Below, one piece after another: positions 1-64,000 of a DNA stretch of 64,000 nucleotides (position 1 is the stretch's first letter; every line of letters starts with the position of its first letter). A model generated the notes under the pieces. The model saw only the letters and a program-made list of their open reading frames with translations, was not told where the DNA came from and made no database searches. Location of the stretch: positions 1,466,409-1,530,408 of the forward strand of contig JBNZDD010013726.1 of the NCBI GenBank assembly GCA_050575255.1, read 5' to 3'. Source of the stretch: Harriotta raleighana (lineage: Eukaryota). The position numbers and the translations under genes are program-made.

Positions 1-1238
1 TGAAGGACATTTTAATTGAACACTGCATGAAGCATCCAACAAATGGGACAGCTTGTGTTATTAAATAAAATCCCCAATACACTAACTCTGCTAGTAAAGG
101 CATTTAATTATGATTGAGTAATCTCAGTGTTTTTTTTGCCTCTAATATTGTACTTTGCTTGCAGATAAATCCTCATATTTATGAGTTTTCCACCTTAATT
201 TATATACTTTTTTGCATTTACCACTGCTGGCCCTATTTTCTTCACTTACTTTAAATTTATAGTCTGAGTTTACGATTTCCTTACTATTTAATATTTAATG
301 CAATTCAATGAGGTATCCTCTCTCTCACTACCTATTTTTCAGACTTTATTAAGTTTTTCTAATCTTCTCCTTTATGCTTGGGAAAAATCTTTTTACTCTT
401 CTCTGTATGTTTTCCAGATGCAAGTAGCTGCTTAAACGTTCCTGAAGCAGCATTGATGATCTCCTCTTGACTGTCACTATCACATCTGTAAATGTTTGCA
501 TTATATCATGTACTGATGAAGCAAGCTATATCTGGGCAGAACCTCTTTACTGTGCCAGACATCGCTTCTCTGAGTTATATCCAATACAAGGATAGATATA
601 GGAGTTTGAAAAGGTTGAGTTGAGATTATTCCTCCAGCTTTGAAATTTACATCTGTGCTTCTCAATGTCATGTGCTCGATCAACAGCAAGTGGTGTGAGA
701 CTAAAAACCCAGGATTCGAATCAGGCAGTAAATCGAGAGATCGGATTCACGAGTCACCTTTGATTTCATTTCTGACAATGTAAACTGAGCGCCAACAGTA
801 AAAGATGATTTGATTTTTAAAATAATAATAGTAAAATATCTGCAATGGCATACAAGAAAAAAAATGTAACAGCTTGTCCAGCAAAGGTGCTATAAATAGC
901 ATCGTCCTGTACTGATTTATTTTATTATCCGGTCGGTTCTAGCCATTAGAGAATCTCCTTCCATCTGTGCTCTCAATAACAACTCCTGGAGAGTGCTTTA
1001 GCCTGTTTTATCAGTTAGTCCCTCAGCAGCAGTTATATATGGATATCTGTTCATGGTAATGAGCGAAGCAGTGAATAGGTTAATCTACGGCTTTGTGCAA
1101 TGTACTAATTGCTTTCAGTCACTTTTCATTGGATCGTTTGCCACACATTCCACGTGGTTTGGGCACAAATGTTCTAATCTTTCCCCTTGTCTTGCCACTC
1201 AGTACAGAAATAAACAACATTGTATATTAACCTCTTTT

Positions 1239-1532
1239 ACAACAACAACAAAATTATACTTGTATAGTGCCTATCACATCAGGAGGATGCCACAAGGCAC
1301 TGGACAGTCAGTGTTTCAGATCCGAGCTGGGGTCGGGGATGGGGAGGGTGGAGGGAAAAGGTGGGATTTGGTTTGACCGATGGGGCTGTTGAAGAGGAGG
1401 GTCTAGAGGAGGCCAGGGAAGGGGCGAGGCGGAGGGATTGCAGGATGGAGTTCCAGAGTGGCTGAAGGTTCGTCTGCCAATGGTGGGGTGGGTGGGTCAG
1501 GGGACCTGGAGCAGCCCTGAGCCTGCTGAGGT
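1239..1532 (-). mobile_element. L2-clade LINE 3' fragment (degenerate)
   Basis: Begins with a (CAA)n tail and the same 3' terminal motif as the 1887-3210 element, followed by similar purine-rich sequence (ggagttccagag..ggctgaagg). Confidence 0.7.
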
Positions 1533-1886
1533 AGGCTTTTAAGTCGTCCTTTGCTTTTTCTAACTACTGTATATGAATATTCAATGGAAAATGATTCTAC
1601 ATGGAATTGTTAAATTGGTTAAACAAGCTGACAGACGTGATTTGAGTGATGGAGAGAAAGAGAGCACCTACTTGAAGTGTAAAGACTTCTCACCTGAAAA
1701 GTGCAAGGAAATTACAATAGTGTATTGCTTGCAAGGCAAGACCTGGATTCTTTTCATGCAGATGAAAATATAGTTTAAGAACAAGAGTTAGAAACTAAAA
1801 TGTCAGTTTAGTAATTTAGCGACTGCACACAATGATATTCCATATCCTGTAACATTATTTAACACTAAAGGAAAGCTTTCGCATTT

Positions 1887-3210
1887 CAACAACAACAATA
1901 TTACACTTGTATAGCGCCTTTCATGTCGGGAGGACGTCCCAAAGCGCTGAAAAGTCAGGTCGGGACCTGAGCAGTGAGGGGGAGGGGGAAGCCGAAAGCG
2001 CAGTCGAAGAGGAAGGTCTTGAGACTGTCCTTGAAGGAGGAAAGGGAGGAAGCAAGGAGGAGGGACTGTGGGATGGAGTTCCAAAATGTGGGGGCAGAGA
2101 GGCTAAAAAACCCGGCCACTGTTGGTTGAGCGGTTAGGGCGGTGGACGCGGAGCAGGTCTGAGTCTGCTGAACGGAGGGTGCGGGCAGGCTGATAGGGAG
2201 ACAGCAGGTCAGAGAGATAGGCGGGGGGGCAAGGCCATGAGTGGCCTTGAAAGTGAGGACGAGGATCTTGAATTCGATCCTCTGGGGGATGGGGAGCCAG
2301 TGGAGACGGGTGAGGCTGGGGGTGATGTGGTCACGGAGCCTGGTGCCGGAGAGTACACAAGCTGCAGAATTCTGAATGATCTGCAGCCTGTGAAGGGAGG
2401 AGTTGGGAAGGCCGATGAGGAGAGAGTTCCCGTAGTCAAGCCTGGAGGTGATATAAAGGCATGAATGAAGGTTTCGGTGATATGGGGGGTGAGGTAGTGG
2501 TGGAGCCTAGCAATATTGGTGGAAGGCATACTGGTCAGGGAGTGATATGAGGGAGGAAGGAAAGTTTGGGGTCAAACAAGACACTTCGAGAGGTGGAGAG
2601 AGCAGCCTTGAATGCTGATGTTGCCAGCGCCTGAGGTGCAGAGGCGCTGACGCGAGCCAATCAGGAGGGCCTCCCGTCTTTTTGACGTTGAGTTGGAGGA
2701 AGTTTGCCTTCGTCCAGGACTCGATGTCGGACATGCAATCAGAACTCCAGTAGTCCTGGAGTCGAGGGAGGAGGCGGAAAGATAAAGAGTTGGGTGTCAT
2801 CCGCATACATGTGAAAATTTACCCCATGTCTGTGGATGATGTCGTCCAGGGGAAGCCATATAGAGGGTGAAGAGCAGGGGGCCAAGGACAGAGCCCTGGG
2901 AAACGCTGCCTGTGACTGTGCGGGGGCTGGAGGAAAAGCCGTTGGAAGATACAAAGTGAAGGCGGTGGGAGAGATATGACTGGAACTGTACAAGGACAGA
3001 GCCTTGAAGGTTGAGGAGGGAGGAGAGGTGGTGGAGGAGGATTGTGTGGTCAACTGTGTCAAAGAGGGCAGATTGGGTCGAGGAGGCAGAGGGAGCCCTG
3101 GTCACAGATGGTCAGAATGTCGTTTGTGACCTTGACCAGAGCAGTTTTCATGCTGTGGGAAGCGGGGATATCCGATTGGAGGGGTTCGAGGAGTGAGTGT
3201 CTTGAGAGGA
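1887..3210 (-). mobile_element. 5'-truncated L2-clade LINE with frameshifted reverse transcriptase
   Basis: Minus-strand ORF pieces contain RT motifs ALFDTVDHTILL, GSVSQGSVLGPLLFTLYM, FHMYADDTQL, WTKANFLQLNVKKT and ETFIHAFIS. The element ends in a hairpin tail plus (TTG)n. Confidence 0.92.
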
Positions 3211-4297
3211 AATCATTTCAATAACAATGATGCATCTTTTCATTGTGGTGGTGCTCTGACATGCCAAATTCCGATACAGCATTATGTCTGATACAACATG
3301 CATTGTTAGTGTCTTAATACGGGATAATAAACACTCGACTGAAACATTTTGCACCATGCCACATCCTCCTCAATGACATGTGCTGTAATAGAGGAACTGT
3401 ACAAAACACAGTCTGTAAGAGTAACTGTCTTATCGCTAGATCAGAATATGTGTCACCAGCAACCAACACTCAGATCCCCACTGTTACACAAATTGAGAAA
3501 ATTTAGGATCAACACAGTTTTGTCTGGCTTCTCCATACAGAGTTGATTTAATTGTATTTGCCGGAATGGTAGCTGATTCATCCATTACCTTTGCACTCTT
3601 TGGGCAGAATGTTATTTAAAGCAGCGTGGAAGGGAGGAAGTTTTTTTTTGACAAAAAATAGATTTTGCCAGTTTTTAAAGAAATAGTCTTTTTTTAAAAA
3701 TGGTTGATTTATAGGTTGTCTTATTCCTTGTATCTGCTCAGAATGTGGCATATTATTAGGTATAACAATTGCAGAGTACCCCAAATTTGTCAGTTGTGAT
3801 TGGGGCTTGTTTTAAAATTAAAACGGTCACTTCTTGAGAACAAACATTTTGGCAAAGGCACTAATCCTCTAAGTACTGGTAAGTAGTCATTAAGGATGCC
3901 CTTTCACCTCATGTCAGGCTGATAGTCATCTCCACTCTGCAGAGGTCCTTCTGCCAGTGAACTGTCGCCTCAGGACATAGTGAGGTGACAGTGATGCTAA
4001 TAAAAAGAGTGCTGCTTACATGTGCACTGGGTTTTGGATTTAAGTCTCAACAGAGTTTGTGATATGAGCTGTGACTTGCTGTGGCAGCGACTGATACTAT
4101 TCAGAGGGATTTGAAGGTCCATGATACTGCTCCTACACCAAAATGTAACCTAAACAAGTGCATGTCTTCCCAAAACAAACTTCCATGTTTCTAACACTAG
4201 TGTCTGCAAAATTCTTCGCTATGGGTTCCAGACTAGCTTTCATAAAGTTTTAAGACTTTAAAAATATTTTTCTGTTTTTTCCCCTTCAGTTCTCTGG

Positions 4298-4366
4298 GTG
4301 CTTGGGACGTCCTCCTGACGTGAAACGCGCTCTATAAATGTAATTTTGTTGTTGTTGTTGTTGTTG
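4298..4366 (+). mobile_element. Tail-only L2-type retro-insert (hairpin + (TTG)n)
   Basis: cttgggacgtcctcctgacgtgaaacgcgctctataaatgtaatttt(gtt)n, nearly identical to 21480-21546 and 52921-52991. Confidence 0.85.
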
Positions 4367-7300
4367 CTTGACTCATTGACTGTTTCAATGACTGTTATTC
4401 ATGTGTTAGCCCCTCACTCTGTTGCCAATCCAGTCTTCATCTAATATCATACGCCTTCCTGTCAGGCTTGCTGGAAAGAAACTCGAGTGAAAAAGCAGGA
4501 GTAGGAACTCAGACTCAAATCATCTTCTTCATATTCCAAAGATGCTGAGCACAATTGTAGCAGCTTATATTTGTAGCAATTGCTCCCCTGTCTTAGTTCA
4601 AATCTTTCTGGTCTGTATTGCTCAGCACAGAAAGATTTATTTGCTCTATTAATAGCTCAGTGGATTAGTAATTGGGTCTCCGTGCCTCAGAAGGAAGCAT
4701 TAAAACCTCAGTAATCTTACAATTTCTGTATCGAGGTTGCTTCTCTCCCACATTTATCTCCCCCCATCTACAAATACTTTTATGAACATAAGGAGGCAAC
4801 TGCACCCAACTCCACATCCCACAAAGTCACCTTTTAGTAAAATACTTTGCTCAAAACAACCCCAAGGTTTTGGCCAATTTGCATCGAAAAACATGGGTGG
4901 GTGCAGTATAATTATCACTTGCCAGTCATTAAAAAAAAAATAGTGCAGGGGCCAGTGAAAAGCACAGTTTGTTATTTCAAACCCATTCGCTATCTTTTGA
5001 GCCAGCTGGCTTCTGGCAGCCATGCATGGGCCATTTCTTTCCAATCTTTAGAAACTGCATCAACCATTGATGAGTAAAGCGAACAAAGAGAATGAAACTA
5101 TATAAAATGAGTTGTAGGCTGTGATTTATTCTCAGTGAGCTTGTGTAGCGTCTGTATATTGGCTCAAGTTCATCATCAAGAGTCCCTGGAGTGAAATGTC
5201 AGAATGATTGCTCTCTCCCTCACTTCATTCCTTACAGTATCTTATGTAGTCTGCTACATTCCCCGGTGCATTTTGTTTATACCTATGTGAAACTTTCTGA
5301 TGATGATAGGCAATGAGATTTCATGATTGTCTTTATAGGTCTTAAAAACACTAAAGTGTCTGTAAAGTTCCTTTGTGACTCACTGTAACCATTGTTGACT
5401 TTCTGTTTGTTAAAAGGACAACGTATTGATCAGCCAGTAAAATCAGAGATATTGAGGTCTGAATTTTGTCATTCATCTCTCATTTAATGTAGCTGGAGCA
5501 GGTTTGACTGTTGGATATTGATTTCTGTTTTATATATAAAAAAAAGTAAGTGAAAGGACGCAGGGGAGGAAGGTCAGTATTGCAACAACAGTGGGAAGGT
5601 GTGAGCGATTTGTTCCAATATTTCTGAGGCAATTGATTTTCATAGCTTGTGCTGCACTTTCATTATTGCAATGGAGCATGTTCATTATCACAGACATTTA
5701 TTAGGCAGCCATAAAATTAGTACATCGCCTCTGAATTTAATATGCAGAGCATTGCATTGTCAGCATGGCATGACTCTCATTTAGAGTCCTAAGATTATTA
5801 TTATTATTATTAAGACTTCTTGAGTGACTCCGCCATGAATTGTGCACTGTTTTCATTTCTCCAGTTTATTTCCCTTCCCTCCTGATCTCTAAGGCTTATG
5901 CTGGAATATGGTTCCCCAGGTGCTAACTCACTGGCCTCTGATATCTCATTTGAAATGGCCAATCATTTATAATAATAATAATCCTTGCGTTTGATATTGT
6001 AACTAATCATGCCTTCGAGCCATCTCAAAGAGCTTCACAGAATATTCCATCAAGTGGATTGATTGTATATTTTGCGGGTGAAATCATTATTATATTAATA
6101 ATAATATTCCTTGTGTTTGATGTAGCGCCTTATCACATTGGAATGTGACCACAGCAAGGCTGCCAAATGGTAGTCTTTTCCAACAAAGCTTGCTGAGGAC
6201 AACCTTATTTTAGAGACAGTACAGTAACATGGGGTATGATGGTGCAGTCTCCAGGCTGCATGATTCCCAAGTGTTGCTTTCTACAATTTCCCGTATATCT
6301 TCTTTGCACATAGCTTATCAAACCCCTTTGAAGGATCAAACGTGGGAGGGTAATTCAGGTTTGAGCTACTGGGCATTGCTTACAATCTGCAGTCAGGCTG
6401 CCTTCCTTCCAAATCCCATGGGCACACCCTCCCTCCCTCAAACAACTAGGTCTGTTTCTTCTCAAGCTCAGCAAAGTAATACTTTCAACAGTTTACACTT
6501 CTCCGTACCCCTCCCCCACCCCAACCACACCCTCACCTCACATAGAATGATTTAATCACTGCAAGCCATCTTTCAACTGAATATTCTGTCAGAAATCATG
6601 TCCACAACAATGAGTTGACCTTTTCTGTCTACAAGGAGATCATTAATAATCTGATTATACAAAGCAGCATATAGTCTGAGAAATGGACTGAACACAGACA
6701 CACACACACACATATACACAGAAATAAATGCAAATCTAGAAGAAAAAAAACCATCACAAGCTTATTTAGTTCTATGATGATCACATGCACAGGGAATTTT
6801 TTGCTGAGTGTTTTGAGGGCTTTTAATGCGTGAGGGCAAGTGGCAGACAGCACAGCTTCTAAAATAGGACAGCATCCAAAGACATTGGGATTTTCAAGCT
6901 CCTGAGCTCAGAGCACCCCCCTAACTCAAAGCAAATTTTTGTCCCTTTGGTAAAATTCTACAAAATGTTGAGATGGATCAGCAGAAAGATGTCTTGGAAG
7001 ATGTTGTGATCCCAGAGGGCATTTGTGTTTGTTCACTTTTGACTTTGTGTCAATTCTGAATCCGCTTGAAATCTGATGTAACAATGGGAGAAAAAACAAT
7101 GGGTAACTTTTTTAGTGATGGATCTTTTTACCTATAAACCATGCAGCAATGAAAATGATGAGGAGCAAGTCTAGGACCTGCCTGAATGAAACGTTATTAC
7201 TGTACTGTGAAGTCTTTTATGATTACTTCCGTTTAGCTGCAAGCAAATGTATAACAGTACGAAAATTCAGCAAGACCAAAATGGATTATGTAGCTCGTGT

Positions 7301-9569
7301 GATGCAGACTACTGTTGTGTTTTTAATACTCAATATAATTGGTCACTTTATATCTGTTCAAACAAGATTGTTCCTGAACGTTGTCAAAAATTTTGTGATC
7401 AACTCCTTAGATCTTCTTTCCTGCCCTAATCTCTTCAAAATGGTGACTGATATTGACATATGGTCAAAAACTCAGGCATTTATAGTACTGTACCTAGCAG
7501 TGGCTTTCCCATGTTTAGACTGGGCTTCACATTCCCCAATATTATAACTCAAATATATTTCTGGACATTGCCGATGATAAATTCCTTTAGAGAAACAAGA
7601 GTGATGGAGCTTGTGGAAGGTGAGTTCTGGCAGTGGATTTGACCTTTTCTGCTGAGTCACTGCCTTTCCCCCTCTGGGTTTTTTTTAACTTGCTGTGAGT
7701 CCTCTCTGTGCTTACAAGTGTGACTGTGTTCTGTCACGATTACCAAAATAAACATGCCCAGGTTGAGATTGCGGTGTGAGGAAGAACCAGCTGTGGGGAG
7801 AGCCAAAGCAGAAACTAAAAGCCACAATGTACTGTATTCCCTGAGGGAGTCTCAGGCCTTGTCGTCCATGGCTTGATGTTGTGCAGGATTAACTCTCTGG
7901 ATCTGCTGTGTTTGGTGGGTTCTTTACTCAAATTCCTCAGCAGCAATTTGCCCCCAGAAATGTGAAAGAAGTTTTCAACAGCTTTGAGTGCTTGTTGTTG
8001 AGAGCAGCCATGGACAGTTCTGATAATTGCTGACCCCACACATTGATGGAACTCCTTTTAAATGTTTCACTTCATTGCTGCCGCCGGAAAACACATTATT
8101 TATTGGCAACAATGGAATTTAGACTTGTTCTTTCCTTTTTTTTTAGTTATATTCTTCTCCGGTGCCATACATCATATCCCTCAAGGGGCGAGAGTAAACA
8201 GACATTCATGTGCCTGGCCTTAACCTATTTGTGGGTATAAGGAAGCCCTGGGACAGAAAAAAAGATTCTCCTAATTTCTGAATGTGCTCCCATCACACAA
8301 TGTCCGTGTGACACCACAGCACCTTTATTGTGTTCAATTCTTTTTATTCCTCTTATTTTTGTCCTACTGCATATGCCTCCCTGTTCTGTTCAGGTGTCCC
8401 ATTGCTGGAGTCTGATTGCAGAGACACTATTTTTCCCATACCCAAGTGTCCAATGTTTGTGTAAGAGTCCTCCCTGGCAGCAAGGTACAGGAGACTCACT
8501 TGGCTGCCACATGTGTACACAGCCAGTGGAGGGTGCTGTAGAGGGACCAAGAGCAGGATCTCCTTAACCCTGAGAAGATCAGAACCTGTTTAGCCTCCCC
8601 AATGCAGCTGCGGCTGAGACCAGCAAACATGCCAACTTTATGATGTTGAGTTTGGCCCCAAAATGAGTGAGTACACAAAGAGGAATTATGATAATTGATT
8701 TGAGAAAGCAACGAGGAAAGTTTAGAAACAAACATTACAATTTATCTTTGCTGGAGAAACTCAGTACCCTGTTCAAAGTGCACTTTGTTTTGTTTGTCAA
8801 AGAAATGTTTGGTAACAACATTAATATTTGATGTAGTGCCTTTCACAGTGAGTGGATGCCTCAAAGTGCTTCACAAGATTTACAGTAAAGTCTAGCGACT
8901 ATGTATTTTGCAGGCAAATTGGAATTACATAATCCTATCATCCTTTAATAAATCCCTTTTTTATGGTGTCACATTATGACTGCCTTATGACTCTGTGCAC
9001 CAAAAAGGTGAACCTATTTTTCATCAAGTTTCCCAACATCATACATTCCATAAGCAAGGATTCCTTCCCGACAAGGACTCTCTCCCCTTATCTGTCAGGA
9101 GCAGCATCCAGTTGTAAGAAGACAGACCTGGCCTCTAGGGATTCATCAGTTGAAACAGTCCCACTGCTGTGCTTGTGATCGTGTGACGTGTCCTTTTCCT
9201 CATCACTCCCACAATGCAGCCTTACACTGGCGGGGATAGGCTTGAACAATTCCATTTTCTGTTCCTACATGGATAGGGATTGACAGGTCATGAAGAAGTA
9301 CCATTGTGTCTCTTTCATGCGGTGATGGTATCCTGCAGCTGTTGCCAGATGGGTCAGAAGCAATACAAGCTGAATTGTCACTTCACTGACTGGTACTTAA
9401 CTGGGATCATTTATTGCAAGCCTCTCAGGGCTTAAGATTGCTGATGGATTCCATTGAGGATCACACTGCTTTTGCCAGATTCTCTTTTCCATGGAGAGTT
9501 TTTGCACACACTTTCTGTACACCATTATGAAATACAAAGTCTTGAGTGTTGAGCACTCTTAAGTTAATC

Positions 9570-10200
9570 TCTGTAGGAAAATGGAGGCTTGCCAAACAAA
9601 GAAGTTGAAAGAGATCTCATGGTGTTATTTAACTCGAAGCCCGCTGTGAACCTAAAATGTGAGGCGGCATTAAACAGAATGAAAGGGATACTTTCAATTC
9701 TGCCAAAGCAGCAAAACAAGAGAGCACGAATATCAAGGACAATATTCGGGCAAGTTACCAGGAAGTATTTCTTTGCACAGGAAGAAGTTAGCGGCTGGAA
9801 GAGGGTTAAGTTAGCAGGAAAGGGTAGAGGAGGACAGGGCACTAGTTGGACTTGTTTAAGAAACGTTAAATGCTGAGATAGAAGAGGTGGTATTCTGGAA
9901 AGTTGAGAATACATGGGCCGAAAGCTCCTTTCCATCCTTTGCGATCTTTATAAGAATGTTCCCACTTACTTCTAAATCACAACTGCTCCAATCTGTAAAG
10001 CCCATTTAAAGAGACAATATCAAATATCAAATCCAGGGATTTATCAAAGGGATACCAGCTTTGTCAGGCTCCAGAAAAGTATTGGATTATGAGAAGGAGG
10101 AGAACCACATGTCTGTTTTGTCATCTGTGAGATTAGATATGTGATGATATGAGGCACTTCCAACATGTTTCAAAACGGCAAGTTTGTTTTGAAGATTGCG
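9570..10200 (+). mobile_element. Old CR1-like LINE ORF2 C-terminal remnant
   Basis: ORF 9589..9876 EVERDLMVLFNSK...KCEAALNRMKGIL resembles the CR1 motif ERDLGV..D..L....C..A..KAN.ILG. Downstream similarity is faint. Confidence 0.45.
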
Positions 10201-11150
10201 CTATGGTGGAAACTGATAGTCAGCAATTTTGGGGTGTCTGCCGTAAGTTAGTGAACTTTTGTTTCAAACCTAAAGATAGTTTTTATCGGTCGGAGTCAGT
10301 GTGGTCAGGGCAGTGCTATCACGGTGGCTTGCAATCCACGATTACAAAGCTTGCGAAGACGTTTCCCAGATGAAATGCTTAGCTACGGGCTTTTCTGGGA
10401 GGGGGGGGGTAACAAAGTATTATACATTATGTCAATTTTATTTCCTCTCTGCGCAATCAGCAACAAATGGGTTAATGGCATATGCTTCCCTGTTGATGGA
10501 GTGTTTGTCTTCCCTTTCAACCCCCCCACCTCCGCCGCCCCCCACCCACTCATCAGTGGACTGGGCAGGCTGCTGTGTAAGAACTAGAAATGATATTTTA
10601 TTGCAATATAGTATCAATTACAACCCTTTCTATTGGGATTTGATAAAAATACATTGTGACATGCTGGCAGTGTGTAATGAGGTCTGCACTGGCAGTTGCT
10701 GTGACAGCTGTCCTACTCAGTACTGCTGACTGCTGGAAAACAGGACAGTCTTTCAGACAGACAGAATTGAACTCTGGTGCCTACTGGCAAGTTGGCTTTT
10801 TAGCATTTAATCTTTTTTTTGTGGAAGACGGACAGACAGTTTAAAGGAGATCTCAGCTCTGCTTCACCTCAGTTACGGTGAAAGGGAATACGTTCCACTT
10901 TAGATTGGATTTGTTTTCCCGAGGGGAGGGGAGTTGATGGAGGAGATTCCTGGGGGGAGTTTGTGTGTGGGTTTGTCTGGGGCGGATGGGCAGGCGGTGG
11001 TTAGTGGGGTGGAGAGAGATTGAGAAGAGTCAGGGACTTTGAGAAGTTAGATTTTAAGGATTGATGGAGTAACAACAAAGCGCCTGCCTTAGCAGGCTGG
11101 GACCCCAAGTTGGGAGTGGGGAAGAAAGGGGGAGATGACCAAAACAAGGG

Positions 11151-11414
11151 CAGGGCAAAACCATTGGCAAGTTTCCTTACTCCATACGCCTAATAATCCT
11201 TAGAAAAAACAATAATATAACAAGCAATTTCAATCCACAGAAATGCAAAATTTCACTCCACAACTGGTTTGTGGGACCCTTGGCAGCAATTATGTGCTGT
11301 GTTTCACCCACAAAATATACAGTCAATTCACTTTACAGCATATTCTGTGAAGTACTGTAAGACATCTAGAAGATGCGTAAAGCACTATATCAAATGCAAG
11401 GATTACTATTATTA
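11151..11414 (+). mobile_element. tRNA-derived SINE (5'-truncated) with (ATT)n tail
   Basis: ggcaagtttccttactccatacgcctaataatcc...ctatatcaaatgcaaggattactattatta; same family as 47494-47793. Confidence 0.8.
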
Positions 11415-12391
11415 TGAAGGTTGGTGATGACTTAACGATGTCATTAAAGGTGTGGAAGGAGGGGGGAGTGAAGGTGGAGGGTTTCTGGGAGAATGAAAAC
11501 AAAGCAGATGAAAGCTTGCCACCGATAGTGGGGTGAAGAGGCATGAATTAGACAGTAAAACACTATTTTTCTGCTATCCTAGTCATTCAGTAATGTTGAT
11601 TTCAATTAGTTGTTAGGAAAGTTAGGTCTACCATTGGAATCCCTTTGTCTGAACATTTATATTTCTGGATTTCTGCTGCAATTTAAACTGGAAAGCAGCA
11701 GAAAGTACAAAAATAATCAGCTGCTCTAATATAAAGAGGCTTCTTTTTAAACTGCATTTTGTTATGTTTCTTTGTAGAATACCACGCTCCAATGTCCCGT
11801 ATCTCAGATTAGTGGGGATTACAATCAGTCCTGATGAGATGGAGAGATTGAAATGTGGAAATGTTTCCAAATAAACCAGTGGGACTCACATTTGGGGGCC
11901 TGTACTCCAGTGGACCTTTTTGCTGGTAACAAACTGGCTTCTTATGCAGGAAGACATTCAATTTGTCCTAAAGTAGCATTAGTGGCTCAAACTGTATTAA
12001 TGTTTAATTCTAAAGTCACACAAGGGATTTGAATGAGCAGTTTGTAGCAGTCAGTGGGACTACTGAACATGTTACCTTCTCTCCCAGTGCATCAGAAGTG
12101 GACATCTTTGCATTTGTGGCACAGGAAAGGAAATTGTCATATTCTTGTCCACAGTGAGAGGTTTATTTTACAGTTTGATTCGGTTCATGGTTGGTGAGGT
12201 GCATTGGGATATCTGCACAATGTGAAAGCGCAATGCCAAATGTTTGGATTACTATCATAATAAAAAAAAAGGTTGCCTCCTCCGCCCACCCCAGATTCCA
12301 TATCACTATCCTATTCGATGCTACAGATTGGCTATGTTCACTTTTCTGGGATTTCAGTAGTAACCCCCGCGCACAGTGCTCAAAAGCCTTT

Positions 12392-13035
12392 CAACAACAA
12401 CAATAACTTTGACTTATATAGCACCCTCCACGCCGGACAGCATCTCAGAGCGCTTCACAATAGCGGATCCAGGGATCGAGCCAGGGGCAGGGGTAGAAAG
12501 GTGATCAAAAGCGCGGTCGAAGAGAAAGATTTTTAGTTGAGACCTGAAACTGGAAAAAAGGGGGGCGAGGCGACGGAGTGAGGAAGGGAATTCCAGAGCC
12601 TCGAGACATAGTGGCTGAAGGCAGGGCCGCTGAGCGTGGAGCAGAGGATTCGGGAGACATGGAGGAGGCCAGATTCGGTGGAGCAAAGGCAACATGTGCT
12701 GGTTTGAGGAGAGAGGAGGTCAGAGAGGTAGGGGGTGCACGGGAGTGGAGGGATTTGAAGACGAGGGAGAGGATCTTGAAATCAATCCTCTCTGGGATAG
12801 GGAGCCAGTGAAGTCTGGCAAGGACTGGGGTAATGGAGGAGTGAAATTTGGTGCGGGTGAGAATGCGAGCGGCAGAGCTTTAGACTCTGTGGATTGTGGA
12901 GAAGGGGAGACCGGCGAGGAGGGCATTGCAATAGTCCAGCCAAGAAGTGACAAGGCATGGACCAGGGTTTCAGCGGCTTTTGGGGTGAGGTTTGGCGGAG
13001 ACGGGCAATCCGTCGGAGGTGGAAGAAGGCGGAAA
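12392..13035 (-). mobile_element. L2-clade LINE 3' fragment (second subfamily tail)
   Basis: (CAA)n tail. Minus-strand ORF pieces LTPKAAETLVHAL and SSFRSQLKIFLFDRAF are typical of the L2 ORF2 C-terminus. Confidence 0.85.
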
Positions 13036-14504
13036 GGAGGCTTTCCCCTCCTCTCCACAAGCACCAGAGAATATAAGTAAATTTGTGGCATTGGTGGGGT
13101 TTGATCCCAGCCCACCTGACTCTGGCAGTCTGGCATGTTGGCAGGTCAGATGTCCCATTAATGCTTGAGTCGAATGGGAGAAGGAAGGCCTGGGCCCCTC
13201 ATATCAGAGATTACGATCTGGCCTTGGGGAAGATTTTACACGATTTCTATAAACAGGAGCTCTCTCTTGATCTTGTGATGCCGACAAAGGAGTTTAGTTT
13301 TGATCTTTATGCATGAATTATTTAAATTGTTTGCAGCGAGTGTGTGTGCAGGGTGGTGGTGGTGGGGGTAGAAACGTGGTTGAGAACAATCATATATTCT
13401 GAAATCTGAAGGCTCTGGCATTTCTAAACTTTGCTTCGTGAACATTTCAGTTTCTTGAAGGGAAAGAGGTGGGGGTCTGGGGATGGGGGTTGGTGGAGAG
13501 AAAGAAAGGGGTGATTGATTGAGAACAAAGTGCTGGTTTATACGTTCACTTTAATTACTTTTTAGCTTCGCTTCCTGGGTCAGGCCCATTTCCCTCCCAG
13601 TTTTACAGGGAATCACAGCCAAGCATCACAGCGCTTATAGGAGAAAGCAGTGCTCCCAACGACGGTTCAGCTGCTTTAATCAACCATTGTTTTGAGATAT
13701 TTTGTTTCCTGAGTGTAATATTGGTATAATTCATCAACTCGGTTTCTGTGATGGGGAACAAACATCACATACCCATTATCCCTTAATTGTTTCTCTGGCT
13801 TTTTGCCCTTCAATACAGCCTGGTTTGAACTGCCAGGAATGGTGGATTGGATGCACAGAAACAAAATGGACTTGTGTGGGGAGTAGTTCAATCTGCTGCA
13901 GCTATATAACCAGGGACAGATTTTAGAAGGTTGTAAATACTGAGAAGAAATCAGTTTGAAGCGCTGTGTTTATTTTAATTGGTATGGGCTTTATGCGGTA
14001 TAGGAAGGGAGCATGGCATGCGTGGGAGCATCATATTGGGACATGCCGGCCAGTTTGATTTAGTAGCCATTAGCCTGTCTGCCAAGGTTTACAAGGCTTG
14101 CCTGATGTGGAGAATTGTGGTCAAGCCTCCAGCAGTGGCTGGTGTCCTTCATTGACACATGTCAAAACAAACCCAAGACCCCGAGATCAAAGGAATGATT
14201 ATAGGATTTATATTTTGGCAAAATGAGTCTGAATCAAGTTAAAATCATTAAGAGCTCCCTTTTGTTTATGGCGCTCTGCTTCATTTCAAATTTTAAAAAA
14301 GCTAGATATATTCCAGAGGTGGATGGGGCAAAATGACTTGACAGCCCAAGGGAAAGTTTTTTTTAAAGTACCCTTTGTTCATCCAGTTCAAAACTACTGA
14401 AAGTAAAAAAAGAAAGTTTATTTAATTTGCCATTGCCCCAGTCTCTCTGTCCCATCTGTTTCTAGTCAGTAAGCTTAAATGTCTTTTACTTTTCCTTTTT
14501 TTTA

Positions 14505-14720
14505 CAATAATAATAATCCTTGCATTTAATACAGCGCATTATCACTTCCTTGAAACATTTCAATGTGTTTCACAGGATTTACTATAAGTGTGTATTTGTA
14601 GCCAATTTGCACAACCAATGTACCACATTAGAGCCATGAAGTGAATTGTTGGCCAGGACATCAGAAGAAATTCCCTTCTCTTTTTAAAATAGTGCCATGG
14701 GATCTTATCATCCATCTGAA
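14505..14720 (-). mobile_element. Deu-domain SINE remnant
   Basis: (AAT)n-ccttgcattt tail, then ttggccaggaca...aatagtgccatgggatctt, the reverse complement of the Deu core (aagatcccatggcactatt...gtcctggccaa). Confidence 0.7.
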
Positions 14721-17700
14721 GTCTACAGATTTCTAGTCTGTAGATTTTACTGCTGGAGTGAGCTGTGGCTTTATGCTAAATAGCACAGGTAGGTGAAATG
14801 TAAATGGATAGACAACCACTGGGGAAAATGATATCTGGCTACTGATGGAAGACATAAAGTCCCACTATGGTACAATCCCACCTCACAAAGGCTGAGTGCA
14901 ATCTCTGGCAGCCTAGATGGTAAGAGCCATATGCATACAGTGCTGCTCCTCATCATCAAGAACATAAGCACATAAAGTGCTAGATGAAAATAGACCAACG
15001 TTTATCCAGTTCGCTTTCCACCATCCGAGTAGTTGCATGACATGTCCCAAGCTATATATTGTATCCCGAGATATTATTTCTCAACAGAAATCTGTTTAAT
15101 TTCTTCTTGAAACCATTAATCCTTAGGAACATCTGCTCTTGATTTTAACTCACGGGCCTCTGTCAAGCAAACAGAAATAATTCCGTACACTAAAGCATTA
15201 CTCATTTGACTGTTGCTAGTTATCTTGAGGCTTGGCTACAGAAGAAAACAAGGAGCTCTTGCACACAGCTTCTGTCACAGGAAGCTTGCATGCTGGGCAA
15301 TAACTAACAACAGGAAAGTATCAGATTACTGATGCAATCGACAAGCAAATAAATAATCCAGTCGGCATTGTCCAGACCCCTAAAGTGCACCCACACAGAT
15401 GTTGTCTTGGGAGACTCCAATAGTCTGTATTGCGTTTATACTGCCTTAAACTTGCCTCTGCTTTTTGCTCTTTGTTACATGTTAGCACTGTTTCAACTCT
15501 GTACTAGCCAGTTGTCAGTTAGTACAGAGCATTATGGAGTTCTATTCCAGGTTTCCACTTATGAATTCCTCTCTTTTGTAGCTCTGGTCTCTATCCATGC
15601 ATTAAATGACCTGCTTCTTAAGCCTCATAATAGTGTAACTCTGAATTGATCGCCCGCAGGCACATAAGAGCAGTTTGGGGATAATTATTGTTTTCTTTCT
15701 TTCCCTCCCCATTTCTTTCTCTCTCTCTCTCTCCCTCTCTGTCATGGAAACAAGCCTGACTTCAGTTTGACACTCCCACTGCAAAGCTGTTGCTTTTCTC
15801 CTTCCACGTGCAAACTCTTTCAAGCCTTTACATTTGCAGTATCAGAGACCCAGCAGGCAGTATCTTCACAGGCCTCAGAGTCGAGAGAGAGAGAGACCTT
15901 GAGATAAGCCAATTGCAAGGACTCTTGGTGAGAGAGGGATCCATATGTACTCCTCCACCCCATGGGGAAGCAAACAAGCTCTGCTTGGCATTGCCCTGGA
16001 CACAAGACCAGATGCTCACTGTGAGGAGTGGGAACTCTGCCACTGAGGTCACAGTGTGCCAGCACCACTCCCAACAATACACTACATAGCCCCCAAAGAA
16101 CACATTTTAAATGTCAGCGTTCAAACTACTCTAGGTCTTTTTGGAACAAATGAAAATTGCAAGATGATGTTTGTTTTTGAAGCTTGCTTAACCCATAAAA
16201 AGTTGAAAGAGTTTAAGGCGTGGCGAGGCTGGGATGTAATAATCCGTATTTCTGCGGTGAAAGACTGAATTCTTTGGCACCCCCAGCTCTTTAGGCCTGC
16301 ATTCTGCAGTAAAAGAGAGCTGGTGTAATTGCCTGTGCCGCAGGTCAAACCTCTGACTAGAAACATGAGTAACCAATCACTGTGATGGTTACCATCTCAG
16401 GATTGGGCGGGAATACGTCCTTTGTTTTTTTAACTGCCGCACAAACCCCCCCGAATCCTTTGCTGCTCTTAATTTATATCCTGTGGGTTTCTTTCTTCCC
16501 ATTGGACATCTGAAAATAATAAACATTTGTAGAGGCTACTTCAATCTTTTTACTACATATGAAGAAACAGTGGGCAGGCGGATTTTTTTTGGGTTTAAAA
16601 CATTTTGAGCATTGTACAAATCATGTGTTGAGATTACTGTATGCTTATTTGTGATCCGTGTGTTCCTTGTGGAGCGCGTGAAAGTGAAAGACCTAGAAGT
16701 TCAGCGCTGGCTGGTGTATTATCGTGCCATTGTGCACAAGTACGTAAAAAGAACAGTATTTCTGAAGGAAGTAAGATGTGGGAGCAGGGCATTGCAGGTG
16801 AGTGCTGTATTAGTGCATTGGCATGAGGAAGACGTAAGGCACAGTTTCACACTTGGATCTGTTGTGCAGGTTGAAGGGCCACTGTAAGCCATCTTTTCAA
16901 GAGGCTGGGAGAAAGAGGAAGTGGTGGACAGCACTGAATGGGCATCAAGACATTTCTGCAGGAGAGCTGGGGAAGCTGAGCACCTCAGGGCCAATCTCTC
17001 CATATCCAATTATTTGGAGGGACTTTGAGCAAGCTGAAGGAAGGGCTGGCAGTTTTATCTGTCATCTTTCCCAGATTATTTCACAGAGATACGTGACACA
17101 GAGAAACTGGGAGGGAAAAAATCCTCGGAGAACAAAGAGTAAAGCTGCCATAAAAGTGCAATCAGATTTTGGTATATATTCATAAAAAATATTCTTTTGG
17201 AGGAGAGGCATACTTATATATTGGTCTGAAGTGTCCTTTCAAACAGACTTTAGAGGCGAGGAATATTTTTTAGCTTGGGAATAATTTTAAGGTGGTTGAG
17301 TATAACTTGTGTTAATCGTGGCTTCGGGGATTTGCAGACCAGAGAAGACAAAAGTTTAGGATAGATTAAGAAAGAAGGCAATGAATATGGTTGGTGCCTG
17401 TGGCTGACCTGGCAGTGTGTGGGAATGCAGGGGTCACTGGGCGGTCAGCGTTTCCGAGGTGTCCGATCAGGTCGCTCCTGTGCACTGCGCCAGATAAAAG
17501 AAGGGCTATTTTATCACATTAGCTTTTCTTTGTTTTTCTTTCCCTTTTTAAAAAAAACAATGCAAGATGCATTATCTTCCAGGCTGATATTGTGTAAAGC
17601 TACTGCCAAGGACTCCCCAACAACCTTCTCACACTGTCACCGTTCATCACTAACAAATGTCACTCGCCTTTCATCTGTATGATTACAGGTTAGATGTACC

Positions 17701-18088
17701 CTAGGGGACTATTAATATGACTTAAACATCCACTTCAATGCGAGCTGGAGGCAGGGGGCTGAGGGCAAGAAGAAAACCTTGTGTTCTAAATGATCTGAGT
17801 GAGAATTAGACAGAAGGATAGCTCGTCTTTTGCAATACATTAGAGTCTGAGATGGATGAAAGTTTAGTGCAGCACAGGAAAAGGGTGGATCCCAATAAAT
17901 CTGAAACCTTTCTACTAAAGCTGTTAATACGTTCTTTCATCACAGTCATACTGTGCTTTAAAAGAGGCTTTTTAATTAAGATCTATCTTCCAACGTTTTA
18001 CTCACAGCGGAATATTAGATGTTCCAGACATTTAAAGATCTGGTGACCTGTAATTTGTCTGCTCCTCTTCCCTCTCTCCCCTCACTTA

Positions 18089-18090
<2 letters not shown>

Positions 18091-18186
<96 letters not shown>

Positions 18187-18777
18187 NNNNNNNNNNNNNN
18201 NNNNNNNNNNNNNNNNNNNNNNNNNNNNNNNNNNNNNNNNNNNNNNNNNNNNNNNNNNNNNNNNNNNNNNNNNNNNNNNNNNNNNNNNNNNNNNNNNNNN
18301 NNNNNNNNNNNNNNNNNNNNNNNNNNNNNNNNNNNNNNNNNNNNNNNNNNNNNNNNNNNNNNNNNNNNNNNNNNNNNNNNNNNNNNNNNNNNNNNNNNNN
18401 NNNNNNNNNNNNNNNNNNNNNNNNNNNNNNNNNNNNNNNNNNNNNNNNNNNNNNNNNNNNNNNNNNNNNNNNNNNNNNNNNNNNNNNNNNNNNNNNNNNN
18501 NNNNNNNNNNNNNNNNNNNNNNNNNNNNNNNNNNNNNNNNNNNNNNNNNNNNNNNNNNNNNNNNNNNNNNNNNNNNNNNNNNNNNNNNNNNNNNNNNNNN
18601 NNNNNNNNNNNNNNNNNNNNNNNNNNNNNNNNNNNNNNNNNNNNNNNNNNNNNNNNNNNNNNNNNNNNNNNNNNNNNNNNNNNNNNNNNNNNNNNNNNNN
18701 NNNNNNNNNNNNNNNNNNNNNNNNNNNNNNNNNNNNNNNNNNNNNNNNNNNNNNNNNNNNNNNCCCCCCCCCCCCCC
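18091..18777. other. Assembly gap (N 18187-18763) flanked by poly-C
   Basis: 96 C, then 577 N, then a C run. Confidence 0.98.
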
Positions 18778-19107
18778 CACCACCTCCTCCCCAACCCCAA
18801 CTACCCTTGATTTGCTTGTGTGTGTGACTGCCTATTACAGTATTTAAGGAAATACTTTGATGCTCTTCAAACATGTAGAAATGTTGAGGCCTGCACAAGG
18901 ACAGCTGTTTCTCGTCTCTTTTGTTTGTTGCTCATGCTCGAGCCCAATAAAATGGGATGTTCCTACAGCTTTAGCACGAAGGTTGCAGTACAACTATGTC
19001 GAATTTTACAGCACGGAAAGCATCCATTTGGCCTATCATGCCTGTGCTTTGCCCTTGATCCCATGCCACTATTCAAAAAAAAGGCAGTTTCTTCCAGTGT
19101 CCTTACC

Positions 19108-19995
19108 AACAATAACAATAATAATAATCCTTGCATTTGATACAGCGCTTTTCACGTCTTCTAGAAGTGCTTCACAGAATATGCTGCAAAGTGAATTGAC
19201 TATATTTGTGGGCAAAATGTGGCAGCCAATTGCGCACAGCAGTGTCCCACAAAGAGTCATGGATTGAAATAACCAATTTTATTATTGTTTTGTTTAGGGA
19301 TTTTTACAATGTAGGCAGTAACTGCCCCAGTAAGAACCTGTTTATCTGGCACCAACGGGACCTGGCCAATGCCGTTTAAACGACTTTTCGATTGAACGGT
19401 TTTTTAAAAATAAAAATTTTATTTAATGAAAAATTATTTTAACACATACCATCTTAATAATAGACTAAATAATAACATAATAACAATATTGTATGGGTAT
19501 TTTATTGTAAATGTTGTACACTGTACCATATAAATAATAGAGTAAATACAGTAATAACAGATACTGTAATAACAGAATATTGTATGGCTACTTTATTGTA
19601 AACATTGAACAATACTATATAAATAATAGACTAAATACACTAATAACGGATACTGTAATAACAGAATATTGTATTAGTACTTCATTATTTTTATTTAACT
19701 TCTGCAATGGCCGCCATGGGAGGAAAACAAAACGGCAGTAATGCGAATTTAGGCTGACTCGCGGCCAGCCGATATACCTGCATAGTACTCCCGTGCGACA
19801 ATCGATTCATTAAATGTGTCATCACTATTCTGCCGGATAACTTCTGGTTTATTGAATCGGGACTTTTTGGCTTTTACTGTATTAGGCATGTGGAGTAAGG
19901 AAACTTGCCCAAGGTTTTGCCCTGATCTGCCTGGATTTGAACACAGGTCTTGCGCTTGTAAGGCGAGTGCTCTAACCATTCAGCTATAGGACTCC
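19108..19995 (-). mobile_element. tRNA-derived SINE interrupted by a Tigger-like MITE
   Basis: Tail (AAT)n ccttgcatttgatacagcgc at 19108. The body resumes after the MITE at tattaggcatgtggagtaaggaaacttgcc. The tRNA-like head with A/B boxes ends at ggactcc 19995. Confidence 0.85.
19328..19879 (+). mobile_element. Tigger/pogo-like (Tc1/mariner superfamily) MITE, family A
   Basis: Left end cagtaagaacctgtttatctggc, right end cttttactg|ta; interior highly similar to 34364-34970, including 89-bp internal repeats. Confidence 0.85.
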
Positions 19996-20019
19996 ACATC
20001 CTATACAATTCCCCAAATC

Positions 20020-20200
20020 AAATTGGTCACTCACGCCATGGCTCTTTATGGGACACTGACTGCTGTGGCAAACTGGCTGCCACGTTTCACCCATTAAATT
20101 CGCAATCAATCCATTTTACAATGTATCCTGTGAAGTGCTTTGAGACAATAGACAATGTGATGAGACGCTATATCAAATGAAAGGAGTATTATTATTATTA
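20020..20200 (+). mobile_element. SINE 3' half, head-to-head with the 19108-19995 copy
   Basis: tgggacact..gctgtggcaaactggctgccacgtttcaccca...gctatatcaaatgaaaggagtattattattatt. Confidence 0.75.
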
Positions 20201-21479
20201 ATAGGGACTGGTCATTGGTAAAGACTTTGACACAGTTGTCACAATTGACTGGGGTGACTTTTCAAAACTATAGTTTTTGAGCAATATGATGTGGTGCTGC
20301 ACGTTCATCTCATAATATAATCCCTCTTGTGTATCAGGGTCACACAGGATTAGGTTTGGGTGTAAGCATTACCTGGTCACACAGCCTGCTCTGGGGTCAC
20401 CACTGTCTGGGGTCATGGATTGAAAAGCATTACTGGGTCTATGTGTTAAAGTGACTGCCAGTCAGTGAATGTGGAACAACATGTGTCAATATAACTAACT
20501 TCCTTCAGGAAAGGAGAAAGCTGGAGGAGCTAAATACTGAATTATACTTCCATCTCACTGCAACCTTACAAGAAGTATTCACATTACAAATCTGATTAAG
20601 AGATCCACAGAAGTGCCAGTGAGTGTTCAAAGTTAGCCTGTGGGACAGCCTGGCTTCTGGAATATAAGCTTAAGAATCAAACTACCTTCCTGTGTCTATC
20701 AGCAGATGAGAGAAAGACCAACCTGAGTAATACACATAAGGTTCTGTACATGGTGTGGCTCTACGCAAAGCAGTATTTGCTGATTAATTGCCTCATACAA
20801 ACCTTTATTAAAATATACTGAGTGATCCAGGCTCATGCAGTAGCTAATCATATTTACCCTAAAAGTTTTGACAAAATATGCAAAGTGAGCAACTGCACAA
20901 AGGTTGCAGGGATATTGAAATTCAAATGAAGTTGTCATGACTGCGTATTTAATTAAAGAGTCTCAGCTGCTGCTACGTGTTAACCTGTTGGACGCTGCTG
21001 CCATTATCTGTCTCCAGTAGGAGCAGTGTGAAGTCTTGCTATTTCCTCAGTAAAGGGTTAATAATTTAGTTCTACAAAGGCTATTGATTTAATAATGATT
21101 TTGCAGAAGAGAGCAATAATGGACTAAAGCTCTTAATTACCAACCACAATAATCCTCTTCTAATCTTTTAATTAATATTTTATTAATTGGTAAACATTAT
21201 CTTCTCACGGTGTTTCCAAATGACATTTTTTCAATATTTGTTCTACTTTTCATTTTTGTTGTTGTCTGAGACATTGAAATTTGCTTATTATTACACAGAA
21301 ATCGATTGTACACATTTCTTGATGGATTTTTTTTTCTCACTTTCTTTTGTACTGATAACTAACACAGTTTATGAACTGGGCTGTTATGATCAATTCAGAA
21401 AAAAATAATATTGTGAAGTATCTAGAATAAATGCCAAGAGTGAATTTTTTTAAGGCCATTTAAGTTAAATCATCTGTCC

Positions 21480-21546
21480 AGCGCCTTGGGACGTCCTCCT
21501 GACGTGAAACGCGCTCTATAAATGTAATTTTGTTGTTGTTGTTGTT
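21480..21546 (+). mobile_element. Tail-only L2-type retro-insert (hairpin + (TTG)n)
   Basis: agcgccttgggacgtcctcctgacgtgaaacgcgctctataaatgtaatttt(gtt)n. Confidence 0.88.
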
Positions 21547-24159
21547 AACAAAACTGAAGGTGGTTAAGTACACCAGTAAAACGCACGGAACAGTTCTTGC
21601 TCTTCTCCCATTGCTGGAGATTGGCAATATTGACAAGCTGTGCTGATGTGTTCATATACCCCTGTAACCAAAACTGTAGCAAATAATTCTTAAATATTTA
21701 AATGAAATCAAGCGATATATGCCGAGACCATAAACTGATAGAAATGAGAACACATTGCCATTGTGGCCTGTAAGCTTGCTTCCTTATTCCGAATCCTCCC
21801 TGATCTTTTCCATCTCCCTTTTGCCATGGCAGCTTGACTGGATCACATTGCTTACTGTTGAGTCAGGAATCAGCTCCCATTTCTTACACAAATAATTCCA
21901 GATTCACTACGCTCCAACTCGGGTGTGAAGACGTTGCTTATTAAAAGTTGCTTTCAACTTGTTGTTTCATGACCCTGGTTCATAAGGGTCCAATTTGTGG
22001 CTTGTATAACATATTTGAACATACTTGTGCATCAGGGAATTGCAGGTGCTTCAGTAATCCTTTTCATTGCTTGTTCATTTGAAAAATGGAAGAACTTGCA
22101 TTTTTTATAGCACCTTATTATCATAGCATTCTGTCAATGGAATACTAAGTGTTGCTCAGGCATCCTGTTGTCATGTTCTGGCATCATATCACAATCACTA
22201 AGCATGTCACTCTCTACTTTCCTAATATTTGCTGCAACAGCACCTGAGTTCATTCAAACAGTTTAGCCTTGTGATATATTGTGCAGTTTTCATGACTCCT
22301 TTCTGCATACGTCCCCACTCCCGTGGAACACTAGGTGTCTCCAAGATTCTCCACACAAAAGTTGGCTGGTAGTGAGTAGAGTCCAGACAGACAACTGCCC
22401 AGAAGCAGAGAGGAAACACTCTCTCCATCACCCAGGCCTCTGTTCTGTCCAGAGGCGAATAGTTAAGGAGGACAATTTTCTCATCTGAAAGGTGCAAACA
22501 ACAAATATTGCTAAATGGAGAGAGAAAAATGTAGAATTTATTTTGTAAAAGTAAGCCCACTCCTATCAGATACAGTTTGCTTTGATCCACTCTTCGTGTG
22601 GAGCTACTGGTTGAATGAGAGGCTGGTCTGTTGAATATTAAGTTGCAAAGAGAGTTTTGAGTGATGAATTTCATTCTTACCAGTGTGTTTATATTCAGCT
22701 CTTTAGTATTATTTATATTGCTTGTAAATGTTGATTGCAGTTTTGGAGATGTGCTGAAATTGTTTATGAAATGTAAGGCGGGGGATAAATTATTGAAAAA
22801 ATGAAGGCAAATTTTGGTTCATTTAGAAGTGCAGATGCCTTATGCATTTAAGTTTTGCATTTAATCTGCTTGGGTCTAACAGCCTGATAGAGTACATTTA
22901 AAAATGAACACTTTCTCATCAGCAAACAGCAGCACAACAAATCTGTTTTATTAAACGCTCTGCAAAACCTGGCGCAACCCAACGCAGTGCAGTTGTAAAT
23001 ACAGGGCACAGCAGCAGAACAATACCACTGTTGGGATCAATGGAACTGTTAAGTGGTGAGTGGAACTGTGGATTAGAACATTTTCATTTCCACCTTCGAG
23101 ACGCCTCTCTTGTCAGCTTTAGAGGTTGTAAATGAAATGAAATTAAAGGCAGCCTCAGCCCAATTCTCGTGGGCATCAATTCACCTTGCGAAACGGCTTA
23201 GTTAGCTGGACAAAAAAATGGATCTTAAAGAAGGGCTTTAATGGAGGGAACGAACTCGACAGAGGTAGGCGGTGAGCTTGGGAAAGGGGTGGGGGTGAGA
23301 TGGGGAAGGGAGCAAAATGTTGGTGAAATAAAAAAATGACCAGCAACGTAGTCAGATTCAAAAATGTGAGGTTCAAGCTTAGTTTTCAATTACACTTTCA
23401 TAGTTCCTTAAAGTACTGCGATTTTAAATATGGTAAGAGTTGAATCTCCCTTAATAGATACCTCAGCAGCCAACCCTACTTTCCACATTTAGTTTGTTCC
23501 TCTCCTTTGAATGACCAGCTCACTAATAAGGATGCCTTACTGCTGATGGCAAAACAAGCAAATCTTTTGACAGCCCTTTGGTTGCTCTGATTTGGTGCTG
23601 AGCTGCCTGCCTCCCGGTCAGGTGGACCAACCGACTGACATTGTGGAGCAAATAACCTGTTGCTTCTTGTCTCAAATTAAGTGAAATAGATACAGGTCAG
23701 ACAGCAAGTTGGCTGCACTTTGTACAGCTGTCCGTAGTAAAACAGCAGAAAACCAGAAAGATTATGATCCTTTGTCCATATTTTTATTTGTTCGATCAAT
23801 TTTCTCATTTTTATTTGGTCGATCAAAGTTTTAATCATTTCCCTCCCTCCACCTCCAATGGTGCCAACTGAGAACGATAGCTCTTTTCGGAGAAGAAAAT
23901 AATTTGGCCCAAAAGAAACAGTACTAATAGTAGCTTAGAAAGGCATCAATACACGGGTCAGAGATGTCTTACAGGTGTGGTTGTTTTGATACTAACAAGA
24001 CCATCAGTGAGCATGGAATTGTATAGACTTAGAATAAAAGTTGCATGCCATGTCCAATGACGAAACAAGCCACGTCACGTTGCAACTTAATTATTAATGA
24101 TATTTCACAACCAGATCCAATGCCTGTAGTGCTAACTCTGGGTCTGAATATAAATGGGA

Positions 24160-24910
24160 TATTATAATAATTAGCTTTGCATTTGATTATAGCACCATTT
24201 ATCAGGTGTACATTTTAAAACACTTCACAGAATTTACTGTATATAGTGTGTAGTGACTGCACAGTACCCCCTGTTTTACCAGATTCTGGATATCTGGGAT
24301 TTGACCCTAGCTGGACTGAGCTTAAAACTGAAAACTTTTTTAATTTCCAAGGGTTCAACATGTTTGTAGCTTCCCGAATCCTAACTCCTGGTGGCCACCA
24401 ATGCCACACCAAGCAGCCCTCATTGTCCTTGCTGGCCTCAGCGTGACCAGGGATATCAACTTTGATTCAGAATGTTTGAATCTCATGAGCAGAAATGAGT
24501 TTATTTGCTATCTTCTCCTGGCGGAAATCAATCAATTACTATGTCTGCACCGGCATTTACTGGACTTTTACTTGGAAAAGTGCATCAGTCTTGCATTGTA
24601 ATTACCACTGAGCTGAGAATTCTGGTTCGTTCGACCGGATTTCCTCCCCATCAGTCTGGCTCGTGGTGGGAGGGAGTGGGGGGGGGGGTCACGCCTATTT
24701 GTGGATGAATGTGGCAGCCAAGTTGGTCACAACCATATCTCACAAACAGCTATCATTTCACTTGGAGGATTGTTGGCCAGGACTCCAGGAGAATCTCATT
24801 TCTCTGAATAAATATTATGAATAATGTCATAGGATCTTTGCTACACACCTGAACAGACAGACGGCCTGGTTTAACATTTCATCCAAAGCACGGCATCTCC
24901 TCTCAATGCA
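24160..24910 (-). mobile_element. Deu-domain SINE split by a ~430-bp insertion (24262-24694) with a Tigger-like CAGT end
   Basis: The tail ends at agtgactgca and resumes at tatttgtggatgaatgtggcagcc. The Deu core ttggccaggac...cacctgaacagacagacggcctggtttaacatttcatcc follows. The insert starts cagtaccccc and ends in a G run. Confidence 0.6.
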
Positions 24911-27900
24911 GGGTTCCCATATAATACTTTGTTTTTGTCCTGCATTTATAATGAGACAATTGGGCTTTTTGGGTGTAGTGTGCACAGCATCACTTATACA
25001 CTTGTGGTATGCCTCAGAGGCTGGTGATTTTGGCCCTTACATAGAATGCCGAGATTAGAGCAATATGAGAGGGATCTGTGGCCTTTATTTTGTGTATCTT
25101 TTCTCAACCATTGCCATTCTTTGTGACCTGCTTCACCTCCTTTCCTTAAGTCCAAACTGGCTCCTTGTCTATAAAGCAAGGTACATGACATTTCTCGTTC
25201 AGATTAAAAGCTTTTGGCAATTGAAAAGTTAATACAAGTGAAGATTTAAAAAGTATTTTTCAAAATAAAATTCTGTTGCTCTTCTGTGTGTTGTAGCCAT
25301 GTATGTATGTGTGTGTTTGTATGCATCAATAAATATTATGATGTTGTTTACCAGAACAAAAGTATCCCAGTACATACTTACATAACCCATACAGAAATGA
25401 AAACATCTTTAATGTAAATATAGGGTATACAGTGCAATTTTCCTTAAAAACGAAACCTGTTAAAGTTTCCTCTAACTACTGCAGTGCTACTTCAGAAATA
25501 GATTGGGTTGTAAAGGTGTTCTGTAGATTTACATGATGTACTTCCACTTACTGGAATTCCAATTTGCGTGACTTTAAGAAATACCACAAGTTAGATCCCT
25601 ATATTTCTTCATGCAGGAATGCAATTTATTGTTGCAGGCCATCCAAAGTACACCATAAAAATTGCACAGAGGTAGAGCATTGAATTCCAGAAATCTGGCT
25701 GACCATATTCAGAAATTATTAAATCCTAAACCTAACAACAAGTTTCCTTCAGCCTGGGCTACATTTTCCCCCTCTCGAGTAGAATCGAAAGCAAAGCTCC
25801 ATGTAACCTAAATGGGTTCTTGGACAGTTAAAGTGCATCTCTGCCCCGTAATATCAGATTTGTTTTAATGATTGTAGATTAAATTTGGAAGGTTCTTACT
25901 GTAATTTGCAAAACCTGGGTAGCAATTGTGTGAAATTTGTACCAATTAACAAAAGGAAAAGCAGTCTGTTTCTTGGCTTGCCTCATGTGATGCTGTGTGT
26001 CCTTTGAGCTAGAAACAGCCAGGAGGAATACAAGGCACTTCTTAATTGGAACACATGGCTGAAAGTGAATGCTTTCTTACTAATGATACAAAGTTGGAAT
26101 GTGACTCGATTCTTTCAAGGCGTGCTTGAATTCACTGTATCCCTGGAATAACTACTTTGGTTTGGCAGCTTTTTTTGCGTGCTCTGGCAGTAAGAAAATC
26201 AAATGTTTGAGAGTTCAAGCGCCCTATATAAACTGAATCTTGATGCGATTATTGCCTCAGTTCAGCTGTGTACTGAAGGACATTCAATTTTATTATAAAT
26301 ATAGTCTGGACATAAACAGCGTCGAGGCAGACAGAGCGGTTCCGTGGTACAATCTAATTTTATTCAGCTTGCTATGTAAACAACGGTCTCATTTTACAGC
26401 CACAGCACTGGGTGTACGAGAAATCTATGGAAATTTTAGATAAATAGGAATGATTTAAAGCAACCAATCAGATGTTTTTAAATGAGAAAAAATATACACT
26501 TGCTTTGCTGTGTCAATCTCTTGGCTACATTCCATACAATTGCGTATGATGTGTTGTGTTTCAACTATTCCGCCAAGATTGACGGTTGTGACATTTCTCG
26601 AGTTTCATCACAGAGTGAAGTCCTTTAGTGTCTCAGGATTTTGCACTGCATTCATTCATCTCACCCATTTGCTTTTGCATTGACATACTTTTAATCAAGT
26701 GATTGTCAATGCAGACGTTTGGTAACAGGTTCTGTGGTTTGCTGTCCAAGATGCAACCAATATATTGTCCTTTCACCTCAGAAAACTATTCAATCCCAAA
26801 CTATTATTCATGAGAAGAAAGTCATGGCTTTCCACCAGGTAGAACCACAGATATTATCACCATCAATTCCAAGAGGGTTCAAGTCACAGCACAGATGACA
26901 ATGCAGATCTTCCCATAAATTTGCACTAAATAAGAGTCTCACTCGAGAGATCACAATGTTATGTGATGTGGCAAATGGCAGTGTCATGGTGCAGTAAGGA
27001 TTCTGTCATTGGAATTGAAGCACTGGAGAATGCTTGGAAGTTAACACTTAATGAAAAAAGGGCAACATACTCCATTCTCGGCACTGATATTCTTCAATGT
27101 AACCAACCGAAAATTTTACTGTTTGCTTTTAGTTCGCTTTTTGTTCCAAGTATGATTGAATAAGCTTTCACACAATCGATGACTCTTAATGTCTACTGGG
27201 TATATTTCTATTCCCCCCACCCCCTATACCTTCCCTACAATGTAACTAAAGTNATGTAACCAACCCAAAATTTTACTGTTTGCTTTTAGTTCGCTTTTTG
27301 TTCCAAGTATGATTGAATAAGCTTTCACACAATCGATGACTCTTAATGTCTACTGGGTGTATTTCTATTCCCCCCACCCCCTATACCTTCCCTACAATGT
27401 AACTAAAGTGCTAGTACGCATTCAACCCTATTGTGCTGCAGCTAATACCCAGAGTCTAGGAAAAACCCAAAACCCACTTGCAGAAGATCACAGTGTGCAT
27501 AATTATTACCAGTCAGCCTCAGTTTTCCTGCGGTACAGCTCTTGAGGCCTTTTTTAAAATAAAAAATGTTTGAAAATAAATACTTGCATTATTTGCAGAG
27601 AGTATTTATGTGTGTGGGTGAGTTCTGCATGGGGATGGGAAACCCACCTTTACAAACAGACCTCCCTGGGTCCTANTTTGAAAATAAATACTTGCATTAT
27701 TTGCAAGTATGTATGTGTGTGGGTGAGTTATGCATGGGGATGGGAAACCCACCTTTACAAACAGACCTCCCTGGGTCCTAAGACACAATGAGCTAATGTT
27801 CTGAGTAAGTATCTAATTGCTCAATGTTTGGAGCTGAACTTTGTGAAAGTAAAACTGATCCCACTGAAGTGTTCTTTAGGCAGGTTCATGCAGTTGATAT

Positions 27901-30900
27901 CTCTGAATTCTGTCTCTCAAGGCAGAATTTTCTTTTATGACTCCAGTCTTATGAACATTCAGCATTTTGTTGCTTGGAGCTGTCGTGTTATTCAATCCAC
28001 AAAACCCAATGTAGATTCACTCAGTCCTTTAATGCAAACTTTACAGGTCAACCTCTTTCAAATCTGCAAGTCGCTCTTCCCAGAATCATTTTATACTTGT
28101 ACCTTCCATATTCAAATGCCATTTATGTCGTTAAAGCAAATGTGATGAAGGACCAGGATCAACAGTAAGAGGGGCATCTCTGAAGTGTTGCTCTAGAAAA
28201 CATCATACAGTGATGAACACTGCTTTTCAGGAGAAAGTGGGTATTTTAAATATGATCTGTAACTTGTACATTGCTTTTCCATCAATTGTACAATGCTTTC
28301 CATTCCCACCATAGGAATACCACATACCTAAACACTCTGCTTGATCATAAACCGCAGAAGTGAAGCATTCCTGGCACATTCCTGCTTCTTCCCTGTGTTA
28401 TTTGTATAATTAGGGCTCTCCCACTTGGTAGAAAAGGGTATGAGGCAGTCACTTTACTAACTGTAGTCATTCAGATAATAGCAGGGCTGAAGCTGGATTT
28501 AAAGTAATTATTGATGCCCCTTTCATTACTGCTGACATTGCTTCTAGTTCCAGTTTGATTCAAAGTGGAAAAAGACCGATTTATACTTAAAACACTCTGA
28601 TTCCCTCTCGCCAAGGGCTGAAGAGAGCTTCAAACAAGCAAAATCATTCAAACGTGCACAGCTCCACTAACTCTTGTGAAATGCTGGTTAAGTTTTTTTT
28701 AATGTTATTGAAACATAAAAAAAACAAAAGTCATAATTGAAAATTCCTCAATGTTAAATAATTTACTAGGAACCTAGGATAAACATATTAGTAGTGCCCA
28801 AACATCACATTCTCCCTTGAAGTCTGCAGGTATATATTTTTGTTTGAGACTTTGTTTGTATACTGTTTTTTAGAAGATGTGTAGTATTACAAAATGCTGT
28901 AAATATACTTTATCGGTCTCTTTCTCTAATGGGTTTCTCTGCACCCTTCCTAAGTAAGGTTTTTAAGAACAAAAATGTAAGCTGTTCAATTACTGAGCCA
29001 ATTTATTGTGCCTCTACTGTTGAAGCTCACAGTGCACTCATGAACTACCCAAATTATCAAATGCAAATATTATTAAATTAGTCTTATGATTGTCATTGCA
29101 GAATGTGTTAGTTGCAACAAGAGCAGGAAATGCCAACTGCAGATTTCACATTTAGCTGACAATAAAGAAATGCGACAGTTGGCCAAGGAAGTGTCAGCTC
29201 CAAACATGCATCTTTAGAGACAACATAGAGTCAATCAGTTTTTCCCAGTAAACCTTCCTACAAACAAAAAATCTATTTCTGGGTATAAAGTACTTTATCC
29301 AATAGTTATGACTTGCAATCTACCAGTAAAAAACATCAATAAAGTTCAGCTCCCTTTAGGAGTTGCTTTCATTCAGGATTCATGTGCAAGCCAAGCTCCC
29401 TCCCTTGTTCAGACTCTTGAAAGATTTTTTTTATTCTAACACTGACCTAAAACAAGCTGTGATGCAGNGCCTACCACAATATCCTTCCCTTGTTCAGACT
29501 CTGAAAGATTTTTTTTATTCTAACACTGACCTAAAACAAGCTGTGATGCAGTCAGGGCGGATTAGAGTAAACTAGCCTGAATTGGTTCTGCCTTCTGTAG
29601 GTCAATTGGAATCTGAGATGTTTCCCTACGTGAAGGGTGCTATATAAATGCAAGTCATTGTTGTTGATGTATTTGATGGGTAAATGATTGCCAAGTCATA
29701 GTGGAATTGTACCCTGTGACAATTTAACAAGGCAATGAAAGAGGGCTATGATGGTTTTGTTCGCATTTGACTCTCTATATGGAATAGTTAATGAAAAGAG
29801 TGATTGTTGCCATTAAAATCTTGAAGGTACAGGGGGAAGAACGTTTTCAAGGATATGTTAGAATTTGGAAGCATAACACACAGATCATTTGGTATAGCAT
29901 TTCCCTCTTTATCCAGTCACCGGAATCCTGATTGGTTCTCTTTGTGACTTGACTCTTTGAATTGCTGGTTTCAACAATTACTCTAGGCAGAAAAATCAGG
30001 CTATGGGCTAATTAATTGTCAGCTGAACAAATGGTTGTTTGCGTTTGGTGTTGAAAATTGTGATAACGGTTTGCTAATGAAATGCATTGAATTAATAGCA
30101 GTCATTGGATATTGCTTCCTGATTTTTCACTTCATGTAAATGGACTATAACATTGATTTATTGAGATTTAATCTGGTGACAAAGAAACGACTATTATTAA
30201 CTTGGTATAACTGGGATCAATGCAATGGACGTGCTGACATTGCAGCTGTTCCGGCCTTCACTCCCTTCTTGTGGCCTTTGAGGTTAATGCAGCTTTTCAA
30301 ATCGATGCACGTACTGGCAAATAGCTCTGCTTCTCCCGGTCAAATAGGCTTAAAATGCTTTGTTTTGTCCAAGCACCGTGAACTGATAATATAAATGGAG
30401 ATATTCCATCACAGTTTGTTCCCTGCTGTTTTAAAGAGGGAATGTCACTGTCGTGGCAGAGTTTCCAGGCAGATTGACAGTCTTTAACAGCTCGGCTGAG
30501 AGTCCACCGCGACCTGGGTAAACTTGTCTTGCAGCAGGTGGTATGTGTGCTGTGATGGGAAAGGTTGTAATACAGTTTAACTCCAGTCGTCTAATGCAGT
30601 TTGGTGATCACATGGCTATGGTGGTTTTTAGGAAGCTCAAAAATAATATTGTTGTACTGCAGAACTTTCCAATGTACAAAGAGCAATCTGCTCAGGAGTG
30701 TGATTAACTCAGTCTTGCTATATGACAATATCTCTTTAAAATCTACCCTTTTTCTGCCTAGAACACATACTATCTTATGTGAACACTCTTGAATCTTAAG
30801 CAAGAAAGTCACACATTGTATATTACTGCTGGTTAGTGAAGTCAAATATAATTTCCATTGTACTTTTTATGATGTGATTTGGAAGCATGATATTTATTAA

Positions 30901-33110
30901 TGCAGGAAGTCTCTCCGATTAATAAATGGCCCCATTCTTGCACTTGCTAATCAATCAGACACGTTGCTGCAAGCACAGCAGTCATCTTGGTGGAGCCACA
31001 AGGCGTGTTTGTTCCTCTACAGTGATTCCGCAGCGTGTGGCTAATTCAATCTGAAGATGGCCGTTGTGAGTCAGAATTGTGAAAGTGCAAAGTGAGTCTA
31101 TGCGTAATGTTTTAATTAGAAGTTGGCAATCTCTTCTCCTTTTGCCCTTTTGTGAAAGCATATGTTAAAGGGACCTTTCTGTTCCCGGGTATCGAAATTG
31201 CCCCTGATCCCAATTTTTTGTCAAGGTTGTGAGCAGGGCAGTGGATTTACGGTCCTATAGTGTCTACATTGAGCTTCTCTTCAAAACCCGGAGTTGAACA
31301 AACTGGACATTTTCTGGGTCTTGAGTTCAGATCAGGGCTCACTGAACTGTGTTTAAATTCAGCTTGACCTGAACTAAACATATGTAAAGAACACTTCCTT
31401 TACAGTATACAAAATGGAATCCCTGAAGCCCAATTGAATAAGGGCTCTTGAATAGAACAGAAGCAGTAAAAGAACCACTTTACTAATATATTTTCAATAT
31501 ACCTTGAGCAGGATTATTGCATTTGCCACTTTAGTTTGTTAATGAAAACTGTGTTATCCTATATTATTAATATAAACTGACCCACTTCCAATTCCCTGCT
31601 AATCTCTTCCCTTGAGAGGAAGATCTCCAGTATCACAAAATGTTACACTTTATGGCCCAGTGCCAGTGTCAAACAAGCTCACATGGAATCATGACATTGA
31701 ATACATTTTGTGTTCGTCATAGAAACTGCAAGGAAGAAGGTACTTTTATACACAATAATATCTGATTTAAGAGACAGCAAACCACATATACTAATAAATT
31801 ATGCAAATTGTATTAATCCACATTGATTAATCTCTGTGGAAGAATCAGCAGCTGTAACTGCATTTAACGTCAAGACACTGCTTTTACATTCAGAGGCTCC
31901 TTCCCTCTCCTTCGCTTTTTTGTGGTGTGCAAAGAAAATATTATTCTCTGTCTCTCTCTGCTCGCATAAGAATGCCTTCTCAAAAAGCCCTTCTTCACAT
32001 GCAACGTTCTTGTAAATCTGATATGGCTGAAGGGATCAAATGCGTCTTAGTTTCATTCATCAGTGTGCCTACCAAACACTGAGACATTGTACTGTTCTGG
32101 CTTTTGCATTCAGTTATAGCAGTAAATTGCTTGGATCTGAAATTAAAAAACTAACTCAAAGCCACGACTTGAAGCAGTGTTTAAGTTTTCCTTGACAGTG
32201 CCAGGGGCTGGATGTCACTGATATTGTTATGAGTCCTCACTCACCACGAAAAGCCAAGATTTAGTGTGGTGGCAACCCAGAAGAATTTGTTTGCAATTTA
32301 TCTGATCTCTCTCGAACTGCTTGCTTACTCAATGATTATGATTTGATGGTTGCGGAATCCAATGATAAACCCGTATTTTACTTTGCGCTTCAAACCCTGC
32401 CAAAAGTACAATTAGTAGCTGGAAAATGCACTCCCAAGTTTTCGTATCTTAAAATTTTAAATAGAAGGACTTTGGCTGGAAAGGAGAGCAAGTGGGTTAA
32501 GTGGGGTTAATGAAAACAAAGACAATTTGAGGGTAGAACTTCTTTAGATGGGAATTTCTACATATAAGCATTCTTCATAGTAAAACAAAATAATTATAAT
32601 CCTTGCATTTGATGTACCACCTTATCACTTTGTCAAGATATCTCAAGGTGCAACACAGGATATATTGTAAAGTATATTGTGAGAGAAACAGCAGCTTGCA
32701 TTTATATTGTGGCCTTCATGCTGGGTAGCATCTAGGAGCGCTTAATGCATTATCATATAGTTTTAAATACGAGAGGAACATTGGGCAGGTTGAAGGATAG
32801 ACAATTGTAAATACTGTTGGTGTAAAATAGCAGCTGGCATAATTTGGCTTTGTGCTAAAACAAATGATTACTTTTCTCTTGTGTCTGATATGAGCTTGTG
32901 AACACATTGGCTTGTGGCAAACACTTGTTGAGCCACCAAGGCTGACTGACTGCTGGGGAGGACACTCAGTAATTTGTGTTATTGTCTCTGGATAATGGAC
33001 AATCCTTATTTCCTGTAACCTCCTGTGATGTGAATTAAATGCCACGCAGGCAAATAATTCTCCCAATTGCTTCCCAGTAATCCCTTATCTTGTTTTCTTA
33101 TTATCTGCAG

Positions 33111-33332
33111 GAAGCGACTACAGTGATGTGTTGCCCGAGTCATTCCCGTCGGCCACCGCGGAACCACTGCCTCAATTCCTGGTGGAGCCATCGGACGCCT
33201 ACATTGTGAAAAACAAACCTGTGGTGATGACTTGTACAGCCACTCCAGCCACACAAATCTACTTCAAGTGCAATGGGGACTGGGTGCACCAAAAGGATCA
33301 TGTGACTGAAGAGAATGTGGACCCGATCTCAG
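33111..33332 (+). CDS. unc5b: UNC5B exon 2 (N-terminal part of Ig1): [75 protein letters not shown]
   Basis: Acceptor ttatctgcag|GA at 33110/33111; donor CAG|gtagga at 33332/33333; phase 1-1; overlaps ORF 33128..33400. Confidence 0.96.
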
Positions 33333-33565
33333 GTAGGAATCATTCTTCCACCACAATAAGGAGTTCAGACTCCAGCAGCACATCAGGTGTGTGCTATTAG
33401 CGAGACTCACAGATTTTAGTTCTGTGTCTGTCCGTCCTTTACAATTCACCCGGTGCCTTTCTGTACATTGAAACACAGATTTTCCTATTGCAATGGAGTT
33501 CCATTCATCCATCGATTGGTTGATCATATGGAAATCTCATCTGTGATGATAGGGTGACCTTGGCA

Positions 33566-33808
33566 AATAAAATAATAATAATAATCCTTGCATTTGATAT
33601 AGTGCTTTTCACATCTTCTGTTCATCTGAAAGCGCTTCACAGAGTTTACCGTAAAATGAATTGACTGTATTTTATGGCTGAAATGTGGCAGCCAATTGCG
33701 GTGTCCTCCAAACAGTTGTGGGTTCAAATGATCAATTTATTATTGTTTTTTTGAGGGATTATTATCAGGCATGTGGAGTAAGGAAACTTCCCCAAGGTTT
33801 TGCCCTGG
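33566..33808 (-). mobile_element. tRNA-derived SINE family copy (head truncated)
   Basis: (AAT)n ccttgcatttgatatagtgcttttcac...ggcatgtggagtaaggaaacttccccaaggttttgccctg. Confidence 0.85.
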
Positions 33809-34363
33809 CTTGTATACCAGGCAGATTATCATTAGGCTGGTTTTGAAAGTAACCTGGCTTCTGCACGAGAAGTTTTTGAGAGATTGTTGAGTGACCCTTT
33901 CACTCTCTTGATTGATGCACCTCCTGTCAATCAGAATTGAATCAGCTTTGGCTTTGGTAATAGACAAATCTCTAGCAAAAATCCGAGGGCAATAAAGAAC
34001 CCAAAATCGAAGAGAATTAGTTGCCATCTTATATTTGATCCATAAATAAGCCCGACAGGTTCAGAAACTCCATGACTTCTTTTTGTAGAATGGTTGAACT
34101 TTCAATAAAAAAAATTCAACAAAATCTAATAAAGTTTCAAAGGTTAGTTGTTAACTGAGTATTTGCAGTAGAAGGTTTTATGTAGCACTTTGTTCAGATG
34201 CAGCCCTCATCTGATTTGCTGTGGAAGTGGCTATATGTGCATTTTAAACTGCACAAAAAATGTGTTTATGTTCCCTCATGCTGTGTGGGCAAGACTCAAA
34301 TGATCACTGCTGCTCATTTCTGGAGGGAAAGCAGGTTCCAAATAACTTCAGAAGATGAAAGTA

Positions 34364-34970
34364 CAGTAAAACCCTGTTTATCCGGCATCCATGGGAACTG
34401 GCCAGTGGCAGTTGAACTTTTAAAAATATATATATTTTTAAAAACTTTAAATTATTTTAACACATACCATCTTAATAATAGACTAAATAATAACAATATT
34501 GTTTGGGTATTTTATTGTAAATGTTGTACACTGTACCATATAAATAATAGAGTAAATACGGGAATAACAGATACTATAATAACAGAATATTGTATGACTA
34601 CTTTATTGTAAATGTTGAACAATACTATATAAATAATAGATTAAATACACTAATAACAGATACTATAATAACAGAATATTGTATTAGTACTTTATTATTT
34701 ATACTTAACTTCCCAATGGTGGCCGCCACCGAAGGAGGAAAAAAAACCCGGCAGTATCGCGACTTTTAAAAGGAGCAGGAGCGAGTTTAGACTCGACTAA
34801 CGGCCAGCCGAGTACCTACACCAGTACTCATGTGCGACAATCGATTCATTAAATGCGTCATCACTATGCTGCCAAATAAATTCTGGTTTATCGAATCGGG
34901 ACTTTTTTTTGAGGTTCTGGTTCAACGGATTTTCCGGTTCATCGAGTCATGGATAAATGGGGTTTTACTG
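34364..34970 (+). mobile_element. Complete Tigger/pogo-like MITE, family A (607 bp)
   Basis: TA|CAGTAAAACCCTGTTTATCC ... GGATAAATGGGGTTTTACTG|TA: ~20-bp TIRs with 2 mismatches, TA target duplication, no coding capacity. Confidence 0.92.
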
Positions 34971-36507
34971 TATATGGGTTTGTGTCTGCAACCACCTGGT
35001 TTACAGGCCAGAATGGACTTCAAATGCTTTCCTGATGGTGCTTTGGCTCGTTCTTGCCCACTCTTTAGAATGAAGGTCAAAAGGAACCAAATGCTTGCTT
35101 GTCTTACTCTTAATAATTAATTTCTTAGTTGAATGATTTATTTTCCTCATCCCTTTCTCCTCTTAGCAACACAGGCCCGTATTCGTAGTGTGAGGTGTAG
35201 ATCTGCAGATACGTACAGCTGTAACTTTACTAAAGTACCGTTCTTTGTTTGCACACAGTGACACATTAATAATACTACACAGTGAGTGCCAGCCGGCTGT
35301 TCAACTGTAAAGGGCATTAAAGCTTCACTACCTTAATTTTTAAGACAAAATAGTCTTTTAGGCAAAGTCAATTCTTTATTGCAAGCCTCAAGATTGTTGA
35401 AACCCTGGCTGATTGTCATATCGGTAAACCCCTGATGCTGAGCCTGGTTTTAATGCCTTTATTGTTCCCTAATACATGCTGCTTCCAACTGCTCACTCTG
35501 AACTTTAAGCAAACATAAAGAAGCTGCACAACACCCACTTTGTAATATTTGCTTAGTGTCCAGGGTCAGATGTGCAGTTGGGCAATCGTATCCCAGTGGA
35601 TTGAATCTGATCCAGAGCTTCAAATACGTTTTCCCAATTGGTACAAGAAGCATTCCTACTAGAAAACTCCCTCAATTGGTGCTACCAGCCAGGCTTTCTG
35701 TTATAAATGTTTTTTTTCTATACTTTTCACCAGATAGTTGGTAATAAAGTTACAGTGACGGAGATTCTAGCACCATCAGTGCCAATTAGGCACAAATGCT
35801 GGTCTGAAAAGACAACCTCACTGATATGCAGAGTGTGAACTGCAGACAGCTTAAACTAGTGTTAAATGCTAATGTGTGTTTACATTACAAGGAGTATTCT
35901 TCCTGCTTTGAGCAGACCTATAATTATGCATTCAGAACACTGTCTCCATAATGTCTGTTCTTGGCCAACCTGAATGGCACCGATGGCATGTTTCTGTCAA
36001 TACTCTTTGTGGTGTCAGGACATATGTTATTTTTTAAGTACTGCTTATTTGCTTTCCATTTGCTTAACAGCACAAAGACCCAATGCACGCTTGAAAGTAG
36101 GACTTTTTATTCGCTTGCACTAATTAATTGCACTCATTGTGACATGAAAAGGGCAGCACAAAAGTGGATTTCTGCTTTTATGACCTTGCATTTAAAAGTG
36201 TGCCTGCGATCAATGTCATTTTCTAAAAAGTAAATGGTGAATCAAAAACAGACTGAGTGGCAGACATAAAAGACATGCTGCCAACAATTTTGGAGACACT
36301 TAAGTAATCAGCTGGTGTTCCAATTTTTTTTTAAAAAAGGGACTTCGTGGCATCTTTCTACTTTTTCACTATTTTTACTTTTAAATCTTACTTTTTAATC
36401 TCCGTTCCTCTTCCATCCTGATACTCTGTTCTCTTTGGCTAAGAAGTCAGATGCCTACGTCTATGCAAGCTGTAGCATGTGTCAAACTGTTAGAGGATCC
36501 TGAGGGA

Positions 36508-36830
36508 CAAAACAACAAGAAACTTACATTTGTACAGCACCTTTCGGGACGACATCCCAAGGCGCTGGAATAGTACGCTTCCCTCCGTTTAAGCAGAATC
36601 GTTTATTTTCTATCTGGGGATAAGAGGGGTATAATAGTTTGGCAAATCATGGAGGCATTAGAAGTTGAGGACGAGGGTCTTTAACCTGGTCTGTAGGGGT
36701 AGTGAAGCTGGGCAAGGATGGGTGTACAGAGGATGTGAGCTGCAGCTCGAGAGCTCAGTGAGCAGGAAATTAGAAATCTAGTTTGGATGTAATGGATGGA
36801 AAGGATTGGATGTAATAAATGGAAAGGAGT
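36508..36830 (-). mobile_element. Degenerate L2 3' remnant
   Basis: Tail acttacatttgtacagcacctttcgggacgacatcccaaggcgct, followed by an L2-like segment tgaggacgagggtctttaa. Confidence 0.55.
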
Positions 36831-36834
36831 TTGA

Positions 36835-37086
36835 GAATTCTATAAATGAAGGTAATAGATGGAAAGGATTTTCAGAAAGAACAAATCAATATAGAAGAGC
36901 AAAACCTAAAAGTTGTATATTCTACGGCGTAAAACAACAGAAAATACTAAGTGTGTAGATACAACACAGTTTATTTGGAGATGGGTTTCCATTGCTATCC
37001 ATCACTGCTACCTGTCAATTGACTCAGTGATGCTATTGATCATCAGTTAGAGACACAAGTTAAAGCTCTGTCGTGTAAACAGATGT
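36835..37086 (+). repeat. Direct repeat copy 1 (intron 2), paralogous to 39207-39556
   Basis: gaattctataaa..gaaggtaatagatggaaagg...gatacaacacag..tatttgga...gctattgatcatcagttagagacacaagtt.aagctctgtcgtgtaaac in both copies. Confidence 0.9.
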
Positions 37087-37826
37087 GCTCACTGCTCAGG
37101 GACCCAGAGGAGCAGCAAGGGGTGGCTTGTCTTTTTCTTTCTGTGGGCAAGTATTTCAGCTCATCTTTCTCAGTCTCAGCCATGCGCCCAAACAACAATT
37201 CCACACACAGTGTGTCGCCACATCACAGCTATGTCTTAAGGGTTATTTCTATTTAGAGAAAAGGGCAATTTGAGTCAGACATACAAAATCACTGAGCATC
37301 ATTTCTGGCTGAAGACATGCTGACTTTGAATGAAGCACAGCAGTACATTTTAATCCCAAATTAAGGCAAAATATTGGAATCGCTGGGAATTAACATTTAT
37401 TAAAATGTCATTTTCAATCCATTCATATGGCTTTTTCTATAAAATGGGAAATGGTGACTGAGACGATGTCTGGCATGAAGGGCGCTATATAAACACTGAA
37501 GTTGTCGCTGTTGTCGAGAAGGTTAGAATGTGAAGCCAGCCCACAAAATCACAAACCCTATCTCTTTGTTGGCAGTACAATGCTCCTGTCCCACTTCTGT
37601 TCCCAGAAGATTCAGCTGTGATCTACCATGGAATTAGCAATCTCAGAGAGAACATGGCAATGTCTGTTATGATCAATTGAACTGTCACACCTGGTGCACT
37701 CCAGGCTGTTTCTCTGAGGCTGATTGAAGGTACATGTTGTGGTGTAGTGGAGGGAGTTCCATCCTCTGTATCTAACCCTGGTCTGTGACTACCCAATACT
37801 GATATTTGGCAAGAAGAAAAATGAAG

Positions 37827-37869
37827 TAGTTTCCATCCACCCACCTTGAAAGTGGGTGGATGGAAACTA
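37827..37869. repeat. Perfect 18-bp inverted repeat with 7-nt loop
   Basis: TAGTTTCCATCCACCCAC-cttgaaa-GTGGGTGGATGGAAACTA. Confidence 0.95.
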
Positions 37870-38313
37870 TCCCCTACCACTTCCATTGAATTAAATAAAT
37901 ATTTATCACCATAAATGAAAAGCAGTTAATATCTATTTACCTGTTTCACCCACAAAACTATCAACACTGGTGCTAGGGAATGTTATAAAATGCCAGAAAA
38001 CCAGGAACTGCACATTTCTCTTGGGAAATAGTTGCGGACTCCACAACACTGTAAATAAACAGCAAGTGATTTGATATGTCTGTGGAAACTGTACACCGGA
38101 GAACTCATGCCCTTTTCTCATGTCTCCTATTTGTTATTGTTAGCCTATATTACAATTGTGCAAAATTGTGCTCTATGAACTCCCAACACACGAAGAAGGA
38201 AGAAAAATAAGACTTTCTTGTTTAAAGGAAGCAAGTTCAGACTTGACTATAAAAATGGGCCGGATTTGATAAGGTCTCACTGTAATTTCTCTCTCTCGCT
38301 CTCTCTCGTGCAG

Positions 38314-38457
38314 GACTTGTGGTTCGAGAGGTTCACATTGAGGTCTCACGTCAGCAAGTGGAGGAACTGTTTGGTTTGGAAGATTACTGGTGCCAATGTG
38401 TAGCCTGGAGTGCCTCAGGCACAACAAAAAGCAGGAGAGCCTACGTCCGCATTGCTT
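38314..38457 (+). CDS. unc5b: UNC5B exon 3 (Ig1 C-terminal part): [47 protein letters not shown]
   Basis: Pyrimidine tract ctctctcgtgcag|GA; donor GCTT|gtgcgt; 144 nt, phase 1-1. Confidence 0.96.
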
Positions 38458-38629
38458 GTGCGTATCTCTTAAACTTTGTGTACATCATGAACTTAATGAA
38501 CCTGGAATTAGCCTCTGTGGTTTGGTTTTGCCTTCAGCATCTTTCCAACACAACTCTGGATGAAGCCCAAAGTCAACATTCACACAAAAAACTACTCGTT
38601 TGGAGTTTAGTTTTTGCTACAATCAATTG

Positions 38630-38880
38630 CATACTGCACACACATCAAAACACACATCCTGGCTGCATTCTCTCATGTACCACGTTTGTGTGTGCACACA
38701 CACCCCCTTTCTCTCTCTCCCACACAATACACACACACACAAAGCCTCCTCACACAAATCTGCACATCCTCATAACTCTACATAAAGAGACATACACTTC
38801 TTGCACTTTTCCACCATTTTTTGCATACGCCTGCTCACATACTCCCTCACAACCTTTCACAAAACACACACACACCATTT
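38630..38880 (+). repeat. CA-rich low-complexity/degenerate microsatellite
   Basis: Interrupted (CA)n and (CT)n runs downstream of exon 3. Confidence 0.8.
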
Positions 38881-39206
38881 TAAAAACATATGTATTGTAG
38901 CATAACAACAGAAACCAGCGAGTAATTTCAAGTCTGTACTGAATCTTGTCTGGGTTCAGATGACCACTCTAGACATTCAGATTTATTCTCCCGACTTGGG
39001 AAGTTCTTTGATTGATATTAGCAGTATCAGTCTGACTCCCAAGTGCAGCCTGTTCTCTGCATCACTAACCGCAGCTCATGCATATACAAAAATCTGATGT
39101 GTGATATGAAATAAACATCATCCAATGGGTATATTAATATGAGGGTCTGTCTCACAAACACCAACCTCTTAGCCAGATATGAGTTTGACTGAATGTAGCA
39201 AAGACG

Positions 39207-39556
39207 GAATTCTATAAAAGAAGGTAATAGATGGAAAGGTTTTTCAGATCAATATAGAAGAGCAAAACCCAAAAGTCGTATTTTTCATGGCGTAAAACCA
39301 TAGAAAATACTGAGTGTGTAGATACAACACAGCTTATTTGGAAAAAAACACAGAAAGTTGCTGGGGAAACTCGGCAAGTCAGGCAGCATCCATGGAGAAA
39401 GGAAAGTGAGTCAACATTTCAGGTCCACGACCCTTTGTGGGTTTCCATTANGTGGTTTCCATTACTGTCCATCAATGCCACCTATCAATTGCCTCAGTGA
39501 AGCTATTGATCATCAGTTAGAGACACAAGTTGAAGCTCTGTCGTGTAAACAAATGT
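39207..39556 (+). repeat. Direct repeat copy 2 (intron 3), interrupted by a Penelope-like fragment
   Basis: Colinear with 36835-37086 except for a ~95-bp insert at 39343-39436. Confidence 0.9.
39343..39436 (-). mobile_element. Penelope-like element terminal-repeat fragment with partial hammerhead core
   Basis: aacacagaaagttgctggggaaactcggcaagtcaggcagcatccatggagaaaggaaagtgagtcaacatttcaggtccacgaccctt. The minus strand reads AAGGGTC-GTG-GACCT-GAAATGTTGAC. Shared with 46936-47080. Confidence 0.65.
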
Positions 39557-40241
39557 TCAGCATTTGTAAGATGAGTTTTTGACAGCGATGTAACCGCAAG
39601 GACAAGTTTTTGAGTAAGGTCCCAAGAACAATCCTGTGCTTAATTTGTTGACCTGCAGATAAGTCTTAACCCAAAAAAATCACTTAGAAATTCAGGGCTG
39701 GGGGAGGGGTGGGAGAGGCTGAAGAAATGCACTTGAGCAACTTTGATCTATGCTGCTGCTTCTCTCGCCCCAGTTCCCAGCACATCCTGCTGATCATTCC
39801 TTTCAAAAGGAAACGCTTGAAGCAGATATTATTGAGGCTTGTTCATGGTGTTTTTTTTCATGGTTCAGCCAAGAAGCTCAGCGAGGAGCCGATGTTATGG
39901 CTGCAGCTGAAAGAAGCCATTGTGTTTCTTTTTATGAAACTTTTTATTTTGAGCAAAACATGTGGAGGGCGGCATGGATTGTAAATCCAAATAGCACAGA
40001 GAGACCAATAAAGCTTTGTGAATCCTAATGCAGCGACCAGCCTGAATGTGCACAGCATAGATGTCATTGATGGGTAATAAACTTGGGGAAGATTAAATTC
40101 AACCACTGAGTTTGGAGTAGGATAAACACTTGGGATATGATCATGCAAAGCGAGCGACATTGCAGGTAAAGGTGGATTAAGCTCAGTGATTTCTGAGGAG
40201 ACCTTACCCCATGATAATAAGTTTCATTGCTTATGTTCCAG

Positions 40242-40345
40242 ACTTGAGGAAGAATTTTGAACAGGAACCGCTTGGAACAGACGTCTCCCTGGAACATGAG
40301 GTGCTGCTACAATGCCGCCCACCAGAAGGGGTCCCACCTGCAGAG
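40242..40345 (+). CDS. unc5b: UNC5B exon 4 (start of Ig2): [35 protein letters not shown]
   Basis: Acceptor atgttccag|AC; donor GAG|gtatgt; 104 nt, phase 1-0. Confidence 0.96.
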
Positions 40346-43300
40346 GTATGTTCTTTCCCCCCACCCCCATCTGTTAAATTCACACCATCACTCGCACAGG
40401 TATACACACTGCACTGTCCTGGGCTCTCTTGACCCCAGTTCCTGAGTTCCCCATTTCCCAGTGGTTACCATGCTGTCGCAGTGTTATAAACACAACCACA
40501 CAATCCAGTGTAAAAGTTGATTGTGGTTGTCACTTGGTTAGTGCTGAAGTTGTTTTGTTATATTTAGAGGATATAAATATATTCATGAAGATGCAATGTG
40601 TAAACCAGATTTTATAATAAATTATATAGCAGCATTTCACAGTTGTTTTGCTCCCGTTTTATAGTGGGTTTTTTTATTGAGAAGTTTGATGTGGTGCGGA
40701 TGAATCCTTTCAAATGACTGTGATGTCTTTCTTTCACTCTTTATTTCCACATCATCTGGCGGCAGAATTTGTTGCTGCCAGTTTAAAAGATGCCAAATGG
40801 TGTTTGAAATGGGAAGGGAGTGAGCTGTCTTTGTTCTCTGATTAGTTTACTGGATGGCTCTGACAAATTAGCCATCCTCGACAGACCCATTAGGGCTTTG
40901 ATGAATGTCTCTGATTCAGCCCCGCAAGAAATCATTATTGAAATATAACATTTACAATGGTTTTTGTGGTTTGTTTTGATGTCTAACAACATACTTAGCC
41001 GTTCCACCTGTCCAATTGCCTGCGATGTTGTCTTCTATAGGTGGGGGCATAAGTTGGTCAGCATCAGTGAATTATCTTTGAATGATTTTGCTGAACCATT
41101 CTTTTTCTTTCTGTAGGCCTAAGTCAATGAATGTCATTTGGCTCAGAGATAGTCAACTGGGCAAGTCTGAAAAGTTTGATATCTGAAAGTAATCTTCTTG
41201 CATAAACCCGATTGGAAGCATGCTCTTTGTCTGCTCGCATGTGGCCAAACTCTTTGCTGAGTTGGCTTCTTGACTTGATCACAATAAATGATGAAGCCTG
41301 AAGTTCTCCTGGGAAGCTAATGTCCTTTATTCCTGGAAGCTGGTAACTTGCTATCAGCTGGCCACCAGGCACAAGTTGATCAGGAAAGGGAGCAAATCGC
41401 AGGCCTGAAATTTAAATTACTTCTTAGCCTATAGGATCATTTTCTCTTCAAATTGAACATTTTATTTCCACAATATAAAAGAAATTCCTAACCCCCATTC
41501 CTAATTTGGAATCCCAAGTTCTATTTAGAAAATGTGGAAAACAATCATACACTGCCCTCACTAACCCATCAGTATATTGCCACCAATTGTGCCACAGTGC
41601 ACAGTACTATTTATCCAGACTGCTTGCGAGTACATTGAAAATGGAAGGAAAACCAAGGGAAAATGAGGTAAAATGGGGACAATAGCTAGTGACAAATCAG
41701 TTACAATTCAGCGACTTGAATGAGTGCTTCTGTTGATGTGATAAATCGTCCTCCTGGCGTGAAAGGTGCTCTATGAATTTAATTTTGTTGTTGTTGTAAG
41801 ATTTAGGTTTGTCGATAAAGCCATATTCCTGGATTACCTCTGTAAAGGCACCATTAGACATTTGCTGTTTGTAGGTTGCCAGTATTGGATGAACTCATCC
41901 TATTTGCTTGTTTAGGTGGATGTTAAAAGATCGCATAAAACTATCTGAAAAGCAAACAGATGTAGGACATTGCTGTATGCAGAGTAGCTGAAAATTTACC
42001 TACTTTGAGATGTCCCATCCCCCCTCACTTGACAGGAAAGGCACTGTATAGCGACTGCGAAGATTATTCATCATTGTTCCTTCCTCTTTTGCCACAGTTG
42101 AACTAACATTTAATTCCTCCTGCCTTCCAATGTGCTGACAATGGAATGATGGCATCCCCTAAGTTTCTTGCAGCTTTTGGGTTAGCAAACTTTAGTTTGT
42201 TCAGTCAAGCCCATCGTTTTCCTATTAAGTCCCCCTCCATTGTTAGAAGTAGCTGTTCAATCCACATCTCGGTGAATACGTATGTTCATATTCATGACAT
42301 TTTTGGCATTTTTATCCAGTTTCATCTTTGATGCCCTTTGAAATAAGCATTGACTTTTTAAAATTTCAGTCTATGTTCTAAAGGTGAAAGGGGATTGGTT
42401 GCTGTACTCCTTTAGAGTGGAGTACTTGGATTGAGGGCTGGGGAATTGAATTGGAGAAAACTAAGAATGAGTTAGAGAGGGAAGGGGTTACTTAGCAATT
42501 CACAAAAGCCAGTCGTCTCACAGGACTTTGAGTCTAGAAGGAGATCAGCCTGCTACCAGCAGTTTTATTATAGTATCAATAAGAATAGAATTACCTACTT
42601 CAGAGCAGAGGGATTGAGCAACATGATTGAAATTAGGACATGAGGAAGCAGGTGACTCGCTCAGCCTTCAGGCTCATGAGTTATATCTTCTCAATGTCAT
42701 TTGGTTAATTATTTATTGTTTCCCATTGGCAATTTTATACATAAATGCACCACCCAGTTGCTGAAGCTATTTGCATATTTGATGTTGTCACCAGGGAACA
42801 GAATGAGACTGCGGGTTTCAAATTCTGTCTCTTACTCTTGAGTGTTTAAGAGCAATCAGATTCATCCTTCATAAGTGCAATATGTCAGTAATCTGGAGCC
42901 TGAATTTTGGATCCTCACAATTGATGCTTAATGTGTTAAATTGTTATATTCAGTCTTTGAGCCAGTTTTGCATATCACAAACAGACTTTTTTCTGAGCAA
43001 CACTCTTCCAGTCTCTGATTTTTTTTAACCTGCCTTTTCTGTATACTGTATGCATTTTGTAAGTGTTAAACATGCCAAGACTGGGTTTCCATTTGAAATT
43101 GACATGCTTTTCTTGTTATTTCTCACCTATATGGGCACAAGACCCAAAATGTTGAGCTGGTGTCTCTTATTCACATTTGTCATTTCCCACTTGGCTGTTC
43201 CTTTCTACAGTTTTTCACTTCCCAGCCTAAAGTAATACCAGAGCAATACTTTAGCATGCACCAGGACAGTAGAATAAGAAGACATAGGTTGAGAGACGCA

Positions 43301-45127
43301 AAGAGCATTTTATGGTAATTAACAACTGGAGCAGATTGCCACAGAGAATAGAACACTGGACTTTAAAAACAATTTGATACTGTGTTTGGAAAACACACAT
43401 CTTGGTCTCTTTCTCTCCCTCCCTCCTTCTCTCCCTTCCTCCCCTTTGCTTCTCTCCTGTTTTACTTTCTCTTAGCTTCCCACTATTCCTGACCACTATC
43501 CTAATTCTTCAAAATGTGTGTCACATAAAGGCATAATAGGCAATGAAATTCTCTTTAAGAATTTACTTGATGTGTCTTTCAGAGATAATCTATCTGATCA
43601 TTTTAGTTGTTCATAGCCACAGTACAACTCACTATGTGAATTCCTGAACCTTGAGCAGTTTCCAGCTATCCAGTTTGACATGGTTAATGAATGCACAGAT
43701 AATCCCTCACAATAGGGCCTTTGAAATGCCACTGTCTCTGGTTTAACAGGCTTTATTTGTGCCTCCCTGTCTATTAAAGGCGTCATATTAAGTCTACGCC
43801 TCTAACCTCTGAAAGTCTCTGTCTCTATCTTCCTCCACCTTATCCTTTCCATCTATCCTCCGCTCACCTCCGCTTTCTCTCTCACTTCCTCTCTCACTTC
43901 CCCTTCCTCTCTCACCTCCTCTTCCAACCCCACCTGTGTGAAACATTCAGACATTATCCTACATAAAAGGCATAAATGAAAGTTGTTGTCTACTTTTCCA
44001 GACAGCACTCACTGTAAATGTTTAATGTTTGCCTCCAGAGACACATAAGAGATACGTAAAGTTTAGATTAAAACATCAGGGTGCACAAGAGGTAAATTCT
44101 GAAGAACCAAAGCCTCTGTGTGTGAATACAACTGTGTGCCACTGCAGATGTAGCCAATTTATTATAATACATTTTAATAGCAAATCAATATCGCAGGAGA
44201 TTAAGAAAATAACTCTTGAGGTCGGGCCAATTAATCACTGAACACTTGCAACTGTGTGTGGGGAGAAAAGGAACAAATTAATTAGAAATGCAGTAAAACT
44301 AATGATAATAAAAATTTGCTCACTGAACCAGTTCGCTTGGTTGTGGATTAAATGATTCAATGTCCTTCACAGATTAAATTGCATGCTTCACTGGAGCTGG
44401 ATCTGACAACTGAGACTAGGCAGCCAGCAGCTAATATTTTTTGATACAGATGGATTTTGAATTCATACTTTTATAATTCTATTGATTAAATAATTTGGGA
44501 CAGAAAAAGGGAAGAGAATTGAAATAAAGTTTGTAACATGAGAATAGCTATTTAACAAGTCTTAACCAGATTGTGATGAAGTAGCGTCTCTGAGTGTGTA
44601 TTGCTGGAAGATCCCATCTGCAGTGAACTGTTAACGGTTCAGAGGTAACGTAAACTCCTTCTTCACAAAAAGAAAAACAAACATGACATTATTGAGTGAG
44701 TGCTAAGCACTCTCCATCTTACAATTCATCCTTTTACTTTGACTCGTTTCCGCTCCTTAAACTGTGGCACACAAGCCATCAAATCTTCCTTTACCTCAGC
44801 GTCCCCCAATTGATGAAGTCTTTCTGCATGGCAACCTGTGGCAATTAGTCTCACTAATGGGAAATAAGTGCACTAATTATGCAAATCTCTCTCTTAATAC
44901 CTGGAGGCTTTTGTGACTCAACCGAACCATATCTGTTTTTGAATTCTAACTATCTTCATTTTATTCATTCACAAGTTCGCACATTAGTTTTAATATTTCA
45001 AAGATTTTTTTTTGCTGTCCAAGAATAATTGAAGCACAATGGCATCTTGAAGGATACTTGCGTTTAATCGCACTCTCTTTCCACTTGCGCCCCCACCACT
45101 TTCCCCCCAATCCCCCATTTCATTTAG

Positions 45128-45308
45128 GTGGAATGGCTGAAGAATGAAGATATTATCAACTCAGTTCAAGACTCCAACTTCCTCATCACCATTGACCATA
45201 ATCTGATCATCAAACAAGCTCGCCTGTCAGACACAGCAAACTACACCTGTGTGGCTAAGAACATTGTTGCCAAGCGGCGGAGTACCACTGCCACAGTGCT
45301 TGTATACG
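45128..45308 (+). CDS. unc5b: UNC5B exon 5 (Ig2): [60 protein letters not shown]
   Basis: Acceptor catttag|GTG; donor TACG|gtaaga; 181 nt, phase 0-1. Confidence 0.97.
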
Positions 45309-45346
45309 GTAAGACACAGTTCTAGAATTTACAGTATTCAGGACAT

Positions 45347-46133
45347 ATAATAAGAATAATCCTTGCATTTGATGTACAGTAAAAGCCCGTTTATCTGTGA
45401 CTCGATCAACCAGAACTTCCGTATAACCAGAACGTCAAAAAAAAAAAGTCCCCACCCAATTAACCAGAAGTTATCCGGCACAATAGCGGTGGCGCATTTA
45501 ATGGATCAATTATTGCACGAGAGTACTGTACAGGTATTTCAGCTTGCCATTAGTAGAGCCTCAAACTGGCGCTGCTGTTTTTTTTCCTCCCATGGCGGCC
45601 GCCATTGCAGAAGTTAAGTATAAATAATAAAGTACCAATACAATATTCTGTTATTACAATATCTGTTATTACTATATTTAGTCTATTATTTATATGGTAC
45701 ATTGTATTTACATTTATAATAAAGTACCATTAAAATATTCTGTTATTACAGTATCTGTTTTTTTTTGCATTGGGTTTTCGGCGTTGGATCCGGCCATTTA
45801 ACCGGCAAGACGTTTAACCGGCATTGGCCAGGTCCCGCGGGTGTCAGATAAACAGGCTTTTACTGTAGCACTTTTTATGTCATCTGGAAGTCTCAAAGAG
45901 CTTCACAGAAAATATTGTGAAGTAAATTAATATGTGGGCGAAACATGGCAGCCAATTGTGCACAGCAGTGTCCCACAAACAGTTGTGAATTGAAATTAAC
46001 AAATTTTATAAGGGATTATTATCAGGGGTGTGGAGTAAAGGAAACTTGCCCAAGGTTTCACCCTGTCCTGGAATCGAACCCAGGACTCTCACTTGTAAGA
46101 CGAGTGCTCTTAACCACTGAGCTGCAGGACTCC
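45347..46133 (-). mobile_element. Full-length tRNA-derived SINE interrupted by a MITE
   Basis: Minus-strand head ggagtcctgcagctcagtggttaagagcactcgtcttacaagtgagagtcctgggttcgattccag (A and B boxes). The tail ccttgcatttgatgTA..TAgcactttt is split at a TA. Confidence 0.9.
45377..45865 (-). mobile_element. Tigger/pogo-like MITE, family A, reverse orientation
   Basis: TA|CAGTAAAAGCCCGTTTATCTG ... CAGATAAACAGGCTTTTACTG|TA; interior is the reverse complement of 19328-19879 and 34364-34970. Confidence 0.92.
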
Positions 46134-46935
46134 ATAGCTAATTGTTGAATGGAGAAAACAAAGCTTGTTGCAAAACAGAATAACAATCTTCTCATATAGG
46201 ACCAATTTACATTAGATCTAGTCACTTACTGACTACAGTATAGCTGGATATGTATCACTATACACTCTAGATGAACATCCAGTGAAATAACAACATAAAA
46301 TGTTCCCCGCCAGTACACCTCGGGTTTATGGAGGAAAGGTTCCTCTGACACATCAGTGCAACAACCTGGACTTTTAACACATTCACATATAGCATGGGTT
46401 CAGCCTGTTGTTGTGCAATGAGCTGTTCTGATGATTAATATTCTAAATATGAAAAGTGTAATTGCTTGAACGTCAGCAGCTTTCCCGCTGCAAGCCCCTC
46501 AGCAATAACAACTCGAGTTAATAATCTGTAATTTACTTGTTGAAGGTTTTGGAAGCAGCAGAATCCCAATTAATATAGACTCTACTTGACATGTTGGACA
46601 ACATATAGCTTTCAATGGGAGATTAAAATTCTTACAAGATTCCAGTTTCTGCAGCACAGTTGCATATTCTGCATCATTTTGGCTGATGGTTGTTTTTTCC
46701 CTGTACCTTCTTGTCTGAAAAATATAGAAGGGAAGACACATAACAAATGTGTGCGGTCTGTTCAATATACAGCAGTACTGTAAAGGAATTTAGAAGGAAT
46801 TAATATGCTGTTGATAGGATCTAAGATGAATGATGCAGAATAATCTTCAGCCTTCAGAGCTGCCAATGGGTTACAATAAAAAGAGTGCATTGTTATTGTG
46901 TTCTCAGGATTTACTGATGCAAATAACAAAATAAT

Positions 46936-47080
46936 TAACACAGAAGTTTCTGGGGAAATTCAGCAATTCAGGCAGCATCCATGGAGAAAGGAAAGTGAAT
47001 TCTGACGAAGGGTCGTGGACCCAAAACATCTGGGGGTTTTTTTCAGATTCCCAGCATCTGCAGTATTTTGTGTTTTGTTT
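46936..47080 (+). mobile_element. Penelope-like palindromic terminal-repeat remnant with decayed minimal hammerhead
   Basis: Arm aacacagaagtttctggggaaattcagcaattcaggcagcatccatggagaaagg; core CTGACGA-A-GGGTC-GTG-GACCC-AAAAC (47002-47027); closing arm tttcagattcccagcatctgcagtattttgtgttt. Confidence 0.65.
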
Positions 47081-47493
47081 AACAAAATAATCAACATGCC
47101 TCATTAATTGCATTGTGCTTATTCGGTGTGACGTGTGTTTCGGGGTTAATCTCGTAATACTTGCCAGGTGTGAGATAGGCTCACATTCAGGCCGGAAGAT
47201 TGGCCACCAATGAGTGATAGCAAAGTCAGAAATAAGTAACAAGAAAAGGTTGACCAGCCCACAAATCCACTTCTTCTACAGACTGTGGAAAAAGAAGACA
47301 CTATGGTCAACTACTCCCACCCGCACTTGTCTGTATCTGTATAGTTCTGTATGGTTGCAATCAGATCCCCAATTGTAACGAGTACCAACACCATAATATT
47401 TATCCATGTCCATATCTCTACAGTTCAAGCCTGGCATTTCTCCTTCCAAAGCCAAAGTTTTTCTACTCATTAATAGCTCCCAGCAGACAACAT

Positions 47494-47793
47494 TATAAGC
47501 ATGAGACCTGTGTTCGAATCCCGGCAGATCAGGGCGAAACCTTGGGCAAGTTTCCTTACTCCACACGCCTAATAATAATCCCTCCAAAAAAAAATACAAC
47601 AATAATAAAATTGGTCATTTCAATCCATGACTGTTTGTGGGACTCTGCTGTGCGCAATTGGCTGCTGCATTGTGCCCAGAAATATACAGTCAATTCACTT
47701 TACAGTATATTCTGTGAAGCGCTTTGGGACGTCGATAAGATGTGAAAAGCGCTATATCAAATGCAAGGATTATTATTATTATTATTATTATTA
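47494..47793 (+). mobile_element. tRNA-derived SINE family copy
   Basis: B box GTTCGAATC at 47512-47520; body ttgggcaagtttccttactccacacgcc; tail agcgctttgggacgtcgataagatgtgaaaagcgctatatcaaatgcaagg(att)n. Confidence 0.9.
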
Positions 47794-48091
47794 GGTTTCA
47801 TGAAGCATTTGTCCATCTCAATTTGTACTTGTCCTTGTACTCTTCAGTACCATTTCCAGGCAGTCGCTTATCTAGGTATTTTGTTTTAAAAGGAATTAAC
47901 CAATAGGAAAGTTGGAGGCAATTGGTTTTGATGTTTTTTTTAGGAATCTTGTCTTTCTGGGAGAAGATGGAAGAAGCAATTCAAAAGACGGAAGTTAAGA
48001 AATTCCCAGATTAATTGTGATTTCAGTGACACAAAATTTCCCATGTACCTTCTCGGCTAAAAATAATGTAAAGCACATCTGACTGTTCATG

Positions 48092-48149
48092 CCTTGGGAT
48101 ATCCTCCTCATATGAAAGACGCTCTATAAATGTAATTTTGTTGTTGTTG
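48092..48149 (+). mobile_element. Tail-only L2-type retro-insert (older, CpG-decayed)
   Basis: ccttgggatatcctcctcatatgaaagacgctctataaatgtaattttgttgttgttg. Confidence 0.75.
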
Positions 48150-48564
48150 TACATTCAGCATTCTGAGGTGTCAACAAGCAGTACTGGATCCAACAAGCAA
48201 TACTGGATTTCAGACAACAAAAACCTTAAAAAATCTTTTCTTCAGAGTTGTAAAGGGTGGATTTTGGACTGGAATAAGTTATGTTTATCCAGTTCAAATT
48301 GTCTTGTATGGTTTTTGACTGGAAGAACCACAGCACTGCGACAGTCATCATTTTTATTGAGAGGCTGTCCAATTTAGGCAGCTCAATCCCCTCTGTAGAA
48401 TATAATTGAAATGTCAGTTGTGGGATAGTTGGATATATGGTTTAGACAAGCTCTATTTGGTTGGACTTAAATGAAGGGAATGCAGTACAAAGTATTGTAC
48501 TGCAAAGCTGTATTTTCCAGGTGCTGGCTTGGATGATTTGACAGCAACTGAGTCAGATGTAACT

Positions 48565-48850
48565 TCATTGGTGGACATAAGATGTTAAATCGAGGTCTCA
48601 TCTGCCTGCTTAGGTGGACAATAAATTTCATGGTATTATTCAGAAAGAGACGGGAGTTTGTCTTGGTTTCCTGGCCAACAGTCTCAGAAATAAAATCTGT
48701 TATGGCTCTTTGTAAGACATTGTTGCGTGCAAATTTGCTGTTCCGTTTGCCTACAAAACACACTTTCAATAGACTTTGCAGTGTATCCTGTGAAGCAGGA
48801 TTTGATATGTCCTCCTCATGTGAAGAGTGCAGTATAAATGCAAAGATTTT
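48565..48850 (+). mobile_element. Deu-domain SINE remnant (AmnSINE1/SacSINE1-like superfamily)
   Basis: agatgttaaatcgaggtctcatctgcctgcttaggtggac...ttcctggccaac...gcgtgcaaatttgctg...gtgaagagtgcagtataaatgcaa follows the Deu-domain consensus as I recall it. Confidence 0.7.
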
Positions 48851-48900
48851 CTTGTAGATATATTTCAACCAAGGATATCTTGTTCTGATTTTTCCCACAG

Positions 48901-49068
48901 TAAATGGTGGATGGTCCACTTGGACAGAATGGACTACATGTAGCAACCGCTGTGGCCGAGGCTGGCAGAAGCGTACAAGAACATGTACCAACCCAGCCCC
49001 ACTCAATGGTGGGGCCTTCTGTGATGGACAAACATCCCAGAGGATTTCCTGCAGCACTATGTGCCCAG
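48901..49068 (+). CDS. unc5b: UNC5B exon 6 (TSP1 repeat 1): [56 protein letters not shown]
   Basis: Acceptor tttcccacag|TA; donor CCAG|gtgagt; 168 nt, phase 1-1; WxxWxxW and CxxxCG motifs. Translated by hand because the ORF track shows other frames here. Confidence 0.96.
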
Positions 49069-50815
49069 GTGAGTTTGATTTCAGGCGGTGTAAGCAATGC
49101 TGGAAATGAAAGAAGAGGTGGCTTCAGTGTGGGTGTTGCTGTTGTTGTTCTTGTGTGTGTGTGTTTGTGTGTGTTTTCGATTTGCTCATATACACAAAAG
49201 CTTCGAAATTATTTCAAGCATATTTTGTTTATTATTGAATTTATTCTCAATCCACTGTGAGATATGAGGTTTGTTCCCTAAAAGGCTGTATGAACTGAAT
49301 GATTCTATGTGTACTGTATGTTTAATATAATATAAAACATTTCTGTTGGTAGATTGCAGGATATTTTCGAGATGCTTTTGCAGGGAGAGAACATTTGCTC
49401 AGCAGTTTCCCTATATCATCCATCATGACAATGTTAACTATTCCACTGGAGAGTTTAAATCAGTGGAGAATTAAAATATCCAACCAAAATTCACACTGGT
49501 GGGAAAAAAAGACGCAAGGCTGAAAATGTTTCTCAAAACTTTACCACATGTATTCTAATTGACTGAAAGCTCCAAAGGAAGATTGAGATCAGACTAAAGT
49601 TGATCCAGACACATACTATTTAAATCTAATTCCCATTTGTCAGGGATTGGGTGGAGAAGGTCAATCCAGAATTCAAGTCTCTGATTCTTAATACAAGGCA
49701 GCCTTGTTAAAAACACACTTTATAGCACAAATTGAGTTACATCTATGTTGCAATGCTGGAAATTTGTTGATCCCAACCACTGTATTATAACAAGGTTTCA
49801 CAGTGCATGAATCGGATGCCATCTCTAAAGTGAATGTAAAGTGGGGTTTGTCAGGCAAGTGACTGTGCAAGGCAAGTGGGCTCAAATGAATATTGTGGTG
49901 ATCTGCAAAGAATAAGACTCACCTTTCCACAATCATGTTTGCACTTGATCCCGCAGCTCCCATCGTGCTGACAGTCAGTCATTGGGATAGGAGAATTTGT
50001 AACTTCAGAAATTGTTCTGATCAGCATTCGTTCGCAGGAAAGAAGTACAATTGCTGAGAAGGCAAATTTGGAGGGTGTTATCCTGCAAACTGGCAGCTTG
50101 GCTTCCAATGACAGCGCTGTGGGGTAATTGAAGTGGCCTTGCTGATTCCAGAGGCTCCAGTAATTGAGGGAGATCTAACTGCCAAAATTAAGAGTGGTGA
50201 AGGCAACATGCAAGCAATGTGTTTACACGTGCAAGTGTCAATGGCACTGAAGCATCTGTCCTTCATTTTAACTGGTGGAGGGGAAGGTTTCTGCAACTGG
50301 GGCAACCCCGAATGGTGCAGGATGTTTGAAGCGAAATGGACTTGTAAATACTGTGCTGACACACAATCATTGCAAACAGATGACGTCTCCCTCAATGTTT
50401 TAGATCCACCACAAACATCAGTGCTTCCGTTCCATTAAAAAAAAAGCAACTTGCTTAGCATGTTCATGATAAGATGGTGTGTAAAAGTTACTCATTACAT
50501 TTTCCGCTCACCACACAACATGGCAAATTACTGCCTTACAGCAGAGCAAGTAGACCAGAAGGGGCAAAGAGTTAATAGGCTATTCAAGCATGCCTTTTGC
50601 TGGTTTATGCCTTTGATCTGTGTGTCTGGCAGTGCAGCTGAAGTAAGGGAAATATTGTAGTCTGTAGAGTGAGTGAGCTTGCAGCTTCTTGAATCAGAGC
50701 GTCAGGTGTGAAGCCCCAGAAACAGTGATTTAATTCAAACAGGTCTGGCTGGCTGTGATGTGACCCAAAGTCATTTTTATTTTATTTCTTTTTTCTTTTT
50801 CCTGGTAAAATGCAG

Positions 50816-50980
50816 TTGATGGTGGCTGGACAGATTGGAGCAAATGGTCGGCTTGCAGCACAGAGTGCACCCACTGGAGAAGCCGCAAGTGCGCGGCACC
50901 ATCCCCCAGAAACGGAGGCAGAGACTGCTCCGGTCTAGTGCTGGTGTCCAAAAACTGCACAGATGGGCTCTGTATGCAGA
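50816..50980 (+). CDS. unc5b: UNC5B exon 7 (TSP1 repeat 2): [55 protein letters not shown]
   Basis: Acceptor aaaatgcag|TT; donor CAGA|gtaagt; 165 nt, phase 1-1. Confidence 0.96.
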
Positions 50981-52007
50981 GTAAGTAGCACAGATTGCCA
51001 TTGGATGAATTTCTCTGCAGGGGTGGGCTCTAGCAGCAGGTGAAAGCTGGGTACATCACACAGATGCTGTGCTTGCAATGTGCTACATCTGTGAGGTACC
51101 AGCAGCAGGAGAAGTCAACAATGTTGATTTAAGCACGCAATCCACACTATCTGCAGAGCTCCAATCCTGGTGTTTTACACTAAATGCTGTTGAGAAACGA
51201 GAGCACAAAGTTACATAAATTTGCCCTGATTTACAGTGGTGGAGGTAAGGAGCCCCTCAAAAAAGATTGAGCAAGTCCCAAATGAAGAAGAATGCACTGC
51301 TAGTAAAGGTTTTCATTCTGCAGCCCTTGATTCTCTCCCTAAGTTTATTTAATTGATGCATACCTTCTCCCTGCCACTACTGTTTCTCCTCAGTTCAAAA
51401 GGTAAGACGTTCTCTCTCATGGAGAACTTCACATATGCTTTTGTAACCACTGCTCCGACAATCGGACCAGTGCAGCGAGCGGCTATTATCCCACCCTTGT
51501 CGTACAGCTCCTAAGACCTGTGGTCAAGCCACAACCCTCCACTTCAGCTGGACCATCTCTTTATACCAGTTGAGATTTGAAGCATTCCATTGCAGTGACT
51601 GCTGGGCGGACCCTGTGATCCCTCCATCCCCAGGAATTCTTTCACAGTTTTACGAATACATAATTCAGTTGTTTATAATGAGTTTTGCATATGGCTCTTC
51701 CGTGTTTTTCATGGTCAATTAGAATGTGACGATCTCTTATCCAGACTTACGTGTGAACAGTGGCCAATTTCCCAAAGTGTCAGTTTCTTCTATTTGCTCT
51801 ATCAACAAGTAATGAGAAGATGACAGTGTTTGCGATTTGTGAGTGAGACATCACTCTTGTGTGTGGTGTCTGATACTGAGTTTGAAATGAGTATCAATGG
51901 CTCAGTTGGCCATTGTTTGTCATGGTTCTGTGGATCACATACTAGGATTGTCATTGGGTCATGTGCTGAGTTAGCTGAAATCAGCAGGTTCGGCAGCAAA
52001 AGAACTG

Positions 52008-52560
52008 CAGTAAAACCTCGTTTATCCGGCACGCTCGGGGGGGGGGGGGGGGGGNNNNNNNNNNNNNNNNNNNNNNNNNNNNNNNNNNNNNNNNNNNNNN
52101 NNNNNNNNNNNNNNNNNNNNNNNNNNNNNNNNNNNNNNNNNNNNNNNNNNNNNNNNNNNNNNNNNNNNNNNNNNNNNNNNNNNNNNNNNNNNNNNNNNNN
52201 NNNNNNNNNNNNNNNNNNNNNNNNNNNNNNNNNNNNNNNNNNNNNNNNNNNNNNNNNNNNNNNNNNNNNNNNNNNNNNNNNNNNNNNNNNNNNNNNNNNN
52301 NNNNNNNNNNNNNNNNNNNNNNNNNNNNNNNNNNNNNNNNNNNNNNNNNNNNNNNNNNNNNNNNNNNNNNNNNNNNNNNNNNNNNNNNNNNNNNNNNNNN
52401 NNNNNNNNNNNNNNNNNNNNNNNNNNNNNNNNNNNNNNNNNNNNNNNNNNNNNNNNNNNNNNNNNNNNNNNNNNNNNNNNNNNNNNNNNNNNNNNNNNNN
52501 NNNNNNNNNNNNNNNNNNNNGTTATGGTTGATCGGGTCACGGATGAACGAGGTTTTACTG
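52008..52560 (+). mobile_element. Tigger/pogo-like MITE family A spanning the second assembly gap (N 52055-52520)
   Basis: Left TIR cagtaaaacctcgtttatccggcac before the gap; right TIR ggatgaacgaggttttactg|ta after it. Confidence 0.85.
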
Positions 52561-52920
52561 TATTATGATTCTTAGTATCCCATTTGTAGACAGGAAACGT
52601 TGAGAGTCACGGTTCTTGTCCTTGGAAGCTATTCAATGACCTCTACAGGAAAGGAAGTATGTGTATGTGAGTGAAAGTCTGTTTGAAGATGGGATAGTGT
52701 GAGAAGAACTGCTTTGAAAAGAAAGGAAATAAGGGTAGAATTGGATGGGTAGTGAGAGCGGGAAGCTCATAATCTGAGGCATTTTAAAACATCCTCCAAA
52801 CATGAAAATGACAATATCAAAGATCTTTAGAATTAAAATTGTATTATACTTTGGAGTGGCTTATTCTCATCAAGGTAAGAGATACTGTTGCAGAGAAATG
52901 TGCCATTCCTCCACTGATTC

Positions 52921-52991
52921 AGCGCCTTGAGACGTCCTCCTGACGTGAAACGCGCTCTATAAGTGTAATTTTGTTGTTGTTGTTGTTGTTG
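52921..52991 (+). mobile_element. Tail-only L2-type retro-insert (hairpin + (TTG)n)
   Basis: agcgccttgagacgtcctcctgacgtgaaacgcgctctataagtgtaatttt(gtt)n. Confidence 0.88.
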
Positions 52992-54488
52992 ATAAACCCT
53001 GTCTGTGTAGAGAATTTCCATGTCCTGTGTTTGCCTACAAAGTGACTGCATGTTACAGTAGTTCTTGTGAGGCACTGAGAGATGTCCTCCCAAAATGAAA
53101 AGTACTATATCAATGGCAAGGATTATAATTGTTTATAAGCAGGCACATACCCTGTCCCACCCAGACTTTCAAATTATATACTCAAATTATATACTTAATC
53201 CTGGGGTATCTTCGGGTTGCCCATTCCTTTGCTTCCTTCAAGTTCCACATCAGTACCTTCCTCTTATCTGCCCCCCAACACAGCTTTGACTGTCCAGCAC
53301 CTAGGGTGTCCCTGATGTGAAAAGCCCTATATAAATTTATATTATGTTGCTGTAGTTATTATCATTCTGCATCATCGCATGTAGCAGAGTAAGCCTCATT
53401 CCACTTCCAAACAATGAACACTGATCCTTGCTTCAGAAGAAATGTTCCAGGTGACATTTCATTTCATACACAAGCTATATGTTCAAGGGAGGCTACTTAT
53501 TCACTAAATTAGGAGCAGTTCTGTACTCCACAGTGTAGTCCATAGCAGCAGGACTGAGACTACAGTACTGCACTGTTCAAAATATATATTGCCTAGAAAT
53601 GGCTTGTTTCATTGACCCTGGATAATAAAGTGAATCAAAAGAACTGCAATTCAGAGTTACATTAAGTAAACTGACATGTCCGAAGGCTGACTTCCAAAAA
53701 CATGAATAATTTTTCAGAAATTATATGTCCTGGGCTTGACCTTATATATTAATTGCAACTTCACAGCCAAGCTTTTTCTGTATTATAAATGAGTATTTTA
53801 AAAAGCTAGACTGGCACTCTTGTCAAGTCAAATCATCTTTTGTCTTCAGTACCAACAAGTAATATCCCCTCGAGACATATTTGCTACAATTTTCCAACCA
53901 AATTCCTTGTGTCATGCATCTGGAACTTGCAGAGGATGTTCAATGAATCTGACAGGCTCAGCTGGGCCTGGAGTTCAGTGTCAGCTCTTGGTACTGTCTG
54001 TTCCATTTCTGGCTGGCCTTACAGATGTTCCAGCACAACGAGAGCTGGGCCCTCCCTGCATTCATACCACATAATATATTCCTAATGGTCCATTTCAATG
54101 CTCAGCTTCAGCTAAAGGCTGCCTTGTCTCTGCTCTGTTTATAGCTCATTATTATTTTACAGCTTTTAGAGAGAGAATTTTGGATACAAGCAATTTCAAG
54201 AACTTCTGCGGCAGTTAATTAGGGATAGAGAGGGGAGGACTTTGGTCCATCTTATTTTTAGTTTATAACAACAAAAAATTGCCTTTCACATTGGGAGGAC
54301 GTCACAAGGTGCTGGGAGAAATAGAACGGGGCTAATTTGCAATGTTTGTACCCACATTCCTTAATAATCTATCCATTCTAAATATTTGCTTTGTTTAGCA
54401 GAACTGTGTGCACAAGTATACATGTGAAAGGCTTGGCTTTACTTAAAACTACTCGCCAGATTTCTGTGTGGAACGAGCAATATCGTAC

Positions 54489-54554
54489 CAATCAATCAAT
54501 CAAAATTACATTTATATAGCGCCTTTCATGTCGGAGGGATGTCCCATGGCGCTG
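54489..54554 (-). mobile_element. Tail-only L2-type retro-insert with (GATT)n tail
   Basis: (caat)n caaaattacatttatatagcgcctttcatgtcggagggatgtcccatggcgct. Confidence 0.75.
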
Positions 54555-55003
54555 TACAGTGCGCCCAGTGTGAACATCTGAAGAAACAGGATTAGGCTCG
54601 AGTATAATTATCAGGAAGCAAAGGTACTATAGGGTGTTGTTGCTGATGGAACATTACCCGCAAAAGAGTTAGTAACGATAGAAAAGGACTAGGGTAGAAA
54701 TTTGCCAAAATGTAGTCTCCACTTGAAGCTCATATTCATCCTTTTTTCCAATTTTAGATTTTTAGTGTAAAGTTGCCAAAAGCTCATGGTCCTGCAGCCG
54801 GATGCCTCTCACTCAGTTTCCTGTGCCAGATTCCCTGTCGTTACGACCTTGAAACTACCAACAACCTTCTGCTTGAGCTCAATGGACCAATTGATCTCCT
54901 CCTCTCCTCTTATTCTATGCCCATTTTGTAAAATAAGAACACATCAGTGGTAACCAGGAAGGCAACAAATAGTGCTTGTATTTCTGTCGTCACTTCGTCC
55001 ATC

Positions 55004-55213
55004 ATAATAGTAATCCTTGCATTTGATATTGTGCTTTTTACATCTTCTAGACATCTCAAAGCGCTTCACAGAATATACTGTAAAGCGAATTGATTGTATA
55101 TTTTTGGGCGGAACATGGCAGCCAATTGCGCATGGCAGTGACCCACAAACAGTCGTGGATTGAAATGACCAATTTTCCTCTTGTATTTTTTTGGGAGGAA
55201 TTATTATTAGGCG
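55004..55213 (-). mobile_element. tRNA-derived SINE family, 3' part
   Basis: taatccttgcatttgatattgtgctttttacatcttctagacatctcaaagcgcttcacagaatatactgtaaag...ttattattaggcgt. Confidence 0.85.
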
Positions 55214-55668
55214 TTTCTGCTTTAATCTAAAAGCCTCTCTCTGATATATAAAGGAAACCTCCACAAAGTAAAGACAGAAGCATGAACCTGTGCCCCTTTA
55301 TTCCATGTTTTGAAATTGTAGTTATATTACTTGGGTATCAGGCAGCAGGAATAAGATCTCAGAGTTAAGGTAAGAATAATAAGAGTAGTCAGGTAAGAGT
55401 AAAGCCTTCCTAGTGAAGAATTAGCACAACTAAGAGCATTATTCCTCTAATTTGTTTAACATTCTTCCAACCATTTTCTCATGATATAAAGGTATGGATG
55501 TTGAATTCAGAGTGTGTACGTGTGGTTGTGTTTTGGGTAAGATTAAGTGGTGTATGTCCAATTTATTTTCCTTTGCAAGTTTTATTTCTGTGTACATTTA
55601 GCATCTACAGTTCATTTCATTTTCATTATCTTTTTCATGCTGAGTTTATTTTCGTTCTTTTTTAACAG

Positions 55669-55701
55669 ATGAAAAGCTTTTAAATGAACCAACAAGTACT
55701 A
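55669..55701 (+). CDS. unc5b: UNC5B exon 8, 33-nt alternative microexon: NEKLLNEPTST
   Basis: T-rich tract ttcgttctttttttaacag|AT and consensus donor A|gtaagt; 33 nt, phase 1-1, no stop. Size and position match human exon 8 (NKKTLSDPNSH). Not in the ORF track. Confidence 0.88.
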
Positions 55702-56473
55702 GTAAGTTTTCATTTCATTATTTTTAATTCATTTTTGGATGTGAAAGTGGTGTACAATAATCATTCATTATGAGACACTGCTGTTTGTACAGCCATGGAT
55801 CTGAGTGGTGAAAGTATCTTGTCTTAACCTAAGCAACATGTGTCATGTTTTCTTTTGGTTAGCTGGGTGTCTGACACATGCGGAAACACATCACTATGCT
55901 CAAGAGTATCCACACCAGATACACTAACACATACACATACCACCACTACGTGGAAATCCCAGTTTCTGGAAAGCAATGCCATCCCTGCAACAAGAACAAC
56001 AACTTGCATTTATATAGCACCCTTCACGCCGGGCAGCGTCTCGGAGTGCTTAAACGCAACCTGCTTACTTAATTCTGGAAAGAAAGTATCAGGTACATGA
56101 TGGTGAGAGACAAGGCTTGGAGATCTTAAAGTGTGCTGTGGGTTCCCTCAGGGGTTTAACAAGCCAAGCACATCACCTGAGAACCAAGCAGACCCTGCTT
56201 ACCTTCTTCCTCTCCCAGGAAGATAAACACAAGATATTGATTTGATATTCAACAAGAGCAGGATTGAGCTATCCCCATGTGGATGGCAGATTCCAGGAAC
56301 TCTCTGCGAGCCTCTTGGTGAACAACAGAACTCAGCATCCACATAAGAGGGTGAGAAGTTCTCACTGTAAATGTCTTGCATCCCGTTGACACCTTTCACA
56401 TCCTGTTGTTGTGCTGACTCATTTTGAAGTGAGACGATGAGATTTCATGCCCAGTTTGAAATATGTTGATGTA

Positions 56474-57311
56474 CAGTAGGCGCCGCTTAACGTGATCACT
56501 GGTTAATGTTGTCAGTCGATTGATGTTATCAAAATCAAAAAGCAAAACTATACTCCCATTTTATATGAATAAAAATTTCTGGTTATTGTTAACAATCTGT
56601 CAATTCATGTTATCAAATAAAAATCCGACCTTTATGTTCAAATCTCTTACCCTGAGCTTGAGATGGAAGAGAAACGGGATAGTGTGTCTGTCAGTCACTC
56701 TCATGGGATGAGACTGCCAGCTGAGCGTTTGTCACGTGCGGGAGGGCAGGCAGGCAGGACAAGGGCGCGGCAGCAAACCAATGGGAGCAGGCAAGATGCC
56801 TACAAAGGTAGGTGGTGTACGGGGGTCTGGATAGAACACGGCCTGGATCCCGGACTGACTGAGTGGCTGATTAAGCTGGCAGAGGGAGTGCAGAGGCACA
56901 CACTTTGTTCACTGTGGCTTAGAGCTGACCGAGGAGAGGAGAGCCTCCAATTATACTCACCCCATCTTGTGTAGGGAAGGGGAACTTCCTTCATCTGCAG
57001 ATGTCTCCTTCACCAAGGAGAGGGCAGGGGGTAGGGAGAGGGCAGAGGGCAGGGAAAAAACGGAATTGCATATCAATATCTCCAGTGAAAAGTTGTTTTA
57101 CTCTGCAAGAATTTTAATTGTCGTTTCCCTCACTTTTGGGTTGTTTTATTATATAACCACACAATCCCGTCTCTACGAAAGGGATTGCATTGCGACCTCC
57201 TTACCACCCTGCAACAACCCCCTCATTAATTGATTTTTGGTTACTGTTATCAGCCGGTTATTGTTATCAAAAGGACAAGAACGGATGTGATCACATTAAG
57301 CAATGCAACTG
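56474..57311. mobile_element. Tigger-like MITE family B (838 bp) with GC-rich interior
   Basis: TA|CAGTAGGCGCCGCTTAACGTGATCAC ... GTGATCACATTAAGCAATGCAACTG|TA: imperfect TIRs. A subterminal motif ggtta.tgtt.tcag.cg.tt..tgttatcaaaa recurs near both ends. Confidence 0.75.
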
Positions 57312-57583
57312 TATTTGGAAGGCGCAATATCAGAATGTTTAGATAAGAAAATGTCAGTCTCCACAACCCTGACGATTAACTTGCGTTATAATTGGACACA
57401 TGTTATATAACAGTGCGGGAAAACTCAGCTTGTGGAATCACTACTATGCTGAGTGATTACTGAACACGTTTAATAATTCATAGATTGTTACTTCACGGGC
57501 TAAGTTTGCTGGCCAATCTTTTCCAGACTTTGACTCAGGTTTTGACCCACATTGCAGCTAATGTGAAGCATCTTTTTTTTCAG

Positions 57584-57778
57584 CTATAGAGGCAACTGCC
57601 GATGTGGCTCTGTACGCAGGTCTAGTTGTGGCTGTGTTCATCTTCGTAATTATTTTGCTTGTGGTTGGCATCATCGTGTACAAGAGGAGCTGTCGCGACT
57701 TCGACACGGACATCACAGACTCCTCCGCAGCTCTGACTGGAGGCTTTCAGCCTGTGAACTTCAAGACTGCCAGGCACG
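57584..57778 (+). CDS. unc5b: UNC5B exon 9 (transmembrane + juxtamembrane, caspase site DITD): TIEATADVALYAGLVVAVFIFVIILLVVGIIVYKRSCRDFDTDITDSSAALTGGFQPVNFKTARH
   Basis: Acceptor tttttttcag|CT; donor CACG|gtaagt; 195 nt, phase 1-1; hydrophobic TM; DITD codons at 57709-57720. Confidence 0.97.
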
Positions 57779-58039
57779 GTAAGTGGACAATCATCTGGTT
57801 CCATATTGTTATCTCCTTCATAGAGCTACATTAGTGGCAATTGTGCTTTCGAAAGAAAGTGACTTTGTCGCTGCTTCCTATGCAACTGAACAATCGAGAC
57901 GTCAAGACATTTTTTTAGCATGAATAAATGGCTGGTCAACGCTTCAAGACAGGTATATTATGAGGTTCAGGTCAGTGCGAGTCCACAGGACAATATCCAT
58001 GTATGTGAAGCAGAGAGTAATCAAATGTCTAGAAAAGAT

Positions 58040-58320
58040 GATTAGGGAAAGTGGTTGAGGTCAGGGCACTAGACTCATTTTAAAAAGCAGCTTGATGCTG
58101 TGATCAGAGAACGCTAAGGGTGTTCTGGGCGGATGAGATCAGATGGAACAAAGGGCATTCTTTATCCACACCAATCTTGTGAAATATTAGTTTACATTTG
58201 CTTCTNCTTGATGCTGTGATCAGAGAACGCTAGGGTGTTCTGGGCGGATGAGATCAGATGGAACAAAGGACATTCTTTATCCACACCAATCTTGTGAAAT
58301 ATTAGTTTACATTTGCTTCT
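58040..58320 (+). mobile_element. CR1-like LINE 3' end (duplicated across a single-N join)
   Basis: gtggttgagg...tcattttaaaaagcagcttgatgctg...ggatgagatcagatggaacaaagggcattctttatcc...atcttgtga resembles a CR1 3' UTR. Confidence 0.55.
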
Positions 58321-61117
58321 ACATCTTGCCTACAACTGTGTTCCAACAAACAATCTGTAGATCTCTGGTGAACTCTTTGTGGCCTTCAACATGACCTGTA
58401 TATAACCTAGGGTCCCTATAGAGGGAGTTTGTCTTGCACACACTATTGTTTATTGAGCTAATAGCGGTAAATCTCAAAGAGCGGTTCACTTCTTCAGACA
58501 AGCAGTAACATGATCCTTTATTCAATGAAGAACTGGCAGGAATTATGTAGTGCAAGCCGCAGAGAACGTGATTTTTCAGATCGAGCAGCAGTTTGTGTGT
58601 GTGAAAGACATTCTTTATGAAACTCTGGTTTGGAAAGGATTTCTTTTCCATCCCCAGCAATACAGACATCGGTAGCAGTTATTTCCCTCATGTCTGTTTT
58701 TCTTCTAAATTATTAAACTTTGACGTGTGCATGGATACTATAATGTGTTTTCTTGCTCTTTAATGAGAACAGGAGAAACTTGCAGTCATTTGAATACTGC
58801 AGATGGTATTTCTGGTTGGAAAGTAATGCAGTTCCATTTAATTCTTTTGATGAGATGCCAATACAATGCGAGCCTCAATGACAGCTAAAGTTACAATCTT
58901 TTATTGCAATTGATTTTTATTTCAATTACAAGGCTGACAGTGAAGAACATATTCTGTGATGATTCGCTTAATGCAAATGTAAGGCTATTGAAAAATTTGT
59001 TGTAATAATTCACACATGGGAATATGCTGCAAACATCAATCAGCAGAATATCAACTTAAAATGGAATAGCTGCTTTTCCTTATTTCCTTTGTGGAACATA
59101 AATTACTTTGTACATTTTGCCTGCCATGTTTGCCTGCAAAATACTCACTGAACTGCACAGTTTTACCCCTGAAATGCTTTGGGGTGTGAAAGGTACTACA
59201 GTAAATCTAAGGAGCACCTGTAGTTAGGCTCAATAACTTCCATTTGATATTGGTACCAAACTATTGAATACAATTGTAACCAATAATTGTTTTTTAATGG
59301 ATTTCTGATCTATAAAAGAGCTACAGAAAGAGTTTCTGATGGTGTGTAAATTCAGCATAGTAAAGGTCTGTTTGCCCTTTGCTTTTGAGTGTTTTGACCT
59401 TAGCCCTTTGCCCACAAATATACAGTTGGTTTTTCCTGTTCTCTTTTCCCCGACCCCGACCACTTCCCTTGCCATCTTTTCCTCCTTTCTCTCCTAACCC
59501 CACTTCTGTGACTGTTTGTGGGACACTTCTGTGCACAATTTGGCTGCTGCGTTTCACCCACAAATATACGGTCAATTTTTTCCTACTTTCTTTCCCCAGA
59601 CCTCTTCCCCCCCACCCCACCCCGCTCTCCAGATGTGAAAGGCATTATATAAATGTAATTTTGATTGATTGATTGATTGATTGATGATTAGCTGCAATGT
59701 GGTGCAAGTTGTGAGACAGGATGAAACCTGCTTTGAGCTATCCTCAACATNGATTAGCTGCAATGCGGTGCAAGTTGTGAGACAGGATGAAACCTGCTTT
59801 GAGCTATCCTCAACATACATCTGATAGTCAGGCAGGTGGCTTGAGAGCAGGTCAAGCAGCCTCTGCCTTCCCTTACCTCCCTTTCCTAAGGAAATAAGCT
59901 TTGGATGCTCAGTGTCTGGTCACTCCTGTGAAAAATGGCCACTTGGTTGAGGTATCAGAGGTCATCTGACCATGCAAAAACCATATCCAGCAAAACCCCA
60001 AATCTTCACATTGAGGAGGGGAGAAAATGACTGAGGGAAAACCTAAGAGGGTCAACATTGTTGAAGTGACAATGTCCTGGACTTCTGTAGCCTCATTCAC
60101 AGTTAATCTGCTACCTTAATTCTTCTGAAGACAGCAACGGCTTTCAAGTGCCTCGTCACTTCTGTGTGATGTTTAATGTCTTCTGTTACGTTTGTCTCGA
60201 TTGAATTGTGGAATGAATGATTCAACAGGCTTCATTAAGTCACAAGATTTATAAAATGTTTTACTTTTAGCTGCAATTTCCAAATATCCAAACCCAGGGC
60301 TAGAATTTACTGTTCAGTTAGCTGGACGTTTTATCAGAATTCAAGTATGCGCTACATGTGTATTGCTCCTTGGGAGCAGAGGGGAAGGTGACATTGATTG
60401 TTTTTATGTAACAAATATACACACACAAACCCACAAGATAAAATTAAACATATCAATGTTGTGGTTTGGTTTGAAAACCTGCTCCATTGTACTTCCAGGG
60501 CCATTTGTCTTGTAAGTGCAACTCGCGCCTTATTCCCCATTTTCTTCACTAGGAATCTGTTAAATGGCACATTCATAGGAGGCAATACTTCCTCCAGAGA
60601 AGCAGTTAGTCACTCTGCATAATTGTTCCAATATTGACAAGCCTAATGGTTGCTGTCCGTAAAGCAGCTGCAAGACAAAGATTTAGTGCAATGGTGAGAA
60701 AAAGTGTAGCTTGTTTCTACACAGAAAGAGAGCCATCAATGTAGTGTGAAATATGTACTGACTGTAATTAATGAAGGCCAGCCAATCTATGCCAGCACTG
60801 TAACAAAGAATTGCTGTGACACTCCAATAGATTGGCAGAAACAAATATTCCTCACTCTGGGATACCTGTGCTGACTCTCTTTTTGGATAGAAACCAAATT
60901 TCCATATTTTCAAACTGTGGATAGGATTGGGAGGTGGGGGCAGAGAAAGCAGTTTCACCATCGTATCCAAGTACCTGAGATTTTTTTAATATAGCAGCAT
61001 GAAAGTGAATGATTTAATACCAATGAAAAGGGCTGTGTTTTGGTGGGGCATTGCAATTGGCCATATCTCATGCATAACCAAACTTCACACTATTTACTTG
61101 AGTTTTTCCCTTTACAG

Positions 61118-61501
61118 ATCATCCTCAGTTGCTCAATTCCTCTATGCAACCAGATCTGACAGCCAGTGCTGGCTCTTATCGAGGACCTATGTACACTCTT
61201 CAGGACACAGCTGACAAGATACCAATGACAAACTCTCCACTACTTGACCCATTGCCAAACCTGAAGATTAAAGTATATAATTCTTCAACAACCACTGCTG
61301 GATTGACAGACGGAATTGATCATCCTGGGAAGACACCATTGGGTACTTACCCAGGAGGAAACATTAGGGACAATAATGTTATGAACATGAGGAACAAAGC
61401 GCTCAGCTCTCAGCATCTGAACACACTGCCCAGGGAGCCCGGGAACAGTGCGAGTGGAACCTTCGGTTGTTTGGGTGGTCGCCTCACAGTGCTTAATTCA
61501 G
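61118..61501 (+). CDS. unc5b: UNC5B exon 10 (cytoplasmic linker to start of ZU5): DHPQLLNSSMQPDLTASAGSYRGPMY...DKIPMTNSPLLDPLPNLKIKVYNSS...SASGTFGCLGGRLTVLNSG
   Basis: Acceptor tttttccctttacag|AT; donor TCAG|gtttgt; 384 nt, phase 1-1; overlaps ORF 61129..61548. Confidence 0.96.
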
Positions 61502-61514
61502 GTTTGTGCTTTGC

Positions 61515-61518
<4 letters not shown>

Positions 61519-61546
<28 letters not shown>
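61519..61546 (+). repeat. (GT)n microsatellite just downstream of the exon 10 donor
   Basis: atgtgtgtgtgtgtgtgtgtgtgtgtgt. Confidence 0.95.
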
Positions 61547-62609
61547 AACTGCTCAAGGAGTGAGTTTCACATTCTAGCTATGGTGGAGTGTGGTGAAGAG
61601 GGAATGGTTTAGACTGATTTACAATCTTATCAGAAGATTCAAGGGTGAAGATCGAGTGGTTTTGCACTGTTATTTGAGAGATTAGATTCAGCCAGATATG
61701 CCTAGCATTGGTTTCAAATTCCTACCGTCAGTTTTGTGGGTGCAAAATCATTTGTTTTTGGTCTGTTTTTAAGTTATTGATGGATGGTGACATTCATATT
61801 GACGGTGTTATTTATTGGGTTAACTTTGCAATGTTTCCATTAGCACAACTTCAGGTGTTTTCCAAAGTTCAGTGATGAAAGTGCTGCTGGAAGCTCAACG
61901 GTTGACATTGGTACCATTACCTCTGCTTTTGCCTTTTGGAAATGAACATGTGTCGGAGGAGGGGAAGGTGGGGAGTTAATGTTGCCAGTTTCATTCCTTA
62001 CCAAAAACCAGGTATCATGTGATCGATATTGGTTGTGAGGAATTGTTTGATAGATAGAGAATAATAGCTACCCGGAGGTAACTATCAGACAGTAATTTCA
62101 CTGAGTGGTTCAGATTGTAATAAGAAAGTAATTGGATTTGTTAACTGGTCTGTAACTTACTCCAAGGTATTCTTTGTTCTACATAGAAACAATTTGAGTC
62201 CCTCAGTTAAGATCACCATTTCATAATTCAGTCACAATTGTCCATTATTTTCTGTGTAAACCTTCTCAATCCCTCAGTACTCATTATCTTATGTATGTAA
62301 GACAGCTCAACATCTTAGAATGTCTTGCAGTTACTTCTACTTAGTATGAGTTCAGGAAGGGGAAAGTATACTTTTTGGTGGATTTTTTTCAACAGTTGAA
62401 GGCACTGAGGTGGTCTGAACCCTTGACATCCACAATAGAGATGTGATTACAGTAACATTATTACCACAGGTTTTTGAACATCTAGTTCCCCATTGCTTAC
62501 CAGAAAATCCTATGTACGGTCACATTTCAAAATGAACATATCTCTTCACCTGAGCACGGGCTCCTGATCAAATAATTCTAGCCTCTCAAATAATGCACCT
62601 TGGAAACTA

Positions 62610-62790
62610 CACAGCAGATCTTTCAGCACGTGAAAAAGAAAGCTTGGGTTAAAGTTTTGGTTATGACCTTTCATGAAGCTTGGAAGGGTCACACGTGTAC
62701 TATTACCCTGCCTTTCTCTTTCAGATACTGAGTGACCTATGCATTCCCAGTAATGTCTCCACTTATTTCAGATTTCCAGCCTACCCACTC
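62610..62790. mobile_element. Old degenerate Penelope-like palindromic repeat
   Basis: atgacctttcatgaagcttggaagggtca centre; ctttctctttcagatactgagtgaccta...atttcagatttccagc arm, similar to 46936-47080. Confidence 0.45.
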
Positions 62791-64000
62791 CTTCCTTTTG
62801 ATCTCATAGCCCCCTTTTACAGTGTGCGGTTTGGCAAAACACAGTACAGCAAGATCGTTCTGATAACCTCAATTGTGCGAATTTGAACTAAAGGCTTTGT
62901 CGGGGGTCCCTGGGAGAATTTGGTTTCATATGTAAATTCTCAGTATCCATGAGTAAAACCTTCCTCGTGTGGTGTGGTTCATTGCAATGACATTGACGAT
63001 GTACGATAACAAGGATGGAATGTCAGGGGTTAGCGTAATCTATGTCATGCCACTTAGCAACATGAGGATTTTTGTTTGTTCCCTGGAATTTCTCCTAAAA
63101 GTGCAGCTCATGTCTGGCAGAAATATTTCAGGTGCAGTTCAACTGGTATGTTCTGTGAAATGGAAAGGAGGATAACTTAACACTTAACAGAAAACTGCCA
63201 GCACTTACCGATAGATTAGTGCAATGATGTTAGACAGTAACACGATCTTTCATTTAAGAGTGTTTGGCTGCTGGCCATCAGTCAGCTCTGGATCTCGGGC
63301 AGCTGGTGATACAATACACCACATAAAGTGCTGGGGCAGATTGAAGAAATACTGACACCTTAATATATTGTTTACATTACCTTAAAACTCCCCAAGCATG
63401 TTAATTTCAGGTCACAGGTCGCTTCCGCCTCTCGTATTATATAGCACCAAAGTTTATATCATAACTACACGTGTCTGTTCAGACAAGGAAAAGGTAACAG
63501 CTGGCTCCAATCCAAAGGAAACGATTGAATTCACATGTAAAGCAACGATTCTTTTTGTTGTAATTTCCTGTTTCAGTTCAGAATCACATAGACTAATAAA
63601 GTAACGTTAATACCAATTTCTGCTCTTACTCCTGTACCAACATCTTTATTCAAAAAAGTTATAGTGCAAAACATTCCATGAAACCTGCAGTGATATAAAT
63701 TTATAGTTTGATAAATGTCATCTGTCAAGTACATTAACCAAAACCAAACTTTCATTACAGACACTGCAGTACTTAATACTCTAAAACAGATTTCATTACT
63801 TTTGACACAAGCATTCTCTAAATGTCAGCATCGTTGTAGATTAAAAATGGCTTCAGCAGTTTAGTGTATGTGAATATAAAATTGTGCAGAAACCTGCAAG
63901 GCAACTATTAGAAGCAATTACTCCTTAAGGCACTATTGACTTACATTCTGTCACTGAGTATCACTGAGGGTATTGTTTGTTCATTACAAAATCTTATAAC

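Follow-up and report, generated by a model that had tools for sequence, protein, structure and literature searches.

The closest described system is the splicing switch of UNC5B exon 8 (UNC5B-delta8; VastDB HsaEX0069379, MmuEX0050632 and GgaEX0006169), which earlier work documented in human, mouse, chicken and zebrafish (PMC8358048). According to the accessible portions of that study, NOVA2 crosslinks to a cluster in intron 7 of mouse UNC5B (CLIP), mutation of the upstream YCAY motifs in a mouse minigene leads to less skipping, loss of nova2 in zebrafish increases inclusion of the exon, and the skipped UNC5B form is netrin-insensitive and pro-apoptotic; the NOVA2 biology cited in the initial annotation of the locus analysed here agrees with these portions. 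According to the text of the same paper, the upstream cluster is found at the orthologous position in zebrafish, mouse and human; a cluster is defined there as a 45-nt stretch of the upstream intron with more than three YCAY. In the part of a NOVA RNA map that was available (PMC4054596), regions r1 and r3 span positions −35..−5 and +10..+40, respectively, with r3 assigned to enhancement, and it is as TCAT clusters that the motifs are enriched in front of exons silenced by NOVA. Shedding of the receptor depends on the same exon: as described in the available part of PMC12480741, a cut at Asn361-Asp362, encoded by exon 8, sheds the long form of mouse UNC5B but not the short one, and O-glycans are unfavourable to shedding. 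In the literature within our scope, which excluded most subscription journals and splicing databases, there is no report of the switch in cartilaginous fish, of the element at +9 described below or of a comparison with UNC5D.

We analysed a 64-kb stretch of the Harriotta raleighana genome (hereinafter, the window), which contains most of the UNC5B gene on the plus strand. The host gene is identified by exon 9 (57584..57778), which encodes the transmembrane (TM) segment and is identical to Callorhinchus milii UNC5B in 64 of 64 residues (100%), so that the chondrichthyan origin on which the initial annotation had made its proposal conditional is borne out. Exon 7 (50816..50980), encoding the second TSP1 repeat (TSP1-2), has AG/GT ends and a phase 1 donor, and is 95% identical to C. 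milii UNC5B in the tblastn alignment. The remaining coding exons located in the window are exon 2 (33111-33332), exon 3 (38314-38457), exon 4 (40242-40345), exon 5 (45128-45308), exon 6 (48901-49068) and exon 10 (61118..61501), all on the plus strand; identity of the other UNC5B exons to C. milii is 92–100% where the alignment covers the exon only, which points to a holocephalan related to, but probably distinct from, that species. Two assembly gaps, 18187-18763 and 52055-52520, adjoin homopolymer runs, and the latter (466 bases) falls within intron 7. On the minus strand, at 46061-46128, there is a weak Rfam tRNA match (33.7 bits) that is not called by ARAGORN and is probably a tRNA-derived repeat.

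Between the TSP1-2 and TM exons lies exon 8 (55669..55701, plus strand), a 33-nt, phase 1-1 exon bounded by AG and GT. It is preceded by a T-rich pyrimidine tract and 3′ splice site (55639..55668) ending in TTAACAG, and followed by the 5′ splice site GTAAGT (55702..55707). When the final nucleotide of exon 7 (50980) is included, it encodes an 11-residue juxtamembrane stalk, NEKLLNEPTST, in frame into exon 9; direct joining of exon 7 to exon 9 is likewise frame-preserving. Whether an exon of 33 nt is called a microexon depends on the cut-off used. The boundaries, length and phase thus conform to the initial annotation, as does the absence of the exon from the ORF track with respect to ORF calling, but the exon is not new to databases, being included in the C. 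milii RefSeq protein XP_007896056.1.

The exon peptide matches that of RefSeq C. milii UNC5B in 10 of 11 residues, that of a shark in 8 and those of human and mouse in 5, whereas its length is fixed; the earlier description of the peptide as diverged was therefore overstated, all the more so as Asn-Asp-Pro of the mouse shedding site aligns with Asn-Glu-Pro in the chimaera. Both included and skipped RefSeq isoforms, all of them gene models, are found for Pristis pectinata and Stegostoma tigrinum (among the 15 of 58 cluster members listed). More broadly, the linker between the TSP1 and TM regions could be parsed in 92 of 130 proteins retrieved with UNC5B, yielding 51 long, 24 short and 17 linkers of other lengths. 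The C. milii model P0002 provides weak evidence of skipping, because unusual linkers are seen in this region in six further UniRef models of the species.

The presumptive trans-acting factors are encoded in the same genome. A search for KH domains produced 47 matches, and two loci (G000:C13687 and G000:C4990) encode the KH2-KH3 portion of NOVA, with Nova-1/Nova-2 KH domains as the best PDB matches (E-values of 1e-37 to 1e-52). The KH2 and KH3 domains of these two NOVA genes are near-identical.

Ten YCAY motifs surround exon 8, exactly where they had initially been annotated. The four upstream motifs (−57, −52, −46 and −34; 55612..55638) are all TCAT and constitute a predicted NOVA silencer; the six downstream comprise those at +9 and +14, within TCATTTCAT at +9..+17 (55710..55718), a predicted second NOVA site, and further motifs at +28, +60, +64 and +92 (55729..55796). 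Across the window, the mean is 3.06 YCAY per 185 nt; over a dinucleotide-matched background, the excess at exon 8 is about twofold rather than the threefold first proposed. At least ten YCAY occur in 0.24% of 185-nt segments, which correspond to five places including the exon 8 site. Dinucleotide shuffling gave P = 0.002 for the interval 55600-55800, which was picked post hoc. For exon 8 with 100 nt on either side, P was 0.019, and for the downstream 100 nt alone it was 0.011; for the upstream 100 nt alone, by contrast, P was 0.55, and the upstream cluster by itself was not significant in such shuffles (P = 0.11–0.55 and 0.15). Ten YCAY summed over both 100-nt flanks also occur at 2 of 25 other UNC5-family exons of the genome, and 3 of these 25, the boundaries of which were snapped automatically, equal or exceed the upstream Jelen cluster sum of exon 8, which is 14. 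Hence the YCAY count alone is insufficient evidence, being only mildly unusual.

TCAT is more distinctive than YCAY at large. Nine copies within 160 nt at exon 8 form the single peak of the window, no other place reaching eight, and the only triple of TCAT separated by 0–2 nt in the window, both strands counted, is located here. None of the 25 other UNC5-family exons has more than two TCAT per side, and four copies were found upstream of none of 104 T-rich acceptor-like sites and downstream of none of 505 GTRAG sites, although some of these background loci overlap one another. The TCAT subset was chosen after the motifs had been seen, yet the enrichment of this form upstream of NOVA-silenced exons is given independently in the available part of PMC4054596. 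UNC5B exon 5 has YCAY clusters both in its upstream flank and within it (45079-45230; Jelen sums of 14 and 22) that match the strength of that at exon 8, and a QKI-type ACTAAC is present at +222 (55923-55928). Rfam has no match at the exon 8 site.

Base composition and repeat structure raise the question of whether the motifs arose by chance, that is, through slippage of a TTCATT repeat in AT-rich flanks, with no regulatory role in this lineage. The flanks have a GC content of 23–31%, and Tandem Repeats Finder describes 55611-55638 as a weak, degenerate 6-mer tandem repeat (score 35–42), which, together with the non-significant shuffles of the upstream cluster and the two among 25 other exons with comparable numbers of YCAY, fits such an origin. 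We nevertheless regard it as most improbable, given that it leaves unexplained the agreement of the cluster in position with that tested in mouse and that observed in zebrafish (PMC8358048, in the portions available), as well as two features of an orthologous intron. A pattern scan of metagenome contigs, in which only YAG, the coding positions and GTRAG were fixed, returned a single match, L011, which we term sauropsid-like because its exon peptide equals that of owl, sandpiper and turtle UNC5B; conservation is thus judged from one ortholog intron, the orthology of which is based on an 11-residue peptide. Upstream of the L011 exon there are six YCAY (−67..−33; shuffle P = 0.006), in a cluster that shares its position with that of the chimaera but has different spacers, and conserved YCAY clusters are described as keeping position but not spacers in the accessible part of PMC2014790. 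Downstream, where the motif letters are best conserved, TCATTTCAT occurs at +9..+17 with sequence and offset identical to those in H. raleighana; such a 9-nt run at the same offset has P = 0.0008 by shuffling and is shared with none of 471 other GTRAG sites. YCAY at +20 and +68 of L011 are looser counterparts of the further downstream motifs, and the last six nucleotides of the acceptor, TAACAG, are common to the chimaera exon, L011 and UNC5D. A pattern of a short stretch bounded by AG, a donor and tandem TCAT at +9 had only 50 matches in 1.1 Gb, which again speaks against chance; the reversed control of this genome-wide pattern gave 104 matches, indicating neither enrichment nor a family of such exons. 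As the exon and the motifs are positionally common to the chimaera and the sauropsid-like ortholog, they likely predate the split between bony and cartilaginous fishes, as originally suggested.

The distribution of motifs over the two flanks bears on the direction of regulation. The upstream set of four YCAY within 27 nt satisfies the cluster definition of PMC8358048 and lies on the side that was mutated in mouse; most of it is located 5′ of r1 (−35..−5) as delimited in the available part of PMC4054596. Against NOVA-dependent skipping, four YCAY in 45 nt occur in 8% of all 200-nt segments of the window, and the downstream flank, in which NOVA binding usually favours inclusion, has six of the ten motifs, so that this part of the proposed code is predicted to have the opposite effect. 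An unlikely alternative is a two-sided switch, in which both flanks are bound by NOVA; the sites 3′ of the exon would either counteract the upstream silencer, with net inclusion or a response that depends on NOVA dose in this fish, or act jointly with it to loop out the exon. The exact conservation of TCATTTCAT at +9..+17 is compatible with such a switch, as are the assignment of r3 to enhancement, the cluster height of 12 in r3, a value that only 0.47% of window positions reach for YCAY, and the mouse CLIP signal in intron 8 (amplicon B), which was seen in two of three replicates at about 5–10% of that of the upstream amplicon and was remarked on by a reviewer (PMC8358048, available portions). 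However, the downstream motifs fall short of more than three in 45 nt in both species (three here and three in L011), and mutating the upstream sites alone cut skipping in mouse, where the +9 element is not among the sites mutated according to the accessible part of PMC8358048. The downstream Jelen sum is also only 4 (score 0.6), compared to 14 upstream (1.15), the logarithm being assumed to be to base 10; this difference in scores would predict net silencing, whereas cluster height is lower in r1 (9) than in r3 (12).

The same flanks contain words that factors other than NOVA may recognize. Each of the four upstream TCAT follows a T and conforms to the branch-point-like consensus yUnAy, the downstream flank has a GC content of 23%, TTTA/TTAT tetramers in that position are a mark of TIA-enhanced exons (PMC4054596, as far as available), and TGC occurs at −31 in this UNC5B intron and at −25 in UNC5D. 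The exon could accordingly be governed by core splicing or another protein, namely, through redundant UUCAU branch points, a TIA/ELAV-type U-rich site 3′ of the donor or SRRM3/4 acting via the UGC at −31, but we consider this very unlikely: yUnAy accommodates only three of the six upstream YCAY of L011, which has a separate CTAAC at −19 and lacks TGC within 70 nt of the acceptor, and the mouse and zebrafish genetics in the accessible portions of PMC8358048 name NOVA2. Two further candidates were rejected. RNA structure was discarded as a mechanism since neither flank folds better than its shuffled counterparts (z = −0.35 and −0.95), and RBFOX since there is no GCATG within 300 nt of exon 8 and its knockdown is described as having no effect in mouse cells in the part of PMC8358048 that was available.

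Overall, we favour, with a probability of roughly 0.7, the reading that exon 8 of this gene is a further instance, in a new lineage, of the silencing by NOVA2 already described, a switch maintained from the jawed-vertebrate ancestor onwards. Under this scenario, NOVA proteins of the chimaera-like fish likely bind the upstream UCAU cluster and cause skipping of UNC5B exon 8. NOVA bound at −57..−31 would cover the likely branch-point region and keep the 3′ splice site from being recognized where NOVA is abundant (endothelium and neurons), with the conserved UCAUUUCAU at +9..+17 possibly serving as a second, weaker site that tunes the outcome. The 11 residues lost on skipping would be the stalk that separates the membrane from the second TSP1 repeat and, judging from mouse, carries the metalloprotease cut site, and the resulting short receptor is expected, by the same analogy, to be shedding-resistant, netrin-insensitive and pro-apoptotic.

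To place the exon in the UNC5 family, we compared it with the three further UNC5 genes of the genome (56–58% identity). UNC5D has a 33-nt, phase 1-1 exon in the same place (L005:8367-8399, G000:C13486), with the same ends, TAACAG and GTAAGT, a purine-rich GA repeat 3′ of the donor and no YCAY in the 100 nt on either side. This exon is present in C. milii RefSeq UNC5D and is both included and skipped in mammalian proteins. In UNC5C, a 57-nt exon (L007:5691-5747, G000:C13625) with one YCAY nearby matches a 19-residue insert of database UNC5C proteins and may be a lengthened version of one common ancestral exon. It holds an inner AG with a pyrimidine tract that would leave exactly 33 nt (5715-5747), a splice site used by no database protein examined. 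An AG..GT scan found no matching exon in the third paralog, for which the name UNC5A-like follows a marginal PDB ranking. Local duplications of exon pieces in UNC5A-like (L009:1725-1841 and 2035-2151) and in UNC5D (L004, just before the TM exon) may be assembly artefacts. Because UNC5D also has the 33-nt exon, the exon is probably older than initially proposed: judging from these comparisons, it probably predates the paralog split and its own NOVA code, and the YCAY code would belong to UNC5B, although YCAY could instead have been lost from UNC5D of this fish. More tentatively, the stalk exon may already have been skippable prior to the separation of the vertebrate UNC5 paralogs, with NOVA control later wired onto that of UNC5B only, ahead of the divergence of cartilaginous and bony fishes, in a two-sided code whose best-preserved element, UCAUUUCAU at +9..+17, would be a candidate second NOVA site setting the level of the sheddable, netrin-responsive receptor.

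If correct, the main reading would place the origin of a vascular and neural switch in splicing in the jawed-vertebrate ancestor, one node deeper than the zebrafish evidence, and it names a 9-nt element by the donor that is open to mutation in the available mouse minigene. The UNC5D exon, having the same length and splice ends and no YCAY cluster in this genome, offers a natural control. Given that the core biology has already been published, these results refine rather than change the picture.

Compared to the published UNC5B-delta8 switch, as far as the available portions of the study describe it, the chimaera locus has the same gene, a 33-nt exon between the TSP1-2 and TM exons, an upstream YCAY cluster and NOVA genes in the genome, but it belongs to a cartilaginous fish, outside the species named there, and has more motifs downstream than upstream. 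The short, frame-preserving exon with a strong GTAAGT donor and an upstream UGC also resembles the neural microexons controlled by SRRM3/4, as portrayed in the accessible part of 10.1101/2024.09.17.613571; for such exons, UGC is not strictly required. By contrast, the UGC here is far from the acceptor (−31) and is absent near that of L011, and mouse exon 8 is skipped where its regulator is high. With the isoform-dependent shedding of mouse UNC5B (PMC12480741, available part), the locus shares the exon length and the Asn-acidic-Pro at the cut site, the second position being Glu or Asp in 31 of 31 distinct peptides and the third being Pro in 24 of them. Beyond the site, the residues differ: the stalk end (55693-55701 and 57584-57585) is Thr-Ser-Thr-Thr in holocephalans and Lys-Ser-His in mouse and most tetrapods, and since O-glycans are named as unfavourable, O-glycosylation of this stretch may alter shedding here. 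Within the family, the UNC5D 33-nt and UNC5C 57-nt juxtamembrane cassette exons are similar to UNC5B exon 8 in position, phase and the occurrence of both included and skipped forms among database proteins, whereas the YCAY motifs around them, none within 100 nt in UNC5D and one nearby in UNC5C, set them apart from UNC5B exon 8 in this genome.
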